Assembly (NCBI GenBank): GCA_035506715.1
Contig: DATJOW010000095.1
Coordinates: 5,393 to 69,392 of the forward strand
DNA from: Candidatus Acidiferrum sp.
Lineage (GTDB): Bacteria; Verrucomicrobiota; Verrucomicrobiia; Limisphaerales; UBA11358
Length of the DNA: 64,000 nucleotides
Direction of reading: 5' to 3'
Shown here: positions 1-64,000 of the stretch, piece after piece
Position numbering within the stretch: position 1 is the first letter of the stretch
Layout of the letters: each line of letters opens with the position of its first letter
The notes under the pieces: generated by a model
What the model was told of the DNA's origin: nothing
The model's database searches: none
Seen by the model: the letters and a program-made list of their open reading frames with translations, nothing else
Position numbers and translations under genes: made by a program

Positions 1-536
1 CCGCGCGCGGGCGGGTCCCCGTGCGGGAATTTTTCCAGCAGCCGGACCGTGCCGAGCGAAAAGCTGTGGGCGAAATGCTTGTGCTCGCCCCGGCCCAGAA
101 TGAATTCCGTGCTGCCGCCGCCGACGTCCAGCAACAGCAGCGGCGTCCGGGCCAGCTCCGGGTCGGTCGTCACCCCCTGAAACGCCCACTCGGCCTCCTG
201 GTTGCCGGAGATGATTTCCACCTTCAGTTTCGCCGCGGCCTCGATGGCGGAAATCAGGTCGTCAGGATTGACCGCATCGCGCGCGGCGCTGGTGGCGATG
301 ACGCGCACCGCTGCGGCGCCTTGCTTGCGGGCGATCCGGGCGAAATCGGCGACGGCGTTGGCCGAATGGGCCACCGGCTCCAGTTGCAGCCGGTGAGTCT
401 CATAAAACCCGCGGCCCAGGCGGGTCTGCCGGCTTTCCTCATGCACCGGCTGCACGTCACGGCCGGCCACATCGGCCACCAACAGCTTGATCGAGTTGGT
501 GCCGACATCAATCACGGCGCGACGGACCGGTTGCAT
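1..536 (-). CDS. ppx: Ppx/GppA-family exopolyphosphatase, N-terminal part (gene continues past the window start)
   Basis: Open-ended, so absent from the ORF track. The reverse complement from the ATG (complement of 534-536) reads MQPVRRAVIDVGTNSIKLLVADVAGRDV...ATSAARDA...LLLLDVGGGSTEFILGRGEH. These are the DxGTNS and DxGGGSTE phosphate-binding motifs of Ppx/GppA. The + ORF 21..656 is its antisense shadow. Confidence 0.85.
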   Translation of the reverse strand, partial: MQPVRRAVIDVGTNSIKLLVADVAGRDVQPVHEESRQTRLGRGFYETHRLQLEPVAHSANAVADFARIARKQGAAAVRVIATSAARDAVNPDDLISAIEAAAKLKVEIISGNQEAEWAFQGVTTDPELARTPLLLLDVGGGSTEFILGRGEHKHFAHSFSLGTVRLLEKFPHGDPPAR

Positions 537-757
537 GGCGGGGCAGAGTATGCGGGGGGCGCGGAAACACCCAAGCGAAAAAGACCGCCCGGCGGCGCGT
601 CCCGGCTCGGAAGCCGGGAATTTGCGGGCTTGGCAGGAATTGTCACTCAAATGTAACTTGGCCGCGGTGGATTTGATCCATCCTGTGCCGGCAGAGCTCA
701 AGGCGGACGGCCACGGCGCCGGGCTTTGCCGTACCGGAACCTATCAGGCATCGCACC

Positions 758-1669
758 ATGAGCTGGCAAAAACGGGCGGACCCATCCAGGCCGCAGAGCG
801 TCGATGTGCTGCAGCACCTCCGGGAATCGCTGCAGACGCAGTGGCGGCGCTATCGCAAGCGGTTAAAACGCTGCCAGCAGCATTTTTCCGAGGATGCCGT
901 GCATGCTTCGCGCGTGGAGACGCGCCGGCTGCTGTCGATCCTGGAATTGATCGGCGCGTTTGTGCCCGAAAGCGACCTCCGCAAAGTCCGCCGCGACCTC
1001 AAGCGGCATCTCAACACTTTTGACCAACTACGGGATACCCAGGTCCAGCTGACGTATGTGGAGCGCATGGCCGGCAGTTTTCCCGATGCCTGGCCGTTTC
1101 ATGAGTGGCTGCGGGAACGCAAGGTGCGCTTCACCCGCAAAACCCGCAAGGCCGTCAAACAGATTAAGATCAGGCGCCTGGGCCGGCACCGGGCAGCCCT
1201 GGAAAGGGAAATCCGCCGCCAGCGCAAGCAGATTACCCGGGAACAGGCGTTTCAGGTGGTCGAGCGCGCCATCCATCAGGCGTTTGCCCAGGTGGCGCAA
1301 TTGTGCCGGCGGGTGCGGGCCACCGATACCCGGACCATTCACCGCACGCGGATCGCCTTCAAGCGCTTCCGCTACATGGTCGAGGCGATGGCGCCGCTGC
1401 TGCCCGCCGTCACCCAGGAACATCACCGGGCCATGCGCGGTTACCAGTGCATGATGGGCGACATCCAGGACATGGAAGTATTGCTGGCGGCCCTGGATAA
1501 ATTCGTGCAAAAAGAGGCGGTGGACCTGGCGTCGGCCCGGCGATTGAAGCGGGAACTGGCGCGCTGGCGCGAGATGCTGATCCAGGTTTATTTGAATGCC
1601 GCGGACCGGCTGCAGCGGTTCTGGCCGCCACCGGACCCGGGAAGCAAAAACGGACCTAAAGAATCATGA
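758..1669 (+). CDS. CHAD domain protein (polyphosphate-associated)
   Basis: 303-aa helical, His/Arg-rich ORF with CHAD-like segments (VHASRVETRRLLSILE, IHRTRIAFKRFRYMVEAM). Lies between ppx and sixA. Confidence 0.75.
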   Translation: MSWQKRADPSRPQSVDVLQHLRESLQTQWRRYRKRLKRCQQHFSEDAVHASRVETRRLLSILELIGAFVPESDLRKVRRDLKRHLNTFDQLRDTQVQLTYVERMAGSFPDAWPFHEWLRERKVRFTRKTRKAVKQIKIRRLGRHRAALEREIRRQRKQITREQAFQVVERAIHQAFAQVAQLCRRVRATDTRTIHRTRIAFKRFRYMVEAMAPLLPAVTQEHHRAMRGYQCMMGDIQDMEVLLAALDKFVQKEAVDLASARRLKRELARWREMLIQVYLNAADRLQRFWPPPDPGSKNGPKES

Positions 1670-2169
1670 ACCTTTACCTGCTTCGTCACGGCATCGCGGT
1701 GGAGCCCGGAACCGCCGGCTACGAGCTGGATTCCGAACGGCCCCTCACCGCCAAAGGCAAGAACCGCCTGCGGGCCGCGGCCCGGGCCATGGAGGCGCTC
1801 GAGCTTTCGTTTGACGTGATTCTCACCAGCCCGTACCTGCGGGCGAGGCAGACGGCCGAAATCATTGCCAAGGATCTCGGGCTGAGGAAAAGACTGGCCT
1901 TTTGCGACGAACTGACCCCGGCCGGCAACCCACGGCTGCTGATCCAACAACTGAACCAGATCCGGCCCGAACCGAAAAACGTCCTGCTGGTCGGCCACGA
2001 GCCGTATCTGGGCAAGCTCATCGCGCTGCTGGCGGCCGGGAACACCAGCCTGGAAATTGATTTTAAGAAGGGCGGCCTGTGCAAACTGGAGACTGAATTC
2101 CTGCTGTATGGCCGGTGCGCCCGACTGGTTTGGCTGCTCACCCCGCGACAATTGGAAAAGCTGGCCTGA
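1666..2169 (+). CDS. sixA: Phosphohistidine phosphatase SixA
   Basis: N-terminal LLRHGIA (RHG catalytic motif), TSPYLRARQTA, LLVGHEP. 167 aa. Its start overlaps the CHAD stop (ATGA). Confidence 0.85.
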   Translation: MNLYLLRHGIAVEPGTAGYELDSERPLTAKGKNRLRAAARAMEALELSFDVILTSPYLRARQTAEIIAKDLGLRKRLAFCDELTPAGNPRLLIQQLNQIRPEPKNVLLVGHEPYLGKLIALLAAGNTSLEIDFKKGGLCKLETEFLLYGRCARLVWLLTPRQLEKLA

Positions 2170-2174
2170 CCCGG

Positions 2175-2555
2175 TCAGCCGACGCGAAAGGAGATGCGCT
2201 GGATCAGGTTCCGGCCGAAACTGTGCTGCAGCCGGTCGAGGATTTCCTTGCGGCGATAACGGACAATTTCCGAAAGCCAGACGCTGCTGTCCACGTTCAC
2301 GAACAACGTCCCGTTCCGGATGCCCGCCGGCTGCGCGTGCGCGACGATGTTCGGGTCGATGAGCGAATTCCAGACCTTGATGATTTCCGCCTCGGCCTGC
2401 CGCTGGTCGAGGCGCAAGCCCTTCGTCACACCCGGCAGCAGGTCATCCACGCGGCGCGCCCGTACGGCCCGCGCGGTTTCCAGCGGGGCGAAATCCGCGC
2501 CGCGCCATTGCGCGAGGACGCGCTGGCGGGCGGATATCTTCTTTGGCGCTGGCAT
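2175..2555 (-). CDS. DUF721 (DciA-like) domain protein
   Basis: IIKVWNSLIDPNIVAHAQPAGIRNGTLFVNVDSSVWLSEIVRYRRKEILDRL matches the DUF721 core pattern. I prefer the ATG at 2555 over the TTG at 2573 used by the ORF track. Confidence 0.6.
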   Translation of the reverse strand: MPAPKKISARQRVLAQWRGADFAPLETARAVRARRVDDLLPGVTKGLRLDQRQAEAEIIKVWNSLIDPNIVAHAQPAGIRNGTLFVNVDSSVWLSEIVRYRRKEILDRLQHSFGRNLIQRISFRVG

Positions 2556-2579
2556 GGCTCCGATTTGCCCCAATCTGGA

Positions 2580-2607
2580 CTGAAAACCGAACGCTGAAAA
2601 CCGAAAA
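2580..2607. repeat. Heptamer-phased tandem array CTGAAAA CCGAACG CTGAAAA CCGAAAA (14-nt unit x2)
   Basis: Read directly from the sequence. On the minus strand it is TTTTCGG TTTTCAG CGTTCGG TTTTCAG, immediately upstream of the DUF721 start. It is followed by the small GC hairpin GATCGCCG(2614-2621)/CGGCGATC(2630-2637). Confidence 0.7.
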
Positions 2608-2691
2608 CTCTCCGATCGCCGCCCCCGGCCGGCGATCCGGCGGCGACTTTTGGGCTTGCAATTTTATACTTTGTGTGGCAAAGTCATTGAC

Positions 2692-3306
2692 ATGGAATCG
2701 AATTGGGCCGAAAGACACCTGCAAACCATCCGGACCTTGATGGAACGTTCCGCCATCTACCGCCGGGCGCTGGCGCCCATCATGCTCTTTGCCGGCGGGA
2801 TTGGGCTGCTGACGATGGTGCTGGGGTTGTGTTTTGACATCAATTCCAGCCGCGGTTTTTGCGGACTTTGGCTGGCGGCGGCGGTGGTAGCGGTGGCCGG
2901 GGCTTTCTGCCTTGCCCGGCGGCAGGCCATCCAGGATCGCGAGCCGTTCTGGTCGCCACCCACCCGGCGGGTCACCCAGGCGCTGGTGCCGCCCCTGCTC
3001 GCGGGATTCTGCCTGGGATTGCTCCTGCTGGTCTTCGGTCGCGGCATTGAGCTGGCAGTGGCACTGATCTGGATTTTGTTTTACGGTTGCGCGCTGCACG
3101 CCGCCGGGTTTTTCATGCCGCGGGGAATCAAATGGTTTGGCTGGATTTTTATGTTCAGTTCCTGCGCCATTTTTTGCGTTTTCCTGTTCCGTTGGGTCGA
3201 TTTTACCGTCAATCCGCATGAGTTGATGGGCCTGTTCTTCGGCATCCTGCATCTGATGTATGGCGCGTATTTGTATCTGACGGAGAAAGGAAAGAATGCG
3301 GTGTGA
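2692..3306 (+). CDS. Polytopic membrane protein, function unknown
   Basis: ORF 2650..3306, with the internal ATG at 2692 (MESNWAERHLQ) preferred. It has several long hydrophobic segments. Its stop overlaps the GTG start of the downstream regulator (GTGA at 3303-3306). Confidence 0.6.
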   Translation: MESNWAERHLQTIRTLMERSAIYRRALAPIMLFAGGIGLLTMVLGLCFDINSSRGFCGLWLAAAVVAVAGAFCLARRQAIQDREPFWSPPTRRVTQALVPPLLAGFCLGLLLLVFGRGIELAVALIWILFYGCALHAAGFFMPRGIKWFGWIFMFSSCAIFCVFLFRWVDFTVNPHELMGLFFGILHLMYGAYLYLTEKGKNAV

Positions 3307-3608
3307 ACCCGGAACCTTTTCTCCAGCTCGATCGTGTGATCCACGAGAAAGGCCGGCTGGCCATCATGTCCATGCTCGCCGCGGCGCCCGAACTGTCCTT
3401 CACCGAGCTGCGCGACGCGCTGGCCATGACCGACGGCAATCTCACCACGCACATCCGCGCCCTGCAGCAGGAAGGCTACGTGGCGGTGGCCAAATCGTTC
3501 CAAAACCGCCGCCCGCTCACGACCTGCGCACTGACGGCGGCCGGGCGCAAGGCGTTTGGTGATTACATCAACCTGCTCGAGCAAATCGTCCGGCAAACCA
3601 AAAAGTAA
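3303..3608 (+). CDS. Winged-helix transcriptional regulator (HTH_34/ArsR-MarR-like)
   Basis: 101 aa. RVIHEKGRLAIMSMLAA...FTELRDALAMTDGNLTTHIRALQQEGYVAV is a typical wHTH recognition helix plus wing. Confidence 0.7.
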   Translation: MNPEPFLQLDRVIHEKGRLAIMSMLAAAPELSFTELRDALAMTDGNLTTHIRALQQEGYVAVAKSFQNRRPLTTCALTAAGRKAFGDYINLLEQIVRQTKK

Positions 3609-3643
3609 ACCCATGATTGAACAACCTGGAAACGTCATGGTCT

Positions 3644-3666
3644 TTTACTTTGTATCACAAAGTAAA
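3644..3666. promoter_or_regulatory. Perfect 23-bp AT-rich palindrome TTTACTTTGT-atc-ACAAAGTAAA abutting the ispH ATG
   Basis: Arms at 3644-3653 and 3657-3666 are exact reverse complements. The last A is the A of the ispH ATG (3666). It lies between the wHTH regulator and ispH. Confidence 0.55.
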
Positions 3667-4565
3667 TGGCGATGTTGATTATGAAAATCATTCGAGCCGA
3701 GCATTTGGGCATGTGTTTCGGGGTGAAAGACGCCATCGCGCTGGCGCAGGAGGCCGCGAAACACAGCCCGCTGACCGTCCTGGGCGACCTCGTCCACAAC
3801 GAAGCCGTGCTGGCGGATTTGCGGGCGGCGGGCCTCCGGTTTGCTCAACAGCCGGGCGAGGTGCAAACGCGCGCCGTGATGATCACGGCGCACGGGGCTT
3901 CGGAACGGGCCAAGAACGCGGTTCGCGCTCGCGGCCTGAACGTGCTGGAGGCGACCTGCCCGCTGGTGCACGTCGCCCATCGCAGCCTGTTCCGGTTGGT
4001 CCGGGACGGGTTTCATCCGGTCGTCGTCGGGAAACGCGACCACGTGGAGGTGCGCGGTTTGACCGGGGACCTCGATAATTTCGACGTGGTGCTGGACGAG
4101 GACGACGTGTCCCGATTGCGCGAGCGGCCGCGCTTCGGCGTCGTGGCCCAAACCACCCAGCCGATTGAGAGAGTACGGCAGTTGGTCCAGTTGCTGCGGG
4201 AACGTTTCCCCCGATCGGAGATCCGGTTCATCGACACAGTCTGCCAGCCGACCAAGCAGCGGCAACATGCGGCGGTTGAACTGGCCCAAAAATGCGACGT
4301 GGTTGTGGTCATCGGCGGCGCGCATAGCAACAACACCCACGAACTGGCCAATACCTGTGCCCGCTATTGCCATCGGGTGCACCACGTGCAAACCGCCGCC
4401 GACCTGCACGACGAGTGGTTTCATCCCTCCGACATCGTGGGGATCACAGCAGGCACTTCCACACCCGACGCAATCGTTGCCGGAGTTGAACAGGCGCTTC
4501 ACCAGTTGGCCGACCGGGGCACCGCGCCCCGCCTGGAAACGGTTGGCAGTTCAATCCAAAAATGA
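3666..4565 (+). CDS. ispH: 4-hydroxy-3-methylbut-2-enyl diphosphate reductase IspH/LytB
   Basis: The three cluster-ligand Cys contexts are present (HLGMCFGV, EATCPLVHV, FIDTVCQPT), along with GGAHSNNT. 299 aa. Confidence 0.9.
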   Translation: MAMLIMKIIRAEHLGMCFGVKDAIALAQEAAKHSPLTVLGDLVHNEAVLADLRAAGLRFAQQPGEVQTRAVMITAHGASERAKNAVRARGLNVLEATCPLVHVAHRSLFRLVRDGFHPVVVGKRDHVEVRGLTGDLDNFDVVLDEDDVSRLRERPRFGVVAQTTQPIERVRQLVQLLRERFPRSEIRFIDTVCQPTKQRQHAAVELAQKCDVVVVIGGAHSNNTHELANTCARYCHRVHHVQTAADLHDEWFHPSDIVGITAGTSTPDAIVAGVEQALHQLADRGTAPRLETVGSSIQK

Positions 4566-6136
4566 ATCCGTTTACTTCCTGGTTTGAAAAGGTGCCCGAC
4601 GATCCGTTCTATCAGCCGCGCCCGCCGCTTTGGTTGCCGCGCGAAATGTCGGAGGCGCCGTCCCTGCCGGCGCCTTTGCCCGGCCGCCGGCCGGAACCAC
4701 GGACATCGCTGCTGATCAATCCGTTTTATGCCAAATCTCCCCACGGAAGTTTTGGCAAGCACGTGCTTACGCCGACGCTCGCGCTGACATCGGTGGCCGG
4801 CGCGACCCCGGCGCACTGGCAAGTGCGTTACTGGGATGAAAATCTGTTGCAGGGCCCGCCACCGAACGAGCCCTTGCCGGAGGTGGTGGGCATCACGGTG
4901 CACCTGACGTTTGCCCGGCGGGCGTACGAGCTGGCGGCGTGGTACCGCGCCCAGGGGAGCAGGGTCATTCTCGGCGGCCTGCATGTTCAATCCTGCCCGG
5001 CGGAGGTAGCGCCGCACGCCGATGCGGTGGCCATCGGCGATGGTGTCCAGCTTTGGCCCGAAATCCTAAACGATGTTGAACACGGCCGGTTGAGACCGCG
5101 CTACGAGGCGACTTATGAGCGGCCTTATGCGCTCGACCCGCCGCCGCGCCGTGATTTGCTTGCGCGCAACAGCTATTTGACGACCGCCAGCCTCATCGCC
5201 ACGCGCGGCTGCCACAATCGCTGCGATTTTTGCTACCTGTCCACCGAAGGCCTGCGGATGCCCTACCGCGTGCGCGACCCGGAAGACATCCGCCGGCAGT
5301 TCGCCGCCGACGGCCAGCCCTACGCCGTGTTCATTGACAATAATCTGGGTTCGCAGCACGACTATCTGCGCAAGCTCTGCCGTGCTCTGCGGCCGGCAAA
5401 AAAAATCTGGAGCGCGGCGGTCACCCTCGATGTCACGGATGAGCCGGCCCTCGTGCGGGAAATGGCGCTGGCCGGCTGCACCGGCGTGTTCATCGGGTTC
5501 GAGTCGCTCACGGATGAAAATCTCACGGCGGCGCGGAAACGCACGCCGCGGGCGGAGGATTATGCGCGGCGGGTCCGTCTTTTTCATGAGCATGGCATCC
5601 AGGTCAATGGCAGCTTTGTCGTCGGGTTCGACGGTGACAGCAAGGATACCTTCCCGACGCTGGTCCAATGGATCGAGGCCAACCGGATGGAATGCGCCAC
5701 GTTCCACATTCTGACGCCGTATCCGGGGACGCCGCTGTTCCGGCGGCTGGAAGCCGAGGGACGGCTGTTGCATCGCGACTGGGAGAAGTACGACACCGCG
5801 CACGTGGTCTTCCGCCCGAAGCGGCTCACACCGGAGGAGTTGTTGCTGGGCTATGACTGGCTCTACCGGCGGTTGTTCTCGCACGCCTCCATCTGGCGGC
5901 GGCGGCCGGCGGAACTCGCGGCGCTGCCCGCTTATTTCGCCGGCAGCTATCTCTACAAGCGGTCAAACCGGCTCTGGCGTTTCCTCATTCGACATCAACT
6001 GGTTCACGCCGCCTGGCGGCCGCTGGTGGAAGTGACCCGCTGGCGGCACCTGGCCTTCCGCCGCCGCCTGGCAGCCCGGTTGGAAACGCAAAAAGGTCCA
6101 GCGGTTTGCGGAACGCCCTTTCCGGCCAGCGTATGA
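4562..6136 (+). CDS. B12-binding-domain radical SAM protein (class B)
   Basis: N-terminal Rossmann-like B12-binding region (LLINPFY...VVGITVHL...VILGGLH), then the radical SAM motif RGCHNRCDFCY. Its start overlaps the ispH stop (ATGA). Confidence 0.8.
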   Translation: MNPFTSWFEKVPDDPFYQPRPPLWLPREMSEAPSLPAPLPGRRPEPRTSLLINPFYAKSPHGSFGKHVLTPTLALTSVAGATPAHWQVRYWDENLLQGPPPNEPLPEVVGITVHLTFARRAYELAAWYRAQGSRVILGGLHVQSCPAEVAPHADAVAIGDGVQLWPEILNDVEHGRLRPRYEATYERPYALDPPPRRDLLARNSYLTTASLIATRGCHNRCDFCYLSTEGLRMPYRVRDPEDIRRQFAADGQPYAVFIDNNLGSQHDYLRKLCRALRPAKKIWSAAVTLDVTDEPALVREMALAGCTGVFIGFESLTDENLTAARKRTPRAEDYARRVRLFHEHGIQVNGSFVVGFDGDSKDTFPTLVQWIEANRMECATFHILTPYPGTPLFRRLEAEGRLLHRDWEKYDTAHVVFRPKRLTPEELLLGYDWLYRRLFSHASIWRRRPAELAALPAYFAGSYLYKRSNRLWRFLIRHQLVHAAWRPLVEVTRWRHLAFRRRLAARLETQKGPAVCGTPFPASV

Positions 6137-7554
6137 ATAAAGCCGTCTCCCATGAGCCGGTTCCGATTTCCGCCGCGGGTGCGGCGGCAAATCTCCGGAA
6201 GCGTATCCTGTTGATCACGCCGGAAAACCCGGAGATCAACCGGGTCCGCCGGAGACAACTCAACAATTTCACGCAAATAACCATGCCCTACCTGGCGGGG
6301 TTTATTGACGAAGCCCGCTACCAGATCGAGTTGGTGGACGAATACAACCAGCGCGTTCCTTACGCGCGTCCGGTGGATCTCGTGGCCATCACGGTGAACA
6401 CGCCCAATGCGCCGCACTGCTACCGGATGGCGGCGCGCTTCCGGGCGCGCGGCGCCCGGGTGGTGATGGGCGGGCCGCACGCCACGTTGCGGCCGGATGA
6501 GGCGGCCCGGCACTGCGACCATCTGGTGGAGGGTGAAGCGGAGGAGACCTGGCCGCAGTTCCTCGACGAGTTTTACCGCGGGTGCGCCGTCCCGCGCTAT
6601 CAATCCGCCCGCCCGCCATCGCTGGCCGGTCTGCCTGTTCCGCGGCGTGATCTGATTCGGCGCCGGTATTTCACCAAGGGGGCGGTGTTCGCCACCCGCG
6701 GCTGCCCGTACCATTGCAGCTACTGCAATCTCAAACAGATTTACCACGCCGGCTTCCGCACCCGGCCGGTGCCCGAGGTGCTGGCGGATATTCAAAGCAT
6801 GTCCAACCGGTATTTCGTTTTCTGGGACGACAATTTTTTCGGCGATGTGGACTATGCCGCCCGGCTGCTGACCGCGTTGAAGCCGCTGCACCGGCGTTGG
6901 GCGGCCCAAGTGAGCATTGATCGGTGCACCGATGACCGGCTCTTGCAGCTGGCCCGCGACGCCGGATGTGTCTATCTGTTCATCGGCCTGGAATCCTTCT
7001 CCGAGGCCGGCCTGGCCAGCGTGAACAAGGGATTCAACCACGTGTCGCGCTACGCGGAACTCATCCGGCGCATCCATCGCCACGGCATCTGCGTGCAGGC
7101 GGGCGTCATGTTCGGCTTTGATGCCGACGGCAACGATGTTTTTGCACGGACGCTGGCAGCCTGCGAATCCATGGGCATTGACGGCGTGACGGTGAGCGTG
7201 TTGACGCCGCTCCCCGGGACGAGGCTGTATGAAGAAATGAAACGCGCCGGCCGGCTGGCCAGCGATGACTGGGCCTGGTTCAATGGCAAGACGCGCGTGG
7301 CGTTCCGGCCGCAGCAAATGTCCGCCGAAGAGTTGTTTGCCGGTTACCTGTGGTTCCGGCGGCAATTCTATTCGTTCCGGTCCCTGTTCAAGCGGATGGC
7401 GGTGTCGCGCACGAATCTCGTCCACAATTTTCTGGTCAACCTCGGCTACCGCTGGTCGCTGGAACCGGTTGGGAGTGAAGCCGGGCAACCAAGGCCTGTC
7501 CCCGCGGCGCGGGCGGGGAAATTTATCGGCGCGAAAATGGCCACGGCAGTTTAG
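6133..7554 (+). CDS. B12-binding-domain radical SAM protein (class B), paralogue of the preceding gene
   Basis: ILLITPENP...VAITVNT...VVMGGPH followed by RGCPYHCSYCN. The ATG at 6133 overlaps the upstream stop (ATGA 6133-6136). Confidence 0.8.
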   Translation: MNKAVSHEPVPISAAGAAANLRKRILLITPENPEINRVRRRQLNNFTQITMPYLAGFIDEARYQIELVDEYNQRVPYARPVDLVAITVNTPNAPHCYRMAARFRARGARVVMGGPHATLRPDEAARHCDHLVEGEAEETWPQFLDEFYRGCAVPRYQSARPPSLAGLPVPRRDLIRRRYFTKGAVFATRGCPYHCSYCNLKQIYHAGFRTRPVPEVLADIQSMSNRYFVFWDDNFFGDVDYAARLLTALKPLHRRWAAQVSIDRCTDDRLLQLARDAGCVYLFIGLESFSEAGLASVNKGFNHVSRYAELIRRIHRHGICVQAGVMFGFDADGNDVFARTLAACESMGIDGVTVSVLTPLPGTRLYEEMKRAGRLASDDWAWFNGKTRVAFRPQQMSAEELFAGYLWFRRQFYSFRSLFKRMAVSRTNLVHNFLVNLGYRWSLEPVGSEAGQPRPVPAARAGKFIGAKMATAV

Positions 7555-7593
7555 GGAAATGACTTTAGCGGTGGCGCGGCGTTTGCCACTCTT

Positions 7594-8781
7594 ATGAAAA
7601 CGCGAATGAAACGAATTCTGGCCGGATTAACGGCTTTGACCATCGCGGCGTTCCTCTGGCTGCCATGCCTGCATCTCCTTTTCGCCCGGCCCGCTTCCAA
7701 CCTCCGACAGGACCCGGGTCTTTCACCCCGGGCGCGCCAACTGGCGGCCCGGCATTTGCAGCTCTGGACTGAACCCGCGTTACGTGAAACGGAGCTCAAA
7801 AAAATGCGGGCGAGCAACGCGGAATGGGATTTCATGGGGCGCAGCTATCTGGTCTGGTCGCTGGCCAACATGGCCCTGCGCGACCCGGCCGCCCGGGCGC
7901 GTTACCTGCAGACGATGGACCAGATCATCAAGGAAACCCTGCGGCTCGAGCAACAGGAAGGCATGTATTTCTTTCTGATGCCCTACGCCAGGGACCGGCA
8001 CTATCTGGCGCAACCGGCGCACAGCCTCTTTCTGGACAGCGAGATCGCCCTGATGCTGGCCGCGCGCCGGGTGGTGGCCGAGAAACCGGAATACAAAACC
8101 CTGCTGGCCGAACGCGTGAACGGCATGGTCGAGCGCTTCCGGCAAAGTCCGCACCTGCTGCTGGAAAGTTATCCCGACGAATGCTGGATGTTCGATCACT
8201 GCATTGCGCTGGATGCCATCAAGCTGGCCGATTACCTCGACGGCTCCGATCACTCGGCGTTGATTCGCGACTGGCTCACGATGGCCAAACGCAAGCTGGT
8301 GGACCGCGAATCGGGCCTCCTGATTTCCAGTTTCACGGCCGACGGTGTCCCGCTGGACGGCCCGGAGGGCTCCAGCATCTGGATGGTGGTGCACAGCCTG
8401 CAATTGCTCGATGAGGACTTTGCCCGCGACCAGTATCAACGCGCCCGGAAGGAACTGGGCGAAACCACCCTGGGCTTCGGATACGCCCACGAATGGCCGA
8501 AATCGTGGAAAGGCCAGGCGGACGTGGATTCGGGCCCGATTGTTCCCGGATTCAACATCAGCGCCGGTTCGAGCGGCATGGCGTTCGTCGGTGCCGCCTC
8601 GTTCGGGGACGACCAGTTCCTGGTGCCGCTGGCGGCCACCCTGGATTTTGCCGGGTTTCCCTCGCGGTCCCACGGCCGGCTGAAATATTGCGCGAGCAAT
8701 GAGGTGGGCGACGCGGCCTTGCTGTATGCGGCGACCCTCGGACCGCTTTGGCAAAAGGTGAAAACCGGAATCAAACCATGA
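7594..8781 (+). CDS. Signal-anchored all-alpha protein; possible linalool dehydratase/isomerase (Ldi)-like (alpha/alpha)6 barrel
   Basis: N-terminal hydrophobic anchor (ILAGLTALTIAAFLWL). The segment SYPDECWMFDHCIALDAIKLADYLDGSDHSALIRDWLTMAKRKLVDRESGLL resembles, from my memory only, the Cys-pair active-site region of Ldi. Not verified. Confidence 0.35.
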   Translation: MKTRMKRILAGLTALTIAAFLWLPCLHLLFARPASNLRQDPGLSPRARQLAARHLQLWTEPALRETELKKMRASNAEWDFMGRSYLVWSLANMALRDPAARARYLQTMDQIIKETLRLEQQEGMYFFLMPYARDRHYLAQPAHSLFLDSEIALMLAARRVVAEKPEYKTLLAERVNGMVERFRQSPHLLLESYPDECWMFDHCIALDAIKLADYLDGSDHSALIRDWLTMAKRKLVDRESGLLISSFTADGVPLDGPEGSSIWMVVHSLQLLDEDFARDQYQRARKELGETTLGFGYAHEWPKSWKGQADVDSGPIVPGFNISAGSSGMAFVGAASFGDDQFLVPLAATLDFAGFPSRSHGRLKYCASNEVGDAALLYAATLGPLWQKVKTGIKP

Positions 8782-9125
8782 TAAGAGTTTTCTGGCAGAA
8801 GCTGGCGCTCTTCCGGCGGGCTGAATTTCTCTCGGCCCGGGACTTGTGGCAGCGGGCCGTCGCCATCAGCGCCTTGTTTTTATTGGCGCATCTTGCCGGC
8901 CTTCGTGAATTTACCAGTGTCTTGAACGGAACGGTTGGCTCGACGGCCGTGGATGCGAGGCTGGGGATTTTTCTGGCGGCATTTTATATCCTGTTGTACC
9001 TGGCGTTCGTTGTCCTGGTGCCCGTGTTGATCCTCGCCGCAATGATCCTTGCAATTTGGCAACGATGCGTGCGCGCATCAGGCAGGTCTCGAACAACTGA
9101 ACGGGTTGGAAACGATCTGGTCTAA
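8778..9125 (+). CDS. Small membrane protein
   Basis: The ATG at 8778 overlaps the upstream stop (ATGA). Two hydrophobic helices (AISALFLLAHLAGL; IFLAAFYILLYLAFVVLVPVLILAAMILAIW). Confidence 0.55.
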   Translation: MIRVFWQKLALFRRAEFLSARDLWQRAVAISALFLLAHLAGLREFTSVLNGTVGSTAVDARLGIFLAAFYILLYLAFVVLVPVLILAAMILAIWQRCVRASGRSRTTERVGNDLV

Positions 9126-9139
9126 AAGACGACTACGTT

Positions 9140-9862
9140 ATGAAGTACCTGAAGCTGCCTTTTCAGCGCGAGACCCGGGCGCCCGTGCTGGCGTTATTGT
9201 TCGCCTCCGCCATCAGCCTGGTCCTGGTCGGCGCGTGCATGGTTTGGACGAAAAATCTCCACTACGGCCTGCTGGTCTGGAATCTGTTTCTGGCCTGGCT
9301 GCCGCTCGGGTTCGCCCTGCTGGCGCGGGATGCTCTGCGCTCGTCGCCGGAGCGGACGTGGCGTTTTTGGGGTCTGGCCGCCCTTTGGCTGCTGTTCTTT
9401 CCCAATGCCCCATACATTTTTACCGACCTGGTGCACCTCTGGACGAGCTTCCGGCTGCAGTTCTGGATTGACCTCACTTTGATCCTGCTGTGCGCGCTGA
9501 CCGGGCTGGTGCTCGGTTTTGTCTCGCTGTACCTGATGCAATCCGTCGTAGCCCGGCGGTTCGGCCGCGCGGCGGGCTGGTTGTTTGTGGTGCTGGCCAC
9601 GGGGCTGTGCAGCATCGGCATCTATCTGGGCCGGTTTCTCCGCTTCAACAGCTGGGACGTGTTCCTGCGGCCGGGCAAAATTTATCACGGCCTGGACGCC
9701 TGGGCCGCCAGTCCGATGATCAACACGGCGTCCGCGGCGTTTCTGGTGGTCTTTTCGGTGTTCGTTTTTATCGCCTACCTGATGCTTTATGCCTTGACAC
9801 GGCTGCCCCACGCCGATGTCGGTCCCCTCTCCGCGGAGAACCGCCGGCGGGAAGACCCCTGA
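9140..9862 (+). CDS. Integral membrane protein, DUF1361-like
   Basis: Six or more hydrophobic segments. The FFPNAPYIFTDLVHL and RFNSWDV motifs resemble DUF1361 as I recall it. Confidence 0.5.
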   Translation: MKYLKLPFQRETRAPVLALLFASAISLVLVGACMVWTKNLHYGLLVWNLFLAWLPLGFALLARDALRSSPERTWRFWGLAALWLLFFPNAPYIFTDLVHLWTSFRLQFWIDLTLILLCALTGLVLGFVSLYLMQSVVARRFGRAAGWLFVVLATGLCSIGIYLGRFLRFNSWDVFLRPGKIYHGLDAWAASPMINTASAAFLVVFSVFVFIAYLMLYALTRLPHADVGPLSAENRRREDP

Positions 9863-10172
9863 GGTTCGCAAGCATCCGTCGCTTGGCCCCAAACAAATTT
9901 GACCGCCTGGCGCGCCATGCAAACCATGTGCGGAACGGAACTTCAACGGCACTAGGACGGGCGCGCCTCAACCGCTTCGAGCTTTTCTTCCAAATCTGAC
10001 TCGCGAACCAGGCTGTCCGCGCTCCGTGCAGCGTGGCACTGCTTTCCCTTTTGGCGGACAACTCGCCGCATATTCCTGTGTGTTGTCCTATAATTGAGAA
10101 AAATATAAGCTGAAAAACACTGAAAGAAACGCGCTCGCCCTCACGAGTTATAGGCGGATGCAATCATCACTT

Positions 10173-11054
10173 ATGAAAACAACCATTAAAAGGCACCTCC
10201 CCGGGTATCCCGCGCGGGCAACCTGGCACCTCCATGCCCCTCCAGCGTTTACTCTCATCGAGTTACTCGTGGTCATCGCCACGCTGGCCGTGCTGTCGGC
10301 GATGCTCCTGCCCGCGCTGGCGGGGACGCGGGCGCAACCCAAGACGACGGCCTGCGCCGCCAACTTCCGGCAATGGACGGTGTCGGTCAATTTGTACGCC
10401 AACGACCACCTGGATTGGCTGCCACGTTTTGATTGGAACGGCGGCGGCGGCAGTTATCTCTGGGATGTTTCGACCAACTTCATTCCCGGCCTGGCGCCTT
10501 ATGGATTGACCGTCCCGATGTGGTTTTGTCCCGTCCGGCCCAACGAATTTGACGATGCGCAAAAAGGATACGGCAAGCCCATCGTCACCATCCAAGACCT
10601 GCAGGCAACTTTTGGCAGCGGTCCCTTCATCGAGGTCATCTTAAGGCATAACTGGTGGGGGCAGCGCAGCGGGGTGATTCCGGCTAGTTCCGGTTCTCTT
10701 TTCCCGCCGGACTCAAATTCCAATCCACTGTTTCTGGCGCTGAATTCATGGGCGAGGGGCACCCCGCTCGGCCTTTACGGCGCCCCCAGAAAACTGCACG
10801 ACAACGCGGCTGCGCATGTGCCGTTCATCAGCGACAAGGCTGGTTCCAGTCTCCATAGTTCTCAAGGATTTGCCATGCCCCAGTCCGGCAAGGCGTCAAC
10901 CAGTCCCAACGATTGCAGTCCCAACACCGCGCATTTCGTCAATGGCGTCCTGCTGGGCGTCAATGCCGCCTACGCCGACGGTCACGTGGAACCGCACAGC
11001 AAGGTCCAGATGAACTGCGGCTATTCTCAAGGCGACCCCTACTGGTTTTACTGA
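10173..11054 (+). CDS. Prepilin-type N-terminal cleavage/methylation domain protein (DUF1559/H-X9-DG pseudopilin family)
   Basis: FTLIELLVVIATLAVLSAMLLPAL prepilin motif. C-terminal HFVNGVLLGVNAAYADGHV (H-X9-DG-like). I prefer the ATG at 10173. Confidence 0.85.
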   Translation: MKTTIKRHLPGYPARATWHLHAPPAFTLIELLVVIATLAVLSAMLLPALAGTRAQPKTTACAANFRQWTVSVNLYANDHLDWLPRFDWNGGGGSYLWDVSTNFIPGLAPYGLTVPMWFCPVRPNEFDDAQKGYGKPIVTIQDLQATFGSGPFIEVILRHNWWGQRSGVIPASSGSLFPPDSNSNPLFLALNSWARGTPLGLYGAPRKLHDNAAAHVPFISDKAGSSLHSSQGFAMPQSGKASTSPNDCSPNTAHFVNGVLLGVNAAYADGHVEPHSKVQMNCGYSQGDPYWFY

Positions 11055-11085
11055 CTTTATGAACCACACCTGAAAGGAATTTCGT

Positions 11086-14000
11086 ATGCAGACAAACAAT
11101 TTCTCTGCGTTCCTTGAAAACTTGTTCAACCTGAAGGCACCACGCCGTTCTGCTCTCGAGCGCGCGATGCTGCTGTTCGGGATGGTTGCCGGTGTGGCTG
11201 TATCGTCCACCTCCATTCGGGCCGACTGGCCACCGGCGCAGTTGGTGTCGGCGCACGATCCGGCCGTGGTGCCGCCGGCCGGTGGCAACGGTGATTGGCT
11301 GGATGCCTCGGTCAGTCCCGACGGCCGGTTCGCGGTCTTTTCCAGCGCCGCCGGTGACCTCGTGCCGGGCGACGACCGGCAGTTCGTTTTGAATGTGTAC
11401 CTGCGCGATCGAGCCAGCAACACCACCGTCCGGGTCATCCAGAATCTGGCCGGAACCGGCGGGGGCAATGCGCCGTCGTATTTCGGCCAGGTCTCCACCA
11501 ACGGCCAGTTCGTCCTCTTCGAGAGCGGTGCCAACAACCTGGCGGCCGCCGACACCAACTTCAGCGGGGACATTTTCGTTCGCAACGTGCCGGCCGGGAC
11601 CAACATCCTCGTGAGCGTGGCGGCCAATGGCGGGCCGGCCAATGGCAGCTCTTACGATGCCGTGATGACACCGGACGGCCGCTACGTGGCCTTTGTCAGC
11701 CAGGCAACCAACCTGGTGGCCGGCGACAACAATGGATCATCCGATGTTTTCCTGCGGGATCTGGTGGCCGGCACCACCACCTTGATAAGCGTCGGCGCAA
11801 CCGGATCAGGGACAACCATGGCTGCGCCACAAATTACGCCGGATGGGCGGTATGTGGCGTTTTTCAGCACGGCCACGGGACTGGTGGCCAACGGCAACCC
11901 GTCCGCGAACGGCGAGATTTATGTGCGTGACCGTTTGGGAGGAACGACGCGGTGGGCCAGCACCAATGCCGCGGCCATGGTGCAGGCCGCGTTCGGCGCA
12001 GCCGCCCCGACCGTCATCGTTTCCTATCGGCCACGCTTGAGTGATGACGCGCGATACGTAGCCTTTATGTCCGGAGCCACGAACGTGACCAAAGGCGCGG
12101 TCGTTCTGCTGTATGACCGGTTGGCAAACACGACCACGCTGGTCACAACCAACGCGCTGGCATCTTTAGCCGCTGGCACCTCGTATCCGCCAGCTTACGG
12201 GACGACGGAAAACCGGTTTGGCCCCGAGATGACACCAGACGGACGGTTCATCGCTTATGCGAGCCGCGAACCCGCCGCGGGTGGAACGAATGCAAGCGTT
12301 CACGTGTGGGATTCGCTGGCCAGGTCCGACTGGGCGGTGAGCACCAATGCGAACGGCGTCCCGACCAACACGATTTCCTACACGCCGGCGCTCAGCGGCA
12401 ACGGCGGCTTTGTCGCGTTTCTCAGCAACGCGACGAACCTGGTCGCCAACCCGGTGTCGCCCGCCTTTCACTTGTATCTTTGCAACCTCCAAATCGGCGC
12501 CCTGCAATTGGTGGACGTGGACACCAACGGCACGGGATCAACCGACGTCGGGAACACCTTCCCCAGCCTGAGCGCGGATGGGCAGATGGTGATTTTCACC
12601 GCACCGGATGGCGGTTTCGTTTCCGGGGACTGGAACAATGCCTCCGACGTGTTCGCGCGGGACACGCTGGCCGGAACGAACGAGCTGATTTCACAGCGGA
12701 ACCCGGCGCTGGCTTCGGCGGTGGGCAACGGCCTCACCCGCAAGTCGCCTTATTCCCTCAGCAGCGACGGCCGCTGGTTCGTGTTTGAAAGTTCCGCCAA
12801 TGATTTGTTGCCGAACGACACCAACGGCTGTTACGACATCTTTCTCAAAGATCTGTGGACCGGCCAGATCGCTCTTGTCAGTGCCGCGGCGGACGGCACC
12901 CCGGCATTGGGCGGCAACAGTTATGGCGGGGTGTTCAGTGCCAATGGCCGGTACGTGGTTTTTGCCGGCGCGGCGACCAACCTGGCCGCGACCGCGACGG
13001 CTACGAACCTTAATATTTATCGCAAAGACCTGCTGACCGGCGCCCTTCTGCTGGTCAGCGTGGCCAGCAACGGCACTGGCGCTGCGGACGGCAACTGTTG
13101 GGACGCGGTCGTCAGCGCGGACGGGCGGTATGTGACCTTCCTGAGCACGGCCCAGAATCTAACTCCCGGCACCTCCACCGCCGGCCCCGCCAACACCTTC
13201 TGGCGCGACATGAATGCCGGCAGCACCGTCGTGTTGAACTCCGCCAATCTCAACTCCACGTTCCTGCCGTCGATGAGCGCCAACGGGCGCTTCGTGGCCT
13301 ATCAAACCAACCAATTGAACCAGATGAGAATTCGGGACACGCAGCTGGGCCGGGATATCTACACCAATTCGGCAACGATCCTGTCGGCCGCCATCAGCCC
13401 GGACGGCACCCGCATTCTCTACCGGCGGACTTCGCCCGACCAGGTATGTGTGGATCAGATTGCGACCCGCGTGGTGCTCCTGTCCTTCAGCAGCACCGCT
13501 CCGGTTCAAAGTTCCGGCCAGTGGAGCAGCGATAGCCGCTACGTCGTATTTGCCGGAAACACCAACGCGACCACTGCGACCTTTGTCGGCGATCTGGCCG
13601 CGAGCAATATAGCGCTGGTCAGCTTTAACGCCGCCAATGGCAGCGTGGCCAACGCGCCTTCGGATACGCCCATGATCAGCGGGGATGGTCGCTACGTAGC
13701 CTACCGCAGTTACGCCACCAACATCGTCACCGGCGACACCAATCCGGCGCCGAAAATCTTTCTGTTCGACCGGTTCTCCAATCAAAATGCAATCCTCAGC
13801 CCCTCCCAAATTGACGCCGCGCCTGCGCCGTGGATTTCCGTGCCGGTCATCAGTGGCGGCGCGGATAATGTGGTGTTCCTGAGCGCCGGATCCGATTTGG
13901 TGACGAACGATTTGAATCGCGTTCCCGATGCCTTCGCCGTCCGGGTGCTATACCACATCCAGATGACACCGGTGACCGCGCCCGGCGGGACCACCGCGCT

Positions 14001-14172
14001 GACCTGGCAGACGGTGCCCGCGCGAACCTACGCGGTGGAGTTCAAGAATAACTTGAGCGACCCGCAATGGCAGGATTCGGGCGCGACCATCTCGTTCGTC
14101 AGCAACGAAGGCATGGCCACCGTGCCGGTGGATCAGCCGAGCCGATTTTATCGCGTCGTCGAAAATCAATGA
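11086..14172 (+). CDS. Secreted PD40/TolB-like beta-propeller repeat protein (about 16 repeats) with a C-terminal beta-sandwich tail
   Basis: Sixteen recurrences of the pattern S/TPDGRyVaFxSxAtNLvxxDtNgxxDvFlrD (for example SPDGRFAVFSS, TPDGRYVAFVS, SADGRYVTFLS). The tail ends ...YAVEFKNNLSDPQWQD...SRFYRVVENQ. Confidence 0.8.
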   Translation: MQTNNFSAFLENLFNLKAPRRSALERAMLLFGMVAGVAVSSTSIRADWPPAQLVSAHDPAVVPPAGGNGDWLDASVSPDGRFAVFSSAAGDLVPGDDRQFVLNVYLRDRASNTTVRVIQNLAGTGGGNAPSYFGQVSTNGQFVLFESGANNLAAADTNFSGDIFVRNVPAGTNILVSVAANGGPANGSSYDAVMTPDGRYVAFVSQATNLVAGDNNGSSDVFLRDLVAGTTTLISVGATGSGTTMAAPQITPDGRYVAFFSTATGLVANGNPSANGEIYVRDRLGGTTRWASTNAAAMVQAAFGAAAPTVIVSYRPRLSDDARYVAFMSGATNVTKGAVVLLYDRLANTTTLVTTNALASLAAGTSYPPAYGTTENRFGPEMTPDGRFIAYASREPAAGGTNASVHVWDSLARSDWAVSTNANGVPTNTISYTPALSGNGGFVAFLSNATNLVANPVSPAFHLYLCNLQIGALQLVDVDTNGTGSTDVGNTFPSLSADGQMVIFTAPDGGFVSGDWNNASDVFARDTLAGTNELISQRNPALASAVGNGLTRKSPYSLSSDGRWFVFESSANDLLPNDTNGCYDIFLKDLWTGQIALVSAAADGTPALGGNSYGGVFSANGRYVVFAGAATNLAATATATNLNIYRKDLLTGALLLVSVASNGTGAADGNCWDAVVSADGRYVTFLSTAQNLTPGTSTAGPANTFWRDMNAGSTVVLNSANLNSTFLPSMSANGRFVAYQTNQLNQMRIRDTQLGRDIYTNSATILSAAISPDGTRILYRRTSPDQVCVDQIATRVVLLSFSSTAPVQSSGQWSSDSRYVVFAGNTNATTATFVGDLAASNIALVSFNAANGSVANAPSDTPMISGDGRYVAYRSYATNIVTGDTNPAPKIFLFDRFSNQNAILSPSQIDAAPAPWISVPVISGGADNVVFLSAGSDLVTNDLNRVPDAFAVRVLYHIQMTPVTAPGGTTALTWQTVPARTYAVEFKNNLSDPQWQDSGATISFVSNEGMATVPVDQPSRFYRVVENQ

Positions 14173-14302
14173 AGCCGCACCGTTGACTTGTCCGCCGAGC
14201 CCCATCAGAGAAAACGTGAGGGGCGTGGACCAAGTCTGTCAAAACCGGTTGATGGCACCAGCCAGACAAATTTACCGGCCGGGCGCGTCCAACGGTTAGA
14301 CC

Positions 14303-14821
14303 ATGCGCGGACCGGATCTTGAACGGCTCTACGACGAGCACGCCCAGTCGCTTTACGCTTTTCTCCTGCATCTCACCCGCGACGAGGCCGATACCCGGGA
14401 TTTGCTCCAAGAGGTCTTCATTAAACTGGCCCGCCATCCGGAATGGTTGGACGGCGTCCGCGACGAGCGCGCGTTCCTTATCCGGCTGGCGCACAATGCA
14501 GCGATTGACCTCATGCGCCGGCGCGGCGTACGGGAGCGGGCCCGGGACAACTGCGCCAGAGAAACTTCTTCTCTCTTTGCCCCCGCCCCGGATCCGGACA
14601 CGGAAATCTTTCGCGAGGAACTGTCGCGGGCGCTGGCCGAACTGCCGCCGGAGCAACGGGCCGTGGTGCATTTGAAGTTGTGGGCCGGTCTGACCTTCGA
14701 GGAAATCGCCGACACCCAGGAGATTCCGCTCAACACGGCGGCCAGCCGGTACCGCTATGGTCTAGACAAATTGCGCGAGCGGCTGCGTCCTCTTTACGAA
14801 GAAATGAAGCAGGCAGAATGA
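14303..14821 (+). CDS. ECF-type RNA polymerase sigma factor
   Basis: Region 2 (DLLQEVFIKLA...FLIRLAHNAAIDLMRRR) and region 4 (LPPEQRAVVHLKLWAGLTFEEIADTQEIPLNTAASRYRYGLDKLR). Confidence 0.9.
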   Translation: MRGPDLERLYDEHAQSLYAFLLHLTRDEADTRDLLQEVFIKLARHPEWLDGVRDERAFLIRLAHNAAIDLMRRRGVRERARDNCARETSSLFAPAPDPDTEIFREELSRALAELPPEQRAVVHLKLWAGLTFEEIADTQEIPLNTAASRYRYGLDKLRERLRPLYEEMKQAE

Positions 14822-15252
14822 TGAATGAAGAAACGGAACCGTTTGAACGGCGCTTGAGCCGTCAGCCATTGCGGCAGATTCCCGCCGGCTGGCGCAAGGA
14901 AATCCTGGGCGAGGCGGACAAGGTAGGGACAGCGCGTCGCGCTGTCCGCGGACGCCGCAGCGCGGCGTCCCTACCCGACTGGATTTCAAATTTGCTGTGG
15001 CCTCATCCCGCCGCCTGGGCGGGGCTGGCAGCAGTTTGGCTTGTTGTACTTGCCGTGAACGTTTCGATCCGCGACCGCGCACCGGCGCTGGCGGAAAAAT
15101 TCACGCCGCCGCCGGAAGTAATGGTGGAACTGAAACGACAGCAACGGTTGCTGGCGGAGTTGATCGGACCGCGCGAGGCCCGTGATGCCGACCGCGCCAA
15201 ACCGTTGGTGCCGCGGCCGCGAACGGAGAGCGGCGAGTTTGTGGCGGTGTGA
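14818..15252 (+). CDS. Putative single-pass anti-sigma factor
   Basis: The ATG at 14818 overlaps the sigma stop (ATGA). One TM segment (AAWAGLAAVWLVVLAVNV). The call rests on position only; no conserved anti-sigma motif was recognised. Confidence 0.5.
   Translation: MMNEETEPFERRLSRQPLRQIPAGWRKEILGEADKVGTARRAVRGRRSAASLPDWISNLLWPHPAAWAGLAAVWLVVLAVNVSIRDRAPALAEKFTPPPEVMVELKRQQRLLAELIGPREARDADRAKPLVPRPRTESGEFVAV
14922..14975. repeat. REP-like nested palindrome (54 nt) inserted in frame in the anti-sigma gene
   Basis: Outer stem GGTAGGGAC/GTCCCTACC encloses two perfect hairpins: GACAGCGCG-t-CGCGCTGTC (its outer GAC is shared with the 3' end of the outer-stem arm) and GGACGCCGC-agc-GCGGCGTCC. It translates as VGTARRAVRGRRSAASLP. 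Confidence 0.75.
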
Positions 15253-15348
15253 ACCTTTATTGTCGGCGACGACGTAAGGAGTCTCATTTCAAAGCCGCAA
15301 ACCGAATGACCAGAGACTCGTCACCTTGGCTCCTGCAAAATCGATTGT

Positions 15349-17109
15349 ATGAATGAAGAACCCAAAAGCATCTGGAAAAAATCGTTGACCGGCTGGTGCA
15401 TCCTGTCCGTTGTCGCGTTGCTTCTGGCTTTCGCGGGATTTCTAGCGGCGCTGGCGAGCAGTCTATTTCATTTCGACAACAGCAAACTTTTCGGCCTGTC
15501 TTTTTTTGTCAACTGGCTGATTCTCACCATTGGCGCGGCAGCCACCTTTCTGGTGTTGATCCTGCTCTTCCGCTTCATCCGGTGGCTGTATTGTTGGCGT
15601 AACTTCAAGCGATTTCTTTTCGCGGTCGCGTGTCTGGCCACACTGATCGCGTTGTTCTACGCCGAGGAAGACTGGCGCGGCAAACATGCCTGGGAAACAT
15701 TCAAACGCGAGTGGGAGGCCAAAGGCGAACGTTTCGATCGCGCCAGCGTGGTTCCGCCGCCGGTGCCGGACGACCAGAATTTTGCGCTGACGCCGATTGT
15801 CTTTACCAGTTACGGCCAATTGCTGACGCGCGACGGGAAATTCATTCCCTGGGCTGAACGCGACACCAACTTCGTCAACCGGCTGCAAGTGAACATTGGT
15901 GGCCCCCAGCCCTGGCCGACCAATGGTGATTGGCGCCTGGCGCGCGTCAGCGATTTAAGCGCCTGGCAACAGTATTATCGGGCCCTGGCCGCCAAAACGA
16001 ATCAGTTCCCCGTCCCGCCCCAACCGGTATCGCCCGCCGCCGATGTCCTCTTCGCGTTGGGCAAGTACGATTCAACGATCGAGGAGCTGCGGCAAGCCGG
16101 CCAACTGCCTGATTCACGTTTTCCGCTGGAATATGACAAGGATGACCCGGCGGCGATGCTGTTGCCGCACCTAGCGCCGCTGAAAAATTGCGCCCAGGTT
16201 TTACAATTGCGCGCCTTGGCGGAATTGCAGAACGGCCAAAGCGACCGGGCGCTGGCCGACGTAAAACTCATTTTGCGCCTGGCGGATTCGCTCCGCTCGG
16301 AGCCCATTCTGATTTCGCAGCTGGTCCGCGCTGCACTGGTGAATCTCGCGCTCCAGCCGATCTGGGAGGGGCTCCGGCAACGCCAATGGTCGGACGCCCA
16401 ATTGATCGAACTGGGAAATGACCTGGCGAAGACAGATTTTTTGGCTGCCAGCGAACTTGCCTTGCGCGGAGAACGCATCTGGGGTGTTGAAATCATAGAA
16501 TATTTGCGACATTTGACTTACCGGGAAAGGCTGCGCACCCTTTCCGCTTTTGGCAGCAATCTCAAACTCGAGGACGAAATTTTCCTTTGTCTCGGCCCGG
16601 CTGGATGGTTTGACCAAAGCGAACTCCGAATTAGTCGTTTCCTTCTCCGGCACTATTCGCCGGTGGTAAATCTTGACCGGCAAATAGTTTCTCCTGTTGC
16701 TGTGCGAAACGCGGATGAGGCATTCGGCGCGGAAGTTGGCCATTCCGGCAATGGTAATTTTTTTGAGCGATTATTACTGTCGGCCGCGGGCAACGTAGTG
16801 GAGAAATTAGCCTGCGGGCAAAATGCGGTGAACCTGGCGCGTACGGCCTGTGCGTTGGAGCGTTACCGCCTCGCGCATGGCCAATATCCGGAATCGCTGG
16901 ACGCGCTGGTGCCGCAATTCATCGCCCAGCCGCTGCATGATGTCATCAACGGCCAACCGCTGCATTATCGACGCACGAATGATGGCCAATTCGTCCTTTA
17001 TTCCGTCGGCTGGAACGAGACGGATGACGGCGGGGAAGTCGGCTTCACCAAACAAGGCGGTCTGGACATCAGCACCGGTGACTGGGTCTGGCAGTATCCG
17101 CAGAAATAA
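15349..17109 (+). CDS. Membrane protein, unknown function, with a GspG-like C-terminal motif
   Basis: Three N-terminal TM helices. The C-terminus LHYRRTNDGQFVLYSVGWNETDDGGEV resembles the conserved C-terminal sheet of type II secretion pseudopilins. Confidence 0.5.
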   Translation: MNEEPKSIWKKSLTGWCILSVVALLLAFAGFLAALASSLFHFDNSKLFGLSFFVNWLILTIGAAATFLVLILLFRFIRWLYCWRNFKRFLFAVACLATLIALFYAEEDWRGKHAWETFKREWEAKGERFDRASVVPPPVPDDQNFALTPIVFTSYGQLLTRDGKFIPWAERDTNFVNRLQVNIGGPQPWPTNGDWRLARVSDLSAWQQYYRALAAKTNQFPVPPQPVSPAADVLFALGKYDSTIEELRQAGQLPDSRFPLEYDKDDPAAMLLPHLAPLKNCAQVLQLRALAELQNGQSDRALADVKLILRLADSLRSEPILISQLVRAALVNLALQPIWEGLRQRQWSDAQLIELGNDLAKTDFLAASELALRGERIWGVEIIEYLRHLTYRERLRTLSAFGSNLKLEDEIFLCLGPAGWFDQSELRISRFLLRHYSPVVNLDRQIVSPVAVRNADEAFGAEVGHSGNGNFFERLLLSAAGNVVEKLACGQNAVNLARTACALERYRLAHGQYPESLDALVPQFIAQPLHDVINGQPLHYRRTNDGQFVLYSVGWNETDDGGEVGFTKQGGLDISTGDWVWQYPQK

Positions 17110-17110
17110 A

Positions 17111-17245
17111 AGCTCCAAGCTCCAACATCCAAGCTCCAGAGAAATCTCAAGCCTCAAGCGCCAAACCAAAACCATCATCGCCGCGTTTTCTTGTTTGGCT
17201 GTTGGAATTTCTCTGGAGCTTGGTGCCTGGAATTTGGGGGTTTTT
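17111..17245. repeat. Long imperfect inverted repeat built from period-7 units
   Basis: Left arm: AGCTCCA AGCTCCA ACATCCA AGCTCCA GAGAAAT CTCAAGC CTCAAGC GCCAAAC. The 17-nt core CCAAGCTCCAGAGAAAT (17129-17145) is perfectly complementary to 17207-17223. The element ends in GGGGGTTTTT. Confidence 0.75.
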
Positions 17246-17275
17246 ATCCATACCCATCCGTGGTTAAATGGCCTC

Positions 17276-18652
17276 ATGAAAATCACCAACCTGAATCCGG
17301 ACACGGACATTGGCGCGAGCGCGTGGCTGGTGGAGGTGGACGACCACCGCATTTTGCTCGACGCCGGCATGCACCCGAAGCGGGAGGGGCGGGCCGGCCT
17401 GCCGCTATTCGGCAAGGCGGGGAACGCCGAAGTGGACGCCATCGCGATTTCGCACTGCCACCACGATCACGTCGGGGGGCTGCCGGTGGCCTGCCGCCAT
17501 TTTCCCCGGGCGCACGTGCTGATGACCGAGCTGAGCTATTTCATCGTCGAGCGCGTGCTGCACAATTCGGTGAATGTGATGACCCGCCAGCGGGATGAGC
17601 TGGGCATCCGGGAATATCCGCTTTATTCACATGACGAGGTGGATGACCTCGCTCCCGTGTTTCAGGGCTTCAAATACAATCGTGAAATCGAATGGGCGGC
17701 GTTCCACAAGGCCCGCGCGGGGCAGCCGTCGCCAACGCTCGAGTTTTTCGACGCCGGCCACACGCTGGGCTCGGCGGGCATCCTGATCCGCGGCCGCAAG
17801 GAAACGCTGTTTTACACCGGCGACGTGTGTTTTCACGACCAGACGATTTTGCGGGCGGCGCGGTTTAAGGACGTCAAAGCCGACGTGCTCATCATGGAAA
17901 CGACGCGGGGCAACCGCGCGCTGCCACCGGGCCGTTCGCGGAGCGATGAAATCGAGCGGCTCGCCGCGGCCATTCAACATGCGCTCAAGCGCAAGGGTTG
18001 CGTGCTGATCCCGTCGTTCGCGCTGGGGCGCACCCAGGAAATTTTGGCCCTGCTGGCGCTGCTCATGCGCGCGGGCAAATTGAAGCGGCAGCCGGTTTAC
18101 ATCGGCGGGCTGGGCCGCGTGTTCACGGAAATTTACGATCTGGAAGCGCACCGGACGCACCGGCAGCATCCGCACCTGCAACTGCACGAGGCGTTGGAAC
18201 TCATCGTGCTCGAGCCGGGTCAGGCGGAAAAAATGAAGCTGGGAGGAGGGCGCATTTTCGTGATCACCGCCGGCATGATGAGCGAGAACACCGCCGCGCA
18301 CGACCTGGCCGCGCGCATGATCGGCGATGAACGGCAATCGATCTTCTTTGTCGGTTACGCGGATCCGGAGACGCCAGGCGGACGGTTGAAGGCGGCCCGG
18401 CCGGGGGAAACCTTCCTGTTAAGCCCCAGCGCCGGACGGTTGACGCGCCGGTGCGCGGTGTTGGACTTTGATTTGACGGCGCACGCCCACCGCCAGGATT
18501 TGCTGGAGTTCGTGGGGCAGGTTTCCCCCCGCGCCGTCCTGCTGGGCCACGGCGGTGAGGAATCCCGCGCCTGGTTTGTGTCCCAAATCCGCGCCCGCCA
18601 CCCCAAAATCAAGATTCTTCAGCCGCAGCCGGCCAAGGCCCTTTCGGTATAA
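17276..18652 (+). CDS. MBL-fold metallo-hydrolase of the beta-CASP (RNA-metabolising) type
   Basis: HCHHDHVGGLP (HxHxDH) and later beta-CASP-like segments (LIMETTRGN, GRTQEIL, LGHGGEE). The in-frame ATG at 17276 is preferred over the long upstream extension from 16850. Confidence 0.8.
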   Translation: MKITNLNPDTDIGASAWLVEVDDHRILLDAGMHPKREGRAGLPLFGKAGNAEVDAIAISHCHHDHVGGLPVACRHFPRAHVLMTELSYFIVERVLHNSVNVMTRQRDELGIREYPLYSHDEVDDLAPVFQGFKYNREIEWAAFHKARAGQPSPTLEFFDAGHTLGSAGILIRGRKETLFYTGDVCFHDQTILRAARFKDVKADVLIMETTRGNRALPPGRSRSDEIERLAAAIQHALKRKGCVLIPSFALGRTQEILALLALLMRAGKLKRQPVYIGGLGRVFTEIYDLEAHRTHRQHPHLQLHEALELIVLEPGQAEKMKLGGGRIFVITAGMMSENTAAHDLAARMIGDERQSIFFVGYADPETPGGRLKAARPGETFLLSPSAGRLTRRCAVLDFDLTAHAHRQDLLEFVGQVSPRAVLLGHGGEESRAWFVSQIRARHPKIKILQPQPAKALSV

Positions 18653-18659
18653 ACAGAAA

Positions 18660-18690
18660 ACCGCCGGCCGAGAGACTCTCGGCCGGCGGT
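18660..18690. terminator. Perfect GC-rich hairpin between convergent genes (intrinsic terminator for pilC, possibly bidirectional)
   Basis: ACCGCCGGCCGAGAG-A-CTCTCGGCCGGCGGT. On the minus strand it is followed by TTTTCTGTTT. Confidence 0.7.
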
Positions 18691-18708
18691 CGGTTCGCTG
18701 ATATCAGG

Positions 18709-19923
18709 TTAATGCCCGCCGCCGTTGACGATGTTGGCCAGGTTGAAAATCGGCAGGAACATGCAGATGACCATGCCGCCGATGACGATGCCCAGGAACA
18801 CGATCAGCATGGGCTCGAGCAGCGACATGAGGCCGGAGAGGGTCGATTCGATTTCTTCGTCGAGGAAGTTCGAGACGCGCTCCAACATGTTGTCGATGTT
18901 GCCGGTTTGTTCGCCGGCGCTCAACATGCGGATGATCATGCTCGGGAAGATCGGATTCTTGCCCAAGGCCACCGAGATGCCTTCGCCCCGCTCGATGTCG
19001 CTCGAGGCGGTTTTGATGGCCTTTTCCATGATGACGTTGCCGACGGTTTGGGAAACGATCTGGAGCACTTCCAGGATGGGCACGCCGCTGCGGACGAGCG
19101 AGGCCAGCGTGCGGGTGAAACGGACCAGGCAGATTTTATGCGCGATGGGACCAAAAATCGGGAGTTTGATGCGGCGTGAATCCCAAAAGATGCGGCCGGA
19201 CTTGGTCTTGATGAAGGAGAGCCAGCCCCAGACGGCAGCGCCGCCGGCGATGAAAATCAGGAGTAAAAACCGTTTGACTATTTCGCTGAGGTCGATCATG
19301 AACTGCGTCGGGCCGGGCAGGCTGGCGCCGAACCCGGCGTAAACCTCCTTGAAGGTCGGAATGACCTTGACCATGAGAAAGATGGTGATGCCAATGGCTA
19401 CAATGCTGACCGCCGTCGGATACATCAAAGCCGTCTTGACCTTTTTGCGAAGGCGCTCGGCGTTTTCCAGATACGTCGCCAGGCGCGAGAGGATTTCGGC
19501 GAGCAAACCGCCTTTTTCGCCCGCGGACACCATGGAATAATAGAGGCGACTGAAGGTCTTGGGATGCTTCTGCAGGGCCTCGGAAAAACTCTCGCCGCTT
19601 TCCACGCGGGTGCAGACGTCCCGGATCACGTCGCGCATGACCTTGTTGGCCGTCTGGTCCGCGAGGGCCTGCAGCGCCTGCACGATGGCGATACCGGCCT
19701 CGATCATGGTGGCCAGTTGGCGCGTGAAAACAACCAGGTCGGCCAACGCCACCGCACCCCCTTTGGTTTTGCCCTTTTTGGAAATTTTTTCCTGGATGGA
19801 CACCACCAGCAGATTGCGGTTCAGCAGCGCGGCAATGGCGGCCTGCTCCGTTGCGGCTTCGACCGAACTGCTAATTTCCCGGCCGGTGGCCGTTTCCCGG
19901 GCGATGTAGGCAAATGATGGCAT
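18709..19923 (-). CDS. Type II secretion / type IV pilus platform protein (GspF/PilC family)
   Basis: 404 aa from the ATG at 19923 (MPSFAYIARE...). Two T2SSF repeats are present (LATMIEAGIAIVQAL...; LASLVRSGVPILEVL...), and the protein has the typical three-TM architecture. Confidence 0.85.
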   Translation of the reverse strand: MPSFAYIARETATGREISSSVEAATEQAAIAALLNRNLLVVSIQEKISKKGKTKGGAVALADLVVFTRQLATMIEAGIAIVQALQALADQTANKVMRDVIRDVCTRVESGESFSEALQKHPKTFSRLYYSMVSAGEKGGLLAEILSRLATYLENAERLRKKVKTALMYPTAVSIVAIGITIFLMVKVIPTFKEVYAGFGASLPGPTQFMIDLSEIVKRFLLLIFIAGGAAVWGWLSFIKTKSGRIFWDSRRIKLPIFGPIAHKICLVRFTRTLASLVRSGVPILEVLQIVSQTVGNVIMEKAIKTASSDIERGEGISVALGKNPIFPSMIIRMLSAGEQTGNIDNMLERVSNFLDEEIESTLSGLMSLLEPMLIVFLGIVIGGMVICMFLPIFNLANIVNGGGH

Positions 19924-20323
19924 AATGTTGCTTGGCAATAACTCGCGTTTTAAATGTCCTGCCCCGATGGCAATCTTGCCCCGGGCCTTTGCCGTCCGAG
20001 AAAGCACGATTTGTTCCAATTGGCAGCCTGGGTCGCCCAACCGGCGGTATCCCTAACACTCCTTCCGGCTTGACTTTACGCGTCCGGGCCTCGTTCGGAT
20101 TCGAGCAAAACGCGGCTGCAACGCGTATTTTTGATGCAACATGTTGGTTTCAAGCAGGTTGTGGTTGTTTGTTTCCCTAAAAAATTTGTTGTCAATTTTA
20201 TAGAATTCCCTTATTTTCGTGGCAATTGCACCTTTGGGTGCCGGGGTAAACCGTTTTTTTGCCCCGTGTGTGCGCAGGCACAAAAGAGAGAAAACATTAA
20301 ACAAACAACATCGGAGGAACCAG

Positions 20324-21565
20324 ATGAAGTTTAATAAATGGACATTAGGTCTGGCGGCGCTAGGGGTGGTCAGTCTTGCCTCGGCGGCTCGCGCAGACGA
20401 AGCAAAAATGAGCCAGGTGCAAACCGCGCTCTCCAACACCACGCTGAGTGGTTATGTTGACACCTCAATCAATTGGAACCCATCCGGCGGTGGCAGCATC
20501 GCGCCCGTTGCGTTCCAAGGCATATCCAGCAGCCCCAAAGCCAACGGATTCAACCTGAACGTGATTGACCTCGCTCTGGACAAACCTGAAGACGAAGGTC
20601 CTTGGGCCTCGGGTTATCACGTTGAACTGTGGGTGGGGCCGGATGCCGACACCTTGGGCACCCAATCATCAGGCGGGTCGACGAGCGATTTTGCCATCCG
20701 CCAAGCCTACATTACGCTGCGCACTCCGGTGGGCAATGGCATTGACTGGAAAGTTGGCGTCTTCGACACCATCATCGGTTACGAATCCACCAGCTCGCCG
20801 CTGAATCCGAATTACACCCACTCCTACGGCTACTCCATGGAACCGACCACCCACACCGGCTTGTTGGCGACGTACCGGTTCTGCGATGCGCTGTCGGTGA
20901 CCGCCGGCATGGCGGACAGCAAGGGGCCGGTGGTCAACGACCGCACTCCTCAAACCACTGCCCCGGTCGCGGCCGATACATTCCTGGCGTACATGGGTTC
21001 CGTCTCGCTGACTGCTCCGGACAGCTGGGGCTGGGCCAAGGGTGCGACCTTGTCCGTCGGCGTGGTCACGGGCGACGGCAGCAACGGTGCCTATGGCAAC
21101 GACGCCACGACCAGTTGGTACGTGGGCGGCGTTCTGCCGACTCCCAATTCCAACCTCAAGCTGGGCGCCTCGTTCGATTACCTGACCGACTATAACCATC
21201 CGGGCTTCCCGGGTTACGGCACGAGTGCCGGCGGTCCGGGAACTGGCCCCGGCGGCAATCCGTGGGCGTTGGCGGTTTACGCCAATTTCCAGGCGACTCA
21301 GAAAATGTCGCTCAACGGCCGCTTTGAATGGGCCAAGAGCTATCTCTCGACGGTCGCCGGATTCAACAACCTGTCGTCGCAGCAGAATGCCATTGCCTTC
21401 ACTGGCACCATCCAGTACGACCTCTGGGCCAACGTGCTGACGCGGCTGGAATTCCGCTGGGATCACGCCAGCACCGGCATTTATGGCGGCAGCCTCAATG
21501 GCAGCAAAACGCCTGGGGAAGAGAACGCCATCATGGTGGCGCTGCAGGCCATTTATAAGTTCTAA
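20324..21565 (+). CDS. Outer-membrane porin-like beta-barrel protein
   Basis: Signal peptide MKFNKWTLGLAALGVVSLASAARA. GGAGGA lies 6 nt upstream of the ATG. Alternating beta-strand pattern. C-terminal ...ALQAIYKF with a terminal Phe. Confidence 0.7.
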   Translation: MKFNKWTLGLAALGVVSLASAARADEAKMSQVQTALSNTTLSGYVDTSINWNPSGGGSIAPVAFQGISSSPKANGFNLNVIDLALDKPEDEGPWASGYHVELWVGPDADTLGTQSSGGSTSDFAIRQAYITLRTPVGNGIDWKVGVFDTIIGYESTSSPLNPNYTHSYGYSMEPTTHTGLLATYRFCDALSVTAGMADSKGPVVNDRTPQTTAPVAADTFLAYMGSVSLTAPDSWGWAKGATLSVGVVTGDGSNGAYGNDATTSWYVGGVLPTPNSNLKLGASFDYLTDYNHPGFPGYGTSAGGPGTGPGGNPWALAVYANFQATQKMSLNGRFEWAKSYLSTVAGFNNLSSQQNAIAFTGTIQYDLWANVLTRLEFRWDHASTGIYGGSLNGSKTPGEENAIMVALQAIYKF

Positions 21566-21588
21566 TCTGGGCCAAGACCAAACGACCA

Positions 21589-21620
21589 CCCCCTTCCGCT
21601 AAAATCGGGAGGGGGTTTTT
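21589..21620 (+). terminator. Rho-independent terminator of the porin gene
   Basis: CCCCCTTCCG-ctaaaat-CGGGAGGGGG followed by TTTTT. Confidence 0.75.
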
Positions 21621-21715
21621 ATTTGCATTTACGATTTACGATTTACGATTTACGATTGCTCCGGGGCTCCGAAACGGTGGGAAAATCACAAATCATCAAT
21701 CGTAAATCATAAATG
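21621..21715 (+). repeat. Heptamer-array element: (ATTTACG)x4-ATTGC, 22-nt spacer, inverted array GGAAAAT CACAAAT CATCAAT CGTAAAT CATAAAT
   Basis: Read directly. The last unit plus G forms TAAATG, which contains the metF start (21713). It is homologous to the element at 36343..36419. Confidence 0.8.
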
Positions 21716-22606
21716 CCCGTTCATTTCATTCGCGACATTTACGCAGCCAAAGGGGCGGCCAAACAGCCGGTCATCTCTTTTGAATTTTTCCCTCCTAAAA
21801 CAGAGGAAGGGGACCGCGCCCTGCTGGAACGCCAGGTCCCGGCCCTGTTGGCGGCCCGGCCGGATTTTTGTTCCGTCACCTACGGCGCCGGCGGCAGCAC
21901 GCGCGACAAGACGCTGATGATTGTGGACCGCATTCAGCGGCAATACGGGTTGACGACGCTGGCGCATCTGACCTGTGTGGGCCACACCCGGGCGCAGGTG
22001 CAGGAGCTCCTGGAGAAAATCCGTGGGTTGGGCTGTAAAAATATCCTGGCCTTGCGCGGCGATCCTCCGGCGGGCGGCGTTTTTCAGCCGGCTCCCGGCG
22101 GTTTCGAATTCGCCGGGCAACTGGTCCGGCTCATCCGTGACGCGGGTGACTTCTCCATCGGGGTCGCCGGCTTTCCCGAGGGGCACCTTGCCTGTCCGGA
22201 CGGCAAGCAGGCCGACTGGTGGCACTTGCGCGAAAAGGTGGAGGCTGGCGCGGACTTTGTGCTGACCCAGCTGTTCTTTGACAACGCGGATTATTTTGAA
22301 TTTCGGGAGTACGTTGGCGGCCGCCTGGGGGTCCGCGTGCCATTGGTCCCGGGAATTGTGCCCATCCTGAGCGCCGGCCAAATCACAAAATTCATCCAGG
22401 TCTGTGGCGCCAAAATCCCGCCGCCGCTGCGCACCCGGCTTGATCAATTGGCGGAGGACGATGAGGCCGCCGCTGAATTTGGCATCGAGTACGCCACCCG
22501 CCAGTGCCAGGATTTGTTGCGGGCAGGCGTGCCCGGGTTGCATTTTTACACGCTGAACAAATCGCGGTCCACCGTCCAGGTGCTGAAGAACCTCGGTCTG
22601 GCCTGA
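21713..22606 (+). CDS. metF: 5,10-methylenetetrahydrofolate reductase MetF
   Basis: ISFEFFPPKT, VTYGAGGSTR, LTCVGH, TQLFFD motifs. 297 aa. Confidence 0.9.
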   Translation: MPVHFIRDIYAAKGAAKQPVISFEFFPPKTEEGDRALLERQVPALLAARPDFCSVTYGAGGSTRDKTLMIVDRIQRQYGLTTLAHLTCVGHTRAQVQELLEKIRGLGCKNILALRGDPPAGGVFQPAPGGFEFAGQLVRLIRDAGDFSIGVAGFPEGHLACPDGKQADWWHLREKVEAGADFVLTQLFFDNADYFEFREYVGGRLGVRVPLVPGIVPILSAGQITKFIQVCGAKIPPPLRTRLDQLAEDDEAAAEFGIEYATRQCQDLLRAGVPGLHFYTLNKSRSTVQVLKNLGLA

Positions 22607-22629
22607 ACCCGGCCACCCCGCTCCGCGCG

Positions 22630-23598
22630 CTACAAGCCCAGGTTGTTGGCCATGATGCCAATGACGGTTAACGGCCCCTGGTCCTCCAAGCTGTCGGCCG
22701 CCTTGTCCACCTTCTGCAGGGTGAGTTTGGCGTTTTTATAAAATTCCTGGTCGTTGACGAGCTTGCCGATGGTGCCCTCGCCGTGGTTGACCTTCAGCAA
22801 TATCTGCTCCAGGTTGGTCATCGAGGCCGTGGTGGCGTTGTAAAGCGTCGGGTCGGTCACCAGTTTGCCGATCGTGCCCTGGCCATTGGTGATTCCGCTG
22901 ACGACGCCCCGCACTTCGGCGACGGTGTCTTGCAGGTTGGTGACGGTGACCAGCGCGGTATTGTAAAGGGCATCCGAGTAGATCAATTTGCCCACCGTGC
23001 CCTGGCCGCTGGCAATCTGGCCGGAAATGTTTTCGATGTTGGAGATGGCCCCCCCGATGTGGCCGCTGTTTTGTTTGACGAAATCCACCAGCGGCCCCAT
23101 CAGGTTGTTGATGGTGTCGGGGGTGAAACTCTTGGTGAGATTTTGGATGCCGGTCGTGGCCCCATCCAGCTTGGTCATGATGGCGTTGAGGTCTGGCTGC
23201 TCCTCCGTCACCAGCACCATGCCGTCGGTCGCGCGCGGCGCCTCCGGCGAGCCAAAATCAACCGCGACAAAGTTCTGCCCCATCAGGCCGGCGAATTTCA
23301 CGACCGCCTTGCTGTCCGTTTTAACGATGGCGTCCTTTCGAAGTTTCATCGTCACCTTGACCTTGTTGCCGGCGAGTTCGATTTTTTCGACCCGGCCGAT
23401 TTCGACGCCGGCCATCTTCACGGCGTTACCCAACTTGAGATCCTGCACGGTGTCGAACAGAGCGCCGAGCCGGTACCCTCCCCGGAACGATTCGACGCCG
23501 CCGAGGGTTTCGGTTATCACCCAGGCGGCAAATACGGCCAGCACCACAAAGTAGCCCAGCCGGGTTTCAAGTGAATGTTTTGTAGTCATAAATATCAA
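22630..23598 (-). CDS. mlaD: MCE/MlaD-family substrate-binding protein with a C-terminal repeat extension
   Basis: N-terminal TM plus MCE domain (VKMAGVEIGRVEKIEL). C-terminal repeats GQGTVGKL / GQGTIGKLV / GEGTIGKLV. Confidence 0.8.
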   Translation of the reverse strand: MIFMTTKHSLETRLGYFVVLAVFAAWVITETLGGVESFRGGYRLGALFDTVQDLKLGNAVKMAGVEIGRVEKIELAGNKVKVTMKLRKDAIVKTDSKAVVKFAGLMGQNFVAVDFGSPEAPRATDGMVLVTEEQPDLNAIMTKLDGATTGIQNLTKSFTPDTINNLMGPLVDFVKQNSGHIGGAISNIENISGQIASGQGTVGKLIYSDALYNTALVTVTNLQDTVAEVRGVVSGITNGQGTIGKLVTDPTLYNATTASMTNLEQILLKVNHGEGTIGKLVNDQEFYKNAKLTLQKVDKAADSLEDQGPLTVIGIMANNLGL

Positions 23599-24356
23599 GC
23601 TTCGCGTTTAAAGTCGGCATGCAGGAAGGTCTGCACCAGGGGGTCGGGATGGCGCTTCACCTCGTCCGGCGTGCCGATCGTGAGAATCCGGCCTTCGTTG
23701 ATGACGGCGATCCGGTCGGCCACCCCAAACGCCAGGTCGCGGTCGTGCGACACCACGAGCGAGGTGACGTGAATGCGCTGTTGGAGCTGCAAAATTTCCT
23801 CGCCGATCACCACCGACGAAAGCGGATCGAGCTCGCTCGTGGGTTCGTCGTAAAGAATCAACTGCGGCTCGATGACCAGCGCCCGGGCGATGGCGGCACG
23901 CTTCTTCATGCCCCCCGAAAGCTCGGCGGGCATTTTTGCCTCCGTCCCCTTGAGGCCGACGTCTTCAAGCTTTTCGGCGACGATCCGCGTTATTTCTTCC
24001 GGCGGCTTCAGACGGTGCTCGCTGAGGTACAACCCGACGTTCTCCCCGACGGTCAATGAGTTCAGCAGGGCGCCGGACTGGAAGACCATGGCCAACCGGT
24101 ACTGATTGGCCACTTCCGAGGACTGGATGGATTGGCCGTTGACAAGAATTTCGCCGGCATCGGGCGGCTCCAGCCCGATCAGGTGCCGGAGCAGCACGCT
24201 TTTGCCGCTGCCGCTGGGTCCCATGATGACAAAGATTTCACCCGGCTGGACCTCGAAATCGATGCCGTTGAGCACGGGTTGCTTGCCGAAGCTTTTATGC
24301 AGCCCTCGCACTTGCAGGCTGACCCCGGTTTGTGGTTTGGCAGTGGCGTCCGTCAT
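23595..24356 (-). CDS. mlaF: ABC transporter ATP-binding protein (MlaF-like)
   Basis: Walker A GPSGSGKS, signature LSGGMKKR, Walker B LILYDEPTS. 4-nt overlaps with both neighbours. Confidence 0.85.
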   Translation of the reverse strand: MTDATAKPQTGVSLQVRGLHKSFGKQPVLNGIDFEVQPGEIFVIMGPSGSGKSVLLRHLIGLEPPDAGEILVNGQSIQSSEVANQYRLAMVFQSGALLNSLTVGENVGLYLSEHRLKPPEEITRIVAEKLEDVGLKGTEAKMPAELSGGMKKRAAIARALVIEPQLILYDEPTSELDPLSSVVIGEEILQLQQRIHVTSLVVSHDRDLAFGVADRIAVINEGRILTIGTPDEVKRHPDPLVQTFLHADFKREA

Positions 24357-25090
24357 TTCAAGAGCACGCGGGTCAACACGTAGTCAAATATCACAATCAA
24401 CACGATGGAATTGACGACGGCCTTGGTCACCGAGCGGCCGATGCCGCGCGGACCGCCGATGGTCGCCAGGCCCTGATGGCAGGAGACCACCCCGATGATC
24501 AAGGCGAAACAAAAGCTTTTGAACACGCCGTTGACCACGTCCTTCACTTCCACCACGTCCCGCAAATTGGCCCAGTAAGCCTGGAACGGAATGGCAATGT
24601 GGCTGTTGGTCTTGGCCACGATCGCGCCGCCCAGCCAGCCGACCAAAATGGCGAACGTCACCAGCATCGGCAACGCCACGGCGATGGCGAGGAGCCGCGG
24701 CAGGACCAGATAGTGAACCGGATTGATGTTCATGGTCCGCAATGCATCCACCTCCTGGTAAACGCGCATGGACCCGATTTCCGCCGCCATGGCCGAGCCA
24801 ATCCGCCCCGCGATCAGGATGGCCATCATCACCGGCGCCAGTTCCTTGGCCATGGAAATTCCGACGATGCCGCCCACGGCGCCGGCCAGGCCGCGCTCGA
24901 CCAGCACCGGGCCGGTTTGCAGGGCAATGACCGCACCGATGAAGAACGACAGCACGCAGACCATCAGCAAACTGGCGTTGCCGATTTCGAAAAACTGGTC
25001 AAAAACCTTCTGCCGTTGCCGCCACGCCAGCGGCAGAGACAACAGGGTGCGCCAAAAGAGCAGGACGATTTCGCCAATGTTCTCAAACAT
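24353..25090 (-). CDS. mlaE: ABC transporter permease (MlaE-like)
   Basis: 245 aa, 5-6 TM segments. ...SMAKELAPVMMAILIAGRIGSAMAAEIGSMRVYQEVDALRTM... is the MlaE signature region. Confidence 0.85.
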   Translation of the reverse strand: MFENIGEIVLLFWRTLLSLPLAWRQRQKVFDQFFEIGNASLLMVCVLSFFIGAVIALQTGPVLVERGLAGAVGGIVGISMAKELAPVMMAILIAGRIGSAMAAEIGSMRVYQEVDALRTMNINPVHYLVLPRLLAIAVALPMLVTFAILVGWLGGAIVAKTNSHIAIPFQAYWANLRDVVEVKDVVNGVFKSFCFALIIGVVSCHQGLATIGGPRGIGRSVTKAVVNSIVLIVIFDYVLTRVLLK

Positions 25091-25093
25091 AAT

Positions 25094-26566
25094 TCAACCT
25101 GGCGGCGCCGCCGCCGATCCGCGTTTTTGATACACTGGGATGAAAAACAATCGCGTCTGCTTCATTTCCGGACCCGATTGATACTGAAAAAGCCCGAACA
25201 GGAGCGAGCATTTTTTCGAGACAGCGGTCGTGTCGCGGCGATATAAATTCCAGAGCAACGACTGGCTGGCTGCTCCGATCTTCGGATTGGACTCCGATCG
25301 CCACACCGACCATAACGGCGACCAGTTCCGTTCCACACCCCGGTTGTCCGGCAGCGCGGTTTCAACCAGCGCGAGGATTTGCAGTCGGCGGTTGCCGTTG
25401 AATTCGCGGTGCCAGACGAATAAGGGCCAAAGGTCCAGGCGCTTGCGCTCCGCGCCGGTCTCGAGATTTTTTTCCTTCACATCCTGAAACAGGTAAAACA
25501 AGACCCGCGTTCGCTCCCGGTCCAGCGTCTCGGCGTGCCGACGGTCGTGCTTGTAAAGCGGCCAAAGGTAATACTCGCTGTCAAAACTGTCGTTATGCGC
25601 ACGGCTGAACAGGGGCCAAAACCGGGTCGTGGTCTTGCCTTCGCCGCGGGCGATGTCGATAATCGGCCAGGGGCCTTCCCATTCGTGGTATTTTTTCGCG
25701 CGGTCATCAATCCAGGTGAACAACGGCCAGATCACCGTGGTCACGTCACGTTGGGGCGAGCGGGTCAGGCTGTAAAACAGCAGGGTCGCGCGGAACTTCT
25801 CCGGATTGTCGGTGCCCAGCCCGTTGTTCTGCCGGAAATAGACCGGCCAAAGGGCGAAAAACCGGTCATGGCCGCCGATGACTTCGGTTTCGCCGAACCC
25901 ATTGGTGCTGCGGGTCACGTCCTTGTGCTCGTTCCCGACCAGCGGCCAGCATTGCCAGCCCCGCAACCCGTCTCCGTGCCGCAGATGAAAAATCGGGAAC
26001 AGATAATTGTCCGTCACCACGTCGCGCTTGCGGGTCTCGCTGTAAAGTGGAAACAGAAAGACAAAAATGTCGTCGCGGAACAGCCGGTCCTTGATGTGTC
26101 CGTAAATCGGGATCAGGGCAGTGTAATTCCGGTTGGTATCGGGCGAGCGCTGCTGAAAATAGATGGGGAAAAGGGTGACTCGTTTTGCCTGCTGGGCATT
26201 CTGATTCTGGCCGCCGGCAAAACTGAACAATTCCAAAAACTGGCCGCGATACTCCATGCCAAAACGTTCGTACGTCAGCAACGGATATAAAAGGTCGAAT
26301 TCCTTGGATTCCGTGTCCGGATCGGTGTCGTAGGAAAGCAGTGGCGGGATGGCCCAGGTCGTTTCCGAATCTCTGCTTTGGTCGTAAAAGAACGGCCCGA
26401 CCGCTTCGGTGCGATGGCCGGATCCCAGCGTCAGGACAAATTTCTCGTAGAGGGGGCCGGCACACACCTCATTCTCCGCCCCAAGAGCGGCCATTGAGCC
26501 CAGCGCCAGCCCCAAGCTGATGATCCGCAAGCCGAGGGCGAAAATGTTTAGTCGGTCAGACATCAT
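25094..26566 (-). CDS. Secreted repeat protein of unknown function, first gene of the Mla-type operon
   Basis: Signal peptide, then about twenty recurrences of an aromatic-Pro motif (LYPLLTY, LFPIYF, LIPIYG, LFPLYS, LFPIFH, LWPVYF, IWPLFT, FWPLFS, LWPLYK, LWPLFV, ...). Only 3 nt separate it from mlaE. Confidence 0.6.
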   Translation of the reverse strand: MMSDRLNIFALGLRIISLGLALGSMAALGAENEVCAGPLYEKFVLTLGSGHRTEAVGPFFYDQSRDSETTWAIPPLLSYDTDPDTESKEFDLLYPLLTYERFGMEYRGQFLELFSFAGGQNQNAQQAKRVTLFPIYFQQRSPDTNRNYTALIPIYGHIKDRLFRDDIFVFLFPLYSETRKRDVVTDNYLFPIFHLRHGDGLRGWQCWPLVGNEHKDVTRSTNGFGETEVIGGHDRFFALWPVYFRQNNGLGTDNPEKFRATLLFYSLTRSPQRDVTTVIWPLFTWIDDRAKKYHEWEGPWPIIDIARGEGKTTTRFWPLFSRAHNDSFDSEYYLWPLYKHDRRHAETLDRERTRVLFYLFQDVKEKNLETGAERKRLDLWPLFVWHREFNGNRRLQILALVETALPDNRGVERNWSPLWSVWRSESNPKIGAASQSLLWNLYRRDTTAVSKKCSLLFGLFQYQSGPEMKQTRLFFIPVYQKRGSAAAPPG

Positions 26567-26736
26567 TCTGATGTTGATTATGAGGTGCGGCTAGGCCTAA
26601 TTTTGAAGACGGAATCGACATGGCGTTATCGTTAACTGGTTGGCGATTCTCTTCGTTTCGGGTTGTTAACAGCTTGGTTTAACATTGATGTTGACTTCCT
26701 GCCGTTTTTCTTTATGTTTTTCATACACTTGAGGTT

Positions 26737-29490
26737 TTACCTCGGTTCCTCCTGACCCGGCGTCGACGGCGAGTTGTCGGCGCTGGGTTGTTTTATTAGC
26801 GGGCGCCACCGGCCCAGCAAATTCAAAAGCGCCGGGACCAATGTCAATCCGGCAACCATGCACGCCGCGATGCCGGTGGCCATGACACAGCCTAAGCTGT
26901 GAATGCCGCGGTCTTTGGCGATGATCAAACTGCCGAAACCGGCGATGGCCGTCAATCCGGATACCAGAACCGCTTTGCCGGTACTGCGTGCCAGAATGCT
27001 GGGGGTCCGTTCTTCGGCAAATCGATTGAGGATGTGAATGCCATTGGTCACGCCGATGCCGATGACCAGCGGCAGCGTCATGATGTTCGCGAGATTGACG
27101 GGAATCCCCAGCCAGCCCATCAAACCCGCCAGCCACAGGGTGCCGATGCCGACCGGCAACAACGCCAGTATCACCGAAAGGAGGCTGCGGAAATGGACGA
27201 AAATCAGGAGCACGATTGCCGCCAGTGAATACCACGCCGCTTGAATGTAACTGTCCTTCAACAATTCCTCATACTCATAAAGTTGCACGGGGGTCCCGGT
27301 GACACTGGGATCCACCGTCCGCAATTCCGTGATGAATTTTTTCTGATTGTCCCGCTGCCACATGTTATCCCGCGGAAAGACGTGCAGCAGAAATTTTCCG
27401 GTCTCTCCCACGAACTGGTCGCGGAAGGCCCCGGGCAGATCCTGCAGGTGGACCGGTGCCGTATTGTCCTGATGAAGCAGCAACTGAAAGGTTGCCCGCA
27501 TGTCGTTGAACAGCGCTTGCTGGAACTGCGCCAGCTTGTCCGCGTGCGCCGCCAGCGCATTGGTGTCGCCCGCCAGCATCGTCTTGCGCAGATCTTCAAT
27601 CGCCTGGCGCAAGGCGACCAGATTGCCGGCCAGCTCCCGGTCGCTGTCACCCACTTCGTCCCGGGCCAGCCCCAGATAACCGTAAAGTCCGAATAAAGTC
27701 CGACTGAAGGCGTAGATATCGAGCGGCTGCAGATCCGGTTCTCCGAACTCCAGCGGCGCCAATTGCCGCTTGATTCGACCGATGAGGTTGAGCTTTTCGG
27801 CGTTGCTCGCGTTGAGAAAATTCTCAAACAGGCTGATGGGGGGCTCCACATCTGCCACGGTCGGCAATCGTTTGATCCGGGCGACCAGGTCAATGGCGTT
27901 GGTCACCGAATCGGCGACCACGGCCGCTTCCAGCAGGGATTGGTCGGCCGCCAGCAGCTTATGCTCGTACACCACCGAGGGGAGTCCGATGCTCTGCAAT
28001 TTTTCCAGGTTGTAGTCAAAATAGACCTTGCGCGCCTGGTGCCAGGCCAGCGCGCATAGCGCGGTGGTGAGAATCACGACCAGCACCGGCCGTTGCAGCC
28101 ACAAGTTTTCGATGCGGGCCCGGGTAACGTCCTCGGCGGCTTGATGGTCGATGACGTTTTGCCGCCCCCGCAGGAGCAGTGCCGGCAACAGGGTCATCAT
28201 GGGTATGAAGCAGATCAGCAGGCCGCCGCCACAAATCACTCCCAGTTCCTGGATCCCTTTGAAATGGGTGAACGCCATCGCCAAGAAGGCGCCCGCGGTG
28301 GTCAGGGCACCGGTGAAAATGCCCTGGCCGGTGAAGACCATCGCCTTCGTCAGCGCCGCCTCTTCGGTTTTGCCGTGCCTCAACTCTTCCTCATAGCGGG
28401 TGATCAGGTGGACCCCGTAATCGATGGCCAGGCCGATCAGCATGGGGACAAAGGGCAGGGTCAAGACATTCAAGTGCCCAATGGCCAGCGTGGTGAAAGC
28501 CAGGGTATAGGCCATTCCCACCACCAGGCAGATCGTCGCTTTTACTGGCCGGCCGGTCTCGTTGTAGCCGTAAATGAAAATCAAAACACAGAGCACCAGC
28601 GACACAATGCTGGCGAGCGTGATATCCTTCTGGGACTGCATGGTCTCGTCATAATCGAGCACCGGTTCGCCGATCAGTCCGACATTGAGGCCGGGCACCT
28701 CGTGTTGTGTCTCTTGAATCAGCTCGCGCAGCCGTTCAATCGCGGCGCCGTTCAGTTCATTGGTTGGGGCATGCGACTTGACCAGAAAAATCCGGCCGCG
28801 GTCATAGGTCAGGTAGATATTCGTTTCGCTGCCGGCATTGAACAGCGACGCAACGCTCGGCGAGGGCGGCGTGCCGGACCGGTTCAGGCTGTCGGCCGCC
28901 TGCGTCACGATGCGGGTCAAGGCCGGCAGCGCCTGCACGAGCGATTCCGTCTGGGCGTTCGTTTCCCGCGGCGCAGTCCGGAAGCTGGTGTTGACCTGCT
29001 CGAAGAAGGAGATGAGATTGGTGGTCGGGGTAAATCGGCGGATAAACGGCAGGGTGCCCTCCAGGACTCTTTCCAGCTCCACCAAATCTTCCTCATCGGC
29101 AAACAACAGGGCCTTTGCCCCCATGACCGAGAGGCTCTTCTGGAAAAACACATCCCGGAACAGGTTGGTTTCGGCCTCCATTTTGGCGGCGATGCGCTCG
29201 ATAAACTGGCGGTTTTTCTCAATGTTTTCACTCTCCACCACCACCACCAGATCGTTGCCTTGTTGGGGAAATTCCCTTTGCAGCGCCAGAAAATTCTGAT
29301 GGTACTTCTGGTTGGCCCCGACCAGATTGTCGCGGTTCATGTCGGTTTTCAGATACGCATGGGTGTAGACCACACATACCCCGAACAGCACGGCTTGCGG
29401 GTAAATGAACCAGCGCGGGTGGCGAAATATCGCCGCCGCCAGCCAGGCCAGCAACCGGGCAAGGAGGGTGTCGGGGCTTAATGCTTTCAT
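26737..29490 (-). CDS. RND-superfamily MMPL/HpnN-like lipid exporter
   Basis: 917 aa. Two 6-TM bundles, each preceded by a large soluble loop. The N-terminus (RHPRWFIYPQAVLFGVCVVY) and overall layout resemble HpnN/MMPL transporters rather than AcrB. Confidence 0.7.
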   Translation of the reverse strand: MKALSPDTLLARLLAWLAAAIFRHPRWFIYPQAVLFGVCVVYTHAYLKTDMNRDNLVGANQKYHQNFLALQREFPQQGNDLVVVVESENIEKNRQFIERIAAKMEAETNLFRDVFFQKSLSVMGAKALLFADEEDLVELERVLEGTLPFIRRFTPTTNLISFFEQVNTSFRTAPRETNAQTESLVQALPALTRIVTQAADSLNRSGTPPSPSVASLFNAGSETNIYLTYDRGRIFLVKSHAPTNELNGAAIERLRELIQETQHEVPGLNVGLIGEPVLDYDETMQSQKDITLASIVSLVLCVLIFIYGYNETGRPVKATICLVVGMAYTLAFTTLAIGHLNVLTLPFVPMLIGLAIDYGVHLITRYEEELRHGKTEEAALTKAMVFTGQGIFTGALTTAGAFLAMAFTHFKGIQELGVICGGGLLICFIPMMTLLPALLLRGRQNVIDHQAAEDVTRARIENLWLQRPVLVVILTTALCALAWHQARKVYFDYNLEKLQSIGLPSVVYEHKLLAADQSLLEAAVVADSVTNAIDLVARIKRLPTVADVEPPISLFENFLNASNAEKLNLIGRIKRQLAPLEFGEPDLQPLDIYAFSRTLFGLYGYLGLARDEVGDSDRELAGNLVALRQAIEDLRKTMLAGDTNALAAHADKLAQFQQALFNDMRATFQLLLHQDNTAPVHLQDLPGAFRDQFVGETGKFLLHVFPRDNMWQRDNQKKFITELRTVDPSVTGTPVQLYEYEELLKDSYIQAAWYSLAAIVLLIFVHFRSLLSVILALLPVGIGTLWLAGLMGWLGIPVNLANIMTLPLVIGIGVTNGIHILNRFAEERTPSILARSTGKAVLVSGLTAIAGFGSLIIAKDRGIHSLGCVMATGIAACMVAGLTLVPALLNLLGRWRPLIKQPSADNSPSTPGQEEPR

Positions 29491-29507
29491 GCCTCAGGTC
29501 CCGCCGG

Positions 29508-30239
29508 TTACGTCCCGGAAATGTCGGCGTTGGAATGCACTTCCTTCACGTCATCATGTTCCTCCAGCGCCTCGATCAGTTGATTCACCGCCTTTATGGC
29601 TCCCGCCTCAGTCAAAGCGACTGTCAACGTGGGCAGCGCGGTGATTTCCGCCGCCTCGCACCTGATGTTCCTGGCTTCAATCTGTTGGTGCACCGCCTCA
29701 AAGCGGCCTGGTGCGGTTAGAATTTCATACCCCTGCGGCTCGGCCTTGAAATCCTCCGCTCCCGCCTCCAGCACCAGTTCCATCAACTGATCCTCGTCGG
29801 CGGCTTCCCGCGAGACAATGATTTGCCCCTTGCGATGAAACAGCCGGCTGACCGAGCCGGGGGTGGCAATGCTGCCCCCGCTTTTAGTCACGAGGCTGCG
29901 GATTTCCGATGCCGTGCGATTCCGATTGTCCGTGCTGACCTCCACGAGTAATGCCACGCCGCCGGGGCCGTAAATCTCGTAGGTCAGATCCTCAAAATCC
30001 GCCCCCTCGCCGCCGCCAGTGCCCTTTTTGATGGCGCGCTCGATGTTGTCCTTGGGCATGTTCGCGGTGCGGCACTTCAGCAGCACCATCCGCAGACGCG
30101 GATTCATGTCCGGATCGCCGCCGCCGATTTTGGCGGCAATGGTGATCTCGCGGGCCAGTTTGGAGAAAATCTTGCCGCGTTTGGCGTCAATCGCGCCCTT
30201 GAAATGCTTGACCTTCGCCCATTTGCTGTGTCCGGCCAT
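29508..30239 (-). CDS. yebC: YebC/PmpR-family transcriptional regulator
   Basis: MAGHSKWAKVKHFKGAIDAKRGKIFSKLAREITIAAKIGGGDPDMNPRLR is the canonical N-terminus. Confidence 0.9.
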   Translation of the reverse strand: MAGHSKWAKVKHFKGAIDAKRGKIFSKLAREITIAAKIGGGDPDMNPRLRMVLLKCRTANMPKDNIERAIKKGTGGGEGADFEDLTYEIYGPGGVALLVEVSTDNRNRTASEIRSLVTKSGGSIATPGSVSRLFHRKGQIIVSREAADEDQLMELVLEAGAEDFKAEPQGYEILTAPGRFEAVHQQIEARNIRCEAAEITALPTLTVALTEAGAIKAVNQLIEALEEHDDVKEVHSNADISGT

Positions 30240-30321
30240 GAATTAATTTTGGTTTGAGGGATGACGCTGCCATGCCGTTGCCAGGCGTGCGCCCGAAAGG
30301 GAACTCGCGGGCGGCAAAAGC

Positions 30322-30657
30322 TCAGGCCGCCTCGACATAAACCGCGGTGCCGTAGCACAAGACCTCGGTGATGCCCGCCGCGATTTCCGTCGCGTCGTAC
30401 CGCACCCCGATGACGGCGTTGGCGCCCAATTCGCCGGCGTGCGTGAGCATCAGGTTATACGCATCGCCCCGCGCCTGTTCGCAAAGGTTGGTGTACAGCG
30501 AGATGTTCCCGCCGAAAATGGCCTGGATGCTCGCGCCCATGTTGCCGATGACGGAACGCGACCGCACAATGATGCCGCGTACAACGCCGAACGACTTCGT
30601 CACCCGGTAGCCGGGGAGCTCGAAAGTCGTGGTTGTCAATGGATGTGTCAGACTCAT
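30322..30657 (-). CDS. YbjQ/UPF0145 family protein
   Basis: 111 aa from the ATG at 30657. ...GVVRGIIVRSRSVIGNMGASIQAIFGG...ANAVIGVRYDATEI... is typical of UPF0145. Confidence 0.8.
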   Translation of the reverse strand: MSLTHPLTTTTFELPGYRVTKSFGVVRGIIVRSRSVIGNMGASIQAIFGGNISLYTNLCEQARGDAYNLMLTHAGELGANAVIGVRYDATEIAAGITEVLCYGTAVYVEAA

Positions 30658-30721
30658 AGGGCCATGATTGAACACGACCCCGCAAACCGACAAAAGCGAA
30701 AAGTTCCCCCGCGGCTGGGCC

Positions 30722-31159
30722 TCAAGGTGAAAGCCAGGCGAAGGCCGGCAAATTTCGCAACACCGTGAACAGCGCAATAACGATCAAGACCCCCCACCCG
30801 GCTCCGGCTGGCAGGCGCACCGTCGCCGGACGGCGCCGGATCCGCCGCCCCACCCACCAGACACCCCAGACGCCCAGCGCAACCAGGGCCAGGACGAACA
30901 GCGCGTTGTCGCGCAGCGCGCGAAGCAGATGGCCGTGCAACAATTGATACGCCGCCCGCGTCCCGCCGCAACCCGGGCAGTTCCAGCCGGTCAATTGGTG
31001 GAACAAGCAAACCGGATAAAAACCGCTCCGGGCGGGATCGAAAAAGAACAGCACCGCCCCCGAGCCCAGCACCGCCATCGTCAGCGCCAGCGCCGCAAAC
31101 AGGGCCGGCGACGAAGATACGGCGATTCTGGGCGGCAAGGATCGGGATTCCTCAGACAT
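30722..31159 (-). CDS. DUF2752 membrane protein
   Basis: CLFHQLTGWNCPGCGGTRA motif plus hydrophobic helices. Confidence 0.75.
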   Translation of the reverse strand: MSEESRSLPPRIAVSSSPALFAALALTMAVLGSGAVLFFFDPARSGFYPVCLFHQLTGWNCPGCGGTRAAYQLLHGHLLRALRDNALFVLALVALGVWGVWWVGRRIRRRPATVRLPAGAGWGVLIVIALFTVLRNLPAFAWLSP

Positions 31160-31165
31160 CGTGGA

Positions 31166-31672
31166 TTAAAACGTCTTGAGCTGCCATTCAAATCGCCCCG
31201 GGTGGAGCGCCAGCTGGAGCAGGGTCAGCCCGAATCCCAGCAGAAGTCCGGCGGCGGATAGAATCAACCCGGTAATGGCCAGGGTGCGGCCCGCATAAAG
31301 CTCCGGATGCCGGTTGATTTGTGACCAGCCGATCAGCGAGCAGATTAGCCCGAGCAGGCTGAGAGGCGCCCCACAGCAACAACAGCAGGTCAGCGATAAA
31401 ATGCCGCAGATCAGCCCCGCCGCCGCGAAGAAATTCGTCCGGCGCCGGACGCTCGCCGGCGCCAGGGCCGGCCAAGGCCCAATCACCGGCGGCGGAGGCG
31501 GGGCAAACTGGCTCGCAAATTCAGGCAGCCGGCCGAGGAGGTTCCATTCCGCCGCTCCGGGCGCAAGCGTCTGGGTCTGCGCGTTGGCCCGGCCCTCGGC
31601 AATCCATTGTCGCAATTGGCCGGCTGTAGCCGGGCCGTATTCTCTGCCATCGGCGCCGATGATTCGGTACAT
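31166..31672 (-). CDS. GYF_2 (DUF4339) domain protein with a Cys-rich C-terminal membrane region
   Basis: MYRIIGADGREYGPATAGQLRQWIAEGR...AEWNLLGRLPEF, then TM helices including LTCCCCCGAPL. Confidence 0.65.
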   Translation of the reverse strand: MYRIIGADGREYGPATAGQLRQWIAEGRANAQTQTLAPGAAEWNLLGRLPEFASQFAPPPPPVIGPWPALAPASVRRRTNFFAAAGLICGILSLTCCCCCGAPLSLLGLICSLIGWSQINRHPELYAGRTLAITGLILSAAGLLLGFGLTLLQLALHPGRFEWQLKTF

Positions 31673-31675
31673 GGT

Positions 31676-31975
31676 TCAAAGGTGTTTCGTTTTTCTCAGA
31701 ATGAACAGCCCGATGATGATCGCCACCACCAGCAATCCGATTCCCGCCGCCAGCCACCGCCCGCGACCCGAGGCGGAGGCTCTGGCTTGCTGCTTTTGCC
31801 GGGCGGCAAAACTTTCCGCAAACTCCGGCAGGTCGCTCAGAAACACCCAGTCGGCCGCGCCCTCCGGCATGACGGGGGTCTTGGGCTCCACCCGGCCTTC
31901 CCGGATCCATTGCTTCACCGTTTGGGCGGGCATCGCATCGTATTCATTTCCGTCTGATCCTAGAATCTTGTACAT
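31676..31975 (-). CDS. GYF_2 (DUF4339) domain protein with one C-terminal TM; paralogue of the downstream gene
   Basis: From the ATG at 31975: MYKILGSDGNEYDAMPAQTVKQWIREGR...ADWVFLSDLPEF, then WLAAGIGLLVVAIIIGLFIL. Confidence 0.65.
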   Translation of the reverse strand: MYKILGSDGNEYDAMPAQTVKQWIREGRVEPKTPVMPEGAADWVFLSDLPEFAESFAARQKQQARASASGRGRWLAAGIGLLVVAIIIGLFILRKTKHL

Positions 31976-31985
31976 ACACGCTCCG

Positions 31986-32783
31986 CTAATCTTCTTCACC
32001 CCGCTTGAGCGCGCCGCCCATGTCCGCGCACACGCCCCGCCGGGCTTCGGCAACAAAATTAAGCATGTTTATTGCCACGGGAGAGGCGAATTCCTTCCGC
32101 GCGGCTTCGACGGCCGCCCGCAAATTCTGTCCGCTGCGGAACAAGGCGTGGTACAGCCGCTTCAATTCCAGCCGCTGTTCGGCTGTGACGCCGGCCCGCC
32201 GCAGGCCGATGATGTTCAACCCGCAAATTTCGTTGATGCGCATTGCGATGGTGAACGGCGGCACATCCTGGCTGATGGCCGAGCCGCCTTGCATCAGCGC
32301 CAACGTGCCCACCCGGCAGAACTGGTGGATGAGGCAGTTACCGGAAATGAACGCGCCATCTTGCACGACGGCATGTCCCGCCACCATCGCGCCGCCCCCC
32401 AGGATCACGTGATCGCCCACCACTACATTGTGCCCGACGTGACAATGCGGAGTCAGAAAATTGTGCGAGCCGATGACCGTTTCCCCCTCCAGCGTGGCGG
32501 CGCAGTTCACCGTGACATGTTCGCGAAAGCGGTTGTGGTCGCCGATGCGCAGTCGCGTCGGCTCGCCTTTGTATTTCACGTCCACCGGCTCATCGCCAAT
32601 GACACAGCCCGCGTAAAACCGATTGTGCGCGCCAGCGGTCGTCTGCCCCGTGAGATAAACGAGCGGCCCGACGACGCAATGCGCGCCCAGCGCCACGCCT
32701 TCGTCAATCACCGCCTGAGCGCCGACCTCAACGGTTGAATCCAGTTTTGCTTTCGGATGAATGACGGCTGTTGGATGAATCAC
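31986..32783 (-). CDS. lpxA: Acyl-ACP--UDP-N-acetylglucosamine O-acyltransferase LpxA
   Basis: MIHPTAVIHPKAKL..., hexapeptide repeats, ...GDHNRFREHVTV...GSHNFLTPHCHVGHN..., and a C-terminal helical domain (GLNIIGLRRAG). Confidence 0.9.
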   Translation of the reverse strand: MIHPTAVIHPKAKLDSTVEVGAQAVIDEGVALGAHCVVGPLVYLTGQTTAGAHNRFYAGCVIGDEPVDVKYKGEPTRLRIGDHNRFREHVTVNCAATLEGETVIGSHNFLTPHCHVGHNVVVGDHVILGGGAMVAGHAVVQDGAFISGNCLIHQFCRVGTLALMQGGSAISQDVPPFTIAMRINEICGLNIIGLRRAGVTAEQRLELKRLYHALFRSGQNLRAAVEAARKEFASPVAINMLNFVAEARRGVCADMGGALKRGEED

Positions 32784-32930
32784 AGACTAAAAGTGACGCA
32801 TTCGCCCCGGTTGCCAAGTTCAAAATGCCGCCCCAACGCGAAGAGGCTTTGTCCGGATGGATTTGCATGGTAAATTGCACGGGCCGAAATGAGCGTCACC
32901 ATCCAGTCTGAACCGGCAGGAGAGCAAACT

Positions 32931-32958
32931 CCGCCATCCGCCATCCGCCATCCGCCCT
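32931..32958. repeat. Heptamer tandem array (CCGCCAT)x3 + CCGCCCT inside the U32 N-terminus
   Basis: Read directly. Translates as PPSAIRHPP. Confidence 0.7.
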
Positions 32959-33822
32959 TGCCGGAGTTGCTCGCGCCCGCTGGGGACTGGGATTGCGTAC
33001 GCGCCGCGGTCGAGAACGGCGCCGATGCGATTTATTTCGGCCTCGAAAAATTCAACGCCCGGATGCGGGCGCAGAACTTCACCTCGGCCGATCTGCCTTG
33101 CTTGATGGATTTTCTGCACCGGCGCGGCGTGCGCGGCTATGTCACTCTCAACACGCTGGTTTTTGAGCAGGAACTCGCCGACGCCGAAAAATATTTGCGC
33201 ACGATGATCGCCGCCGGGGTGGACGCCGTCGTGGTCCAGGATGTGGGCATCTGCCGGCTGATCCGGCGGCTTTCGCCCGATTTACCGATTCACGCTTCGA
33301 CCCAGATGACCATCACCAGCGCCGCCGGCGTGGATTTCGCCCGCGACCTCGGCTGCAGCCTGGTCGTGCTCGCCCGCGAATGTTCCATCAAGGAAATCGA
33401 GAAAATCCAAGCCATACAAGGCAAGGCGGGCCGTCTCTTGCCCGCCGTATCCTCCTTTACCAACGACGGCGCGATAGCGACATCGCGCCCCACCATTCTC
33501 CCCCTGGAAGTTTTTGTCCACGGCGCTCTCTGCGTTGCTTACTCGGGCCAATGCCTGACCAGCGAGGCGCTCGGTGGTCGCTCGGCCAACCGCGGCGAAT
33601 GCGCCCAAGCCTGCCGCATGCCTTACGAACTCCTGTCCGACGGGCAACTCGTGCCGCTGGGTGACCGGAAATATCTGCTGAGCCCGCAGGACCTGGCCGG
33701 GCTGGACGTGTTGCCGGAATTGATTCGAGCGGGCGTGGCCTCGCTGAAAATCGAGGGCCGGCTCAAATCCCCCGAATACGTGGCGAATATCACGCGGATT
33801 TACCGCCAAGCGCTGGATAATT

Positions 33823-33890
33823 GCGGAATGCAGAATGCGGAATGTGAAATGCTATCTGCCTCAGCCAGTCCGAAATCCGAAATCCGAAAT
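33823..33890. repeat. Paired heptamer arrays GCGGAAT GCAGAAT GCGGAAT GTGAAAT / 19-nt spacer / (CCGAAAT)x3, at the U32 frameshift
   Basis: Read directly. Total length is 68 nt, which is not a multiple of 3. The left arm has 4 units and the right arm 3. Confidence 0.8.
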
Positions 33891-34649
33891 ATGAGATGGA
33901 GATGGCTTTCTCCCGCGGCTTGCACACCGGCTGGTTCGGCGGCACCAACAATCAGCAACTCGTACACGCCCGCTTCGGAAAAAAACGCGGGGTCTATCTC
34001 GGTGAAGTGAAAAAGGTTTTGCGCGACGCGGTTGTGGTCAAACTGAAAGGCCCGTTGAAGCCGGGCGACGGCGTGGTGTTTGACGCCGGCAAGCCGGCGG
34101 AACCCGAGGAGGGCGGGCGGGTTTACGAAATCCGAAAGGCAAGGCGCGGTGTCCCTACCGCGCCGAAAGCACGGCTCGCTACGGAGGGCGAGCCCCACCA
34201 GGTCGAACTCCATTTCGGCCGCGGCGACATCCATTTCGCGCGCGTTCACGTCGGCGACAAACTGTGGAAGACCAGCGACCCGGAACTGGACCGACGCCTC
34301 CGCCAAAGCTTCGCCGGTGCTACGCCCAGATTCCAGCGACCGATTGAAATCGAAGTGCACGGCATCGCCGGCAAGGCGCTGACCCTGATTGCCCATGATG
34401 AATTCGGCAACATTGCCAAAGTGGAATCATCCATGCCGCTGGCCCGGGCGGATAAACATCCGCTCACGACGGACCGTTTGCGCGAACAATTGGGCCGGTT
34501 GGGGGGCACGCCGTTCCGGCTCGGTGGGTTAAAAAACCTTTTGTCGGGTGACGTGCTGCTGCCGGTCAGCGAGCTGAATCGCTTGCGCCGCGAAATCGTC
34601 GGCGAACTGGAAAGGCGGCGCACCCAGCCTAAGCGTTGGACGCTTTCTG

Positions 34650-34733
34650 ATTGCCGGTTGCCGGTTGCCGATTGCCGATTGAGCGACGATGCGGGCGCAG
34701 CCAAAAATCCGCAATCCGCAATCCGCAATCCGC
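34650..34733. repeat. Paired inverted heptamer arrays ATTGCCG GTTGCCG GTTGCCG ATTGCCG / 28-nt spacer / (AATCCGC)x4, in frame inside the U32 gene
   Basis: 84 nt = 28 codons. Translates as DCRLPVADCRLSDDAGAAKNPQSAIRNPQ. The arms are complementary at 5-6 of 7 positions per unit. Confidence 0.8.
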
Positions 34734-34873
34734 AATTGATTGTTCTGGTCCGCAACCTGCCCCAACTCGAAGCCGCGCTGAAATGCGGGGTGACAACCGT
34801 CTATTGCGAATTTGAAGACCCCAAGAAATACCGCGACGCGGTCACGCTGTTCCACGCGGCCTTCGATCGCCAA

Positions 34874-34930
34874 GGTAGGCCGGGCGGTCCTCTGCCCGCC
34901 GGCGGCGCGCACGGAGTGACGCGCCCTACC
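34874..34930. repeat. REP-like nested palindrome (57 nt), in frame inside the U32 gene
   Basis: Outer stem GGTAGG/CCTACC. Inner hairpin GGCGCG-cacggagtga-CGCGCC plus an imperfect CCGGGCGG/CCCGCCGG hairpin. Translates as GRPGGPLPAGGAHGVTRPT. Confidence 0.65.
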
Positions 34931-35627
34931 ATCTGGGTTGCGCCTCCAAGAATTTTCAAGCCGGGCGAGGACTGGACGCTGGAACAGGTGCGCTCCGGCA
35001 ACGCCGATGGTTATTTAATCCGCAATTACGATCACTTGAAATTCTTCGCGAACGACCGGCGCGTCGGTGATTACTCGCTCAACATCGCCAACCGGCTGGC
35101 GGCGGATTATTTCAAGAACCCATGCGGCCTGGAGCGGGTGACGGCGAGCTACGATTTGAATTTCCAGCAGCTCGAAGCGTTGTTGACCGCCGCGCCGCCC
35201 GAGTGGTTCGAGGTGACCATCCACCAGCACATGCCGATGTTTCACATGGAGCATTGCGTGTTCTGCGCGTTCCTTTCCACCGGCACGGACTTCCGGAACT
35301 GCGGCCGCCCCTGCGACGTGCACGACGTGAAGCTGCGCGACCGCATGGGCGCGGAGCATCCGGTGAAGGCCGACGTCGGCTGCCGCAACACGGTGTTCAA
35401 CGCGCTGGCCCAGACCGGCGCGGAATATGTGTCGCGGATGATCGAACTGGGCGTGCGACATTTCCGCGTGGAATTCCTCAACGAAGCGCCGGAACAGGTG
35501 ATGCAAACCATTGCCAAGTATCATCAGCTATTGCGCGGTGAAATCACCGGCACGCAGCTCTGGCGCAAATTGAAACTGTTCAACCAGCTCGGCGTCACCC
35601 GGGGGCAAATCGGGAAGTAGAACAGGC

Positions 35628-36338
35628 TTACTGGTAGAAGTATCCCAACTCGCGCAGCGATGCGTAGTCCTTCGGCCGGTCCGGTGTGGCACGGCCGATG
35701 ATGATGTGGTCCAGCACCTCGATTTTCAAAAGCTGGCCGGCGCGGATTAAATCGCGCGTCACCTTGATGTCCGCCTCGCTGGGCGTGGGGTCGCCGCTGG
35801 GATGGTTGTGCACCAGCACAATGGCCGCCGCGTTGGCCGCGATGGCCGACCGGAACACCTCGCGCGGATGCACCAGGATGGTGTCGAGCGTGCCGTGCGA
35901 AATGTCCTCCACCCGGATCAGCCGCCGCCGCGTGTTCAACAGGAGCGCCTGGAAGGTTTCGACGCTTTTCACCAGGTTTTGCTCGCGCAGCAGCCGGACG
36001 ATGGCCTCCGGATTGTCGAGCACCGGCGATTCGCGCTGCAAATCCTTGGCCATCGCGCGGGCCAGCGCAAACGCGGCCACCAGCGTCACCGCCTTGTCGC
36101 GCCCGATGCCCTTGACGGTCTGCAAATCGTCCACCGAAGTTTGGGCCAATGACTGGAGAGTGCCGAATTTGTGGAGCAGTTGCCGGCCGATTTCGACGGC
36201 GTTGGCGCCTTTCAGGCCGGTGCGCAGCAGGATGGCGACCAGTTCGGCGTGCGTCAGAGCGTCCGGCCCGCGCTCGGCCAACCGTTCGCGCGGCCGTTCG
36301 CTCAGCGGCTGGTCCTTCAGTCGCAGCCCCTCTGACAT
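35628..36338 (-). CDS. radC: RadC-family JAB-domain protein
   Basis: N-terminal HhH region (ERLAERGPDALTHAELVAILLRTG) and the C-terminal JAMM motif LVHNHPSGDPTPSEAD. Confidence 0.9.
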   Translation of the reverse strand: MSEGLRLKDQPLSERPRERLAERGPDALTHAELVAILLRTGLKGANAVEIGRQLLHKFGTLQSLAQTSVDDLQTVKGIGRDKAVTLVAAFALARAMAKDLQRESPVLDNPEAIVRLLREQNLVKSVETFQALLLNTRRRLIRVEDISHGTLDTILVHPREVFRSAIAANAAAIVLVHNHPSGDPTPSEADIKVTRDLIRAGQLLKIEVLDHIIIGRATPDRPKDYASLRELGYFYQ

Positions 36339-36342
36339 GGTG

Positions 36343-36419
36343 ATTTACGATTTACGATTTACAATTTACGATTGCAACTCAATTTCAACGCCGCCCGTGT
36401 CAAGCGTCAATCGTAAATG
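36343..36419 (+). repeat. Second copy of the heptamer-array element: ATTTACG ATTTACG ATTTACA ATTTACG ATTGC, spacer, CGTCAAT CGTAAAT
   Basis: Shares (ATTTACG)n-ATTGC and the 12-mer TCAATCGTAAAT with 21621..21715. Its TAAATG contains the start of the AddA-like gene (36417). The left end begins 4 nt from the radC start codon. Confidence 0.8.
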
Positions 36420-39400
36420 GCATCATCGAACAAAGACAAAAACCCTCTGACCGAGGCGCAGCGGGAAGCCGTGAAAGCGCGCGGCAACGTGCTCGTCATG
36501 GCCGGCGCCGGCACCGGCAAAACCCACACTCTGGTCGAGCGCTGCCTGCATTGCCTTTGCGAGGAGCGGCCGCCCGCGTCGCTCGAGGAAATCGTCGTCG
36601 TTACCTTCACCGAAGCCGCCGCCGCCGAGATGCGCCAGCGCCTGCGCGAGCGGCTGGAGGAAAAACTCAAGGCGGAGCCCGACGAACCGCGCTGGGTGGA
36701 ACAGCTCACCCTCTTCGACACGGCCCACATTGGCACGCTCCACAGCTTCTGTCTTAAGCTCATCCGCGAACATTTCCATGCCCTCGGCCTCGATCCGCAG
36801 CTGGCCGTGCTCGACGAGGGTGAGGCCCGGCTGCTCGCCGAGGAAACGCTCGAAGCCGAATTGCAGGGCCACTACGCCGGCAAAAGCGAGCCGGCCAAAG
36901 CCGTTCAGCAATTGATCCAGGTTTACGGGGGCGGGCGTGACGAGGCCATCCGCCGGCTGGTCCTGCGACTGCACCACTACGCCCAAACCCGGCCCGATGC
37001 CGACGGCTGGCTGGCGCGGCAGATTGAAAAATTTTCGGTCCCTACCCCGGACGAGTGGCAAAAGTGGCTGCTCGCGGCGATTCAGGATTGGCGCGACGAA
37101 TGGCTGCCGGCTCTGGCAGCCCTTGGAACGCCGAACTCCAATTCGGCACGTTTCCGGGCGGATGACCTTCAAGGCGAACCGGAGTTCGGCGCTCCACCGG
37201 CAAACGAGAAAGCCGCCGAAATGGAGGGTGTTCTCCGGTTGTTGCCCGCTGATTTTTCGCGCGAAGCCGCCGCTGAAATTCTGGCGCAAATCATCGCCGC
37301 CGATGGTCAATGGCCGGCAAAACGCAAAACCGTCTTGCGCAAACCGCTGGCCGGCTTTTTTGATGACGCCCGTTTTCTCCTCTCCCTCGCGGCGGTTAAA
37401 AACGGCGCCGATCCGCTGGCTGAAGACTGGGCCCCGATCCGGAGCCACATGGACGCATTGCTGCGCCTGACTCAGGGGTTTGCCGCCCGGTTCGCGGCCC
37501 GCAAGCGCGAGGAGGGCGTCCTGGATTTCCACGACCTGGAACAATTCGCCCTGAAACTGCTCTGGGATTCTTCGACGGGCCGGCCGAGCGCCATCGCCGG
37601 CCGCTGGCGGGAAAAAATCCGGTTTGTCTTCGTGGACGAATACCAGGATATCAACGCCGCGCAGGATAAAATCATCCAAGCGTTGAGCCGGGAGGGATCC
37701 GCGGCGAATCGCTTCCTGGTTGGCGATGTGAAACAAAGCATTTACCGGTTCCGGCTGGCTGACCCGGAAATTTTCCGCACCTACGCTCAAACCTGGCGCG
37801 GCAAAAAGGGCCGGACCATCCCGCTCACCGAAAACTTTCGCAGCCGCGAGGGCTTGCTCGATTTCGTCAATGCGGTCTTCCAGCCGCTCCTGCGCGAGGA
37901 CATCGGCGGCATTGGCTATGACGCCGAGGCGCAATTGCAGTTTGGCGCGCCGCAGTCGCGCACTCCGCTTGGCACCGCCACCGATCCGGCGCCGCGCGCC
38001 GAATTGCTTCTGCGCCTCAAGTCCGGCCGCGATGACACGGCGTCGGGCGACAGCGATGGCGACGACGAACTCGCGGATTTGCTGGACACGGAGAAGGAGG
38101 CGCGCTGGCTGGCGCAGCGGCTGAAAGAATTGCACGAGGCCGGGCATAGAATTGTCTGGGACGAGAAACAACAGGTTTCCCGTCCAGCGGAATGGCGCGA
38201 CATGGCGGTGTTGTTGCGGGCGCCGGCCGGCAAAGCGGAAGTTTATGCGAAGGAATTCCAGGGCGCCGGGGTGCCGCTGGTCGTCGCGCGCGGCGGGTTC
38301 TATGACAGCAGCGAAATTCTGGATTTGCTGAGCCTGCTGCAATTGCTTGACAACCCTTTGCAGGACGTGCCGGTCATTGCGGTGCTGCGGTCGCCGCTGG
38401 TGGGGCTGTCGCTTGACGAGCTTGCTCAAATCCGGCTGGCGGCCAGGGGCCATTTCTGGACGGCGCTGAACCGAGCGCGGGTTGCGGATTGCGGATTACG
38501 GAAGGAAACGACGCACAAAATCGGAAAATTTCTGGAGCGGTTCCCGCGCTGGCGGCGACTGGCGCGGCAGGGATCGCTGTCACAGTGTCTGGAAAGCGTG
38601 CTGGGGGAAACGTTTTACGCCGACTGGCTGGCCGCCCGGCCGCGCGGAGCGCAGCGGCGGGCCAAGATTGAGCGCCTGCTGGCGCTGACGCAAAAGTTCG
38701 ATCAATTGCCGCGGCAGGGGCTGTTCCGCTTCCTGCAATTTATCGAAGCGCAGCGCGAGACCGGGGCTGAACCGGAGGTCGGCGCGGTTCCCGGCGAAGA
38801 TGCAGTGCGGCTGATGAGCATCCACCAGAGCAAGGGTTTGGAGTTCCCGATCGTCGCGCTGGCCGACCTCGCAAAACCGTTCAACACCCAGGAGCTTCGC
38901 AGTGAAATCATTTTGGATGGAACCTACGGCCTTTGCCCAATTGTCCAGTCCCGGAATCGGATGTCAGGTTATCCCAGCCTGCCGCACTGGCTGGCACGGT
39001 CGCATCAGCGCCGCGAACAATGGGGCGAGGAATTGCGCCTGCTCTACGTCGCCCTGACCCGAGCCCGCGATTTTCTCCTCCTGACCGGCACCGTTTCCAA
39101 AAAGAAAGGGGAGATGCTGGGGACCGGGTCCCCGCCCTTGACGACCCCCGCCATCCTCGCGGCCAACAGTTATGCTGACTGGCTCGGCTTATGGTTGGGC
39201 GGACAGCCGGCTCCAAATGGGATCGGCGGCAACTTGCCGTATTTGCGCTGGCGGCTGGCGGAGGATGCCGAATTGCTGGTGGAATCACCGGGAGCAGCGG
39301 TGGAATCAGGACCGCCGGCTTGGGACCCGCAAACCGGGCCGGCCCTGCAAAAGAGGCTGGCCTGGGATTATCCGTTCGCCGCAGCCACCCGCCGCGCGGC

Positions 39401-40067
39401 CAAGACCACCGTCACCACGTTGCGCCGGCAGGCGACCGAGGAACCGGAAGATGAGGCGGAGGCGCTGTTTCGGGTTTCTCGTTTTCCGCTTTCAGCCGGA
39501 CGGCGCGCCAAAAGAGGCTCGGCCACACAATTGAGCGCGGCTGACACCGGCACGGCTCACCATAAATTCCTGCAACACTTCGCGCTGGACGCCGCGTCAT
39601 CGGTCGCAGCGCTGGAGGCGGAGGCGAATCGTCTGGAACGGGCGAGGATCCTTTCGGCCGCCGAGGGTGCGGCCTTGAATTTGTCGGACATCGCGGCGTT
39701 CTGGAACTCGGACCCGGGAAAACGAATCCGCGCTCAAGCCACCCAGCTTCGGCGCGAACTGGCATTCACCGCGCGCTTCAGCCCGGCGGAACTGGAAACC
39801 GCCACCGGGGTGAAGGCGGCGCCCGGATTGGAGGACGAATTCGTCATCGTGCAAGGCGTGGCGGATCTCGTCACGCTGTTGCCGCAGGAAATCTGGCTGG
39901 TAGATTTTAAGACGGATGATATCCCGGCGGGGGAACTGGCGGGACGGGTTCAGGCCTATGCTCCGCAGCTGAGATTGTACGCGATGGCGCTGGAAAGAAT
40001 TTATGGACGGCCGGTTACGAACCGCTGGCTGCATTTTTTGGCCAGCCGCCGGACGGAGAAGATTTAA
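36417..40067 (+). CDS. UvrD/Rep-type helicase fused to a PD-(D/E)XK nuclease (AddA/PcrA-like)
   Basis: Walker A AGAGTGKT, motif II FVDEYQD, later helicase motifs (TIHQSKGLEF, YVALTRAR). C-terminal nuclease motif QGVADLV...IWLVDFKTD. 1216 aa. Confidence 0.85.
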   Translation: MASSNKDKNPLTEAQREAVKARGNVLVMAGAGTGKTHTLVERCLHCLCEERPPASLEEIVVVTFTEAAAAEMRQRLRERLEEKLKAEPDEPRWVEQLTLFDTAHIGTLHSFCLKLIREHFHALGLDPQLAVLDEGEARLLAEETLEAELQGHYAGKSEPAKAVQQLIQVYGGGRDEAIRRLVLRLHHYAQTRPDADGWLARQIEKFSVPTPDEWQKWLLAAIQDWRDEWLPALAALGTPNSNSARFRADDLQGEPEFGAPPANEKAAEMEGVLRLLPADFSREAAAEILAQIIAADGQWPAKRKTVLRKPLAGFFDDARFLLSLAAVKNGADPLAEDWAPIRSHMDALLRLTQGFAARFAARKREEGVLDFHDLEQFALKLLWDSSTGRPSAIAGRWREKIRFVFVDEYQDINAAQDKIIQALSREGSAANRFLVGDVKQSIYRFRLADPEIFRTYAQTWRGKKGRTIPLTENFRSREGLLDFVNAVFQPLLREDIGGIGYDAEAQLQFGAPQSRTPLGTATDPAPRAELLLRLKSGRDDTASGDSDGDDELADLLDTEKEARWLAQRLKELHEAGHRIVWDEKQQVSRPAEWRDMAVLLRAPAGKAEVYAKEFQGAGVPLVVARGGFYDSSEILDLLSLLQLLDNPLQDVPVIAVLRSPLVGLSLDELAQIRLAARGHFWTALNRARVADCGLRKETTHKIGKFLERFPRWRRLARQGSLSQCLESVLGETFYADWLAARPRGAQRRAKIERLLALTQKFDQLPRQGLFRFLQFIEAQRETGAEPEVGAVPGEDAVRLMSIHQSKGLEFPIVALADLAKPFNTQELRSEIILDGTYGLCPIVQSRNRMSGYPSLPHWLARSHQRREQWGEELRLLYVALTRARDFLLLTGTVSKKKGEMLGTGSPPLTTPAILAANSYADWLGLWLGGQPAPNGIGGNLPYLRWRLAEDAELLVESPGAAVESGPPAWDPQTGPALQKRLAWDYPFAAATRRAAKTTVTTLRRQATEEPEDEAEALFRVSRFPLSAGRRAKRGSATQLSAADTGTAHHKFLQHFALDAASSVAALEAEANRLERARILSAAEGAALNLSDIAAFWNSDPGKRIRAQATQLRRELAFTARFSPAELETATGVKAAPGLEDEFVIVQGVADLVTLLPQEIWLVDFKTDDIPAGELAGRVQAYAPQLRLYAMALERIYGRPVTNRWLHFLASRRTEKI
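37129..37191. repeat. 63-nt palindromic segment in frame inside the helicase gene
   Basis: 11-nt perfect inverted termini CGCCGAACTCC / GGAGTTCGGCG. Terminal mini-hairpins CCGAA..TTCGG and CGAAC-cgga-GTTCG. Encodes the low-complexity stretch PNSNSARFRADDLQGEPEFG. Confidence 0.5.
38481..38501. repeat. Heptamer tandem array GTTGCGG ATTGCGG ATTACGG inside the helicase gene
   Basis: Read directly. Same unit family as 33823 and the reverse complement of 34706-34733. Confidence 0.6.
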
Positions 40068-40999
40068 CCGGGTGATTCCAGGGCAAACTCGTCTCCGGCT
40101 TCGGCCGGGGCCGGCGCGGCGGTTTTTTCCACCGGCTTGTCAGACGGTTTCTCCGCTGCTTTTTTAACCGGTGCGGAGGAGGCGGCGGGGGCCTTTTCGC
40201 CGTGGGGTTTGGCTGGCGCCGCCGCATCGCGCAATCGTACCAGCGCCGGGCGCAACGGCTGGCCTTGAAACGTGTATCCGCAACCAACCGTTTCCGCCAC
40301 CACCGCGCCGGCCGCCGGCACCTGTCCATCCACGGCTTTTTGATGCTCGGCATTGAAAGGCTCACCGGCCGCGACGACAAACGGCACGAGCCCGAGCCGA
40401 CGGGACACATCGCGGCAGGCGTTCTGGAAATTGGTGACCGGGGTGGTGAACTTGGCATCGCCGGACCGTGCGGCAGCCGTGTGCAAGGCATAAACGTGGT
40501 CGAGGATGGTCACCAGCACCTGCAGCCACTCGACCTCGCCGCGCCGCAGTTTCTCCACTTCCAACTTGAGGCTGGCTTTCTCGGTGTCGTTCATTTTCTT
40601 CATGAAATCGCTGAACTCAATGACCTCATTGGTCATGCGGTCGGCGATGGCCTTGGCCGCCACAGTGGTCTTTTCCGCCTGGCCGCGGATGGATTCTTCC
40701 GCCGCCGTCCAGTGATTGGTCGCCGAGGAAATCTGCGCGGCGAGCTTTTCGAGATTTTGAATCTTGTCGGCGATGGCGCCGAGGGCGTTCACTTCGAGGG
40801 CTTTGCCCATGGCGCGGTAATCAAGGAGGTACGGGATGACGCTCAGCGCGGCGCCCAGGACCACGCAGCCGGTGGCGAGGAAGGCCCAATGACCGGGAAG
40901 CGGCGAATGATTGACGATGACAAAACCGAAGACCAGCAGCAGTACGCCCCCGACCAGAAACGGCCACTTGGGGATCTGCCAATTCGTGGTGTCGTTCAT
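40064..40999 (-). CDS. Membrane-anchored coiled-coil protein with a GrpE-like C-terminal domain
   Basis: Two N-terminal TM helices and a central helical region. The stretch ...LQVLVTILDHVYAL...RRLGLVPFVVAAGEPFNAEHQKAV...GAVVAETVGCGYTFQGQPLRPALVRL parallels the GrpE dimerisation/beta-domain pattern (FDPxxHeAv ... GYxlxxrvlRpAxV). A Pro/Ala/Lys-rich tail follows. Confidence 0.55.
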   Translation of the reverse strand: MNDTTNWQIPKWPFLVGGVLLLVFGFVIVNHSPLPGHWAFLATGCVVLGAALSVIPYLLDYRAMGKALEVNALGAIADKIQNLEKLAAQISSATNHWTAAEESIRGQAEKTTVAAKAIADRMTNEVIEFSDFMKKMNDTEKASLKLEVEKLRRGEVEWLQVLVTILDHVYALHTAAARSGDAKFTTPVTNFQNACRDVSRRLGLVPFVVAAGEPFNAEHQKAVDGQVPAAGAVVAETVGCGYTFQGQPLRPALVRLRDAAAPAKPHGEKAPAASSAPVKKAAEKPSDKPVEKTAAPAPAEAGDEFALESPG

Positions 41000-41089
41000 G
41001 CCGCCAGTTTCGGCAAAACCGGCGGCGAGTCAAGCAAACGCCTTGCTTTCTCCTCGACGAACGCCTTGCCGGTCACGAATCATTCGCCG

Positions 41090-41980
41090 GTGCGCATCTG
41101 CGTGATTTTCAACCCGGCGGCCCGCGGCAACAAGGCCCGGCGGTTCCGCCGCGAACTGGATGCCATCGGCACGCACTGCGCGCTGAAGGCGACGGCCGCC
41201 GCCGGGGACGCCCGCCGGCTGGCGGCGGAGGCGGTGCAGGAAGGATTCGACCTGGTTGTGGCCGCCGGCGGCGACGGAACGGTGAACGAGGTGCTCAACG
41301 GCCTCGGCGATGTCCCGGACGGGTTCGCGCGGGCGCGCCTGGGGGTGCTGCCGCTCGGCACCGTCAACGTTTTTGCGCGCGAACTCAATCTGCCCTGCCG
41401 CATCGACCGGGCCTGGGCGGTTTTGCGGCGCGGCCGCGAAATGGTGATGGATCGGCCGAGCGCCGAATTCAACGACCGCGGCGTGCGACGAAAACAGTAT
41501 TTCGCCCAGCTCGCCGGGGCTGGGTTGGACGCCCGCGCCATTGAATTGGTGAACTGGGAACACAAAAAGAAGGTCGGGGCGCTCGCTTACTTTCTCGCCG
41601 GGGTGAAGGCGCTGCGGGAATCCAAATCCAAAATTATCGTCCTAGCGGATGGGCGGAAAGTCGCGGGTGAACTCGTTTTGATCGGCAATGGTCGGTTATA
41701 CGCCGGCCCGTTCGGGGTCTTTCCGGCGGCGGATTTGCGCGATGGGGCGCTGGATGTGTGCGTCTTTCCGCGAGTCAACTGGCTGACGTTTTTGCGCTGC
41801 GCTCCCGGCTTGCTCCTGCGCCACAAATTGCCCGAGGGGGTCGTGCACCGGTTGCATGCGACCACGTTCGAGCTGGCAGGGGAACCGCCGGCGGCCTTTG
41901 AACTGGACGGCGAGTGGGCGGGCCGCCTGCCGGTGACTTTTTCCGTCGAACGTGAAAAGTTGCGCGTGATCGTGCCTTAG
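41090..41980 (+). CDS. Diacylglycerol/lipid kinase family protein (YegS/DagK-like)
   Basis: ICVIFNPAARG..., AAGGDGTVNEVLNG, LGVLPLGTVNVFAREL. The start is uncertain (GTG 41090 or TTG 41066); the long upstream part of ORF 40202..41980 is antisense shadow. Confidence 0.8.
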   Translation: MRICVIFNPAARGNKARRFRRELDAIGTHCALKATAAAGDARRLAAEAVQEGFDLVVAAGGDGTVNEVLNGLGDVPDGFARARLGVLPLGTVNVFARELNLPCRIDRAWAVLRRGREMVMDRPSAEFNDRGVRRKQYFAQLAGAGLDARAIELVNWEHKKKVGALAYFLAGVKALRESKSKIIVLADGRKVAGELVLIGNGRLYAGPFGVFPAADLRDGALDVCVFPRVNWLTFLRCAPGLLLRHKLPEGVVHRLHATTFELAGEPPAAFELDGEWAGRLPVTFSVEREKLRVIVP

Positions 41981-42026
41981 GCGTCAACACGAAGCGGAGC
42001 ACGGGGGCGCGTCCAAGGACCAGAGT

Positions 42027-42395
42027 CTAGTCCCAGACGCGGAACGGCAGAGCCGCCAATTCCAAAAAGGTTCCGCACTTCGGGCATTTGTCCGGCGGCC
42101 GCCAGGGGCGGACGCGATGGCCGGGAGCAACGGGGCAGGCGGGTTTGTATTTCAGCCAAGAACGCACGCCGCGGGGCGGCAGGCGATTTGACAGCGCGGT
42201 GAAGGCGGGTGCGTGCAACGGCGGATTGTTCTTCTGCCGCAGCGAAGGTTTAAATTTGATGACGGCGTCGTAGAGTGCCTTGCAGTCGCTGCACGCGATG
42301 GTTAGCACGGCGAACTGCAGGCCCTCCTCCGCGCCGCCGGCAACCTGGGCGTGGAAACCGCACTTGGCGCATTCGAACAAATGGGTACGGCCCAT
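42027..42395 (-). CDS. Small zinc-ribbon protein, unknown function
   Basis: CxxC pairs ECAKCG ... CSDCK and a C-terminal CPVAPGH...CPKCG. 122 aa. Confidence 0.5.
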   Translation of the reverse strand: MGRTHLFECAKCGFHAQVAGGAEEGLQFAVLTIACSDCKALYDAVIKFKPSLRQKNNPPLHAPAFTALSNRLPPRGVRSWLKYKPACPVAPGHRVRPWRPPDKCPKCGTFLELAALPFRVWD

Positions 42396-42532
42396 AGTTG
42401 ATGAATCCCAGTAAACGATTCTCCCGATGGAAAAGCCAGCCGGAAACCCGGGGCCCGCACCGATCAGCCGCGCAGCTGGAGCCGCGCAATTGCCTCATGG
42501 GCGGACATCACCGAGCCAATTTTGAAGGCCAT

Positions 42533-42550
42533 TTTAATCCAAGATTAAAT
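42533..42550 (+). promoter_or_regulatory. Variant/half copy of the TTTAATC cis-motif (site 1)
   Basis: TTTAATCcaagATTAAAT. It contains the palindrome TTAATC-caa-GATTAA (42534-42548) and lies 112 nt upstream of lipoprotein P1. Confidence 0.3.
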
Positions 42551-42662
42551 TCCCTTCAGAAACTTTACTTGGCCCAGGTTCAGGCAGAAGTATGCCTTGA
42601 GTGAACGCCTGCGCCCCCGCGTCCACGTATGGGCGATGGCAGGTGCGGGGCGCGGTAGAGAG

Positions 42663-43262
42663 ATGAGGTGGAAGATGACTGACAATTATTTGAAGTTCGT
42701 GACGGTGGCGCTGTTTTGTGCTGCCGGATGCACCACGATCACGCCGACCGCCCGTTTGGAGCCGGTGGGACCCAATCCGACCCTGACCGCTCGAAATGCC
42801 GGTCCGGGGTTTTTGCAGGTTTTCTCAGCCAGAGAAAGAATCCCCGTTGACGTCAACGGCGAGGAGTTCTTTTACGACAACGACTATGGCAGGAATGCCT
42901 TTTTGCGCTATGCGGCGCATACCAGTTATGCCATCTACGCGCCCGATGGCCGCCAAGTGCAGCAAGTGCGCAACAACGCTGGTAATATGAATAATCCCGA
43001 CCCGAGCACCGTGTCGCTGTCCCCAGGGGTTTACGAAGTTGTTGCCGCTGCGGAGGATTACGGGGATGTCACTTACCCGGTGAGAATCCCGGTTGTCATC
43101 GAACCCGGGCTGACGACCAGGGTTCATCTGGACGGGCAGTGGAGCCCGGCTGTCTGCGGCAAACAACAGGACAAGCTGGTCTGCCTGCCCAATGGCCACT
43201 GGGCGGGCTGGCGTTCGCCCCGGCCGGTAGAATCGCCCGCGCTGTCCCAAGCCAACATTTGA
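42663..43262 (+). CDS. Lipoprotein, paralogue family member P1
   Basis: Lipobox VALFCAAGC. Shares LxPVGPxP, LxVFSA, PGxYxVxA, VxIPVVIEPxxTTxVHLDG and LVCLPNGxWAGW with ORFs 44998..45501 and 56422..56967. Confidence 0.7.
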   Translation: MRWKMTDNYLKFVTVALFCAAGCTTITPTARLEPVGPNPTLTARNAGPGFLQVFSARERIPVDVNGEEFFYDNDYGRNAFLRYAAHTSYAIYAPDGRQVQQVRNNAGNMNNPDPSTVSLSPGVYEVVAAAEDYGDVTYPVRIPVVIEPGLTTRVHLDGQWSPAVCGKQQDKLVCLPNGHWAGWRSPRPVESPALSQANI

Positions 43263-43356
43263 ACCCACCCAACCGATTCGCCGGCGGGGGCGGCTCCGGA
43301 CTGAATAGGCCGTTCCGGGTTTCCGCGCCTTTCGTCTCCTGAACCGCCAGTCAATG

Positions 43357-43394
43357 TGAATCGAATTTAATCTGTCGCTCACGCACTTTTAATG
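43357..43394 (+). promoter_or_regulatory. TGAAT-N4-TTTAATC-N15-TTTAATG cis-motif (site 2)
   Basis: TGAATcgaaTTTAATCtgtcgctcacgcactTTTAATG. It ends 11 nt before the porin ATG (43406). Confidence 0.45.
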
Positions 43395-43405
43395 AACGCC
43401 GGATA

Positions 43406-44968
43406 ATGGAGAGCCTCATCGTTTCGATGAGGGCGGCTCAATTCAAGGAGGTCCTGCGGCTGATAGTCATTGGCGCCGCATGGTGTGCGCTGCAGGTTGG
43501 CGCCCAAACCCCACCGGCCGCGTCGCCACCGCCGGCGCCGTCGGATAATCCGCTCTTGGACACACTGATTCAGAAGGGCGTTTTGACCGAAGCCGAGGCC
43601 AGGCGCATTGAGGCGGAGACCGCTGCGCGACAGACCAATGCCGGGTGCCAACTGCCAGCGACCAAATGGAAGATAGCCGACGCCATCAAGACCATCCAAC
43701 TATTCGGCGACCTCCGGTTGCGCTACGAATATCGCGGCGTGGATAATGTTCCGGGTGCAACGCCGTCCACGTATTACCGCGAGCGGTTCCGATATGCTCT
43801 CCGCATCGGTTTGCGCGGCGATCTGCTGGATGATTTCAATTACGGCGTTCGCGTGGAGACATCCAACAATTCGCGCTCACCCTGGGACACGTTTGGCAAC
43901 AACACTACGAGCGGCTCGGTCACGCCCTCGGACAAAAACTCGAGCGGCCTTTATCTGGGCCAGGCCTACCTTGGGTGGCGTCCCGCCAGTTGGTACGAAA
44001 TGACCGTCGGACGGATGCCGATGCCGCTTTATACGACGCCGATGGTTTGGGACTCGGATATCAGCCCGGAGGGGGCGTTCGAAAAATTCAAGCTCTCATG
44101 GGGCGGGATGGACTGGTTTGTGGATTTCGGACAGTTCGATTACCAAGATCCCAACCAAGCCACCGAGGTCCCATCAAGCGACACATTCATCCTCGCCTGG
44201 CAGGCGGGCGCCAGCGGGAAGATCAGCACGGACACGTCGTTTAAGGTGGCGCCGGTGCTGTACACCTATACGGGGGTCGGCAGCACCAACGGCGGGAATG
44301 CCAACGGATTAAATGTTCCTTATGTTGGGCAGGGAAGTCTTGGCTACAATGTGAACTACCAGGGGGGAAACGCTTACAATCAGAACGGCATCAACGATCT
44401 CCTGGTGCTGGAAGTGCCCGCTGAAATTGATTTCAAGATCCGGGAGACCCTGTTGGGCGTTCTCCAAGCGCGGTTATTCGGGGATTTTGCTTACAACCTG
44501 GACGGGGCGGATCGTGCCCGCGCGGCCTTCCACGCCGGCCAGCAATCGGGTGGCCAAGCGTTCCCCGGGGTTGCCGGCCCGGTGACCAGCCAAGTCAAAG
44601 CTTACCAATTCGGGATCGGTATCGGCAGTGCCGGGCCGGCGTATGGGCCGACTCAGGGATTGGTCTACGGTTCGACCTCCCAGAAGAAAACCTGGGAACT
44701 GCGCTTTTATTGGCAGCACATCGAACAATACGCCTTGGATGTCAATCTGCTGGATTCCGACTTCTTCGAAGGGCGGGCGAATCTGCAGGGGTTTTACTCG
44801 GCGTTTGCCTATAGCATCACTGACGACATCATCGGCACCGTTCGGTTCGGCTACGCCAACCAGATCAAAAGCAACCTGGGCACGGGTGGCAATAATCTGG
44901 ATATCCCCGGCATCAATCCGATAAACAATTACCACCTGCTGCAAGTGGATTTAACCTGGCGGTTTTAG
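43406..44968 (+). CDS. PVC-type putative porin (outer-membrane beta-barrel)
   Basis: Signal peptide. N-terminal helix motif LLDTLIQKGVLTEAEARRIEAE. Long alternating beta pattern. C-terminal ...YHLLQVDLTWRF with a terminal Phe. Confidence 0.7.
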   Translation: MESLIVSMRAAQFKEVLRLIVIGAAWCALQVGAQTPPAASPPPAPSDNPLLDTLIQKGVLTEAEARRIEAETAARQTNAGCQLPATKWKIADAIKTIQLFGDLRLRYEYRGVDNVPGATPSTYYRERFRYALRIGLRGDLLDDFNYGVRVETSNNSRSPWDTFGNNTTSGSVTPSDKNSSGLYLGQAYLGWRPASWYEMTVGRMPMPLYTTPMVWDSDISPEGAFEKFKLSWGGMDWFVDFGQFDYQDPNQATEVPSSDTFILAWQAGASGKISTDTSFKVAPVLYTYTGVGSTNGGNANGLNVPYVGQGSLGYNVNYQGGNAYNQNGINDLLVLEVPAEIDFKIRETLLGVLQARLFGDFAYNLDGADRARAAFHAGQQSGGQAFPGVAGPVTSQVKAYQFGIGIGSAGPAYGPTQGLVYGSTSQKKTWELRFYWQHIEQYALDVNLLDSDFFEGRANLQGFYSAFAYSITDDIIGTVRFGYANQIKSNLGTGGNNLDIPGINPINNYHLLQVDLTWRF

Positions 44969-44997
44969 TCCCCGTTCCGGTCCTAGCCCGACGCCCC

Positions 44998-45501
44998 TCA
45001 CGAATTTTTCCTCCAGCCAACCCATCGGCCATCGGGGAGACACACACTGTTGGTTTTCCCCGGCGCTGATTTCACCGGCCGCAAATCGTCGCCATCCAGA
45101 TGCACCGTTGTGGTCTGGTTTGGCTCTATCACGACGGGAACTGTCACCAGGCCGCAGCCATTTGCCCGTGCGACCACGCGATAGTGTCCCGCGGACAAGC
45201 AAACGACGACCGGGCTGTCCCAGGAGCGGCCCGTGTCATTATGCACCCGTTGCAGCAATTTGCCCTCCGGGGAAAGAATGCGGTAATCCGAATATTCCTG
45301 ATCGTAAGGGTCGCGGCTGTTGAAATCCGCATTGGCGGAGGCCGCGGAATAGACGACCAACGAGCCTGTCAGGGCATCCGTGTGCGCAACGATGGCGGGA
45401 GGCGGGCCTACCGGGTCCAGAACCAGTCCGGTTTCTGGCCCCGCGCAACCGGCGAGCAGCAGGCCTGCGCTGCCGCCCACAGCCGCAATTAATAATTTCA
45501 T
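44998..45501 (-). CDS. Lipoprotein, paralogue family member P2
   Basis: Lipobox LLLAGC. LDPVGPPP, LVVYSA, AGHYRVVA, VTVPVVIEPNQTTTVHLDG, SVCLPDGRWVGW. Confidence 0.7.
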   Translation of the reverse strand: MKLLIAAVGGSAGLLLAGCAGPETGLVLDPVGPPPAIVAHTDALTGSLVVYSAASANADFNSRDPYDQEYSDYRILSPEGKLLQRVHNDTGRSWDSPVVVCLSAGHYRVVARANGCGLVTVPVVIEPNQTTTVHLDGDDLRPVKSAPGKTNSVCLPDGRWVGWRKNS

Positions 45502-45547
45502 TTTCTCTTAACTGCTTTGCCACAAGTTCTCAGGATGCGATAGTTTC

Positions 45548-45585
45548 TGAGCAATTTTTAATCTGCCAGTCGGCCAGCCTTAATG
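45548..45585 (+). promoter_or_regulatory. TGAGC-N4-TTTAATC-N15-CTTAATG cis-motif (site 3)
   Basis: TGAGCaattTTTAATCtgccagtcggccagcCTTAATG. It lies 55 nt from the P2 start but is oriented opposite to P2. Confidence 0.35.
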
Positions 45586-45602
45586 CCGCCGGGATTGAAA
45601 GT

Positions 45603-45959
45603 CTAACAGACAGCGACCAGCGATACTGGTTCTTCGTCCGCATCCAGGACGGTCCCGGTGGCGCGTTTGTCCAACATCGGCTTGCCATCCACCAGAAATC
45701 GGTATTGATGATGACCGTGAGGCAGCCAGATCTGGACATACCACCAGCCTTCCTCCCGCTGTTCCATCAGGATGGGGCGCCAGCGATTGAAAGCGCCGGC
45801 CAGTTGCACCGTTCCTGCTCCGGGGGCGGAGCAGTAAAAATTGACGGGCTTGATGCCGTTGTGGCCGGTGTCGATTTCCTTGCCAGGGTTGGTTTGACGC
45901 GTGTTCATAAAATGGACTTTTTCGTTAGTGCTTTCTTTCCGACGTTGAACTGTTTTCAT
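45603..45959 (-). CDS. CBM48/AMPK-beta glycogen-binding-like (E-set) domain protein
   Basis: VNFYCSAPGAGTVQLAGAFNRWRP...GWWYVQIWLPHGHHQYRFLVDGKPMLD. The ATG at 45959 has AAGGAA upstream; 45908 is an alternative start. Confidence 0.65.
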   Translation of the reverse strand: MKTVQRRKESTNEKVHFMNTRQTNPGKEIDTGHNGIKPVNFYCSAPGAGTVQLAGAFNRWRPILMEQREEGWWYVQIWLPHGHHQYRFLVDGKPMLDKRATGTVLDADEEPVSLVAVC

Positions 45960-46680
45960 TGGCGTTCCTTCTTGGGCGCTCGGAATGCATTTGGACTTTC
46001 GGCGGCGCGGGAAAAGAGCGTCTCCGGTCATATCTCGGCTCACGAACCTCGCTGGCATAAAGTCCTTGCCGCCGGTTGCTTCCGCGCTGCGCCGGCCACG
46101 CCCCGATCGGGGTTTGGGGCGGAGCGGGATAGAGAGTAAACCGCATCAGGTGAAAGAGATTCAACGCAGCCACTCCGCCGGTTCGCAGGCGAAAGCACAA
46201 CCCCGGAAGCGTGAGAGGATAAAGCGGACAAAGGATTGCCTCCGGCCGGTCAAGGGGCGGTTCAGGCGCCGTCTCCAGGGCGAGAAACAGCGGTTGCTGC
46301 CCCGCCATTTCCACCTCCAGCAAGGAGGCCACCGCCCCTTCCAGTCCCTGCGCCGGGCGCCGAGGATCTCCCCGCTCCAAGTTCTGGTGCAGCGCCTGAA
46401 ACTCCGCTCCGGTCAATTCCACGGTATCCGCGATCTCCGACGGAAAAATCCAGCGTTCCGGCGGGTTGGAAACCAGATCCAATCGGACCACCTGGCGCGT
46501 GGGAACGGAAGTCAGCGAGTCTCGGCCAACAATAATTATTTTTTGCCGGGTAAAGACCTGGTCCGGTTGAAATTCATTTAGTTTGCGTTTTACCGGAATG
46601 GCTTCGTTTTGTCTGAATCGCTCGACGGAGCCGTCGGTTGCGTAAAGGCGGATTTCCAGATTGGGGGCGAGTGTATCCAT
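45925..46680 (-). CDS. Hypothetical protein
   Basis: 251-aa ORF in operon position between the DUF2934-like and CBM48 genes. No recognisable motif. The C-terminal 50 aa are basic and low-complexity, so the end may be over-extended. Confidence 0.4.
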   Translation of the reverse strand: MDTLAPNLEIRLYATDGSVERFRQNEAIPVKRKLNEFQPDQVFTRQKIIIVGRDSLTSVPTRQVVRLDLVSNPPERWIFPSEIADTVELTGAEFQALHQNLERGDPRRPAQGLEGAVASLLEVEMAGQQPLFLALETAPEPPLDRPEAILCPLYPLTLPGLCFRLRTGGVAALNLFHLMRFTLYPAPPQTPIGAWPAQRGSNRRQGLYASEVREPRYDRRRSFPAPPKVQMHSERPRRNANENSSTSERKH

Positions 46681-46687
46681 AAAATTT

Positions 46688-47035
46688 CTATTGGCAGGCG
46701 GGAGCAGACTGCGGTTCGTGGGCGCCGGGACGCAGAAGGGCCCGGCAGAGGGCCATCACCACCTCCTGCTCTGCCCGAAGCCAATCCTTCATCGCGCCGC
46801 CCGGGGCGCGATCGCCAGCAAACCAGAGATGCTGTTCCCTTTGCTCGATTTGAGTCTGTGCCCGCAGGTGCAGCTCGGTGGCCAGAATTGCCGCCGGCGG
46901 AAGATGGACATAAATCAGCTGGAAGTTTTTCCTTGCGGGTTCGGGGTGCTGCGCGCTGCGCCGACCAGCCAATCGTGCCGGAGGCCACAACTTGGAGCGC
47001 TTCTTCCGCGGGACAGGAGCAAGCGCAGGTTTCAC
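46688..47035 (-). CDS. DUF2934-like small protein
   Basis: The GTG at 47035 overlaps the upstream stop (GTGA). The C-terminal IEQREQHLWFAGDRAPGGAMKDWLRAEQEV resembles the DUF2934 pattern (AYxxWxxxGxxxGxxxxDWxxAExE). Confidence 0.45.
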   Translation of the reverse strand: MKPALAPVPRKKRSKLWPPARLAGRRSAQHPEPARKNFQLIYVHLPPAAILATELHLRAQTQIEQREQHLWFAGDRAPGGAMKDWLRAEQEVVMALCRALLRPGAHEPQSAPACQ

Positions 47036-47355
47036 GGCTGGATCTCCACGACTGAATTGAGGGAACCATAACTGTTCGGCACGTTTTCCGCGGCATCGGG
47101 GTTGTGGATCCACACTCCATTCACGATGAACTTGTACTCGTAGCGACCCGGCGCCAGCAGAAGACGTTTTTCCCACCAGTGATCCTCGCCGTGCCGGCGC
47201 ATCGGCAATTTGCCCGGCGCCCAGTTGTTGAAGTCTCCACACAGGTAAACCTCCTCCGCTTCGAGGCTGTTGAGGACGAACGCCACCTCTCGGGTCCGGG
47301 GTCTGCCGGAAGCGTGGCTGATTCGTCTTGGCTGGTTTTGGCCGGGTTTTGACAT
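47032..47355 (-). CDS. CBM48/AMPK-beta glycogen-binding-like (E-set) domain protein, paralogue of 45603..45959
   Basis: EVAFVLNSLEAEEVYLCGDFNNWAP...WWEKRLLLAPGRYEYKFIVNGVWIHNP. Confidence 0.7.
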   Translation of the reverse strand: MSKPGQNQPRRISHASGRPRTREVAFVLNSLEAEEVYLCGDFNNWAPGKLPMRRHGEDHWWEKRLLLAPGRYEYKFIVNGVWIHNPDAAENVPNSYGSLNSVVEIQP

Positions 47356-47477
47356 GTCTATCCTTTCGTTGCGTTGTTATCTGTTGCCGCGCTCGCCCTT
47401 TGGTGTCAGCGCCTTCGGCCGGGAATCCCTTTTATTCCGGCGACCTCCGCATCCCTGTAATCAATTGACCGATCGAA

Positions 47478-47506
47478 CATTAACCCGCCATGAAGCGGCG
47501 ATTAAA
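47478..47506 (-). promoter_or_regulatory. TTTAATC-N15-GTTAATG cis-motif (site 6, minus strand)
   Basis: The minus strand reads TTTAATCgccgcttcatggcggGTTAATG, 122 nt upstream of the CBM48 operon start. Confidence 0.4.
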
Positions 47507-47560
47507 ACTGGCGGGTCGCGGGGAGGGGGCGGCAGCGGAGCGCCCCCCGGCCGCGCTGTC

Positions 47561-47598
47561 TGAATAATTTTTAATCATTTCTTTAATGCCTTTTAATC
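47561..47598 (+). promoter_or_regulatory. TGAAT-N4-TTTAATC-N5-TTTAATG-N3-TTTAATC cis-motif (site 4)
   Basis: TGAATaattTTTAATCatttcTTTAATGcctTTTAATC. It ends 19 nt before the response-regulator ATG. The outer boxes are 22 nt apart. Confidence 0.5.
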
Positions 47599-47617
47599 AA
47601 CGTTTGGCTCTATACGG

Positions 47618-48313
47618 ATGTCCAACATGGCAATGAGAATTCTCCTGGTGGAAGATGAAAGAAAGGTGGCTGACATCATCGCCCGCGGCCTCAAGGCGGA
47701 GCGGTTTGCGGTTGATGTTGCCCAGGACGGCCAGGGGGGCTGGGAAATGGCTGACGCCTACAACTACGACTTGGTCATTCTTGACCTGATGTTGCCCGGC
47801 CTGAGCGGCACAGAAATCCTGCAACGGATTCGCCGGAAAAACCAGGAGGTGCCCATCTTGATTCTCACCGCCCGGAACGGCATGGCCGATAAAATCAAGA
47901 ATTTCGAGGCCGGCGCCGATGATTATCTGACCAAGCCCTTTGCCTTCGCCGAACTGCTGGTGCGCGTGAAAGCACTCCTGCGTCGAGGGCCGGTGAACCG
48001 ATCCAGCGTATTGCGCGTCGGCGATCTCGAGGTGGACCGGCTTTCCCAACAGGTTCGGCGCGCCGGCCGAAGAATTGAACTGACCGCCAAGGAGTATGCC
48101 TTGCTGGAATACCTGGCGACGCATCCTGACCGGGTGTTCTCGCGAACCATGATCATCGAGCATGTGTGGGACCAGAGTTTTGAGGGGTTGACCAACATTG
48201 TGGATGTCTACGTGCGGCATCTGCGCGAAAAGCTGGATGATCCGCATCCTGTCAAGCTGATCCGCACGGTGCGGGGCGTCGGTTACTGTCTCACCGAGGG
48301 GGGGCAACCATGA
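47618..48313 (+). CDS. OmpR/PhoB-family response regulator (CusR/CopR-like)
   Basis: Receiver domain (ILLVEDE, LVILDLMLPG, TKPF) and a winged-helix output domain (LTAKEYALLEYLATHPDRVFSR...IRTVRGVGY). Confidence 0.9.
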   Translation: MSNMAMRILLVEDERKVADIIARGLKAERFAVDVAQDGQGGWEMADAYNYDLVILDLMLPGLSGTEILQRIRRKNQEVPILILTARNGMADKIKNFEAGADDYLTKPFAFAELLVRVKALLRRGPVNRSSVLRVGDLEVDRLSQQVRRAGRRIELTAKEYALLEYLATHPDRVFSRTMIIEHVWDQSFEGLTNIVDVYVRHLREKLDDPHPVKLIRTVRGVGYCLTEGGQP

Positions 48314-49731
48314 ACACGCGCTCCATCCGGTTCCGCCTGGTCATGTGGTATGCCGGCCTGCTTGCCGGTGTTTTTTTCCTTCTCGTTGTGCTGCTGTACT
48401 TCAACCTGAGGCATTTTCTGGAAAATGATCAGCGCGCGTCGGAGGCGCGTCGCGCACGCCAGATCACCCAAGCCCTGCTGGTTCATGTCAAGCAAACCGG
48501 CGAAGCGTATGTGGCAAGTCAGGTTAAGGATTGGTTCGAGCCGGAGATCAACGGTCGCTTCATCCGGATCACCCGGGCTGATGGTGGCGTAATTTACGAG
48601 TCCGGACCGCCGAAAGATGGCAGTTTCAACCCCCAAGAGGTTCCGGCGCTGACACCATCAGCCCAGGCGGAGTTTTCCCGCAAGCTGGCACTGTCCGGAG
48701 GCAAGACCATGCTGGTCTCGGCCCTGAATTTCCAATCATCGGATCACATCGGCTATCGGGTGGAATTTGGCGAGTTGCTGGATCCGGTGGAAGCGATGTT
48801 AAACCATTTGTTTCTGCAACTGGCCTGGGGCCTGCCCATCGCCGTGCTGGCGGTCGCCGTTGGCGGCTACCTCCTGGTACAACGCGCCTTGCAGCCCGTC
48901 GCGCAAATCACATGTTCGGCTGAGCAGATCTCACAACACAATCTGAGCGAGCGCCTGCCCGTGACCCGGACCGGCGACGAACTGGAACGCCTTTCTCATT
49001 CGCTCAACCGCATGATTGGCCGGCTCGATGATGCCTTTCAAAATTCTAAGCGCTTCGTAGCCGATGCTTCGCATGAGTTGCGTACGCCCCTGACAATCCT
49101 GCGTGGCGAATTGGAGGACCTCGCCGAGAACCAGCGCCTCGACCCCGATTTGCGTTCCCGCCTGGGCAGTCTGCTTGAAGAAGTCGAGCGCCTGGGCAAG
49201 ATCGTCGAGCAGTTGTTCGCGTTGTCGCACCTGGATGCCGGCGAGGCGCAAACCGAGTGGGCGCGTTTTGATCTGGCCACCCTGGCGAAGACTACAGCGG
49301 AACAGATGAGTCTGCTGGCGGAGGACAAAGGCCTCCACATCGTCTGCCATGCCGACCGGAAAGTGCCGGTGGAAGGCGACCGGTCACGGCTCAAACAGGT
49401 GGTGGTGAATCTGCTCGACAACGCGATCAAATACACGCCGGTGCACGGGACTGTTCAATTGAACGTCCGAACCATCAACGGCCATGCCCTGCTCGAGGTG
49501 GCTGACGATGGCATTGGCATTCCGCCCGATGCCCTGCCTCATGTCTTTGAACGCTTCTACCGCGCGGACCCGAGTCGTTCCGGAGATTCGGGTAGCGCCG
49601 GGCTGGGATTGGCCATCGTGAAATCCATCTGTACGGCTCACGGCGCCGAAGTCGAAGTGCAAAGCACCGTCGGCGGCGGCAGCCGGTTCCAGGTCAGGCT
49701 ACCGTTGTCCCGGCAGCCCGACAGCCCCTGA
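48310..49731 (+). CDS. Sensor histidine kinase (heavy-metal-sensor-like architecture)
   Basis: Two TM segments flank a periplasmic domain. HAMP domain, H-box ASHELRTPLT, N box LLDNAIKYT, G boxes DDGIGI and GSAGLGLAIV. 4-nt overlap with the regulator gene. Confidence 0.9.
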   Translation: MNTRSIRFRLVMWYAGLLAGVFFLLVVLLYFNLRHFLENDQRASEARRARQITQALLVHVKQTGEAYVASQVKDWFEPEINGRFIRITRADGGVIYESGPPKDGSFNPQEVPALTPSAQAEFSRKLALSGGKTMLVSALNFQSSDHIGYRVEFGELLDPVEAMLNHLFLQLAWGLPIAVLAVAVGGYLLVQRALQPVAQITCSAEQISQHNLSERLPVTRTGDELERLSHSLNRMIGRLDDAFQNSKRFVADASHELRTPLTILRGELEDLAENQRLDPDLRSRLGSLLEEVERLGKIVEQLFALSHLDAGEAQTEWARFDLATLAKTTAEQMSLLAEDKGLHIVCHADRKVPVEGDRSRLKQVVVNLLDNAIKYTPVHGTVQLNVRTINGHALLEVADDGIGIPPDALPHVFERFYRADPSRSGDSGSAGLGLAIVKSICTAHGAEVEVQSTVGGGSRFQVRLPLSRQPDSP

Positions 49732-49738
49732 TCGCCAT

Positions 49739-50923
49739 ATGAAAATTCCCCAGGTCCATAAGCGTCATATGCTTCGGTTCTTCCGGAGACCCCGGCTGCT
49801 CGGCGTGGCGGCGGCAATTGTCGCGTTCCTTCTGGTTGGGTTTTGGCCTGTTCGCGGCACTCGCACTACCAACGCCGACCCGGTTCTGTCCGCCGCCATC
49901 CCGACCGTGGCCGTGGCCAAGGTCGGCCGGGAAGATCTTTACCAAGAAGTCACCTTTCCTGCCGAATTCCGCCCTTACGAAGAGGTCGAGCTGCACGCCA
50001 AAGTCGCCGGGTATGTAAGGCAAATCAACGTGGACTTCGGTGACCAAGTGAAGGCCGGCCAGCTTCTGGCCACGCTCGAAGTGCCCGAACTGCAGGATGA
50101 ACTGCGCAACGCGATCGCGACGGAACAGAAAACTTCGGCGGATTATACCAATGCGCACCTGATTTACACCCGGTTGCAGGCGGTGAATCAAAAACATCCC
50201 AATCTGGTCGCCCAGCAGGACCTCGACACGGCCGAGGCAAATGAACATACCGCCGCGGCTGCCAGCGCGGCTGCCCGGGCCAATCGGGAGAAATTTCAAA
50301 CCTTGGTGGAATATACAAAGATCACCGCGCCTTTCGACGGCGTCATCACCCATCGCTATGCCGACCCTGGCGCGTTGATCCAGGCCGGAACGGCTTCGGA
50401 TACACAATCATTGCCGTTAGTGCGGCTCTCGGACAACTACCGGCTACGCTTGGATTTTCCCGTGGACGTGGAATACGTGAAGGACATTCAGCTCGGTGAT
50501 CCGGTCAAAGTCAATGTCGAATCGCAGGATGGAAGGACCTTTACCGGCACCATCTCGCGCTTTACCCGCAACGTGAATGACGCCACGCGAAAAATGACAA
50601 CTGAGATCGAGGTGCCGAATCCAACGTTGGCGCTGGTGCCGGGCATGTACGCGTCGGTTGTCTTGAGCGTGGAGAAACGCTCCCAGGTGCTAACCATTCC
50701 GGTCCAAGCGGTGGACGGCGGGCAGAAGAACTTTGTCCGGGTCCTCAATCCCAAGAGCGAAATCGAAGAACGCGCCGTGACCCTGGGTCTGGAAACCCCG
50801 GAGAAATACGAGGTCGTTTCCGGCTTGCGGGAAGGGGAGTTGGTCGTGGTCGGCAACCGATCACAATTTCAGCCCGGACAGAAAGTCGTCCCCAGAGCCA
50901 CCCAGCTGCTTTCCCGGGAATGA
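49739..50923 (+). CDS. Efflux RND periplasmic adaptor (MFP/HlyD family)
   Basis: N-terminal anchor, lipoyl/hairpin/beta-barrel pattern (VAGYVRQINVDFGDQVKAGQLLATLE ... ITAPFDGVIT ...). Confidence 0.85.
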   Translation: MKIPQVHKRHMLRFFRRPRLLGVAAAIVAFLLVGFWPVRGTRTTNADPVLSAAIPTVAVAKVGREDLYQEVTFPAEFRPYEEVELHAKVAGYVRQINVDFGDQVKAGQLLATLEVPELQDELRNAIATEQKTSADYTNAHLIYTRLQAVNQKHPNLVAQQDLDTAEANEHTAAAASAAARANREKFQTLVEYTKITAPFDGVITHRYADPGALIQAGTASDTQSLPLVRLSDNYRLRLDFPVDVEYVKDIQLGDPVKVNVESQDGRTFTGTISRFTRNVNDATRKMTTEIEVPNPTLALVPGMYASVVLSVEKRSQVLTIPVQAVDGGQKNFVRVLNPKSEIEERAVTLGLETPEKYEVVSGLREGELVVVGNRSQFQPGQKVVPRATQLLSRE

Positions 50924-51095
50924 AAATCGAAGTTAAACCATTTGCCAATCGGACCTTTTTTGTTCCACGAATGGTCCACCGGCAAAACGCGAAACCCAGC
51001 CTCGCCCGACCGCCCTCATCGAATCAGCAGCCTTCCGCGGACCGGCTGAAAACCAGAGGCGCGGCCGCGCCCGGAATGTGCGGCTTATCCTGCCA

Positions 51096-51791
51096 ATGAA
51101 AGCGCTGCTGTCCTCCGACCAATTGGCGGCCTTGGGCCGGCTTGATGCCTGCACCCTGGCCAATGCCATTGAAACCTTTCAGGAACGGTTGCGTAACGAG
51201 GGTTTTGCCGATGGCACCGTGCATTGCCTGTTCCCGCAATTGCCGCCCATGGTCGGATTCGCAGCCACGGTCAAAATCCGCGGGTCCGCGCCGCCCACCG
51301 CCGCCAACCCATATCCGGACCGCACCGACTGGTGGGATTATATTCTGTCGCTGCCGGCGCCGCGGGTGCTGGTTGTGCAGGATGTGGCCAGCCGGATCGG
51401 TTTGGGTTCCCTGCTCGGGGCGGTGCACGTCAACATCCTGCGCGCGCTGGGTTGCGTAGGGGCGGTTACCAATGGAGCGGTGCGAGATATCCCGGCGGCA
51501 CGAAATTTAAATTTTCAACTCTTTGCCGGCAGCCTGTCCGTTTCCCACGCTTATGTGCACATTGTGGAGGTGGGGGGCGCGGTCGAAATCGCCGGATTGA
51601 ACATCCGGTCTGGCGATCTGCTGCACGGCGATTTGCATGGCGTCCAAACCGTCCCGCTTGCCATCGCTGGCCGGATTCCGCCCGTGGCGGCCCACATCCT
51701 GGCGCGGGAGCAGGAATTGATTGCGCTCTGCCAAACGGAAAATTTCTCGGTGGAACAATTGCGTACGGCCATCCTGGAGGACGGAACCTAG
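51096..51791 (+). CDS. RraA-like family protein (RraA / HMG-CHA aldolase fold)
   Basis: LDACTLANAIE...VLVVQDV...GSLLGAVHVNILRALGCVGAVTNGAVRD...GDLLHGDLHGV resembles the RraA-like fold pattern. Confidence 0.6.
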   Translation: MKALLSSDQLAALGRLDACTLANAIETFQERLRNEGFADGTVHCLFPQLPPMVGFAATVKIRGSAPPTAANPYPDRTDWWDYILSLPAPRVLVVQDVASRIGLGSLLGAVHVNILRALGCVGAVTNGAVRDIPAARNLNFQLFAGSLSVSHAYVHIVEVGGAVEIAGLNIRSGDLLHGDLHGVQTVPLAIAGRIPPVAAHILAREQELIALCQTENFSVEQLRTAILEDGT

Positions 51792-51810
51792 GCCTTCTCT
51801 CCTTTATTCC

Positions 51811-54800
51811 ATGTCGCGTTTTGCTCTTCGTTATCCCTACCTCATCGTTGTCCTCTGCCTCATTACCTGCGTCGTCGGGGTGACCAGCCTGAGGCAGATG
51901 CCGGTGGATCTGTTCCCGCCCATAAAGATTCCCGTGGTGGTCGTCGCCACCTTCTTTAACGGGATGCCGCCGGAACAGATTGAGACCGACATCACCGGCC
52001 GGTTTGAACGGTTTTTCACGCTCGCTAGTGGCGTGGACCATATTGAATCCCGCTCCCTGCCGGGCGTTAGCCTGATCAAGATTTATTTTCAACCGGGGTT
52101 CAACCCCGATTCCGCCGTCACCAGCATTGCCAACCTGGCCATGGCCGACCTGCGCCGGCTGCCGCCCGGAACCCTGCCACCCGTCGTGCTAAAATTCGAC
52201 GCCTCCAGTCTCCCGGTTTGTTTGATCACCCTCAAGGGTGAGGGATTGAGCGAATCCCAACTCCGTGACCTCGGCCAGTTTGATGTGCGCAATCAGGTCG
52301 CCCACGTGCCCGGTTCGTCGGTCCCTATGCCGTTTGGTGGCCGGTACCGGCAAATCATGGTGTACGTGGATCCGCTCAAGCTCGAGGCGCACCAGTTGAG
52401 TGTCATGGATGTCGTCCGCGCCGTCAATAATGCCAACCTCATCCTGCCCGCCGGCGACGTGAAAATCGGCCCGTATGACTACAACCTCTACGTCAACAGC
52501 CAGATCAACAACCTGCAGGACATCAATCAAGTGCCACTCAAAACCATCAAAAATACCCCGGTGGTAGTCGGCGATGTCGGCAAGGCCGTGGACGCAGCCC
52601 AAATCCAGTACAATGTCGTGCGTGTGGACGGCCAGCCGTCGGTCTATCTGCCCGTGCTCAAACAGGGCGGCGAGGCAAACACCCTCCAGGTCGTGGACGG
52701 CATCAAGAGCGCCATCGGGCACCTGTTCGATGTCCCGAAACAACTCGTGACGAAGGTCGCCTTCGACCAGTCCGTGTTCGTGCGTAACGCCATTGACAAT
52801 TTGGTACACGAGGGGCTCATCGGCTTGGTGCTCACCGGAGTCATGATTCTGGTCTTTCTCGGCAGCGCGCGGGCAACAGCGGCGGTGTTCCTCTCCATTC
52901 CGCTCTCGGCGCTGGCGACGTTCACCGCCCTTCAGTGGGGCAACGGCACCGTCAACACCATGATTTTGGGCGGGCTGGCGCTGGCCTTCTCCCGCCTGAT
53001 TGACAATTCCGTCATCGTGTTGGAAAACATCTTTCGCCACCTCGAGCTCGGCGAACCGCCGGCCATCGCCGCCGAGCGCGGCGGGCACGAGGTCGCCTTA
53101 CCCGTGCTGGCAGCGACATTGACGACCGCCATCGTTTTTTTTCCGGTGACTTTTCTTTACGGCGTCAGCCGGTTTCTGTTCACGGCACTGGCGTTGGCGG
53201 TGATTCTGTCCTTGTTTGCTTCCTACCTCGTAGCCATGACCGTCGTGCCGCTGTTCTGTGCTAGGCTCATCAACCTCCGACAAGCGCAGGATGCAGCGCC
53301 GGCCGCCAGTGCGCCGCTTTCGTGGGGTGCGGGCTTCCACCGCTGGTTCAATTTGAAATTCAAACGGTTGCTCGACCGTTACGAAGGCTGTCTGAAACTG
53401 GCGTTGCTCCGGCCCGTTGCCACTACGCTCGGCATCGCCGGCATTTTCCTCCTGAGCCTCGGACTGTACCCGTTCGTCGGCGAAGCCTATTTCCCGCGTA
53501 CTGATCCGGGCCAGTTTGTCATCAATCTGAAGTCACCGACCGGCACGCGCATCGAGCTGACCGACAAACTGGTGCAAAAGGTCGAGCAGATTGTCCGCCA
53601 GGTCGTCTCCCCCGGGGACCTTAAAATTATCGTCTCCAACACAGGCCTTCAAGCGGGTTTCTCCTCGATATACACACCCAACTCGGGACCCCATACGGCT
53701 TTTGTGCAAGTAGGCCTGAATGCCGGCCACCGGCTCAGTAGCTTTCAATACATGGACCTGATGCGCGCCCGCCTGAAGCGGGAGTTGCCGCAACTCACCG
53801 CCTATTTGCAATCCGGCGGACTGGTGGATGCCATCCTCAACCTGGGTATGCCCGCACCGCTGGATGTCCAAGTGACCGGCATGAACATGGAAAAAACGCA
53901 TCAAATCGCCACTGACATCGCCCGACGCACCCAGGCGCTCCCGGAGGTCAGTGATGTCTTGGTGCCGCAGGACGTGGATAACCCGGCGCTGCAACTGGAC
54001 ATCAACCGCCTCCGGGCCAGCGAACTCGGCCTGAACGAAAAGGAAATCGTCGGCGACGTCATCACCGCGCTCACTTCCGACCAGATGATTGCGCCCAGCT
54101 ACTGGGTGGACCCCAAAAGCGGCAATGACTACCTCCTTACCGTCCAGTATCCGGAGGGCTGCGTGAAGAATCTGGCGGATCTGCGAGCCGTGCCTTTGCG
54201 CGGGCAAAACGTGGCCGCGCCCACCCGGCTCGATAACGTCAGCCGCATTGTCCATCGCGACTCTCCCACGGAAGTGGACCACTACCAGCTCCTGCGGACG
54301 ATGGACGTTTATGTGGCGCCGGCTGGCGAGGATCTCGGTAAGATTTGGCGCGAAGTCCAAGCCATCATTAAAAATTTGGCCCTGCCGGAAAATGTGCGCG
54401 TCACCGTCCGCGGCTCGGCGGAGGCGATGCAGGCATCGTTCCGGAGCTTCGGCCTGGGTCTGATCCTTGCGACGCTGTTGGTGTACTTGATCCTGGTCGC
54501 ACAATTCCAGTCCTTCCTTGATCCGCTGCTGATTATGCTGTCCGTGCCGACGGGATTGACCGGCGTTTTGCTCATGCTGTTTGCCTCCGGGACGACGCTC
54601 AATGTAATGTCGCTCATGGGGGTGGTGATGATGGTGGGCATTGTCGTCTCCAATAGCATTCTGATTGTGGAATTCACCCGGCGCCTGCGAGAGGAGGGGC
54701 GGCCGCTGCGGGAGGCCGTATCCCTAGCCTGCCGCGTGCGCCTCCGGCCGGTGCTGATGACTTCGCTGGCCACGCTCATCGGGTTGATCCCCATGGCAAC

Positions 54801-54984
54801 CAAACTGGGCACCGGCAGCGAAGCCTATGCTCCGCTGGCCCGCGCCATCATCGGGGGTCTGGCGGCGTCGGTGATACTTACCGTTTTTATTGTGCCCTGT
54901 GCGTATTACGCCATTTACCGGCGAAAGGAAATCCCGGCCGATTCAGCGGGTGACGGAACAAACCCCGCGGCTGCCATGCGCTGA
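51811..54984 (+). CDS. RND efflux permease (AcrB/CzcA superfamily)
   Basis: 1057 aa from the ATG at 51811 (MSRFALRYPYLIVVL...). 12-TM layout with two large periplasmic loops and typical TM4/TM10 regions. Confidence 0.9.
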   Translation: MSRFALRYPYLIVVLCLITCVVGVTSLRQMPVDLFPPIKIPVVVVATFFNGMPPEQIETDITGRFERFFTLASGVDHIESRSLPGVSLIKIYFQPGFNPDSAVTSIANLAMADLRRLPPGTLPPVVLKFDASSLPVCLITLKGEGLSESQLRDLGQFDVRNQVAHVPGSSVPMPFGGRYRQIMVYVDPLKLEAHQLSVMDVVRAVNNANLILPAGDVKIGPYDYNLYVNSQINNLQDINQVPLKTIKNTPVVVGDVGKAVDAAQIQYNVVRVDGQPSVYLPVLKQGGEANTLQVVDGIKSAIGHLFDVPKQLVTKVAFDQSVFVRNAIDNLVHEGLIGLVLTGVMILVFLGSARATAAVFLSIPLSALATFTALQWGNGTVNTMILGGLALAFSRLIDNSVIVLENIFRHLELGEPPAIAAERGGHEVALPVLAATLTTAIVFFPVTFLYGVSRFLFTALALAVILSLFASYLVAMTVVPLFCARLINLRQAQDAAPAASAPLSWGAGFHRWFNLKFKRLLDRYEGCLKLALLRPVATTLGIAGIFLLSLGLYPFVGEAYFPRTDPGQFVINLKSPTGTRIELTDKLVQKVEQIVRQVVSPGDLKIIVSNTGLQAGFSSIYTPNSGPHTAFVQVGLNAGHRLSSFQYMDLMRARLKRELPQLTAYLQSGGLVDAILNLGMPAPLDVQVTGMNMEKTHQIATDIARRTQALPEVSDVLVPQDVDNPALQLDINRLRASELGLNEKEIVGDVITALTSDQMIAPSYWVDPKSGNDYLLTVQYPEGCVKNLADLRAVPLRGQNVAAPTRLDNVSRIVHRDSPTEVDHYQLLRTMDVYVAPAGEDLGKIWREVQAIIKNLALPENVRVTVRGSAEAMQASFRSFGLGLILATLLVYLILVAQFQSFLDPLLIMLSVPTGLTGVLLMLFASGTTLNVMSLMGVVMMVGIVVSNSILIVEFTRRLREEGRPLREAVSLACRVRLRPVLMTSLATLIGLIPMATKLGTGSEAYAPLARAIIGGLAASVILTVFIVPCAYYAIYRRKEIPADSAGDGTNPAAAMR

Positions 54985-54995
54985 AAAACTGAACC

Positions 54996-56294
54996 ATGAG
55001 CCGATCTTCCCTCATCGTGCTGGCCGGTGTGCTCGTGATCAACGCGGCTTTGGCGGACGAAACCAATTTCTGGCCGGCGCTGACACTGGCAGACGCCCAG
55101 TCGCTTGCGTTGCGGAATCATCCGCAGGTCGCTGAGGCCAACTACCGCGCTTTGGCAGCCGAGGAAGTCGTCAAAGAGGCCCGCGCCGGCTATTTCCCGA
55201 CGGCCAATCTTTACGCCACGGCCGTGGGCGCGGATGGCGAGGACACCCGCATCCTAGCCGGCGGGCTGAACAATCCCAGCGTTCTCGACCGGGCCGCCGG
55301 CGGCGTGCAGATTAACCAGCTGATCACCGACTTTGGCCGCACGGCCAATCTTGCTGCCAGTTCCAGGTTTCAGGCGCTGGCGGCTGGCCAGAGCGCCAAC
55401 GCCACCCGCGAACAGGTGCTGTTGCAGGTGGACACCGGCTATTTCAGCGCGCTGCAGGCGCAGGCGGTCCTGCACGTTGCCCGACAGACCTTTGACACGC
55501 GGCAACTGCTGCTCGAACAGGTGGCCGCGTTGGCCACCAACAAACTGCGTTCTGATCTGGATGTGAGTTTTGCGCAGGTCGAACTCGAACAGGCCCGCTT
55601 GCTCGTGCAAAAATCCCAGAACGATGCGGATGCCGCCATGGCCAACCTGTCCACGGCGTTGGGGTTTCATGAATATCACCCGTTTCAATTGGTCGAGCAA
55701 CCCCTGCCGGCCGGCGCCGCAACCAATGACGCTTCCCTGCTGGTTCAAATCGCGCTGGCCCAACGGCCGGAACTGCTAAGTCTGCGGGACGCGCGCGACG
55801 CCGCACTGCGTTACGCCCGGTCGCAACGCGATGCTCGGCTGCCGACGATCGCCGCGGTGGGGGTGGCCGGCGACGCCCCCACGCACGATGGGCGGCTGCC
55901 GGACAATTACCTGGCCGGCGGGGTCCAACTCAGCCTGCCTGTGTTTGCCGGCGGTCTTTATCGGGCCCGCCAGCGGGAGGCGGAATTCAGGGCCCAGGCG
56001 GCCACCGAAAGGCTGCGTACGCTGGAGGACAATGTGATTCGCGATGTCCGGATCGCCTGGCTCAACGTCAACAGCGCGCTACAGCAGCTTCGCACCACCA
56101 ACCAACTGCTCAAGCACGCGGCGGAAGCCTACGGCCTCGCCGAAGCGCGCTACCAAAGCGGGATTAGTTCCATTGTCGAACTGAGCCAGGCCCAGCTGAA
56201 CCTGACCACCGCCCAAATTGCAGATTCAAGCGCCCGTTATGATGTGTTGATTCAACAGGCCAACCTGAACTATCAAACCGGCCAACTCCGGTGA
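54996..56294 (+). CDS. TolC-family outer-membrane efflux protein
   Basis: Signal peptide, two OEP repeats, typical LTLADAQSLALRNHPQV start and coiled-coil repeats. Confidence 0.85.
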   Translation: MSRSSLIVLAGVLVINAALADETNFWPALTLADAQSLALRNHPQVAEANYRALAAEEVVKEARAGYFPTANLYATAVGADGEDTRILAGGLNNPSVLDRAAGGVQINQLITDFGRTANLAASSRFQALAAGQSANATREQVLLQVDTGYFSALQAQAVLHVARQTFDTRQLLLEQVAALATNKLRSDLDVSFAQVELEQARLLVQKSQNDADAAMANLSTALGFHEYHPFQLVEQPLPAGAATNDASLLVQIALAQRPELLSLRDARDAALRYARSQRDARLPTIAAVGVAGDAPTHDGRLPDNYLAGGVQLSLPVFAGGLYRARQREAEFRAQAATERLRTLEDNVIRDVRIAWLNVNSALQQLRTTNQLLKHAAEAYGLAEARYQSGISSIVELSQAQLNLTTAQIADSSARYDVLIQQANLNYQTGQLR

Positions 56295-56360
56295 TATCGG
56301 CCGGCGCCAACTTTGACCGCTTCGGCACAGTGTGAACGACCTGAACCCCCGCCAAGCATC

Positions 56361-56398
56361 TGAATGGAATTTAATCCGGCTTTAAATCCCTTTTAATC
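56361..56398 (+). promoter_or_regulatory. TGAAT-N4-TTTAATC-N4-TTTAAAT-N4-TTTAATC cis-motif (site 5)
   Basis: TGAATggaaTTTAATCcggcTTTAAATccctTTTAATC. It ends 23 nt before the P3 ATG and is nearly collinear with site 4. Confidence 0.5.
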
Positions 56399-56421
56399 AG
56401 CCGGTGGCACTTTGTCCGGGT

Positions 56422-56967
56422 ATGAAAGTCGGCAAGTTCCCGCAGACGCAGGTGATTGTCATCGCCCCGTTTTTGCTGGCCGGCTGTGCCTCGCCGCCGG
56501 TCACGCTAAACCCAGTCGGCCCGGCGCCGGTGCGCTCGGCGACTTACCGCCCGCTCGGCGAGTTGCGCGTCTTCTCCGCCGTGGATACACACCAAATCGG
56601 AGAAAACACCTGCTATTATCCGCACACCGGTTACAGCATTTATACCTATCCCGGCAAGTTGTGGAAGTATATCCCGAATCACGTTGACGATGTGGATGAA
56701 ACCCCGACGGTGGTCATCCTTCCTCCCGGCAAATACTTCGTTAAAGCCAAAGCCAATTTTGACGTATGGGGAACCGTGGCCACGACGGTGGTGGTGCCGG
56801 TGGTTGTCCAGGAAGACAAATTAACGGAACTTCACCTGGAAGCGGATTGGAAGGCCCCGGCGAACACACTAACCAACGAATTGGTTTATCTGCCCGGCGG
56901 GAAGCCCGTGGGTTGGGCCAGCCCGCCGGAGTGCAAACCTTTAATTGGGAAAGGCAGCGGGAGTTGA
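56422..56967 (+). CDS. Lipoprotein, paralogue family member P3
   Basis: Lipobox FLLAGC. LNPVGPAP, LRVFSA, PGKYFVKA, VVVPVVVQEDKLTELHLE, LVYLPGGKPVGW. Confidence 0.7.
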   Translation: MKVGKFPQTQVIVIAPFLLAGCASPPVTLNPVGPAPVRSATYRPLGELRVFSAVDTHQIGENTCYYPHTGYSIYTYPGKLWKYIPNHVDDVDETPTVVILPPGKYFVKAKANFDVWGTVATTVVVPVVVQEDKLTELHLEADWKAPANTLTNELVYLPGGKPVGWASPPECKPLIGKGSGS

Positions 56968-57048
56968 ACGCAGTCGGACTTTCGCGATTATGAAAATTTG
57001 CCCGTGCGGGTTTCCTTGAAGGGCCTGTGATTGAAGAGTCGGTCCTGC

Positions 57049-57327
57049 TTACTCCTTCAGCTTCGAATCAATAATGATCGTCACCGGACCGTCGTTGACC
57101 AATTCCACCCGCATATCCGCACCGAATTCACCTGTCTTCACCGCTTTCCCCAAATCGGCACTCATTCTCTGGGTAAAAGCTTCATAAAGCGGAACGGCGA
57201 TCTGGGGAGCGGCGGAGCGGCGGGAGGATGGACGGTTGCCTTTTCGCGTGCTGGCGTAAAGCGTGAACTGACTGATCAACAGAATCTCGCCCCCCAGACT
57301 TCCAACGCGGTGAGTTGACTGATTCGA
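57049..57327 (-). pseudogene. dtd: D-aminoacyl-tRNA deacylase (dtd), 5'-truncated remnant
   Basis: The open frame encodes only the C-terminal two-thirds: ...GSLGGEILLISQFTLYASTRKGNRPS...FGADMRVELVNDGPVTIIIDS (SQFTL and NDGPVT are the Dtd signatures). An in-frame stop lies at 57328-57330. I found no Dtd-like N-terminus in any frame of the AT-richer 57330-57540. Confidence 0.6.
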
Positions 57328-57615
57328 TTAGGAAGGCATCTGCATTTGGAATTCGAGGCGGCACTTTCAGGCCACGAAACGAATTTTTACGAGGTGAGTG
57401 GCTTCAAATCACTGTTGTTTCTGCGGAATCGAGATTTGTGCTTTGTAACATCTCCTTTGCTTCTCGCCGGCATTATACTAAATCACGCCAAAGTATAAGT
57501 ACCAGAAATGTCTTGGAACTTTCTGATGTTTTTGACCTAATCGTTGGTAGGGGAGAAGAAAGCAGCAAGCGTCCATCCGAGCTTACTCCCTTTCAGAGGC
57601 ATTCTCTCCCGTGCT

Positions 57616-58179
57616 ATGGTGGACGTGACCGGCATGTTGCAGGCAATCAAGCGCGGCGAAGCGCAATCGAGCGCAGAACTGCTGCCGTTGGTCTATGACG
57701 AATTGCGGCGCTTGGCCGCGCACAAGCTCTCCCAGGAACGCCCCGGCCAAACCCTGCAACCGACCGCCCTGGTGCACGAGGCGTGGCTTCGCCTGGGCGG
57801 AAAACCAGACGCGGCGTTTGCCAACCAGGCCCACTTCTTCGCCGCCGCCGCCGAAGCCATGCGGCGGATTCTGGTCGAGAACGCCCGCCGCAAGCACCGG
57901 CTCAAGCACGGCGGCGGTCAGCAGCGTGTCGAACTTAACGCACTCGATCTCGCGATCTCCAGCGATGACGGTCAACTGCTGGCCGTGGACGAAGCGCTGG
58001 ACAAACTTGCCGCGCGCGACGCGCCGGCGGCGGACCTGATCAAGCTGAGATTCTTCGCGGGCCTGCCCAACGACGAAGCCGCCCGGCTGCTGGGTCTGCC
58101 GGAGCGCACTGCCAAGCGCACTTGGGCTTACGCGCGCGCCTGGCTTTACGAGGAGTTGAACCGAACCCTCGGATACTGA
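57616..58179 (+). CDS. ECF sigma factor of the kinase-associated type (TIGR02999/ECF43-like)
   Basis: MLQAIKRGEAQSSAELLPLVYDELRRLAAHKL...LQPTALVHEAWLRL... and region 4 (LIKLRFFAGLPNDEAARLLGLPERTAKRTWAYARAWL). The start is ATG 57616 or 57634. Confidence 0.85.
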   Translation: MVDVTGMLQAIKRGEAQSSAELLPLVYDELRRLAAHKLSQERPGQTLQPTALVHEAWLRLGGKPDAAFANQAHFFAAAAEAMRRILVENARRKHRLKHGGGQQRVELNALDLAISSDDGQLLAVDEALDKLAARDAPAADLIKLRFFAGLPNDEAARLLGLPERTAKRTWAYARAWLYEELNRTLGY

Positions 58180-58241
58180 AAGCTCTTGGCCCAAACCGGC
58201 CTGAAACGTCGCACTGATAGTTAGAAGGAACACGTGGCGTT

Positions 58242-61200
58242 ATGGCAACGACCGACAACGGCAACCGCGAGCGGGAAATCTTCGAAGCCGCGCTGGACAT
58301 TGCGCCCGCCGAAGGCAGGCTCAGCTACCTCAAGGGCGCCTGCGGCAAAGACGCGGAGCTGCTGGCCAGAGTGCAGTCGCTCCTGCAAGCTCACGAGACC
58401 GCCGGGGGCTTTTTGCCCGAACAGCCCAAGGCGGCGGCGACAGTCAGCATTGTCACCGAGAAAGCCGGTGACAAGATCGGCCACTACAAACTCCTCCAGC
58501 AAATCGGCGAAGGCGGCTGCGGCGCGGTCTATATGGCCGAACAGGAGGAACCCATCCGGCGGCGGGTCGCCCTTAAAGTCATCAAGCTGGGGATGGACAC
58601 CAAACAGGTGATCGCGCGGTTTGAGGCTGAGCGGCAGGCGCTGGCACTGATGGACCATCCCAACATCGCCAAGGTGCTGGATGCGGGCGCGACCGAGACG
58701 GGCCGGCCTTACTTCGTCATGGAACTGGTGCGGGGCATTCGCATCACCGACTACTGCGACGAGAACAACCTATCGACCGAGGAACGGTTGGACCTGTTTG
58801 TTCAGATCTGTCATGCGGTCCAGCACGCGCATCAGAAGGGCATCATCCACCGCGACATCAAGCCTTCGAACATCCTGGTCACCGCGCACGATGGGAAGCC
58901 GCTGCCGAAGATTATTGATTTTGGGATTGCCAAGGCCACCTCGGGGCAAGTGTTGACGGACAAGACGCTGTTCACGGCGTTCGAGCAGTTTATCGGGACG
59001 CCCGCGTACATGAGTCCGGAGCAGGCGGAGATGAGCACGCTGGACATCGACACGCGTAGCGACATCTATGCGTTGGGGGTGTTGCTCTACGAACTGCTGA
59101 CGGGCCAGACGCCGTTTGACGCGCAGGCATTGGTGGCGGCGGGCTTGAACGAAATGCGGCGGATCATTCGGGAACAGGAGCCGATGCGACCTTCGACGCG
59201 GATCAGCACTTTGGAGGCTGCCGACCAGACCTCGGTAGCCAGGCGACGTCATGCCGAACCGCCGCAACTGATTAATATGGTGCGCGGGGATTTGGACTGG
59301 ATCGCGATGAAGTGCCTCGAGAAGGACCGGACGCGGCGGTACGAGACGGCCAACGGGCTGGCCAGTGACATTTTGTGTTACTTGAACAACGAGCCGGTCT
59401 TGGCGCGTCCACCCGGCAGATTCTACCGGTTCCAGAAGCTTGTACGCAGGAACAAGCTGGCGTTTGCCGCAGGTGCGGTGGTGAGCGGCGTATTGGTCGT
59501 TGGCGTTATCGCGAGCACTTGGCAGGCGGTCCGGGCCACCCGCGCGAGGCACGAAGCAGTCGAAGCGCGCAACCATGAGCAAGAGCTGCGGGAAGCCGCA
59601 CAACAGGCCCAGGCGAATGAAGCCCGAATGCGCGAGCGAGCCGAGAAGGAAGAGTTGGAGGCCCGCCAGCGCGCCTACGCTTCGGACATGCTCATGGCCA
59701 AGCAGGCGCTGGATGCAAACAACCTGGGTCTGGCGCAAGACCTGCTCGACCGGCAGCGTCCTCAGCCCGGCCAAAGAGACATGCGCGACTGGGAATGGCG
59801 TTACCTCTGGCAACAATCCCGCAGCGAGGCCATGTTCACCCTTTGCCGGGAATCGAGCGAGATCGAGTCGCTGGCGGTTTCTCAGGACGGTCAATGGTTG
59901 GCGATTGGGCAGGCCCGGGGCGGGCTAACGGTATGGGACTTGCGCACGCGACAGCAGGTGTTTCAACTGGCGGAAGGCGGCACCGTCCGCGCTGTCTTTT
60001 CACCCACGGGTTCTTTGCTGGCGTTCTCCACCTTGAGCACCTCCACGTCCGGCAAGTTACAAGCTGGTTTGCACCTCTGGAACGCGACAACACGCCAGAT
60101 GACGGCTGAATTGCCGCTGAGCAGTGAGTGCCTCGGGCTGGTGTTTTCCGGGGATGGCCAGACACTTGCCACATGCACCCGGGGCTCGAACGGCCAAGTC
60201 ACTCTGTGGCAAATGCCCGAAGGCAAAGAACTGGTATCCTATCCGGCAACCCCGTTCGGCTATCGGGTAGCAGCAACTCCATTCGCTGCAACACGTGATC
60301 TGCAACTGGCCGCCTACACGCTACCAGCGCCGAAGTTTCGCGTGGTTGACTTGCGCGAGGGCAAGGAGCTTTGGGCAGCCGAACAGGGCGTCCCTGCCGT
60401 TGCCTTTTCACCGGACGGCAAAATCCTGGTGTCCACCGGCGGATATCGCGCATCGGACATCCGTCTCTGGGATGTGGTCAGTGGCAAGGAAATCGGAAGG
60501 CTGGAAGGCCACGGATCCTATGTGATTTCCCTGGTGTTCTGGCCGGACGGCAAAAAGCTGGCCTCAAGCGGCGCAGATCAGACGATTCGGATTTGGGACG
60601 TCGCGAGTCGAAAGTGCCTGGACGTGCTACGCGGTCATCGTCAGGAGGTGTGGCGGCTGGCCTTGTTGCCCGATGACAAAACGCTGGTCAGCGGCTGCAA
60701 GGACGGCACAGTTTGTTTTTGGGACACGTCCGTCACGCACTGGAAGCAGCCCTACATCACTATTCCAGAGAATGTGCTTAACTGGCGCTTTGCGCCCGAC
60801 AGCCGGTCCGTCCTGACTGTAAGCCAGCACGGTCAGGTGTCGCGGTGGACGGGCTCTGATTTCCAACAGAAGGAAGCGCTACTGGAAATTGGGACAAATT
60901 TGTATGCCCCATACTTTTCCCGAGACGGACGCTCCCTGGCGGTCGGCTCCACCAACGGGGTCCTCCAGATTTGGGATGTGTCACGACGGAGTTTAGGGCG
61001 TCAGTGGACGAACACGACGGGTCTGGTGAAGCCGCTGAGTTTTCTCTCAGACGATAACAAGTTGATAACCTGGTCCGCGGTCAGCAATTTGCTTCACGAA
61101 TGGAATCTCACGACTGGCTTGGAGTTACAGACGTGGTGGACATCGTCATCGGTATTCTCGGGGTTTTGCCTTTCGCCTGACGAGCGATCCTGCATGGCTA

Positions 61201-61667
61201 TTGGTCATCTGGGAGACGTTGTCTTCAGGAACTTCGTTGACGAAAGCCAGACGAACGTCAATCTGGACGTTCCGTATGGTGTCCGCGCCAGTTTCTCTCC
61301 TGACGGAAAACTTCTCGCCGTGGCCAGCGAATTCGGTTATGCCCGGGTTTGGGAGACGGCCACGTGGCGGGAGGTGGCCACGTTGCGCGGTGTTCTTCCT
61401 GGCGTTCACTCCGTCGCCTTTTCAGGCGACGGCAAACGTCTGGCGACCGGCGGCGGCACTGGAGAGGCGCTTACACTCTGGGACACCGACAATTGGCAGG
61501 AGGTGCTCATGTTGGAAGGCCAAGGAACAGGGTACGCGATTTCTTTTTCACCCGACGGCAATGCGATTAGCACGATGAACGTGACGCAAAATGTGGACAT
61601 TTGGCGGGCGCCATCGTGGGAGGAGATCGCCGCGGCGGAAAAGACAACATCTGCTTCGGGCCCGTAG
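58242..61667 (+). CDS. Ser/Thr protein kinase with one TM segment and a C-terminal WD40 beta-propeller array
   Basis: Kinase motifs GEGGCGAVY, VALKVIK, HRDIKPSNIL, DFGIA, and TPAYMSPE in the activation segment. TM segment AFAAGAVVSGVLVVGVIAS. Multiple WD40 units follow (IRLWDV, IRIWDV, LQIWDV, ARVWE, LTLWD). Confidence 0.9.
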   Translation: MATTDNGNREREIFEAALDIAPAEGRLSYLKGACGKDAELLARVQSLLQAHETAGGFLPEQPKAAATVSIVTEKAGDKIGHYKLLQQIGEGGCGAVYMAEQEEPIRRRVALKVIKLGMDTKQVIARFEAERQALALMDHPNIAKVLDAGATETGRPYFVMELVRGIRITDYCDENNLSTEERLDLFVQICHAVQHAHQKGIIHRDIKPSNILVTAHDGKPLPKIIDFGIAKATSGQVLTDKTLFTAFEQFIGTPAYMSPEQAEMSTLDIDTRSDIYALGVLLYELLTGQTPFDAQALVAAGLNEMRRIIREQEPMRPSTRISTLEAADQTSVARRRHAEPPQLINMVRGDLDWIAMKCLEKDRTRRYETANGLASDILCYLNNEPVLARPPGRFYRFQKLVRRNKLAFAAGAVVSGVLVVGVIASTWQAVRATRARHEAVEARNHEQELREAAQQAQANEARMRERAEKEELEARQRAYASDMLMAKQALDANNLGLAQDLLDRQRPQPGQRDMRDWEWRYLWQQSRSEAMFTLCRESSEIESLAVSQDGQWLAIGQARGGLTVWDLRTRQQVFQLAEGGTVRAVFSPTGSLLAFSTLSTSTSGKLQAGLHLWNATTRQMTAELPLSSECLGLVFSGDGQTLATCTRGSNGQVTLWQMPEGKELVSYPATPFGYRVAATPFAATRDLQLAAYTLPAPKFRVVDLREGKELWAAEQGVPAVAFSPDGKILVSTGGYRASDIRLWDVVSGKEIGRLEGHGSYVISLVFWPDGKKLASSGADQTIRIWDVASRKCLDVLRGHRQEVWRLALLPDDKTLVSGCKDGTVCFWDTSVTHWKQPYITIPENVLNWRFAPDSRSVLTVSQHGQVSRWTGSDFQQKEALLEIGTNLYAPYFSRDGRSLAVGSTNGVLQIWDVSRRSLGRQWTNTTGLVKPLSFLSDDNKLITWSAVSNLLHEWNLTTGLELQTWWTSSSVFSGFCLSPDERSCMAIGHLGDVVFRNFVDESQTNVNLDVPYGVRASFSPDGKLLAVASEFGYARVWETATWREVATLRGVLPGVHSVAFSGDGKRLATGGGTGEALTLWDTDNWQEVLMLEGQGTGYAISFSPDGNAISTMNVTQNVDIWRAPSWEEIAAAEKTTSASGP

Positions 61668-62084
61668 CAAAAAAACAAGGCCAACCACCTGAAACCGATG
61701 AACCAATCCAAATTCTCCTGACACGACTGTGAGCAAACAGAACAGGAAAAGACGGAGATAATGGAGATCAGAGCTGGTGGGTTCCGTGTTTTAACGAATT
61801 CCAGAGGGCTCACCAATCCGCGAACGTTGACCGGTGAGACAAATCTGATTTTTGACCTGTTTCAGGCCTTGGTTTCCTCTGATTGCTCAGGTTCAACTGA
61901 ATCTTCCCGGTTCAGGGTATAGCTGTAGAAATGCCACCTTGTTCGCCAGGTCGCGGAAGCGTTTCTGAAGAATGTTCGATTTTTTTGGCCCAATTGCGGA
62001 CGAAACGGCGCCTAACTGATTAGGACAGAGAAGTTCGTTCTAACCAACAAGTCTGTGAAAACGACAATCAATGAAGAGGTTATT

Positions 62085-64000
62085 ATGAAAAAGACCGAGA
62101 AAACTATCAAACCCAACAGTCTTTTCCGGCGGCTGGCCGGGACTTTGACAGGTGTTCTGCTGTGGCTAGGCGTCCTGCCTCTGGCCGCGCTCGGCCAGGC
62201 CAACTACGCCACCCCCTACACCTTCATCACCATCGCCGGGAAAAGCTTCTATGGTAGCGCGGACGGGACGAATGGCGCCGCGCAGTTCGCTTTTCCTTTC
62301 GGCACGGCGGTGGACAGCGCGGGCAATATCTTCGTGGCGGACGCAGCGAACTGCACGATTCGGGAAGTGACGCCGGTCGGAACCAATTGGGTAGTGACGA
62401 CCTTGGTCGGACAGGCGGGCAGCGCCGGCACCAATGACGGGACGGGGAACGCCGCGCGGTTCAACGGCCCTGGCGGTGTGGCCGTGGACACGAGCGGCAA
62501 CGTCTATGTGGCGGACACAGGCAACCACACGATCCGAAAAGTGACGCCGGTGGGCGCGAATTGGGTGGTGACGACCCTGGCCGGACTGGGTGGCAGTGCC
62601 GGCAGCGCGAACGGGACGGGGAGTGCCGCCCGGTTTTATTTTCCTCAGGACGTGGCGGTGGACAGCGCGGACAACGTGTATGTGGCGGACTCACTCAACG
62701 ACACCATCCGCAAAGTGACACCAGCGGGGGCAGTGACGACCCTGGCCGGACTGGCGTTCACTGAAGGCACGTCCGACGGAACGGGGAGCGCCGCCCGGTT
62801 CCACTTTCCTCTTGGCGTCACGGTGGATAGCGGGGGCAACGTCTATGTGGCCGACACAGCCAACGCCACCATCCGCAAAGTGACGTCAGCGGGTGTGGTG
62901 ACGACCTGGGCGGGACTGGCGGGCTATAGAGGAACCAACGACGGCACGGGGAACGCCGCGCGGTTTAGCGGGGCGGTTGGCGTGACAGTGGACAACGCCG
63001 GCAACCTCTATGTCGCGGATTACATGAACAATACGATTCGACAAGTGACCCCGGCGCGGCTGGTGACGACCCTAGCCGGCGGGCCGGGCTACAATGCAGG
63101 GAGCGCGGACGGGACGGGGAATGAGGCGCAGTTTTCTTATCCTTATGGCGTGGCGGTGGACAGCGCAGGCAACGTCTACGTGGCGGACACAGGCAACGAC
63201 ACGATCCGGGAAATAATGCCGGTCGGACCCAATTGGGTGGTGACGACGATCGCCGGACACCCAGGCGTTGCCGGCAGCGCGAACGGGACTGGAACCGCCG
63301 CGCGGTTTAACGGGCCTTACGACGTGGCGGTGGACAGTCTGGGCAACCTTTATGTGGCGGACGATTTGAACGACACGATCCGGAAAGTGACGCCGGTCGG
63401 ACCTAATTGGGTGGTGACGACGATTGCCGGATACCCAGGGGTTGACGGCAGCGCGAACGGGACGAACAGCGCCGCGCGGTTTAATTATCCTCAGGGTGTG
63501 GCGGTGGACAACGCGGGTAATCTCTATGTGGCGGATCAAAACAACTCCACCATTCGGGAGGTGGCGCCGGTCGGAACCAATTGGGTGGTGACGACGATTG
63601 CGGGATCCCCAGGTCGTCCTGGCAGCGCGGACGGGACGAACAACGCCGCGCGGTTTTATTATCCTAAGGGCGTGGCGGTGGACACGAACGGCAATGTCTA
63701 TGTGGCGGACCAATTCAACGACACGATCCGAGAAATAACGCCGGTTGGAACGAATTGGGTGGTGACGACTCTGGCCGGACTGGCAGGCGATCATGCCAGC
63801 GCGGACGGGACGAACAGTGCCGCGCGGTTTGCTTATCCTCAGGGTGTGGCGGTGGACAGCGCAGGCAATCTCTATGTGGCGGATGGTGACAACTTCTCAA
63901 TCCGCAAAATGACGCCGGTCGGAACCAATTGGGTAGTGACGACCCTCGCTGGTCAGTCGGGCTATTTTGCCGAGATAGACGGGACGGGGAGCGCCGCGCG
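62085..64000 (+). CDS. Secreted NHL-repeat beta-propeller protein (3' end beyond the window)
   Basis: Open-ended, so absent from the ORF track. ATG at 62085, signal peptide ...LLWLGVLPLAALGQA. At least ten units of xGxADGTGxAARFxxPxGVAVDxxGNxYVADxxNxTIRKVTPxGxxWVVTTLAG. All listed minus-strand ORFs here are shadows. Confidence 0.85.
   Translation, partial: MKKTEKTIKPNSLFRRLAGTLTGVLLWLGVLPLAALGQANYATPYTFITIAGKSFYGSADGTNGAAQFAFPFGTAVDSAGNIFVADAANCTIREVTPVGTNWVVTTLVGQAGSAGTNDGTGNAARFNGPGGVAVDTSGNVYVADTGNHTIRKVTPVGANWVVTTLAGLGGSAGSANGTGSAARFYFPQDVAVDSADNVYVADSLNDTIRKVTPAGAVTTLAGLAFTEGTSDGTGSAARFHFPLGVTVDSGGNVYVADTANATIRKVTSAGVVTTWAGLAGYRGTNDGTGNAARFSGAVGVTVDNAGNLYVADYMNNTIRQVTPARLVTTLAGGPGYNAGSADGTGNEAQFSYPYGVAVDSAGNVYVADTGNDTIREIMPVGPNWVVTTIAGHPGVAGSANGTGTAARFNGPYDVAVDSLGNLYVADDLNDTIRKVTPVGPNWVVTTIAGYPGVDGSANGTNSAARFNYPQGVAVDNAGNLYVADQNNSTIREVAPVGTNWVVTTIAGSPGRPGSADGTNNAARFYYPKGVAVDTNGNVYVADQFNDTIREITPVGTNWVVTTLAGLAGDHASADGTNSAARFAYPQGVAVDSAGNLYVADGDNFSIRKMTPVGTNWVVTTLAGQSGYFAEIDGTGSAA

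Follow-up and report, generated by a model that had tools for sequence, protein, structure and literature searches.

The window (the whole stretch of DNA that was analysed, 64 kb in length) was found from its Pfam content to be an ordinary housekeeping region. It encodes DciA, LytB, radical SAM enzymes, an ECF sigma factor, a beta-CASP RNase, T2SS-F, a BBP2 porin, MTHFR, the Mla system, MMPL, YebC, a U32 peptidase, RadC, a UvrD/AddA-like helicase-nuclease, a DAG kinase, a two-component system, an RND efflux pump, a Ser/Thr kinase with WD40 repeats, and an NHL-repeat protein. The best protein homologues were all from Verrucomicrobiota/Limisphaerales MAGs, and the label 'Candidatus Acidoferrum sp.' on the NCBI record is probably a binning error. 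Dispersed among and within these genes are short tandem arrays with a period of 7 nt, which were located using Tandem Repeats Finder (TRF), the sequence itself, and the translations. The arrays, together with two of the genes, are as follows.

2175-2573, minus strand: dciA (Pfam PF05258)
2582-2608, minus strand: weak single array, TTTTCGG/TTTTCAG/CGTTCGG (TRF, 3.9 copies, 70% matches, score 33)
14798-14832, plus strand: weak GAAGAAT-like period-7 array outside the ATTKMSG family (TRF, 67% matches)
17110-17138, plus strand: (AAGCTCC)x4.1 array of a different unit family (TRF)
21627-21657, plus strand: left, G-rich-sense arm, (ATTTACG)x4.4 (TRF, 100% matches)
21683-21714, plus strand: right arm, degenerate CGTAAAT-type, x4.6 (TRF)
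32889-35620, plus strand: U32 peptidase gene, U32 + DUF3656 + U32 (Pfam, translations)
32930-32956, plus strand: site 1, (CCGCCAT)x3.9 array in the U32 peptidase gene, lying in frame within the short N-terminal tail
33822-33852, plus strand: left arm of site 2, degenerate, ATTGCGG AATGCAG AATGCGG AATGTGA AATGC, inside the U32 gene
33869-33890, plus strand: right arm of site 2, (TCCGAAA)x3, polymorphic, inside the U32 gene
34649-34681, plus strand: left arm, (GATTGCC/GGTTGCC)x4.7, in frame in the linker from DUF3656 to the second U32 domain
34706-34736, plus strand: right arm, (AATCCGC)x4.4, in frame, peptide ...KNPQSAIRNPQ...
36342-36373, plus strand: left arm, (GATTTAC)x4.6, in the divergent radC/helicase intergenic region (TRF)
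36400-36416, plus strand: decayed right arm, CGTCAATCGTAAAT, abutting the helicase ATG at 36417 (sequence)
38477-38502, plus strand: single array, GTTGCGG ATTGCGG ATTACGG, in frame in the UvrD/AddA-like helicase-nuclease

A total of 13 period-7 rows were returned by TRF among approximately 30 short repeats in the 64-kb window, and every array coordinate given in the original prediction was matched by a row at that place or a few bases from it. The rows at 14798-14832 and 39247-39261 had been absent from that prediction. A strict array was defined as three units with no more than one mismatch in 14 comparisons. By this definition the window holds seven strict arrays at period 7, whereas 50 shuffles that preserved dinucleotides held 0.0 on average (maximum 0), and no strict-array excess over the shuffles was obtained for the window at periods 4-6 or 8-13; of exact runs there were likewise seven at period 7, and periods 4-6 and 8-13 had none. 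The claims that these arrays exceed chance and that they share a single unit family of about ATTKMSG were both upheld: the main units in the window are ATTTACG, ATTGCGG/AATGCGG, ATTTCGG, ATTGCCG, and ATTACGG, most of which match ATTKMSG. The CCGCCAT unit is one step from this family and the AAGCTCC unit is unrelated to it. Copy number was 3.7-4.7 per window array as estimated by TRF. When 735 kb of orthologous loci were surveyed for strict arrays without bias toward any unit, 87 were found at period 7, 22 at period 5, 23 at period 6, 9 at period 8, and 4 at period 9.

Placement of the arrays was mixed, with about eight between genes and five inside ORFs (four in the U32 gene and one in the helicase gene). 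Those at 32930, 33822/33869, 34649/34706, and 38477 lie inside ORFs, so that the earlier description of the arrays as intergenic does not apply to them; the peptide encoded at 38477-38502 is ...RVADCGLRK.... In the relatives L001 and L003, five arrays were present per 22 kb, every one of them inside the U32 gene. The array at 2582-2608, at the coordinates that headed the original prediction, was the weakest; it lies 9 nt from the putative dciA start, and the DUF721 gene that it had been said to precede is DciA (PF05258). A fold test of this array gave no significant structure. Next to it, at 2609-2650, is a GC-rich palindrome. The array at 14798-14832 is located at the 3' end of the ECF sigma factor gene. 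That at 17110-17138 starts directly past the stop codon of ORF 15349-17109 and forms the 5' arm of a long hairpin at 17105-17250 (-59.3 kcal/mol, z -7.6), which is followed by a T-run; it is C-rich first, and is an exception to the G-to-C polarity described below. The pair 21627/21683 is flanked by the genes for the BBP2 porin and MTHFR (the latter assigned by Pfam), folds strongly into a hairpin (plus strand z -3.9, minus strand z -7.1), and has the last unit of its right arm overlapping the MTHFR ATG at 21713. It is unlikely to be the terminator of the porin gene, because a separate canonical intrinsic terminator with a T-tract is already present just upstream at 21588-21616. In the pair 36342/36400, the left arm is 3 nt from the radC start (36338, minus strand), and the fold is no longer significant (z about -0.5). 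The search of the window against Rfam at gathering thresholds yielded 0 hits, by which a known RNA family was rejected as the identity of the arrays.

Eight of the arms listed above form four facing pairs, at 21627/21683, 33822/33869, 34649/34706, and 36342/36400. In each of them, the plus strand carries ATTKMSG in the left arm and its complement in the right arm, with a short spacer between, and the hairpin at 34649/34706 has a z-score of -2.2. The typical pair consists of a G-rich arm followed 0-200 nt on by a C-rich arm, each of approximately four units; because the C-rich arm is usually the reverse complement of the G-rich arm, a hairpin is possible. Polarity was counted for adjacent arrays within 150 nt after all de-duplicated fetched loci had been pooled. 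The order was G-rich then C-rich in 65 cases and C-rich then G-rich in 4 (binomial p = 3e-15). Complementary arms were present in 44 of the 65 G-to-C pairs, and among pairs with unrelated arm units the polarity was still 21 versus 0. In viral contigs alone, 16 pairs were convergent and 0 divergent. It had been proposed that the intergenic copies point toward the adjacent start codon; the consistent rule is instead this convergent pairing of a G-rich with a C-rich array. Array length in the orthologue set had its mode at four units (40 arrays), with 16 arrays of three units, 20 of five, and 3 of six. Directional growth of the arrays was considered and rejected, since the outer and inner sides did not differ significantly in residual unit identity past the array edge (0.34 and 0.30, respectively; p = 0.28). 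For isolated arrays the corresponding values were 0.32 and 0.31, and the edges were equally sharp on both sides.

The U32 peptidase gene is split in the window into ORF 32889-34010 and ORF 33896-35620, and the change of frame falls exactly on the array at 33869-33890. Its orthologues are single proteins of 870-990 aa, and in the U32 homologues P0016 and P0074 a heptamer pair at site 2 is in frame and read through. Near-identical strains were retrieved by exact look-up of the adjacent RadC protein. One of these (L203) was 100% identical to the window, with three TCCGAAA units and a U32 gene that is likewise split. A second (L204) was compared with the window over 10,177 nt, and the sole difference was one extra TCCGAAA unit (four instead of three), with 0 SNPs; a third (L205) differed over 7,106 nt by the extra TCCGAAA unit and 4 SNPs. 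The comparison with the fourth (L207) extended over 11,407 nt, spanning the arrays 14798, 17110, and 21627/21683, and comprised 3 SNPs and no indel, the arm at 21683-21714 being unchanged. Over about 28.7 kb compared between strains, no indel other than the TCCGAAA unit was seen, and the remaining arrays within these comparisons did not differ between strains. The four-unit allele yields an intact U32 protein of 912 aa (P0122), which was found on three contigs and is encoded by L204 and L205, and the three-unit, split allele is that of the window and L203; both alleles occur in independent assemblies. Because this lone indel separates near-identical strains, the gain or loss of a whole 7-nt unit is real, and, because 7 is not a multiple of 3, a change of one unit within a gene shifts the frame. 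The polymorphism thus toggles the frame of the U32 gene, and one such event was seen. The pairs L001/L002 and L003/L004 were identical or differed by SNPs only, without array indels, and in other near-identical pairs among the fetched loci the indels were of 1-3 nt, none of them within heptamer arrays. NCBI annotation calls two separate U32 fragments at this locus, in agreement with the expectation that gene-centred annotation would miss the feature, and genes split by such slippage will go on being mis-annotated as two proteins. The window provides a clean natural case of one-unit slippage that breaks a conserved gene and is the sole mutation in 10 kb.

For comparison of site 2 among relatives, the linker between the conserved peptides YVANITRIYR and EMAFSRG was taken from 82 orthologous loci. 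Its length ranged from 54 to 183 nt, and it was in frame in 81 of the 82, the window being the sole exception. Period-7 arrays were present in the linker in 25 orthologues and absent from the other 57. The unit families in these linkers were ATTGCGG/CCGMAAT, AATGACG/CGTAAAT, GGTCGAG/CTCGACC, GTGACGA/TCGTCAC, and GTTGAAA/TTTCAAC; the arms within the linker of one orthologue were usually mutual reverse complements, and a G-rich 5' arm with a C-rich 3' arm was found in 24 of the 25 array-bearing linkers. Many of the linker inserts folded better than shuffles, with z-scores down to -7, and others, including the decayed insert of the window, had z-scores near 0. The right arm of site 2 is made up of AAATCCG in the window and L001 and of AAATACG in L003. 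This indicates that the units have turned over in concert and in place, because the same pair in close relatives has different, internally homogeneous units. At site 1, the array encodes the peptide ...PPSAIRHPP..., and orthologues have CCGCAAT or CCGCCAT at this position. The possibility that translation starts at a TTG directly ahead of PELLAPAG, which would place the site-1 array in a true 5' leader, was ruled out by the codons of the orthologues: the codon before PELLAPAG is CGN (Arg) in 34 of 81, and an ATG 18-30 codons upstream is the norm. The orthologues show arrays that have colonised protein linkers in frame and have stayed at the same sites in different species for long periods while their units turned over. 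The arrays sit where changes of length are tolerated, namely in intergenic DNA and in disordered protein linkers or tails, and within proteins the insert as a whole remains in frame.

The unit family is not private to one genome. In a search for four ATTKMSG units with one genome per species, the matches listed were from many phyla: Acidobacteriota, Planctomycetota, Verrucomicrobiota, Bacteroidota, Chloroflexota, Nitrospirota, Gemmatimonadota, Desulfobacterota, Cyanobacteria, Firmicutes, and Spirochaetes. In viral contigs at least 120 ATTKMSG stretches were found, and composition-matched permuted controls gave 39, 46, and at least 120. On these counts, the idea of ATTKMSG as a uniquely favoured unit was abandoned; it is one of the commonest among many existing heptamer families.

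Taken together, the window arrays are probably heptanucleotide long SSRs arranged in convergent pairs, of a kind known from many non-pathogenic bacteria with large genomes, which change by slippage without the involvement of a dedicated enzyme. Units would be gained and lost by slipped-strand mispairing during replication, and the paired geometry and the complementarity of the arms may arise from fold-back or template-switch copying between the arms, which would proceed more readily when the folded strand is G-rich. The arrays would then be mostly neutral or selfish passengers, those next to start codons would incidentally affect mRNA structure or translation, and presumably neither a transposase nor a dedicated repeat-adding enzyme lies behind the pairs. 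The original prediction had proposed an active repeat-generating process, either slippage or a dedicated nuclease or recombinase. Its first part is borne out by the one-unit slippage between strains. Its second part found no candidate: the genes of the window are housekeeping genes only, Pfam gave no transposase, RAYT, or reverse transcriptase in the 64 kb, nor any other candidate for an enzyme that makes repeats, and the pairs are devoid of target-site duplications, conserved ends, and conserved spacers. The window reveals no new system or enzyme. Plain slippage predicts neither the four-unit mode nor the G-to-C polarity, including that of the pairs with unrelated arms (21 versus 0), and it does not account for the occurrence of the same unit family in distant phyla and in viral contigs.

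An improbable alternative to slippage takes the pairs for mobile palindromic elements of a MITE-, REPIN-, or BIME-like type, non-autonomous and with inverted arms built from heptamers, that are spread by a transposase encoded elsewhere in the genome or in viruses and are altered by slippage only later. Mobility would be consistent with the presence of the same architecture and unit family in many phyla and in viral contigs, and with units that are slightly more alike within than between loci (2.02 versus 2.54 mismatches, p = 0.0005). Three loci (L112, L217, and L236) each have two copies, at different sites, with partly related spacers and different flanks, which together with the within-locus similarity hints at some dispersal, and the array-free orthologues L126, L128, and L130 carry other palindromic inserts in the same U32 linker (z -5 to -8). 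The structure of the pairs themselves points the other way. Target-site duplications were absent from 55 of 61 pairs, with the remainder having 2-3 nt, which is at chance level; palindromy did not extend at all beyond the arms in 44 of the 61; and no conserved spacers or ends were found among the pairs examined, the spacers being of unrelated sequence and 0 to 204 nt long. Even the two ATTTACG pairs of the window differ in their spacers. Moreover, the arrays persist at orthologous sites with units turning over in situ, 21 pairs have unrelated arms, and the 64-kb window holds no transposase or RAYT.

Comparably unlikely is the view that the arrays are selected cis-acting elements, for example 5'-leader or hairpin RNA elements by which translation or mRNA stability is controlled, or binding sites of a protein with affinity for single-stranded heptamers, a role that has been proposed for the TAACTGA repeats. 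The start codons of MTHFR, helicase, and radC in the window each adjoin a C-rich-sense arm, and some pairs form strong hairpins. Counted over all loci, ATG-ORF starts located -6 to +10 nt from the array end accompanied 10.1% of arrays read in the C-rich sense and 5.8% read in the G-rich sense, compared with 3.6% of random positions. Adjacency to start codons on the C-rich sense is real but modest, and a precedent is available in the TAACTGA repeats, which lie 1-43 nt 5' of start codons and whose heptamers are bound by CspB (PMC4679880). Against selection of this kind, many arrays are located within coding linkers, 57 of 82 orthologues have no array at site 2, several pairs have decayed to z-scores near 0, and Rfam gave no hits in the window. 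A conserved hairpin could not be generalised as the selected feature: the arms of L003 are only about 4/7 complementary, so that complementarity has been lost there, two of the four window pairs have z-scores near 0, and complementarity is absent from the 21 heterologous pairs.

A somewhat smaller chance is given to the facing pairs being the footprint of a widespread, undescribed directional process and not of generic slippage. The features that would suit it are arms of about four units, sharp edges, arbitrary spacers, a polarity kept by pairs with unrelated arms (21 versus 0), and unit families common to many bacterial phyla and viral contigs. If so, breaks may be healed by reiterative synthesis of repeats at the 3' end followed by end joining, which would leave head-to-head arrays similar to the scar of a telomere-telomere fusion; alternatively, a conserved single-strand-binding factor may recognise the G-rich strand. 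In that case the G-quadruplex rationale published for the Xanthomonas repeats would likewise call for revision, since units lacking G-tracts show the four-unit mode too. Their presence in such units, and across phyla, makes the polarity and the four-unit mode constraints that any mechanism must satisfy.

More doubtful still is the interpretation of the U32 array as an adaptive contingency locus, selected for reversible, high-frequency on/off switching of the peptidase. The elements of such a locus are to be seen: a repeat inside an ORF, with a unit that is not a multiple of three and a copy number that varies by one between strains, and a toggled frame that gives a split gene in one allele and the intact 912-aa protein in the other. 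On the sequences compared, the 81 of 82 orthologues that are in frame argue against a habitual OFF state, and most orthologues have no array at the site. The U32 gene is conserved, syntenic, and of housekeeping type, unlike a surface or restriction-modification gene; with translation restarting at the ATG at 33896, directly behind the array, both halves of the protein could still be made; and a single event was seen. Chance or assembly artefact, for which only the weakness of the arrays at 2582-2608 and 14798-14832 speaks, merits almost no credence, given 0 arrays in shuffles, identical arrays in independent assemblies, their conservation in orthologous positions on contigs as long as 1.16 Mb, and a frame held in 81 of 82 orthologues.

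The preferred reading, slippage in convergently paired long SSRs, can be set beside several known systems. Rickettsia palindromic elements and REPIN/BIME are hairpin-forming inverted repeats that occur in frame in genes or between genes. A full-length consensus is conserved in them, and REPINs are served by a cognate RAYT transposase. In contrast, only the 7-nt unit is shared among the pairs described here, the spacers are arbitrary, and no transposase is evident in the window. The cyanobacterial STRR sequences are likewise dispersed short tandem heptamer arrays, but the window differs in its units and its phylum (Verrucomicrobiota). In Calothrix PCC 7601 the STRR units are CCCCAGT, TTGGTCA, and CAACAGT, and the window arrays do not have the units of STRR1-3. 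Three tandem heptanucleotides have been described in Calothrix (PMC4692102). The TAACTGA repeats of Beggiatoaceae, Cyanobacteria, and Bacteroidetes comprise 2-6 units and have a patchy cross-phylum distribution, which suggests horizontal spread (MacGregor 2015, PMC4679880). Nearly all of them are direct arrays that stand alone and share one orientation toward the gene, 1 of 170 being inverted (PMC4679880), whereas convergent pairs dominate here; a position a few nucleotides upstream of a start codon is frequent there, closeness to start codons is a modest tendency here, and the units differ. The heptanucleotide contingency loci of Haemophilus resemble the U32 array in that a change of one unit toggles the frame between close strains (PMC2651432, PMC8262952), but they belong to host-adapted pathogens, whereas the present gene encodes a conserved U32 peptidase of a free-living soil bacterium with orthologues that are nearly always in frame.

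In the Xanthomonas GGGAATC arrays, four units are preferred and 70-75 convergent pairs are present per genome, the four-unit preference having been ascribed to G-quadruplex formation (Rehm 2015, PMC4692102). Both the four-unit preference and the close convergent pairing are found here, and the window arrays and the Xanthomonas repeats have the same architecture of convergent heptamer pairs. Heptamer repeats of the Xanthomonas type are over-represented in non-coding and under-represented in coding DNA (Rehm 2015, PMC4692102). The Xanthomonas GGGAATC and Nostoc GGGGAYT units have tracts of three to four G (PMC4692102), whereas in the window units ATTTACG, ATTGCGG, ATTTCGG, and ATTGCCG the longest G-tract is GG, short of three. 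Because units without G-tracts share the four-unit mode and the polarity, the G-quadruplex as the general cause of these two features is weakened.

The broadest class with which the arrays can be compared is that of the long SSRs. In free-living bacteria, heptamers are the commonest type of long SSR. Among long SSRs with units of 5-11 nt, heptanucleotides form the largest class in most genomes that contain any, and polymerase slippage with a footprint of approximately 7 nt has been proposed as their cause (Mrazek 2007, as cited in PMC4679880 and PMC4692102). As represented in those citations, both the heptanucleotide excess and its explanation by slippage had already been published, so that the arrays are not the new phenomenon for which they might have been taken. 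The searchable literature contained no report of the ATTKMSG unit family, of the in-frame occupation of protein linkers, or of the spread of one such family across phyla and viruses, and the search yielded no paper with the exact unit or its peptide translation (SAIRNPQ...) or with heptamer arrays in Verrucomicrobia. The window arrays consist of head-to-tail units within the range of 5-11 nt at a frequency above chance, and their length changes by whole units, as seen in the one TCCGAAA event. As far as the cited account of Mrazek, Guo and Shah 2007 extends, the two cases are alike in the excess of tandem 7-nt repeats, the large, GC-rich genome of a non-pathogen, and the change of length by slipped strands, and what is the window's own is the ATTKMSG units, the occurrence in Verrucomicrobiota, the in-frame protein linkers, and the cross-phylum and viral spread.

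As minus-strand RNA, the array pair at 21627/21683 folded at -43.5 kcal/mol (z = -7.1 against shuffled sequence; window 21620-21720), and its plus-strand RNA was much weaker (-30.2, z = -3.9). The minus strand alone gains G-U pairs here because most deviations from the unit in the right arm at 21683 are transitions. The genes on both sides of this pair lie on the plus strand. Further features lie at these window positions:

2609-2650, GC-rich imperfect palindrome, CGATCGCCGCC...GGCGATCCGGCGGCG
17105-17250, long hairpin with the (AAGCTCC)x4 array as its 5' arm, -59.3 kcal/mol, z = -7.6
33420-33494, in-frame filler, not heptamer, inside the U32 peptidase gene, peptide GKAGRLLPAV..NDGAIATSRPT, z = -3.2
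34874-34930, in-frame filler, not heptamer, inside the U32 peptidase gene, peptide GRPGGPLPAGGAHGVTRPT, z = -1.5
62306-64000, long coding tandem repeats, periods of 165, 174 and 348 nt

Both U32 fillers are GC-rich and hairpin-forming, and related 'GRAGSPLPA..DGAHGVTRPT' peptides were found in the same hypervariable linkers of U32 orthologues, where VGRGVPTAPKARLAAESKP, SSRGNEAHSS..LLTSAAT and SEGRVTRVPN..GLAELAPP also recur as fillers. Several families of in-frame palindromic insertions seem to be tolerated by this lineage. In one relative (comparison loci L001/L002, 12979-14153), an IS3-type transposase pair (HTH_Tnp_1 and rve) with an extra ORF sits between the U32 gene and radC; neither the pair nor the ORF occurs in the window or in a third comparison locus, L003.

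The 17105-17250 hairpin has TCTCTGGAGCTTGG... as its 3' arm, with GGGGGTTTTTAT after it, and resembles a large terminator following the ORF at 15349-17109. Its (AAGCTCC)x4 array is an exception to the G-to-C polarity, since the C-rich sequence comes first. The 2609-2650 palindrome, located between dciA and the next gene, directly adjoins the 2582-2608 array, and Tandem Repeats Finder (TRF) reported a near-duplicate of 11-12 nt at 2625-2646. The long repeats at 62306-64000 encode an NHL-repeat beta-propeller protein (ORF 62055-63998; Pfam NHL, 9 repeats), which is incomplete and continues past the window end.

The source MAG is labelled 'Candidatus Acidoferrum sp.' (Acidobacteriota) at NCBI. 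Among close homologues of the U32 protein, those with a name all belong to Limisphaerales/Verrucomicrobiia, and the gene order of the window matches that of Verrucomicrobiota contigs; probably the contig was wrongly binned or labelled.

Nested arrays were observed at U32 site 2 of one orthologue (L155, ~4944-6000), where an inner (TCGTCAC)n array is enclosed by an outer AGTGCGG/ATTGCGG ... CCGCACT/CCGCATT pair; one repeat family inserted or arose within another at this locus. A single region of an IMG/VR viral contig, retrieved on opposite strands (L291 3489-3617 and L323 2063-2191), carries an (ATTGACG)n array opposite, across an AT-rich spacer of 70 nt, a (TTTAGGG)n / (CCCTAAA)n array resembling plant-type telomeres.

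Follow-up and report, generated by a model that had tools for sequence, protein, structure and literature searches.

REPs are small non-autonomous repeats found in association with RAYT proteins, which probably mobilise them in trans. RAYTs belong to the HUH/Y1 enzymes (IS200/IS605 type) and work on hairpins of single-stranded DNA bearing a GTAG tag. To our knowledge, RAYT-driven transposition of a REP has never been directly observed in any organism, and we know of no dedicated transposase for the Rickettsia palindromic elements (RPEs). GTAG REPs have been described across the PVC superphylum by Di Nocera, De Gregorio and Rocco (2013, BMC Genomics 14:522; PMC3733652), who found Opitutus terrae to be "highly enriched" and catalogued many intragenic copies there, including GTAG-17 head-to-head (HH) dimers with spacers of 1-2 bp. 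In REPINs and REP-RAYT systems (Bertels and Rainey 2011; Nunvar et al. 2010; both as summarised in PMC3733652), two inverted REPs form a unit, and a single-copy RAYT gene is flanked by REPs. RPEs (Ogata et al. 2000, as summarised in the same paper) are palindromic repeats that functional genes tolerate in frame, most likely where loops or linkers are encoded.

Here, we describe a 54-nt nested palindrome at positions 14922-14975 of a 64-kb stretch of DNA (the window), which is very probably a RAYT-associated GTAG REP HH dimer residing in a permissive linker-coding segment of a putative anti-sigma gene. Repeats of this kind are already published (PMC3733652), among them HH dimers spaced by 1-2 bp and verrucomicrobial copies inside genes. 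Like the GTAG REPs of that survey, the units found here carry a GTAG tag at one end of a GC-rich stem (6-13 bp in the published set) with a short loop, occur predominantly as HH dimers, are associated with RAYTs, and fall into sub-families that differ by complementary stem changes and whose tag degenerates (to GYAG or GTGG in the published set). Intragenic dimers in both cases encode peptides with VG.../...P(T/Y) ends, of about 20-30 residues in the published description. The present copies differ in coming from Limisphaerales-type MAGs rather than from Opitutus, and they are likened to GTAG-17 to GTAG-20 by architecture, not by stem consensus sequences.

The element agrees letter for letter with its initial annotation and reads GGTAGG-GACAGCGCG-t-CGCGCTGTC-CGC-GGACGCCGC-agc-GCGGCGTCC-CTACC. 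It consists of two REP units with their tags outside. Unit A, on the plus strand at 14922-14947, comprises the GGTAGG tag (14922-14927) and hairpin 1 (14927-14947; GGACAGCGCG-t-CGCGCTGTCC); after a 2-nt spacer, GC, at 14948-14949 comes unit B, on the minus strand at 14950-14975, in which the GGTAGG tag is joined to hairpin 2 (14950-14970; GGACGCCGC-gct-GCGGCGTCC) and appears on the plus strand as a terminal CTACC (14971-14975). The GC-rich stems are 10 and 9 bp long, with loops of 1 and 3 nt. As single-stranded DNA, the element is predicted to fold into a three-way junction of -24.7 kcal/mol (z = -5.8), which was equalled by none of 200 shuffles. The opposite strand shows the same DNA folding behavior, and the RNA fold is also far better than that of shuffled sequence (-39.8 kcal/mol, z = -6.0). 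The initial annotation had proposed an outer 9-bp stem enclosing both hairpins. The three-way junction stands, but the 9-bp stem is one of two alternative GGGAC pairings, and the minimum-energy fold has an outer stem of 5 bp and two 9-bp hairpins. Pairs of ends matching GGTAGG-N25-55-CCTACC occur twice in the window, at 14922 and 34874, against 0.00 expected from 100 shuffles. An Rfam scan of the whole 64-kb window at gathering thresholds returned no match, and a terminator and promoter scan around the element found nothing at the element itself, which is without a terminator tail; we therefore ruled out an intrinsic terminator or a known RNA family.

Several other repeat classes were considered and set aside. 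MITEs are also small, non-autonomous, palindromic and dispersed, but they measure 70-300 bp, have IS-derived terminal inverted repeats of 15-30 bp and usually generate target-site duplications. The window element is 54 nt long, has outer complementarity of 5-9 bp (below 15 bp), shows no direct repeat at its junctions (AAG/GGTAGG ... CCTACC/CGA), and is associated with a Y1/HUH transposase. The resemblance to RPEs is functional only, as the element is 54 nt long with a GTAG tag. As summarised in PMC3733652, RPE-1 is longer (about 100-150 bp) and without a GTAG tag, and RPE-4 and RPE-6 are short and CGTC-tagged; both phylum and sequences are unrelated to those of the window element. It is also not a REPIN in the sense of one long hairpin. 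Because its two arms differ, being 78% complementary, the element is a heterodimer, and its optimum is two separate hairpins and a 5-bp outer stem. Set against the REPINs outlined in PMC3733652, this heterodimeric three-way junction with a 2-nt spacer and an intragenic location is distinct, while sharing the pairing of two inverted REPs as a unit.

The association of the GTAG tag with hairpins was quantified in an unselected set of 198 kb, made up of the window and seven orthologous loci. Perfect GC-rich hairpins with a stem of 8 bp or more number 47 in this set, and of the 94 flanks that they provide, 14 are directly adjoined by GTAGG where 0.15 would be expected, so the tag beside these hairpins is not there by chance. 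Intergenic copies are present in three of the orthologous loci (L002, 10450-10527; L003, 2604-2685 and 17174-17227; L004, 1917-1945), and the L004 unit at 1917-1943, GGTAGGGACAGCGC-ccc-GCGCTGTCC, is almost the same as unit A in the window. A wider scan with the pattern GGTAGGGACRSCBC-N1-5-GVGSYGTCC, limited to one genome per species, matched at least 120 stretches; among the matches listed, nearly all come from PVC genomes (Verrucomicrobiota, Lentisphaerae and Kiritimatiellae). In one related MAG, DATKNZ01, seven contigs together carry at least 17 units that are nearly identical to one another. Most of these are arranged as HH homodimers spaced by 16 nt, and such a population of similar dimers recalls REPINs as they are portrayed in PMC3733652. 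Over all loci listed, HH dimers number 84 and TT dimers 9, spacer lengths peak at 0, 2 and 16 nt, and the commonest HH dimer length is 54 nt, the canonical lengths being 52, 54 or 68 nt. As the element recurs in many independent assemblies, an assembly artefact was ruled out.

The suggestion that the palindrome belongs to a REP-like mobile family also found in frame within genes gained support from family members in Pfam-confirmed hosts, namely, UvrA (L032), leucyl-tRNA synthetase (L038), glycerate kinase (L068), and a TPR protein (L080). The UvrA gene has two inserts, as does the UvrA example in the published survey (PMC3733652). The family is nevertheless mainly intergenic: by a stop-to-stop heuristic, about 36 of 183 elements in the loci listed lie inside long ORFs, and roughly 80% lie outside. 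That only multiples of three are tolerated in frame is a matter of logic. Core length modulo 3 (0/1/2) did not set intragenic HH dimers (4/6/4) apart from the others (28/23/19), and it says little on the point, as these counts cover the core only and the inserted length would include junction bases. The window itself holds two good and two decayed dimers, all of them in genes.

RAYT genes were sought by motif search and tblastn. The 64-kb window and the orthologous loci yielded none, but RAYT-like genes are present in five pattern-selected loci of related MAGs (L117, L047, L126, L074, and L033), and in all five the gene is directly adjoined by GGTAGGGAC-hairpin units. Three of these reach the cutoff of 80 bits for NCBIfam NF047646, the REP-associated tyrosine transposase model (L117, 104.8 bits; L047, 105 bits; L126, 83.6 bits), with weak matches to Pfam Y1_Tnp, and their ORFs are bracketed on both sides by REP units. 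The genes in L074 and L033 were found by tblastn only and lie next to REP units. The L117 gene is flanked on both sides by the 26-nt unit GGACGCCGCAGCGCGGCGTCCCTACC, the very sequence of hairpin 2 and its tag in the window. The expectation that a RAYT-like transposase would accompany the element is thus borne out in relatives, and not at the locus itself.

The gene that houses the element is an ORF of 144 aa on the plus strand (14818-15252), for which a Pfam search returned no family. It follows an ECF sigma factor gene on the same strand (14303-14821; Pfam Sigma70_r2, Sigma70_r4_2, and Sigma70_ECF), the stop codon of which overlaps its ATG (ATGA). This position, together with a hydrophobic helix encoded after the element, suggests that the product is an anti-sigma factor. 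The palindrome is read in frame as VGTARRAVRGRRSAASLP, confirming the 18 codons originally proposed, and encodes residues 36-53, within a hypervariable linker between a conserved N-terminal region and the single hydrophobic helix. Six of its 18 residues are Arg, placed just N-terminal of that helix. The TAG within the GTAG tag closes one frame per strand, and peptides derived from these repeats therefore recur with the ends VG...LP and GR...PT. Two features keep the host gene open: the element adds 18 codons net, and it is read in a frame (G GTA GGG ... C CTA CC) that avoids the tag's TAG.

It is important to consider how this linker varies among relatives. In 683 homologues of the host protein, whose lengths are about equal, the hypervariable stretch falls between the motifs "EEIL.AA" and "LWPHP." Eleven orthologues, with 44-66% amino acid identity to the window protein, have the same dimer (REP1), as palindromic DNA, at the same linker site. 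Overall, REP1 occupies 12 of the 79 orthologous linkers recovered, a different dimer with GGAG-type tags (REP2) occupies four (L145, L153, L173, and L184), and the remainder contain other repeat-derived filler that is largely heptamer-coded. The initial annotation had treated the element as inserted into the gene. In the alignment no clean insertion is visible: 11 orthologues share the dimer, and the others have filler in its place. No empty site was seen among the orthologous linkers, so a discrete insertion event is not reconstructable. Between L129 and its sister L004, for example, the linker measures 63 nt and 48 nt, respectively; one stretch has been replaced by another here, and 54 nt were not cleanly inserted. 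On this comparison of orthologous sequences, the window copy is neither a recent nor a lineage-specific insertion. The orthologous copies retain the palindrome, with tag variants GGCAGG and GGTGGG.

Pairing is well preserved among these copies. When nine distinct copies of REP1 are compared, 95.7% of cells are paired, as against 41-50% in slid controls, and three base pairs, one per helix, change on both sides, a result reached by none of 500 shuffles. The double change in hairpin 2 keeps the pairing and converts RRSAAS to RLGEAS, which indicates that the nucleic acid palindrome, and not the peptide, is maintained. A protein-level motif was also considered and rejected. It should be noted that the three compensatory changes may have come about by exchange of one existing REP subfamily for another, and not by evolution in place. 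The element is also more conserved than its surroundings: identity averages 88.6% over pairs of copies, compared with 76.2% in 285 nt of flanks, and in 54 of 55 pairs it is the element that has the higher value. PMC3733652 does not describe the same dimer at one orthologous site across genes 44-66% identical, an element that outconserves its host gene, or several repeat types alternating at one linker.

An earlier neighbor-joining tree of about 90 flanking residues gave support that was too weak, and we therefore used 792 columns (sigma, anti-sigma flanks, and the downstream protein) with 100 bootstraps. Five sister pairs differ in linker state: L006/L155 (97%), L004/L129 (97%), L007/L130 (99%), L138/L145 (100%), and L136/L173 (90%). 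Because these pairs are well supported, the anti-sigma linker is a hotspot of turnover. New copies could be delivered there by a RAYT, be derived from other REPs through gene conversion, or be exchanged between lineages by recombination.

The last two routes are at the center of the alternative that survives best, namely, that the dimer is an old, immobile relic whose patchy distribution and conservation reflect homologous recombination or gene conversion, between lineages and with other genomic REPs, instead of repeated insertion by a RAYT. We regard this as possible but doubtful. In its favor, L129 and L130 have anti-sigma flanks that are 93% identical and nearly the same linker, yet they pair in the tree with L004 (97%) and L007 (99%), respectively, and the elements of L129 and L134 are identical despite flanks that are only 70% identical. 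The L129/L130 conflict hints at recombination or at chimeric contigs, and chimeric metagenome contigs could imitate recombination. Against it, a relic exchanged in this way leaves unexplained both the presence of REP2 at the same site in four loci and the occurrence of these units near RAYT genes and at intergenic sites that are unrelated to the linker. Recombination of this kind complements the identification of the element as a REP rather than replacing it.

Alternatively, the palindrome could be a cis-regulatory structure dedicated to the sigma/anti-sigma transcript, such as an mRNA stabilizer or a translation brake that sets the sigma:anti-sigma ratio, kept by selection and resembling REPs only secondarily. 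REPs can stabilize upstream mRNA in operons. The very stable RNA fold (-39.8 kcal/mol), the three compensatory pairs, and the higher conservation of the element than of its coding flanks would all suit such a role. However, the dimer is confined to 12 of 79 orthologous linkers, sister lineages do without it, and its units are found at many unrelated loci and flanking RAYT genes. The element has neither an Rfam match nor a terminator tail, and the REP1 copies show no clear RNA-specific signature, because G.U cells on the sense strand (7) do not clearly outnumber A.C-type mismatches (about 5). We therefore consider a dedicated regulatory structure quite unlikely.

Local origin without transposition, by template switching that perfected a quasi-palindrome in a low-complexity linker, is less probable still. 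Template switching can make and repair perfect hairpins, it would yield paired double changes like those among the REP1 copies, and the linker is built of repeats in every orthologue. But local formation does not predict the enrichment of GTAGG beside hairpins (14 compared with 0.15 expected), and identical 26-nt units, GGTAGG tag included, are found at unrelated loci of other genomes and beside RAYT genes. That selection acts on an Arg-rich peptide next to the membrane helix (the positive-inside rule), with the DNA palindrome incidental, is barely plausible: the six Arg residues before the helix and the basic character of many alternative linker fillers fit it, but the paired DNA changes alter residues radically while keeping pairing, the same DNA is non-coding elsewhere, and the linker peptide is otherwise hypervariable.

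The identification as a GTAG REP dimer extends to a second gene of the window, which encodes a U32 peptidase. At 34874-34930 lies another HH dimer, read in frame as GRPGGPLPAGGAHGVTRPT. It had been described as sharing the architecture of the first, and it does so in its GGTAGG/CCTACC ends and its HH arrangement, but it is 57 nt long, its two hairpins are imperfect, its fold is weaker (DNA z = -1.9 on the plus strand and -3.3 on the minus strand; RNA z = -1.3), and it belongs to a different subfamily. Its units recur intergenically in L021, in L112 (as a dimer), and in L015. A decayed copy of this subfamily occupies 33420-33494, where the tags are mutated to GGCAAG/CCCACC and both hairpins are kept; it is read as GKAGRLLPAVSSFTNDGAIATSRPT, and orthologues read QGRAGSPLPAAELPANDGAQGTARPT at this site. 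Another decayed dimer, with GGCAAG ... CCCACC ends and two hairpins, lies at 34138-34199 and is read as KARRGVPTAPKARLATEGEPH, with KVGRGVPTAPKARLAAESKP in orthologues. The U32 gene of the window also has a heptamer tract at 33870-33896, where an apparent frameshift may be real or may be an assembly error. Its homologues are each a single protein, 863-1039 residues long, that shares 73-81% identity with the protein of the window. When 121 homologues are aligned, five hypervariable sites stand out with different repeat-derived peptides per orthologue, and the peptide class of the 34874-34930 element (GRAGSPLPA..GAHGVTRPT) appears at two different sites.

The structure of the element, its place in a dispersed family, the RAYT genes beside such units in relatives, and the conservation and turnover of the site are all seen here, and from them a course of events may be outlined for the anti-sigma element. 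A RAYT acting in trans on the tagged, single-stranded hairpin DNA would have moved a REP dimer, a copy of which landed, or was copied, into the anti-sigma segment for a permissive cytoplasmic linker beside the membrane helix. The outcome would be the Arg-rich 18-residue stretch in the linker, and its presence would be near-neutral for the anti-sigma protein. At the RNA level, a structure of about -40 kcal/mol may affect the sigma/anti-sigma transcript. The linker is a recurrent site of landing and replacement, taken by the REP1 dimer, another REP dimer, or heptamer-repeat filler according to lineage.

Taken together, these observations make an odd intragenic nested palindrome an ordinary member of a published repeat class, which guards against its being misread as a new regulatory RNA or mobile element. 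What is new is the documentation of GTAG REP dimers and RAYTs in an uncultured verrucomicrobial lineage, an element at one orthologous coding site that is more conserved than its host gene (88.6% compared with 76.2%) even as sister lineages differ, and linker hotspots at which several repeat families alternate. The locus offers a natural system for the gain, replacement, and homogenization of REPs and for the effect on expression of in-frame REPs within an operon. A more ambitious reading, which we hold to be unlikely, is that in Limisphaerales-type Verrucomicrobia the anti-sigma linker and the five U32 sites serve as landing pads, where REP dimers and heptamer hairpins are swapped by RAYT action and recombination and where the palindromes are selected as nucleic acid structures, for instance in tuning the stability or translation of the sigma/anti-sigma transcript. 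If so, coding sequence would be a reservoir and a regulatory site for REP replicators, beyond mere tolerance of them.

Alignment of the U32 peptidase orthologues (proteins P0121-P0240) revealed a conserved enzyme with five hypervariable sites, which in the window lie near 33420, 33830, 34140, 34650, and 34880. At these sites, length changes in discrete steps, and each is filled by different recognizable repeat-derived peptides that vary with the orthologue, among them VGQASSLS..DRQDACPT, SEGRVPRAP..PRGTRPSE, SRGNEAHS..SLLTSAAT, WRVASG..SPVTRH, and PSTLNPQPS. The window gene also carries in frame, at 34648-34740 and 33815-33895, heptanucleotide repeat arrays that form imperfect inverted repeats. 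One runs (GATTGCC)x4 ... (AATCCGC)x4 and is translated as DCRLPVADCRL..QSAIRNPQ; another runs (GAATGCN)x4 ... (CCGAAAT)x3. These heptamer arrays form a second class of repeat, colonizing the hypervariable sites that are also occupied by REP dimers, the inverted pairs of GTAG-tagged REP units.

A frameshift falls exactly at a heptamer tract within 33815-33900 and splits the window U32 gene into two open reading frames, 32889-34010 and 33896-35620. All 120 of the close homologues are single proteins of ~900 residues. The window tract reads AGTCCGA-AATCCGA-AATCCGA, and because it holds three heptamers whereas four are required for the orthologous peptide NPKSEIRNPKYE at this site, one 7-nt unit is missing. 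Two readings fit the split: the gene is a pseudogene or slippage variant, or the assembly has collapsed here.

Heptamers also occur beside the REP dimer of the putative anti-sigma gene, where a tandem (TCTCAAC)x4 array lies just 3' of the REP site. This array, which encodes LSTLNSQLST, is present at several related loci (L001, L002, L004, L005, and L007, among others). The window (14976-15000) and locus L003 are without three of the TCTCAAC units (21 nt, or 7 codons), a change in copy number that leaves the reading frame intact. Between genes, tandem heptamers build hairpins at 21625-21716, 36343-36418, and 17108-17244 of the window (inverted repeats I1, I2, and I5-I10), with (ATTTACG)n set against its complement and with AGCTCCA-like units; these hairpins and the arrays within genes are probably members of a single repeat class. 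A perfect 15-bp palindrome without a GTAG tag, ACCGCCGGCCGAGAG-a-CTCTCGGCCGGCGGT, is found at 18660-18690. Similar AAACCGCCGG...CCGGCGGTTT hairpins are situated just outside the T2SSF gene in L001 and L004, and the L001 copy, which is followed by a T-run, looks like a terminator.

Two further observations concern related MAGs. On one contig (L080), each of two paralogous genes for TPR proteins contains a 68-nt REP homodimer (565-630 and 3089-3154) at the equivalent position, with the peptide GRDASPRRPQ.PE.G.LGEASLP. Either an insertion was followed by gene duplication, or one site was targeted twice. L129 and L130 have anti-sigma segments with 93% identity, but in the concatenated neighbor-joining tree these two loci pair with different partners, L004 and L007, at 97% and 99% bootstrap. 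This conflict suggests recombination of the anti-sigma segment between lineages, or chimeric contigs.

The source MAG, whose proteins include HTY87450.1 and HTY87451.1, is labeled at NCBI as 'Candidatus Acidoferrum sp.' (Acidobacteriota). SMAG_U14751, a MAG that bears the same label, is abundant in GTAG REPs. The homologues of the anti-sigma factor, the U32 peptidase, and the products of neighboring genes all come from Limisphaerales or Verrucomicrobiota, and the assignment of the source MAG to Acidobacteriota appears to be wrong.

Follow-up and report, generated by a model that had tools for sequence, protein, structure and literature searches.

Inverted heptanucleotide array pairs at the metF and addA-like gene starts of a Limisphaerales genome, and the period-7 repeats that surround them

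Array pairs at two sites

The window analysed here is a stretch of 64,000 nucleotides from Candidatus Acidiferrum sp. (contig DATJOW010000095.1); the best named homologues were from Verrucomicrobiota/Limisphaerales. Between a porin (BBP2) gene and metF lie two facing heptamer arrays around a short spacer (site 1), with the following features.

21588–21625, + strand: intrinsic terminator of the porin gene (stem 21588–21616 plus T-run; 11-bp stem with eight GC pairs, then TTTTATTT)
21621–21659, + strand: left arm, consisting of ATTTGC (21621–21626), (ATTTACG)×4 (21627–21654) and ATTGC (21655–21659)
21660 to about 21682, + strand: unique, GC-rich spacer of ~21 nt with a small CCG-AAA-CGG apex hairpin
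About 21680–21714, + strand: right arm of five degenerate inverted units
21713–22606, + strand: metF, methylenetetrahydrofolate reductase (Pfam MTHFR, PF02219)

The element begins directly after the T-run of the porin terminator, which is kept in the relatives L122 and L123. A preliminary description of this DNA had placed a heptamer-array element with an inverted arm at 21621–21715; TRF recovered both arrays (left arm, 4.4 copies with 100% matches; right arm, period 7, 4.6 copies with 80% matches), and the description was confirmed. The right-arm units are GGAAAAT CACAAAT CATCAAT CGTAAAT CATAAAT, which can also be read as AAAATCAC AAATCAT CAATCGT AAATCAT AA, and the arm contains one G in about 30 nt. 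The last unit supplies the first two bases of the metF start codon. This ATG (21713) is the first start codon after an in-frame stop, and in the alignment with the L122 orthologue it corresponds to residue 1. The TAA-ATG at the end of the arm had been described as a stop/start junction: the TAA (21710–21712) does adjoin a real ATG, but it ends no known gene and closes merely a hypothetical 29-codon ORF (21623–21712).

A second site lies between two divergent genes.

35628–36338, − strand: radC-like gene, divergent from site 2 (PF04002 RadC in contigs L201 and L202, which are 99.9% identical to the window)
About 36342–36375, + strand: left arm, (ATTTACG)×2 ATTTACA ATTTACG ATTGC
36376–36404, + strand: unique spacer without similarity to the site-1 spacer
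36405–36418, + strand: right arm, CGTCAAT CGTAAAT, ending in TAA-ATG at the addA-like start
36417–40067, + strand: AddA-like helicase-nuclease gene (PF00580, PF13361, PF12705)

The two sites are built of common repeat units around unrelated spacers, and the 12-mer TCAATCGTAAAT occurs exactly in both (21696–21707 and 36407–36418). The related second copy reported earlier at 36343–36419 is borne out. The ATG at 36417 opens a 1216-aa UvrD/PDDEXK (AddA-like) ORF whose N-terminus was aligned with 28 homologues; as first described, both copies thus adjoin real start codons. Site 2 is flanked by both radC and the addA-like gene, of which only the latter had been named before. On the minus strand its left arm reads (CGTAAAT)n-CACC-ATG directly upstream of radC.

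Period-7 arrays in the window and in other genomes

The 64 kb of the window contain nine arrays at six sites, about half of them within genes. By a single criterion, nine segments were found at lag 7 and 0–1 at each of the other lags from 5 to 10. In addition to the two pairs described above, the following sister arrays were identified.

17110–17138, + strand: (AAGCTCC)×4, directly after the stop codon of the gene at 15349–17109
32925–32962, + strand: (TCCGCCA)×4, at the very 5' end of the U32 peptidase gene
33822–33851, + strand: TGCGGAA-like, 3–4 units, in U32 linker 1
33866–33898, + strand: (TCCGAAA)×3, one unit fewer than in L201, L202 and protein P0003
34642–34684, + strand: (GATTGCC/GGTTGCC)×4.7, in frame in U32 linker 2, left arm of a coding hairpin
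34701–34740, + strand: (AATCCGC)×4.4, in frame in U32, right arm of the coding hairpin
38475–38504, + strand: (GCGGATT), 3–4 units, in frame inside the addA-like gene

The 14-mer ATTTACGATTTACG has nine matches in the window with up to two mismatches, against 0.24 expected, and the similarity between arrays is therefore not due to chance. Low sequence complexity is the one point in favour of chance resemblance or an assembly artefact. Matches far above the shuffle expectation, arrays that do not differ between assemblies made independently from different samples, and the same arrays in isolate genomes and long-read MAG chromosomes allow this explanation to be practically dismissed. Once the four array genes were removed, the 7-nt periodicity upstream of all window genes was absent (lag-7 match fraction 0.25), and the arrays are thus not a general leader feature.

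Copy number was found to change in whole units at one of the sister arrays. Over 10,177 nt, L202 differs from the window by one TCCGAAA unit and nothing else. The window allele, which lacks this unit, frameshifts the U32 peptidase gene, whereas the intact 912-aa protein (P0003) is encoded in three contigs; several assemblies have the frameshifted allele and several the intact one. Such whole-unit change is characteristic of bacterial heptameric SSRs. The unit-number variation proposed earlier is thus seen between near-identical strains for the U32 array, but no unit polymorphism was found in the metF and addA arrays of five near-identical contigs (L001, L002, L203, L201 and L202).

In relatives, arrays occupy fixed positions while the unit sequence changes, both inside addA and U32 and upstream of yebC. 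The position of the 32925 array holds other units in L121 (CTCCGCA) and L206 (CCATCCG), and the U32 coding hairpin formed by the 34642 and 34701 arrays (−40.8 kcal/mol, with 6/7 positions pairing per unit) has an orthologous array pair in L204. The addA codon position of the 38475 array carries a heptamer array in many homologues; near-perfect arrays of about four units, each time of different units, were found there in five lineages. A search for seven-residue periodic repeats among 120 AddA homologues found none, because the arrays are too short, and this test was replaced by a translated-heptamer test, in which 39 of 114 homologues scored at least 8 of 9 for a translated array at this position. 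All 17 arrays of relatives L204–L207 lie within genes.

The unit itself is widespread. Genomes of many phyla carry (ATTTACG)3, at more than 118 loci in all, and 43 viral contigs do so as well; the layout is often array–spacer–inverted array. Further copies of the unit thus exist. An inverted partner within 120 nt was present downstream of 16–20 of 126 arrays and upstream of 8–12 of 126, against about 0–3 in shuffled-unit controls. Inverted pairs of this unit occur in many phyla around unique, mostly GC-rich spacers. Loci fetched by (ATTTACG)3 contained 293 period-7 arrays, of which 145 consisted of other units, compared with 6–21 for periods 5, 6, 8 and 9. In loci that were not selected for arrays, close relatives (206 kb) had 14 arrays of period 7 and distant genomes (420 kb) had 11, with 0–6 for other periods. 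No repeat period other than 7 is enriched in the window or in the other genomes, whether related or not.

Certain units recur at many loci and genomes (ATTTACG, AATCCGC/GCGGATT, TCCGAAA and CTCTCAA). Pairs are also built of unrelated units, at 33822/33867 in the window and in L006, L014 and L019. Chi-site arrays and a telomerase-like origin of the inverted pairs through healing of double-strand breaks were considered only, and both fit poorly with several units per genome and with pairs of unrelated units. A universal GATT/GAT core, which had seemed striking in the window, was rejected as a rule: by our own count, it is present in ~7–10 of 22–25 arrays from loci not selected for arrays, against about 20% expected. 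Array orientation and distance relative to start codons were compared for 130 arrays from other phyla; this comparison is confounded and allows no conclusion, because every frame of the CGTAAAT strand is interrupted by stops, whereas the opposite strand is open.

Orthologous loci, predicted structure and interpretation

The porin–metF spacers of L122 and L123 are ~300 nt long and without arrays, and the addA upstream spacers of L123 and L204–L207, at 137–277 nt against 78 nt for the radC–addA spacer of the window, hold no ATTTACG arrays. The metF and addA arrays are lineage-specific and stand in place of longer ancestral spacers. No Rfam match was obtained in the whole window at gathering thresholds or in the metF leader at E values up to 1, and twelve related loci gave one unrelated tRNA and nothing else. 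A conserved regulatory hairpin, and with it membership of a conserved cis-regulatory RNA family, could not be upheld against the array-free orthologous loci.

The site-1 RNA hairpin has a predicted energy of −30.2 kcal/mol (z = −3.6) with the AUG in its stem, and the corresponding DNA hairpin one of −19.4 kcal/mol (z = −3.8). By itself, the right arm is less structured than its shuffles (z = +1.85). The site-2 stem of ~10 bp is no better than shuffles (z = −0.84), so that the proposed burial of the start codon in a long stem is retained for site 1 and not for site 2. These values bear on a cis-regulatory 5'-leader hairpin in which both arms are transcribed, the stem sequesters the AUG, and translation is freed by RNase III cleavage or by thermal or chaperone-driven melting. 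The site-1 stem and the unstructured lone right arm agree with such a leader, as does an inverted heptamer pair upstream of yebC in seven relatives, where both arms are conserved (77–78% identity, against 66% for third codon positions) and the spacer is not. The heptamer 5'-UTR hairpin of Haemophilus influenzae hmw1A is a precedent (PMC12721329). Against it are the orthologous metF and addA loci without arrays, the weak site-2 stem, the terminator immediately upstream with no promoter placed, and a degenerate right arm in which no compensatory pattern was seen, with only three pairs in the yebC set having changes on both sides. We regard a leader hairpin of this kind as somewhat improbable.

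The metF, radC and addA promoters must still lie in the intergenic regions that the arrays fill, which raises a second alternative: a protein-binding heptad operator or promoter element, or AT-rich UP/promoter DNA that has replaced ancestral promoters. At ctxAB, the TTTTGAT repeats are the target of ToxT and H-NS; heptameric direct repeats are bound by SARP regulators; and heptads in direct and inverted orientation, from which omega-type operators are built and which are also found here, are bound by the omega repressor of plasmid pSM19035. The short radC–addA spacer is in line with this alternative, as are the base composition of the unit (71% A+T in a window of 60.6% G+C) and TTTACG-N17-TACGAT inside the array, an 8/12 match to the sigma-70 consensus identified by eye. 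On the other hand, a sigma-70 promoter scan found no site reaching 9/12 at either site, the ATTTACG unit occurs in many unrelated phyla, and no candidate binding protein was identified. A single regulator would fit poorly with the many different units present within 64 kb and with the coding position of half of the arrays. This alternative is considered unlikely.

A MITE-like or REP-like mobile palindrome that inserts at TAAATG or beside start codons would account for the 11-bp inverted core ATTTACGATTG ... CAATCGTAAAT common to both copies, for the ATTTACG unit at two loci 15 kb apart, for CATCAATCGTAAATC upstream of yebC in L130, and for the REP-like palindromes that occupy the same permissive sites in relatives. 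However, the spacers of the two copies, like those of copies in other phyla, are unrelated, no flanking direct repeats were seen by eye, the arms differ in unit number and degeneracy, and the shared strings are merely two repeat units. The MITE-like element with a TAAATG target that had been suggested is accordingly abandoned, and mobility of this kind is very improbable. Rickettsia palindromic elements and REP/BIME are short palindromic intergenic repeats with conserved full-length sequence, whereas only the 7-nt unit is shared here and the arms are tandem arrays. The Rickettsia elements also sit in frame in protein linkers, and the U32 and AddA arrays are likewise in frame in proteins.

The element is probably a lineage-specific inverted pair of heptanucleotide SSRs, part of a genome-wide period-7 population of the kind known as STRR and from the SSRs of Xanthomonas, Beggiatoaceae and Haemophilus; it represents neither a mobile element nor a conserved regulator. 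Arrays of this type would grow, shrink and homogenize by slipped-strand mispairing, and a template switch within the same molecule, around the hairpin at the centre, may have produced the inverted arm. The right arm would provide metF, addA and radC with an A/U-rich, G-poor and unusually unstructured leader, bringing stop codons in all three frames together with the AT of the ATG. If transcribed, the left arm could pair with this leader (−30 kcal/mol at site 1) and occlude the AUG, and gain or loss of units might then shift expression in 7-nt steps. Such behaviour would be nearer to that of a contingency locus than to a conserved riboregulator. Tunable expression can at present be called plausible and no more.

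Several observations run counter to pure neutral slippage, namely the small unit vocabulary that recurs at many loci and genomes, the persistence of near-perfect arrays of ~4 units at the addA position, and yebC arms above third-position identity. These suggest constraint or an active process. It is conceivable, though rather unlikely, that arrays are actively maintained at fixed sites as reversible 7-nt switches by a process specific to the small unit vocabulary, for which a dedicated heptad-recognizing protein or a templated repair or extension activity would be candidates. The switches would act by frameshift in addA and the U32 peptidase, and through leaders or hairpins at the metF, addA, radC and yebC starts. 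Active maintenance of this kind may perhaps apply to bacteria generally.

Whichever process applies, the arrays offer natural experiments: the one-unit frameshift in U32, the addA position with its unit turnover, and the start-adjoining arrays that replace ancestral leaders. With these, neutral slippage, contingency switching and a structural or protein-binding function become testable using metagenomic reads and reporters. For annotation, a gene recorded as split or 'frameshifted' in a genome of this type may differ from its intact form by one heptamer unit.

Comparison with known heptamer repeats

To our knowledge, bacterial heptamer repeats, noted since 1990 (STRR), still have no accepted origin or function, and we know of no description of STRR as start-codon-adjoining inverted pairs. 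The STRR1 unit, which we take to be CCCCAGT, and the cyanobacterial hosts set these repeats apart from the present arrays, which differ in both phylum and unit sequences. STRR are summarized as dispersed tandem heptanucleotides without an assigned function, each genome having several unit families (Mazel et al., 1990, cited in PMC4692102); the analogy drawn at first inspection is apt, since tandem heptanucleotides of several unit families are also found here. [quoted passage not shown] The literature searched contained no description of such repeats for Verrucomicrobiota, which is a new phylum for heptamer repeats, and the recurrence of the same unit and the same array–spacer–inverted array layout extends over many phyla and viral contigs.

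At first inspection no inverted-pair, start-codon-embedding version had been known from PVC bacteria, but inverted-pair and start-codon-proximal versions have been described in other bacteria. The GGGAATC repeats of Xanthomonas are dispersed tandem heptamers, typically of about four units and about 90% intergenic, with 70–75 convergent inverted pairs per genome that are able to form stem-loops, and their length and sequence differ between closely related species (Rehm et al., 2015, PMC4692102). As in those pairs, two arrays of the same unit lie convergent and close together here. ATTTACG/CGTAAAT, however, has a single G, and thus neither a G-tract nor a G-quadruplex. In Xanthomonas, the 3' end of the upstream gene is the closer neighbour of the arrays, whereas here the right arm adjoins a start codon, several different units occur together and half of all arrays fall within genes.

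TAACTGA repeats of Beggiatoaceae, cyanobacteria and Bacteroidetes lie a few nucleotides upstream of start codons (MacGregor, 2015, PMC4679880), and TTTTGAA/TTCAAAA heptamers of Nostoc overlap them (bioRxiv 10.1101/2022.06.06.494920). The present arrays resemble both in being near or overlapping start codons, in the stop codons of the sense-orientation unit, in their scatter over phyla and in strain-to-strain indels of 7 nt. For the TAACTGA and Nostoc repeats, a role in translation has been suggested. Those repeats are almost always direct repeats with one dominant unit (with one indirect case, in BOGUAY), whereas the present arrays belong to several families of units and include a partner arm in inverted orientation.

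In H. influenzae, the (ATCTTTC)n SSR upstream of hmw1A is transcribed into a long 5'-UTR hairpin and unit number sets expression; the right arm of the hairpin is non-repetitive and G-rich, and its processing by RNase III was shown by experiment (PMC12721329). The likeness is that of a heptamer SSR upstream of a gene. In the present case both arms are arrays, known from sequence alone, and they adjoin housekeeping genes and not an adhesin gene.

Heptamer elements at the metF and addA-like starts

The elements at the two start codons were resolved from the sequence as follows.

Heptamer elements and adjoining genes
21621-21659, plus strand: left arm of site 1, ATTTGC (ATTTACG)x4 ATTGC
between the site-1 arms, plus strand: GC-rich spacer of ~21 nt
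directly before metF, plus strand: right arm of site 1, five degenerate inverted units GGAAAAT CACAAAT CATCAAT CGTAAAT CATAAAT
21713-22606, plus strand: metF (Pfam MTHFR)
35628-36338, minus strand: radC-like gene, divergent from the addA-like gene, with site 2 between them
36343-36375, plus strand: left arm of site 2, ATTTACG ATTTACG ATTTACA ATTTACG ATTGC
between the site-2 arms, plus strand: spacer of 29 nt
directly before the addA-like gene, plus strand: right arm of site 2, CGTCAAT CGTAAAT, terminating as TAA-ATG at 36417

The arrays and inverted arm that the preliminary description had placed at the metF start are real. At period 7, TRF reported 4.4 copies (100% matches) for the left arm and 4.6 copies (80% matches) for the right arm of site 1, and the 14-mer ATTTACGATTTACG (two or fewer mismatches) was matched nine times in the window against 0.24 expected, always at sites 1 and 2. 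The final inverted unit of site 1 merges into the metF ATG at 21713, which is indeed the start of the gene, being the first start codon past an in-frame TAA and aligning with residue 1 of an 82%-identical orthologue. The porin gene upstream has an intrinsic terminator, which stops where the array starts. A candidate uORF of 29 codons (21623-21712, TTG start) crosses both arms and has as its stop the TAA abutting the metF ATG; its geometry would be of the termination-reinitiation type.

The second copy also ends as described, in TAA-ATG at the helicase-nuclease start: ATG 36417 begins an AddA-like gene (1216 aa, UvrD/PDDEXK) with an N-terminus that aligned with those of 28 homologues. The position of site 2 between divergent genes had gone unmentioned, as had the radC-like start, which on its own (minus) strand reads (CGTAAAT)n-CACC-ATG; CGTAAAT units therefore reach the start codons of three genes. 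A promoter scan placed none at the metF and addA sites.

Pairing of the arms had been proposed to bury the start codon, and predictions favour this at site 1 but not at site 2. The site 1 RNA is predicted to form a long interrupted hairpin enclosing the AUG (−30.2 kcal/mol, z −3.6, equalled by none of 200 shuffles), and as single-stranded DNA the site gave a predicted −19.4 kcal/mol (z −3.8). At site 2 the predicted stem is just ~10 bp (ATTTACGATT / AATCGTAAAT) and does not exceed shuffles (z −0.84). With the left arm removed, predicted structure in the metF leader (21660-21760) falls below that of 197 of 200 shuffles (z +1.85).

The element is most likely a heptanucleotide SSR hairpin. Its right arm would serve as an A/U-rich, G-poor, unstructured leader with stops in all frames that gives the AT of the ATG, and its left arm, if transcribed, could occlude the AUG. 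Gain or loss of units would alter the stem in 7-nt steps, with a hypothetical effect on metF and addA expression. From its architecture, the inverted arm may have arisen by intramolecular template switching around the central GC hairpin.

Orthologous loci and origin of the elements

The porin-metF spacers of two relatives, L122 and L123 (metF 82% and 76% identical), are ~300 nt long and keep the porin terminator, and they contain no heptamer arrays. Upstream of addA, five relatives have spacers of 137-277 nt without ATTTACG arrays (the radC-addA spacer in L123, L204, L205 and L207; in L206 radC and addA are separated by a further gene). Since arrays are absent from these orthologous loci, those at metF and addA are recent, lineage-specific replacements, having taken the place of ancestral leader and promoter regions in the window; they are not conserved regulators. 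The suggestion of a MITE-like element was rejected because sites 1 and 2 share repeat units and nothing else, their spacers are unrelated and no target-site duplication was visible by eye.

REP-like palindromes (GTAGCAGCCGACGT..., GGAGCCGACGTGAGGAGGCTCA...) occur in the porin-metF spacer of the relatives, and one such palindrome stands in frame in the U32 linker, at the exact place of the heptamer arrays of the window (regions concerned: L122 11695-12060; L123 6765-6862 and 18788-19119). The radC-addA spacers of L123, L204 and L205 have in common the motif (G)AAAATCACGC(G/T)GAAAAAT, in place of which heptamer arrays stand in the window (36339-36416). In the window, GGAAAATCAC lies instead at 21680-21689, within the right arm at metF.

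NCBI labels the MAG and its proteins 'Candidatus Acidoferrum sp.' (Acidobacteriota). The AddA-like protein has its best named homologues in Verrucomicrobiota, Limisphaerales and Verrucomicrobiia, which makes the PVC assignment reasonable; the label probably reflects mis-binning or mislabelling.

Period-7 arrays, unit-number change and fixed sites

Arrays were scored in 4-unit windows with at least 80% lag matches, identically for all periods. The window has nine period-7 segments, one of period 6 and none of periods 5, 8, 9 or 10. Upstream of its other genes there is no general 7-nt signal.

Other period-7 arrays in the window
17110: (AAGCTCC)x4, directly past a stop codon
32925: (TCCGCCA)x4, 5' end of the U32 peptidase gene
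33822: TGCGGAA-like, U32 linker 1
33866-33898: (TCCGAAA)x3, U32 linker 1
34642: (GATTGCC)x4.7, U32 linker 2, in frame
34701: (AATCCGC)x4.4, U32 linker 2, in frame
38475-38504: (GCGGATT)x3-4, in frame within the addA-like gene

The two linker 2 arrays are predicted to form a hairpin of −40.8 kcal/mol with six of seven positions paired per unit. TRF also reported long degenerate tandem repeats (~165-174 nt and 348 nt) at 62306-64000; our guess is that they encode NHL-type β-propeller repeats of a large protein.

Contigs assembled from other samples match the window at 99.7-100% identity. L202 departs from it over 10,177 nt solely by one added TCCGAAA unit at 33867, and L201 has the same addition and five substitutions; unit-number change in 7-nt steps is therefore real, and in this DNA it can outpace every other kind of change. 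Loss of one unit in the (TCCGAAA)x3 allele of the window causes a frameshift that leaves the U32 peptidase as two ORFs, 32889-34010 and 33896-35620, whereas the x4 allele of L201 and L202 (99.9% identical to the window) encodes the intact 912-aa peptidase P0003; the gene is a single ORF in the relatives L121 and L123 too. Each allele occurs in several independent assemblies. Unit number thus varies at this sister array, but at metF and addA the arrays are the same in each of the five near-identical contigs, L203 with its 31 substitutions in 11.4 kb among them. Slipped-strand mispairing would make arrays grow, shrink and homogenise, as this one array demonstrates and as we infer for the others.

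At one codon position of addA, the DNA of five lineages carries near-perfect in-frame arrays of equal length (about four units) with differing units.

Arrays at the addA position
GCGGATT: window 38475-38504; L204 10073-10092
AATCCAG: L205 9582-9614
CCACAGT: L206 10139-10167
AATTCAG: L207 10057-10084

The peptide there matches a translated heptamer array at eight or more of nine residues in 39 of 114 homologues and at seven or more in 65; at random positions just two of 114 reached seven. The U32 gene, too, has arrays at its 5' end, with units that differ among the window, L121, L123 and L206. Across the four 20-kb loci L204-L207, all 17 period-7 arrays fall within U32 or addA, genes that cover 32% of the DNA; intergenic DNA and the remaining ~12 genes of each locus have none.

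A shared inverted heptamer pair, GAGTTGATGGTTGATAG ... CTATCAACTNTCAACTC, precedes yebC in seven relatives and stops ~20 nt short of its ATG, a distance filled by three further degenerate units. The loci are L126, L128, L137, L138, L145, L146 and L147, with the arms also given as GAGTTGATGGTTGATAG ... CTATCAACTCTCAAC; other relatives have the right arm alone, and L130 has CATCAATCGTAAATC there. Identity is 77-78% in the arms, 66% at yebC third codon positions and 45% in the spacer. In the window (30240-30320, minus strand) the pair is reduced to a degenerate remnant.

A small vocabulary of units recurs (ATTTACG; AATCCGC/GCGGATT; TCCGAAA; CTCTCAA). Together with the fixed-site arrays, this repertoire points to concerted evolution within arrays plus some constraint. 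These other arrays behave less like neutral microsatellites, and simple slippage is not enough to account for the observations.

Other genomes and known heptamer repeats

Further copies do exist: among 185,579 species genomes scanned, (ATTTACG)3 occurred in at least 118 DNA stretches, against less than one match expected by a rough calculation. Listed hosts include Bacteroidota, Verrucomicrobiota (Akkermansia too), Chloroflexota, Acidobacteriota, Armatimonadota, cyanobacteria and others, with isolate genomes and long-read chromosomes among the listed matches. The listed loci hold 293 period-7 arrays, 145 of them with other units, and 6-21 arrays for periods 5, 6, 8 and 9. The period-7 excess persists in loci that a YebC scan picked independently of arrays: close relatives have 14 arrays in 206 kb and distant ones have 11 in 420 kb.

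The layout (ATTTACG)n, unique and mostly GC-rich spacer, (CGTAAAT)m was seen again at many listed loci, and in some, such as L011 and L119, lies immediately 5' of an ATG; the start after the L011 element reads like an rfbA-type start. In the listed loci an inverted partner within 120 nt lies downstream of 16-20 of 126 arrays and upstream of 8-12 (shuffled-unit controls, ~0-3). In IMG/VR the ATTTACG unit was found in 43 contigs and (AATCCGC)3 in 54, against 4, 6 and 41 for three composition-matched controls; some heptamers are therefore favoured, ATTTACG not uniquely.

Five Akkermansia MAGs (L037, L051, L059, L076 and L095) share AATTC-(ATTTACG)3-4-ATTTG, a GCGCGC-type hairpin and then GAATTTTG; this looks like a terminator-like hairpin carrying a heptamer array 5', and Rfam contained no matching family. 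In L074, a MAG likewise labelled Ca. Acidoferrum, one intergenic region (1280-1560) holds two inverted pairs, GAGTCTN/NAGACTC and ATTTACG/CGTAAAT, 130 nt apart.

The preliminary interpretation is partly supported: the element is SSR-like, capable of slippage and, at site 1, a predicted hairpin; it is neither a MITE nor conserved, and it has precedents. A literature search returned nothing on such heptamer repeats for Verrucomicrobiota. That bacterial heptamers are over-represented has been on record since 2007 (cited in PMC4692102), and in view of published cases the belief that inverted-pair or start-codon-embedding versions were undescribed is wrong in general. Xanthomonas genomes each have 70-75 convergent inverted pairs of GGGAATC repeats (PMC4692102). 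In Beggiatoaceae, cyanobacteria and Bacteroidetes, TAACTGA repeats lie a few nucleotides 5' of start codons, and strains differ there by 7-nt indels (PMC4679880). In Nostoc, heptamers overlap start codons (bioRxiv 10.1101/2022.06.06.494920), and the array of H. influenzae hmw1A is a 5'-UTR hairpin processed by RNase III, the length of which sets expression (PMC12721329). The metF element belongs to this known yet unexplained kind of repeat. What makes it interesting is chiefly that its unit and layout recur across phyla, along with the accompanying frameshift polymorphism and in-frame arrays of conserved position.
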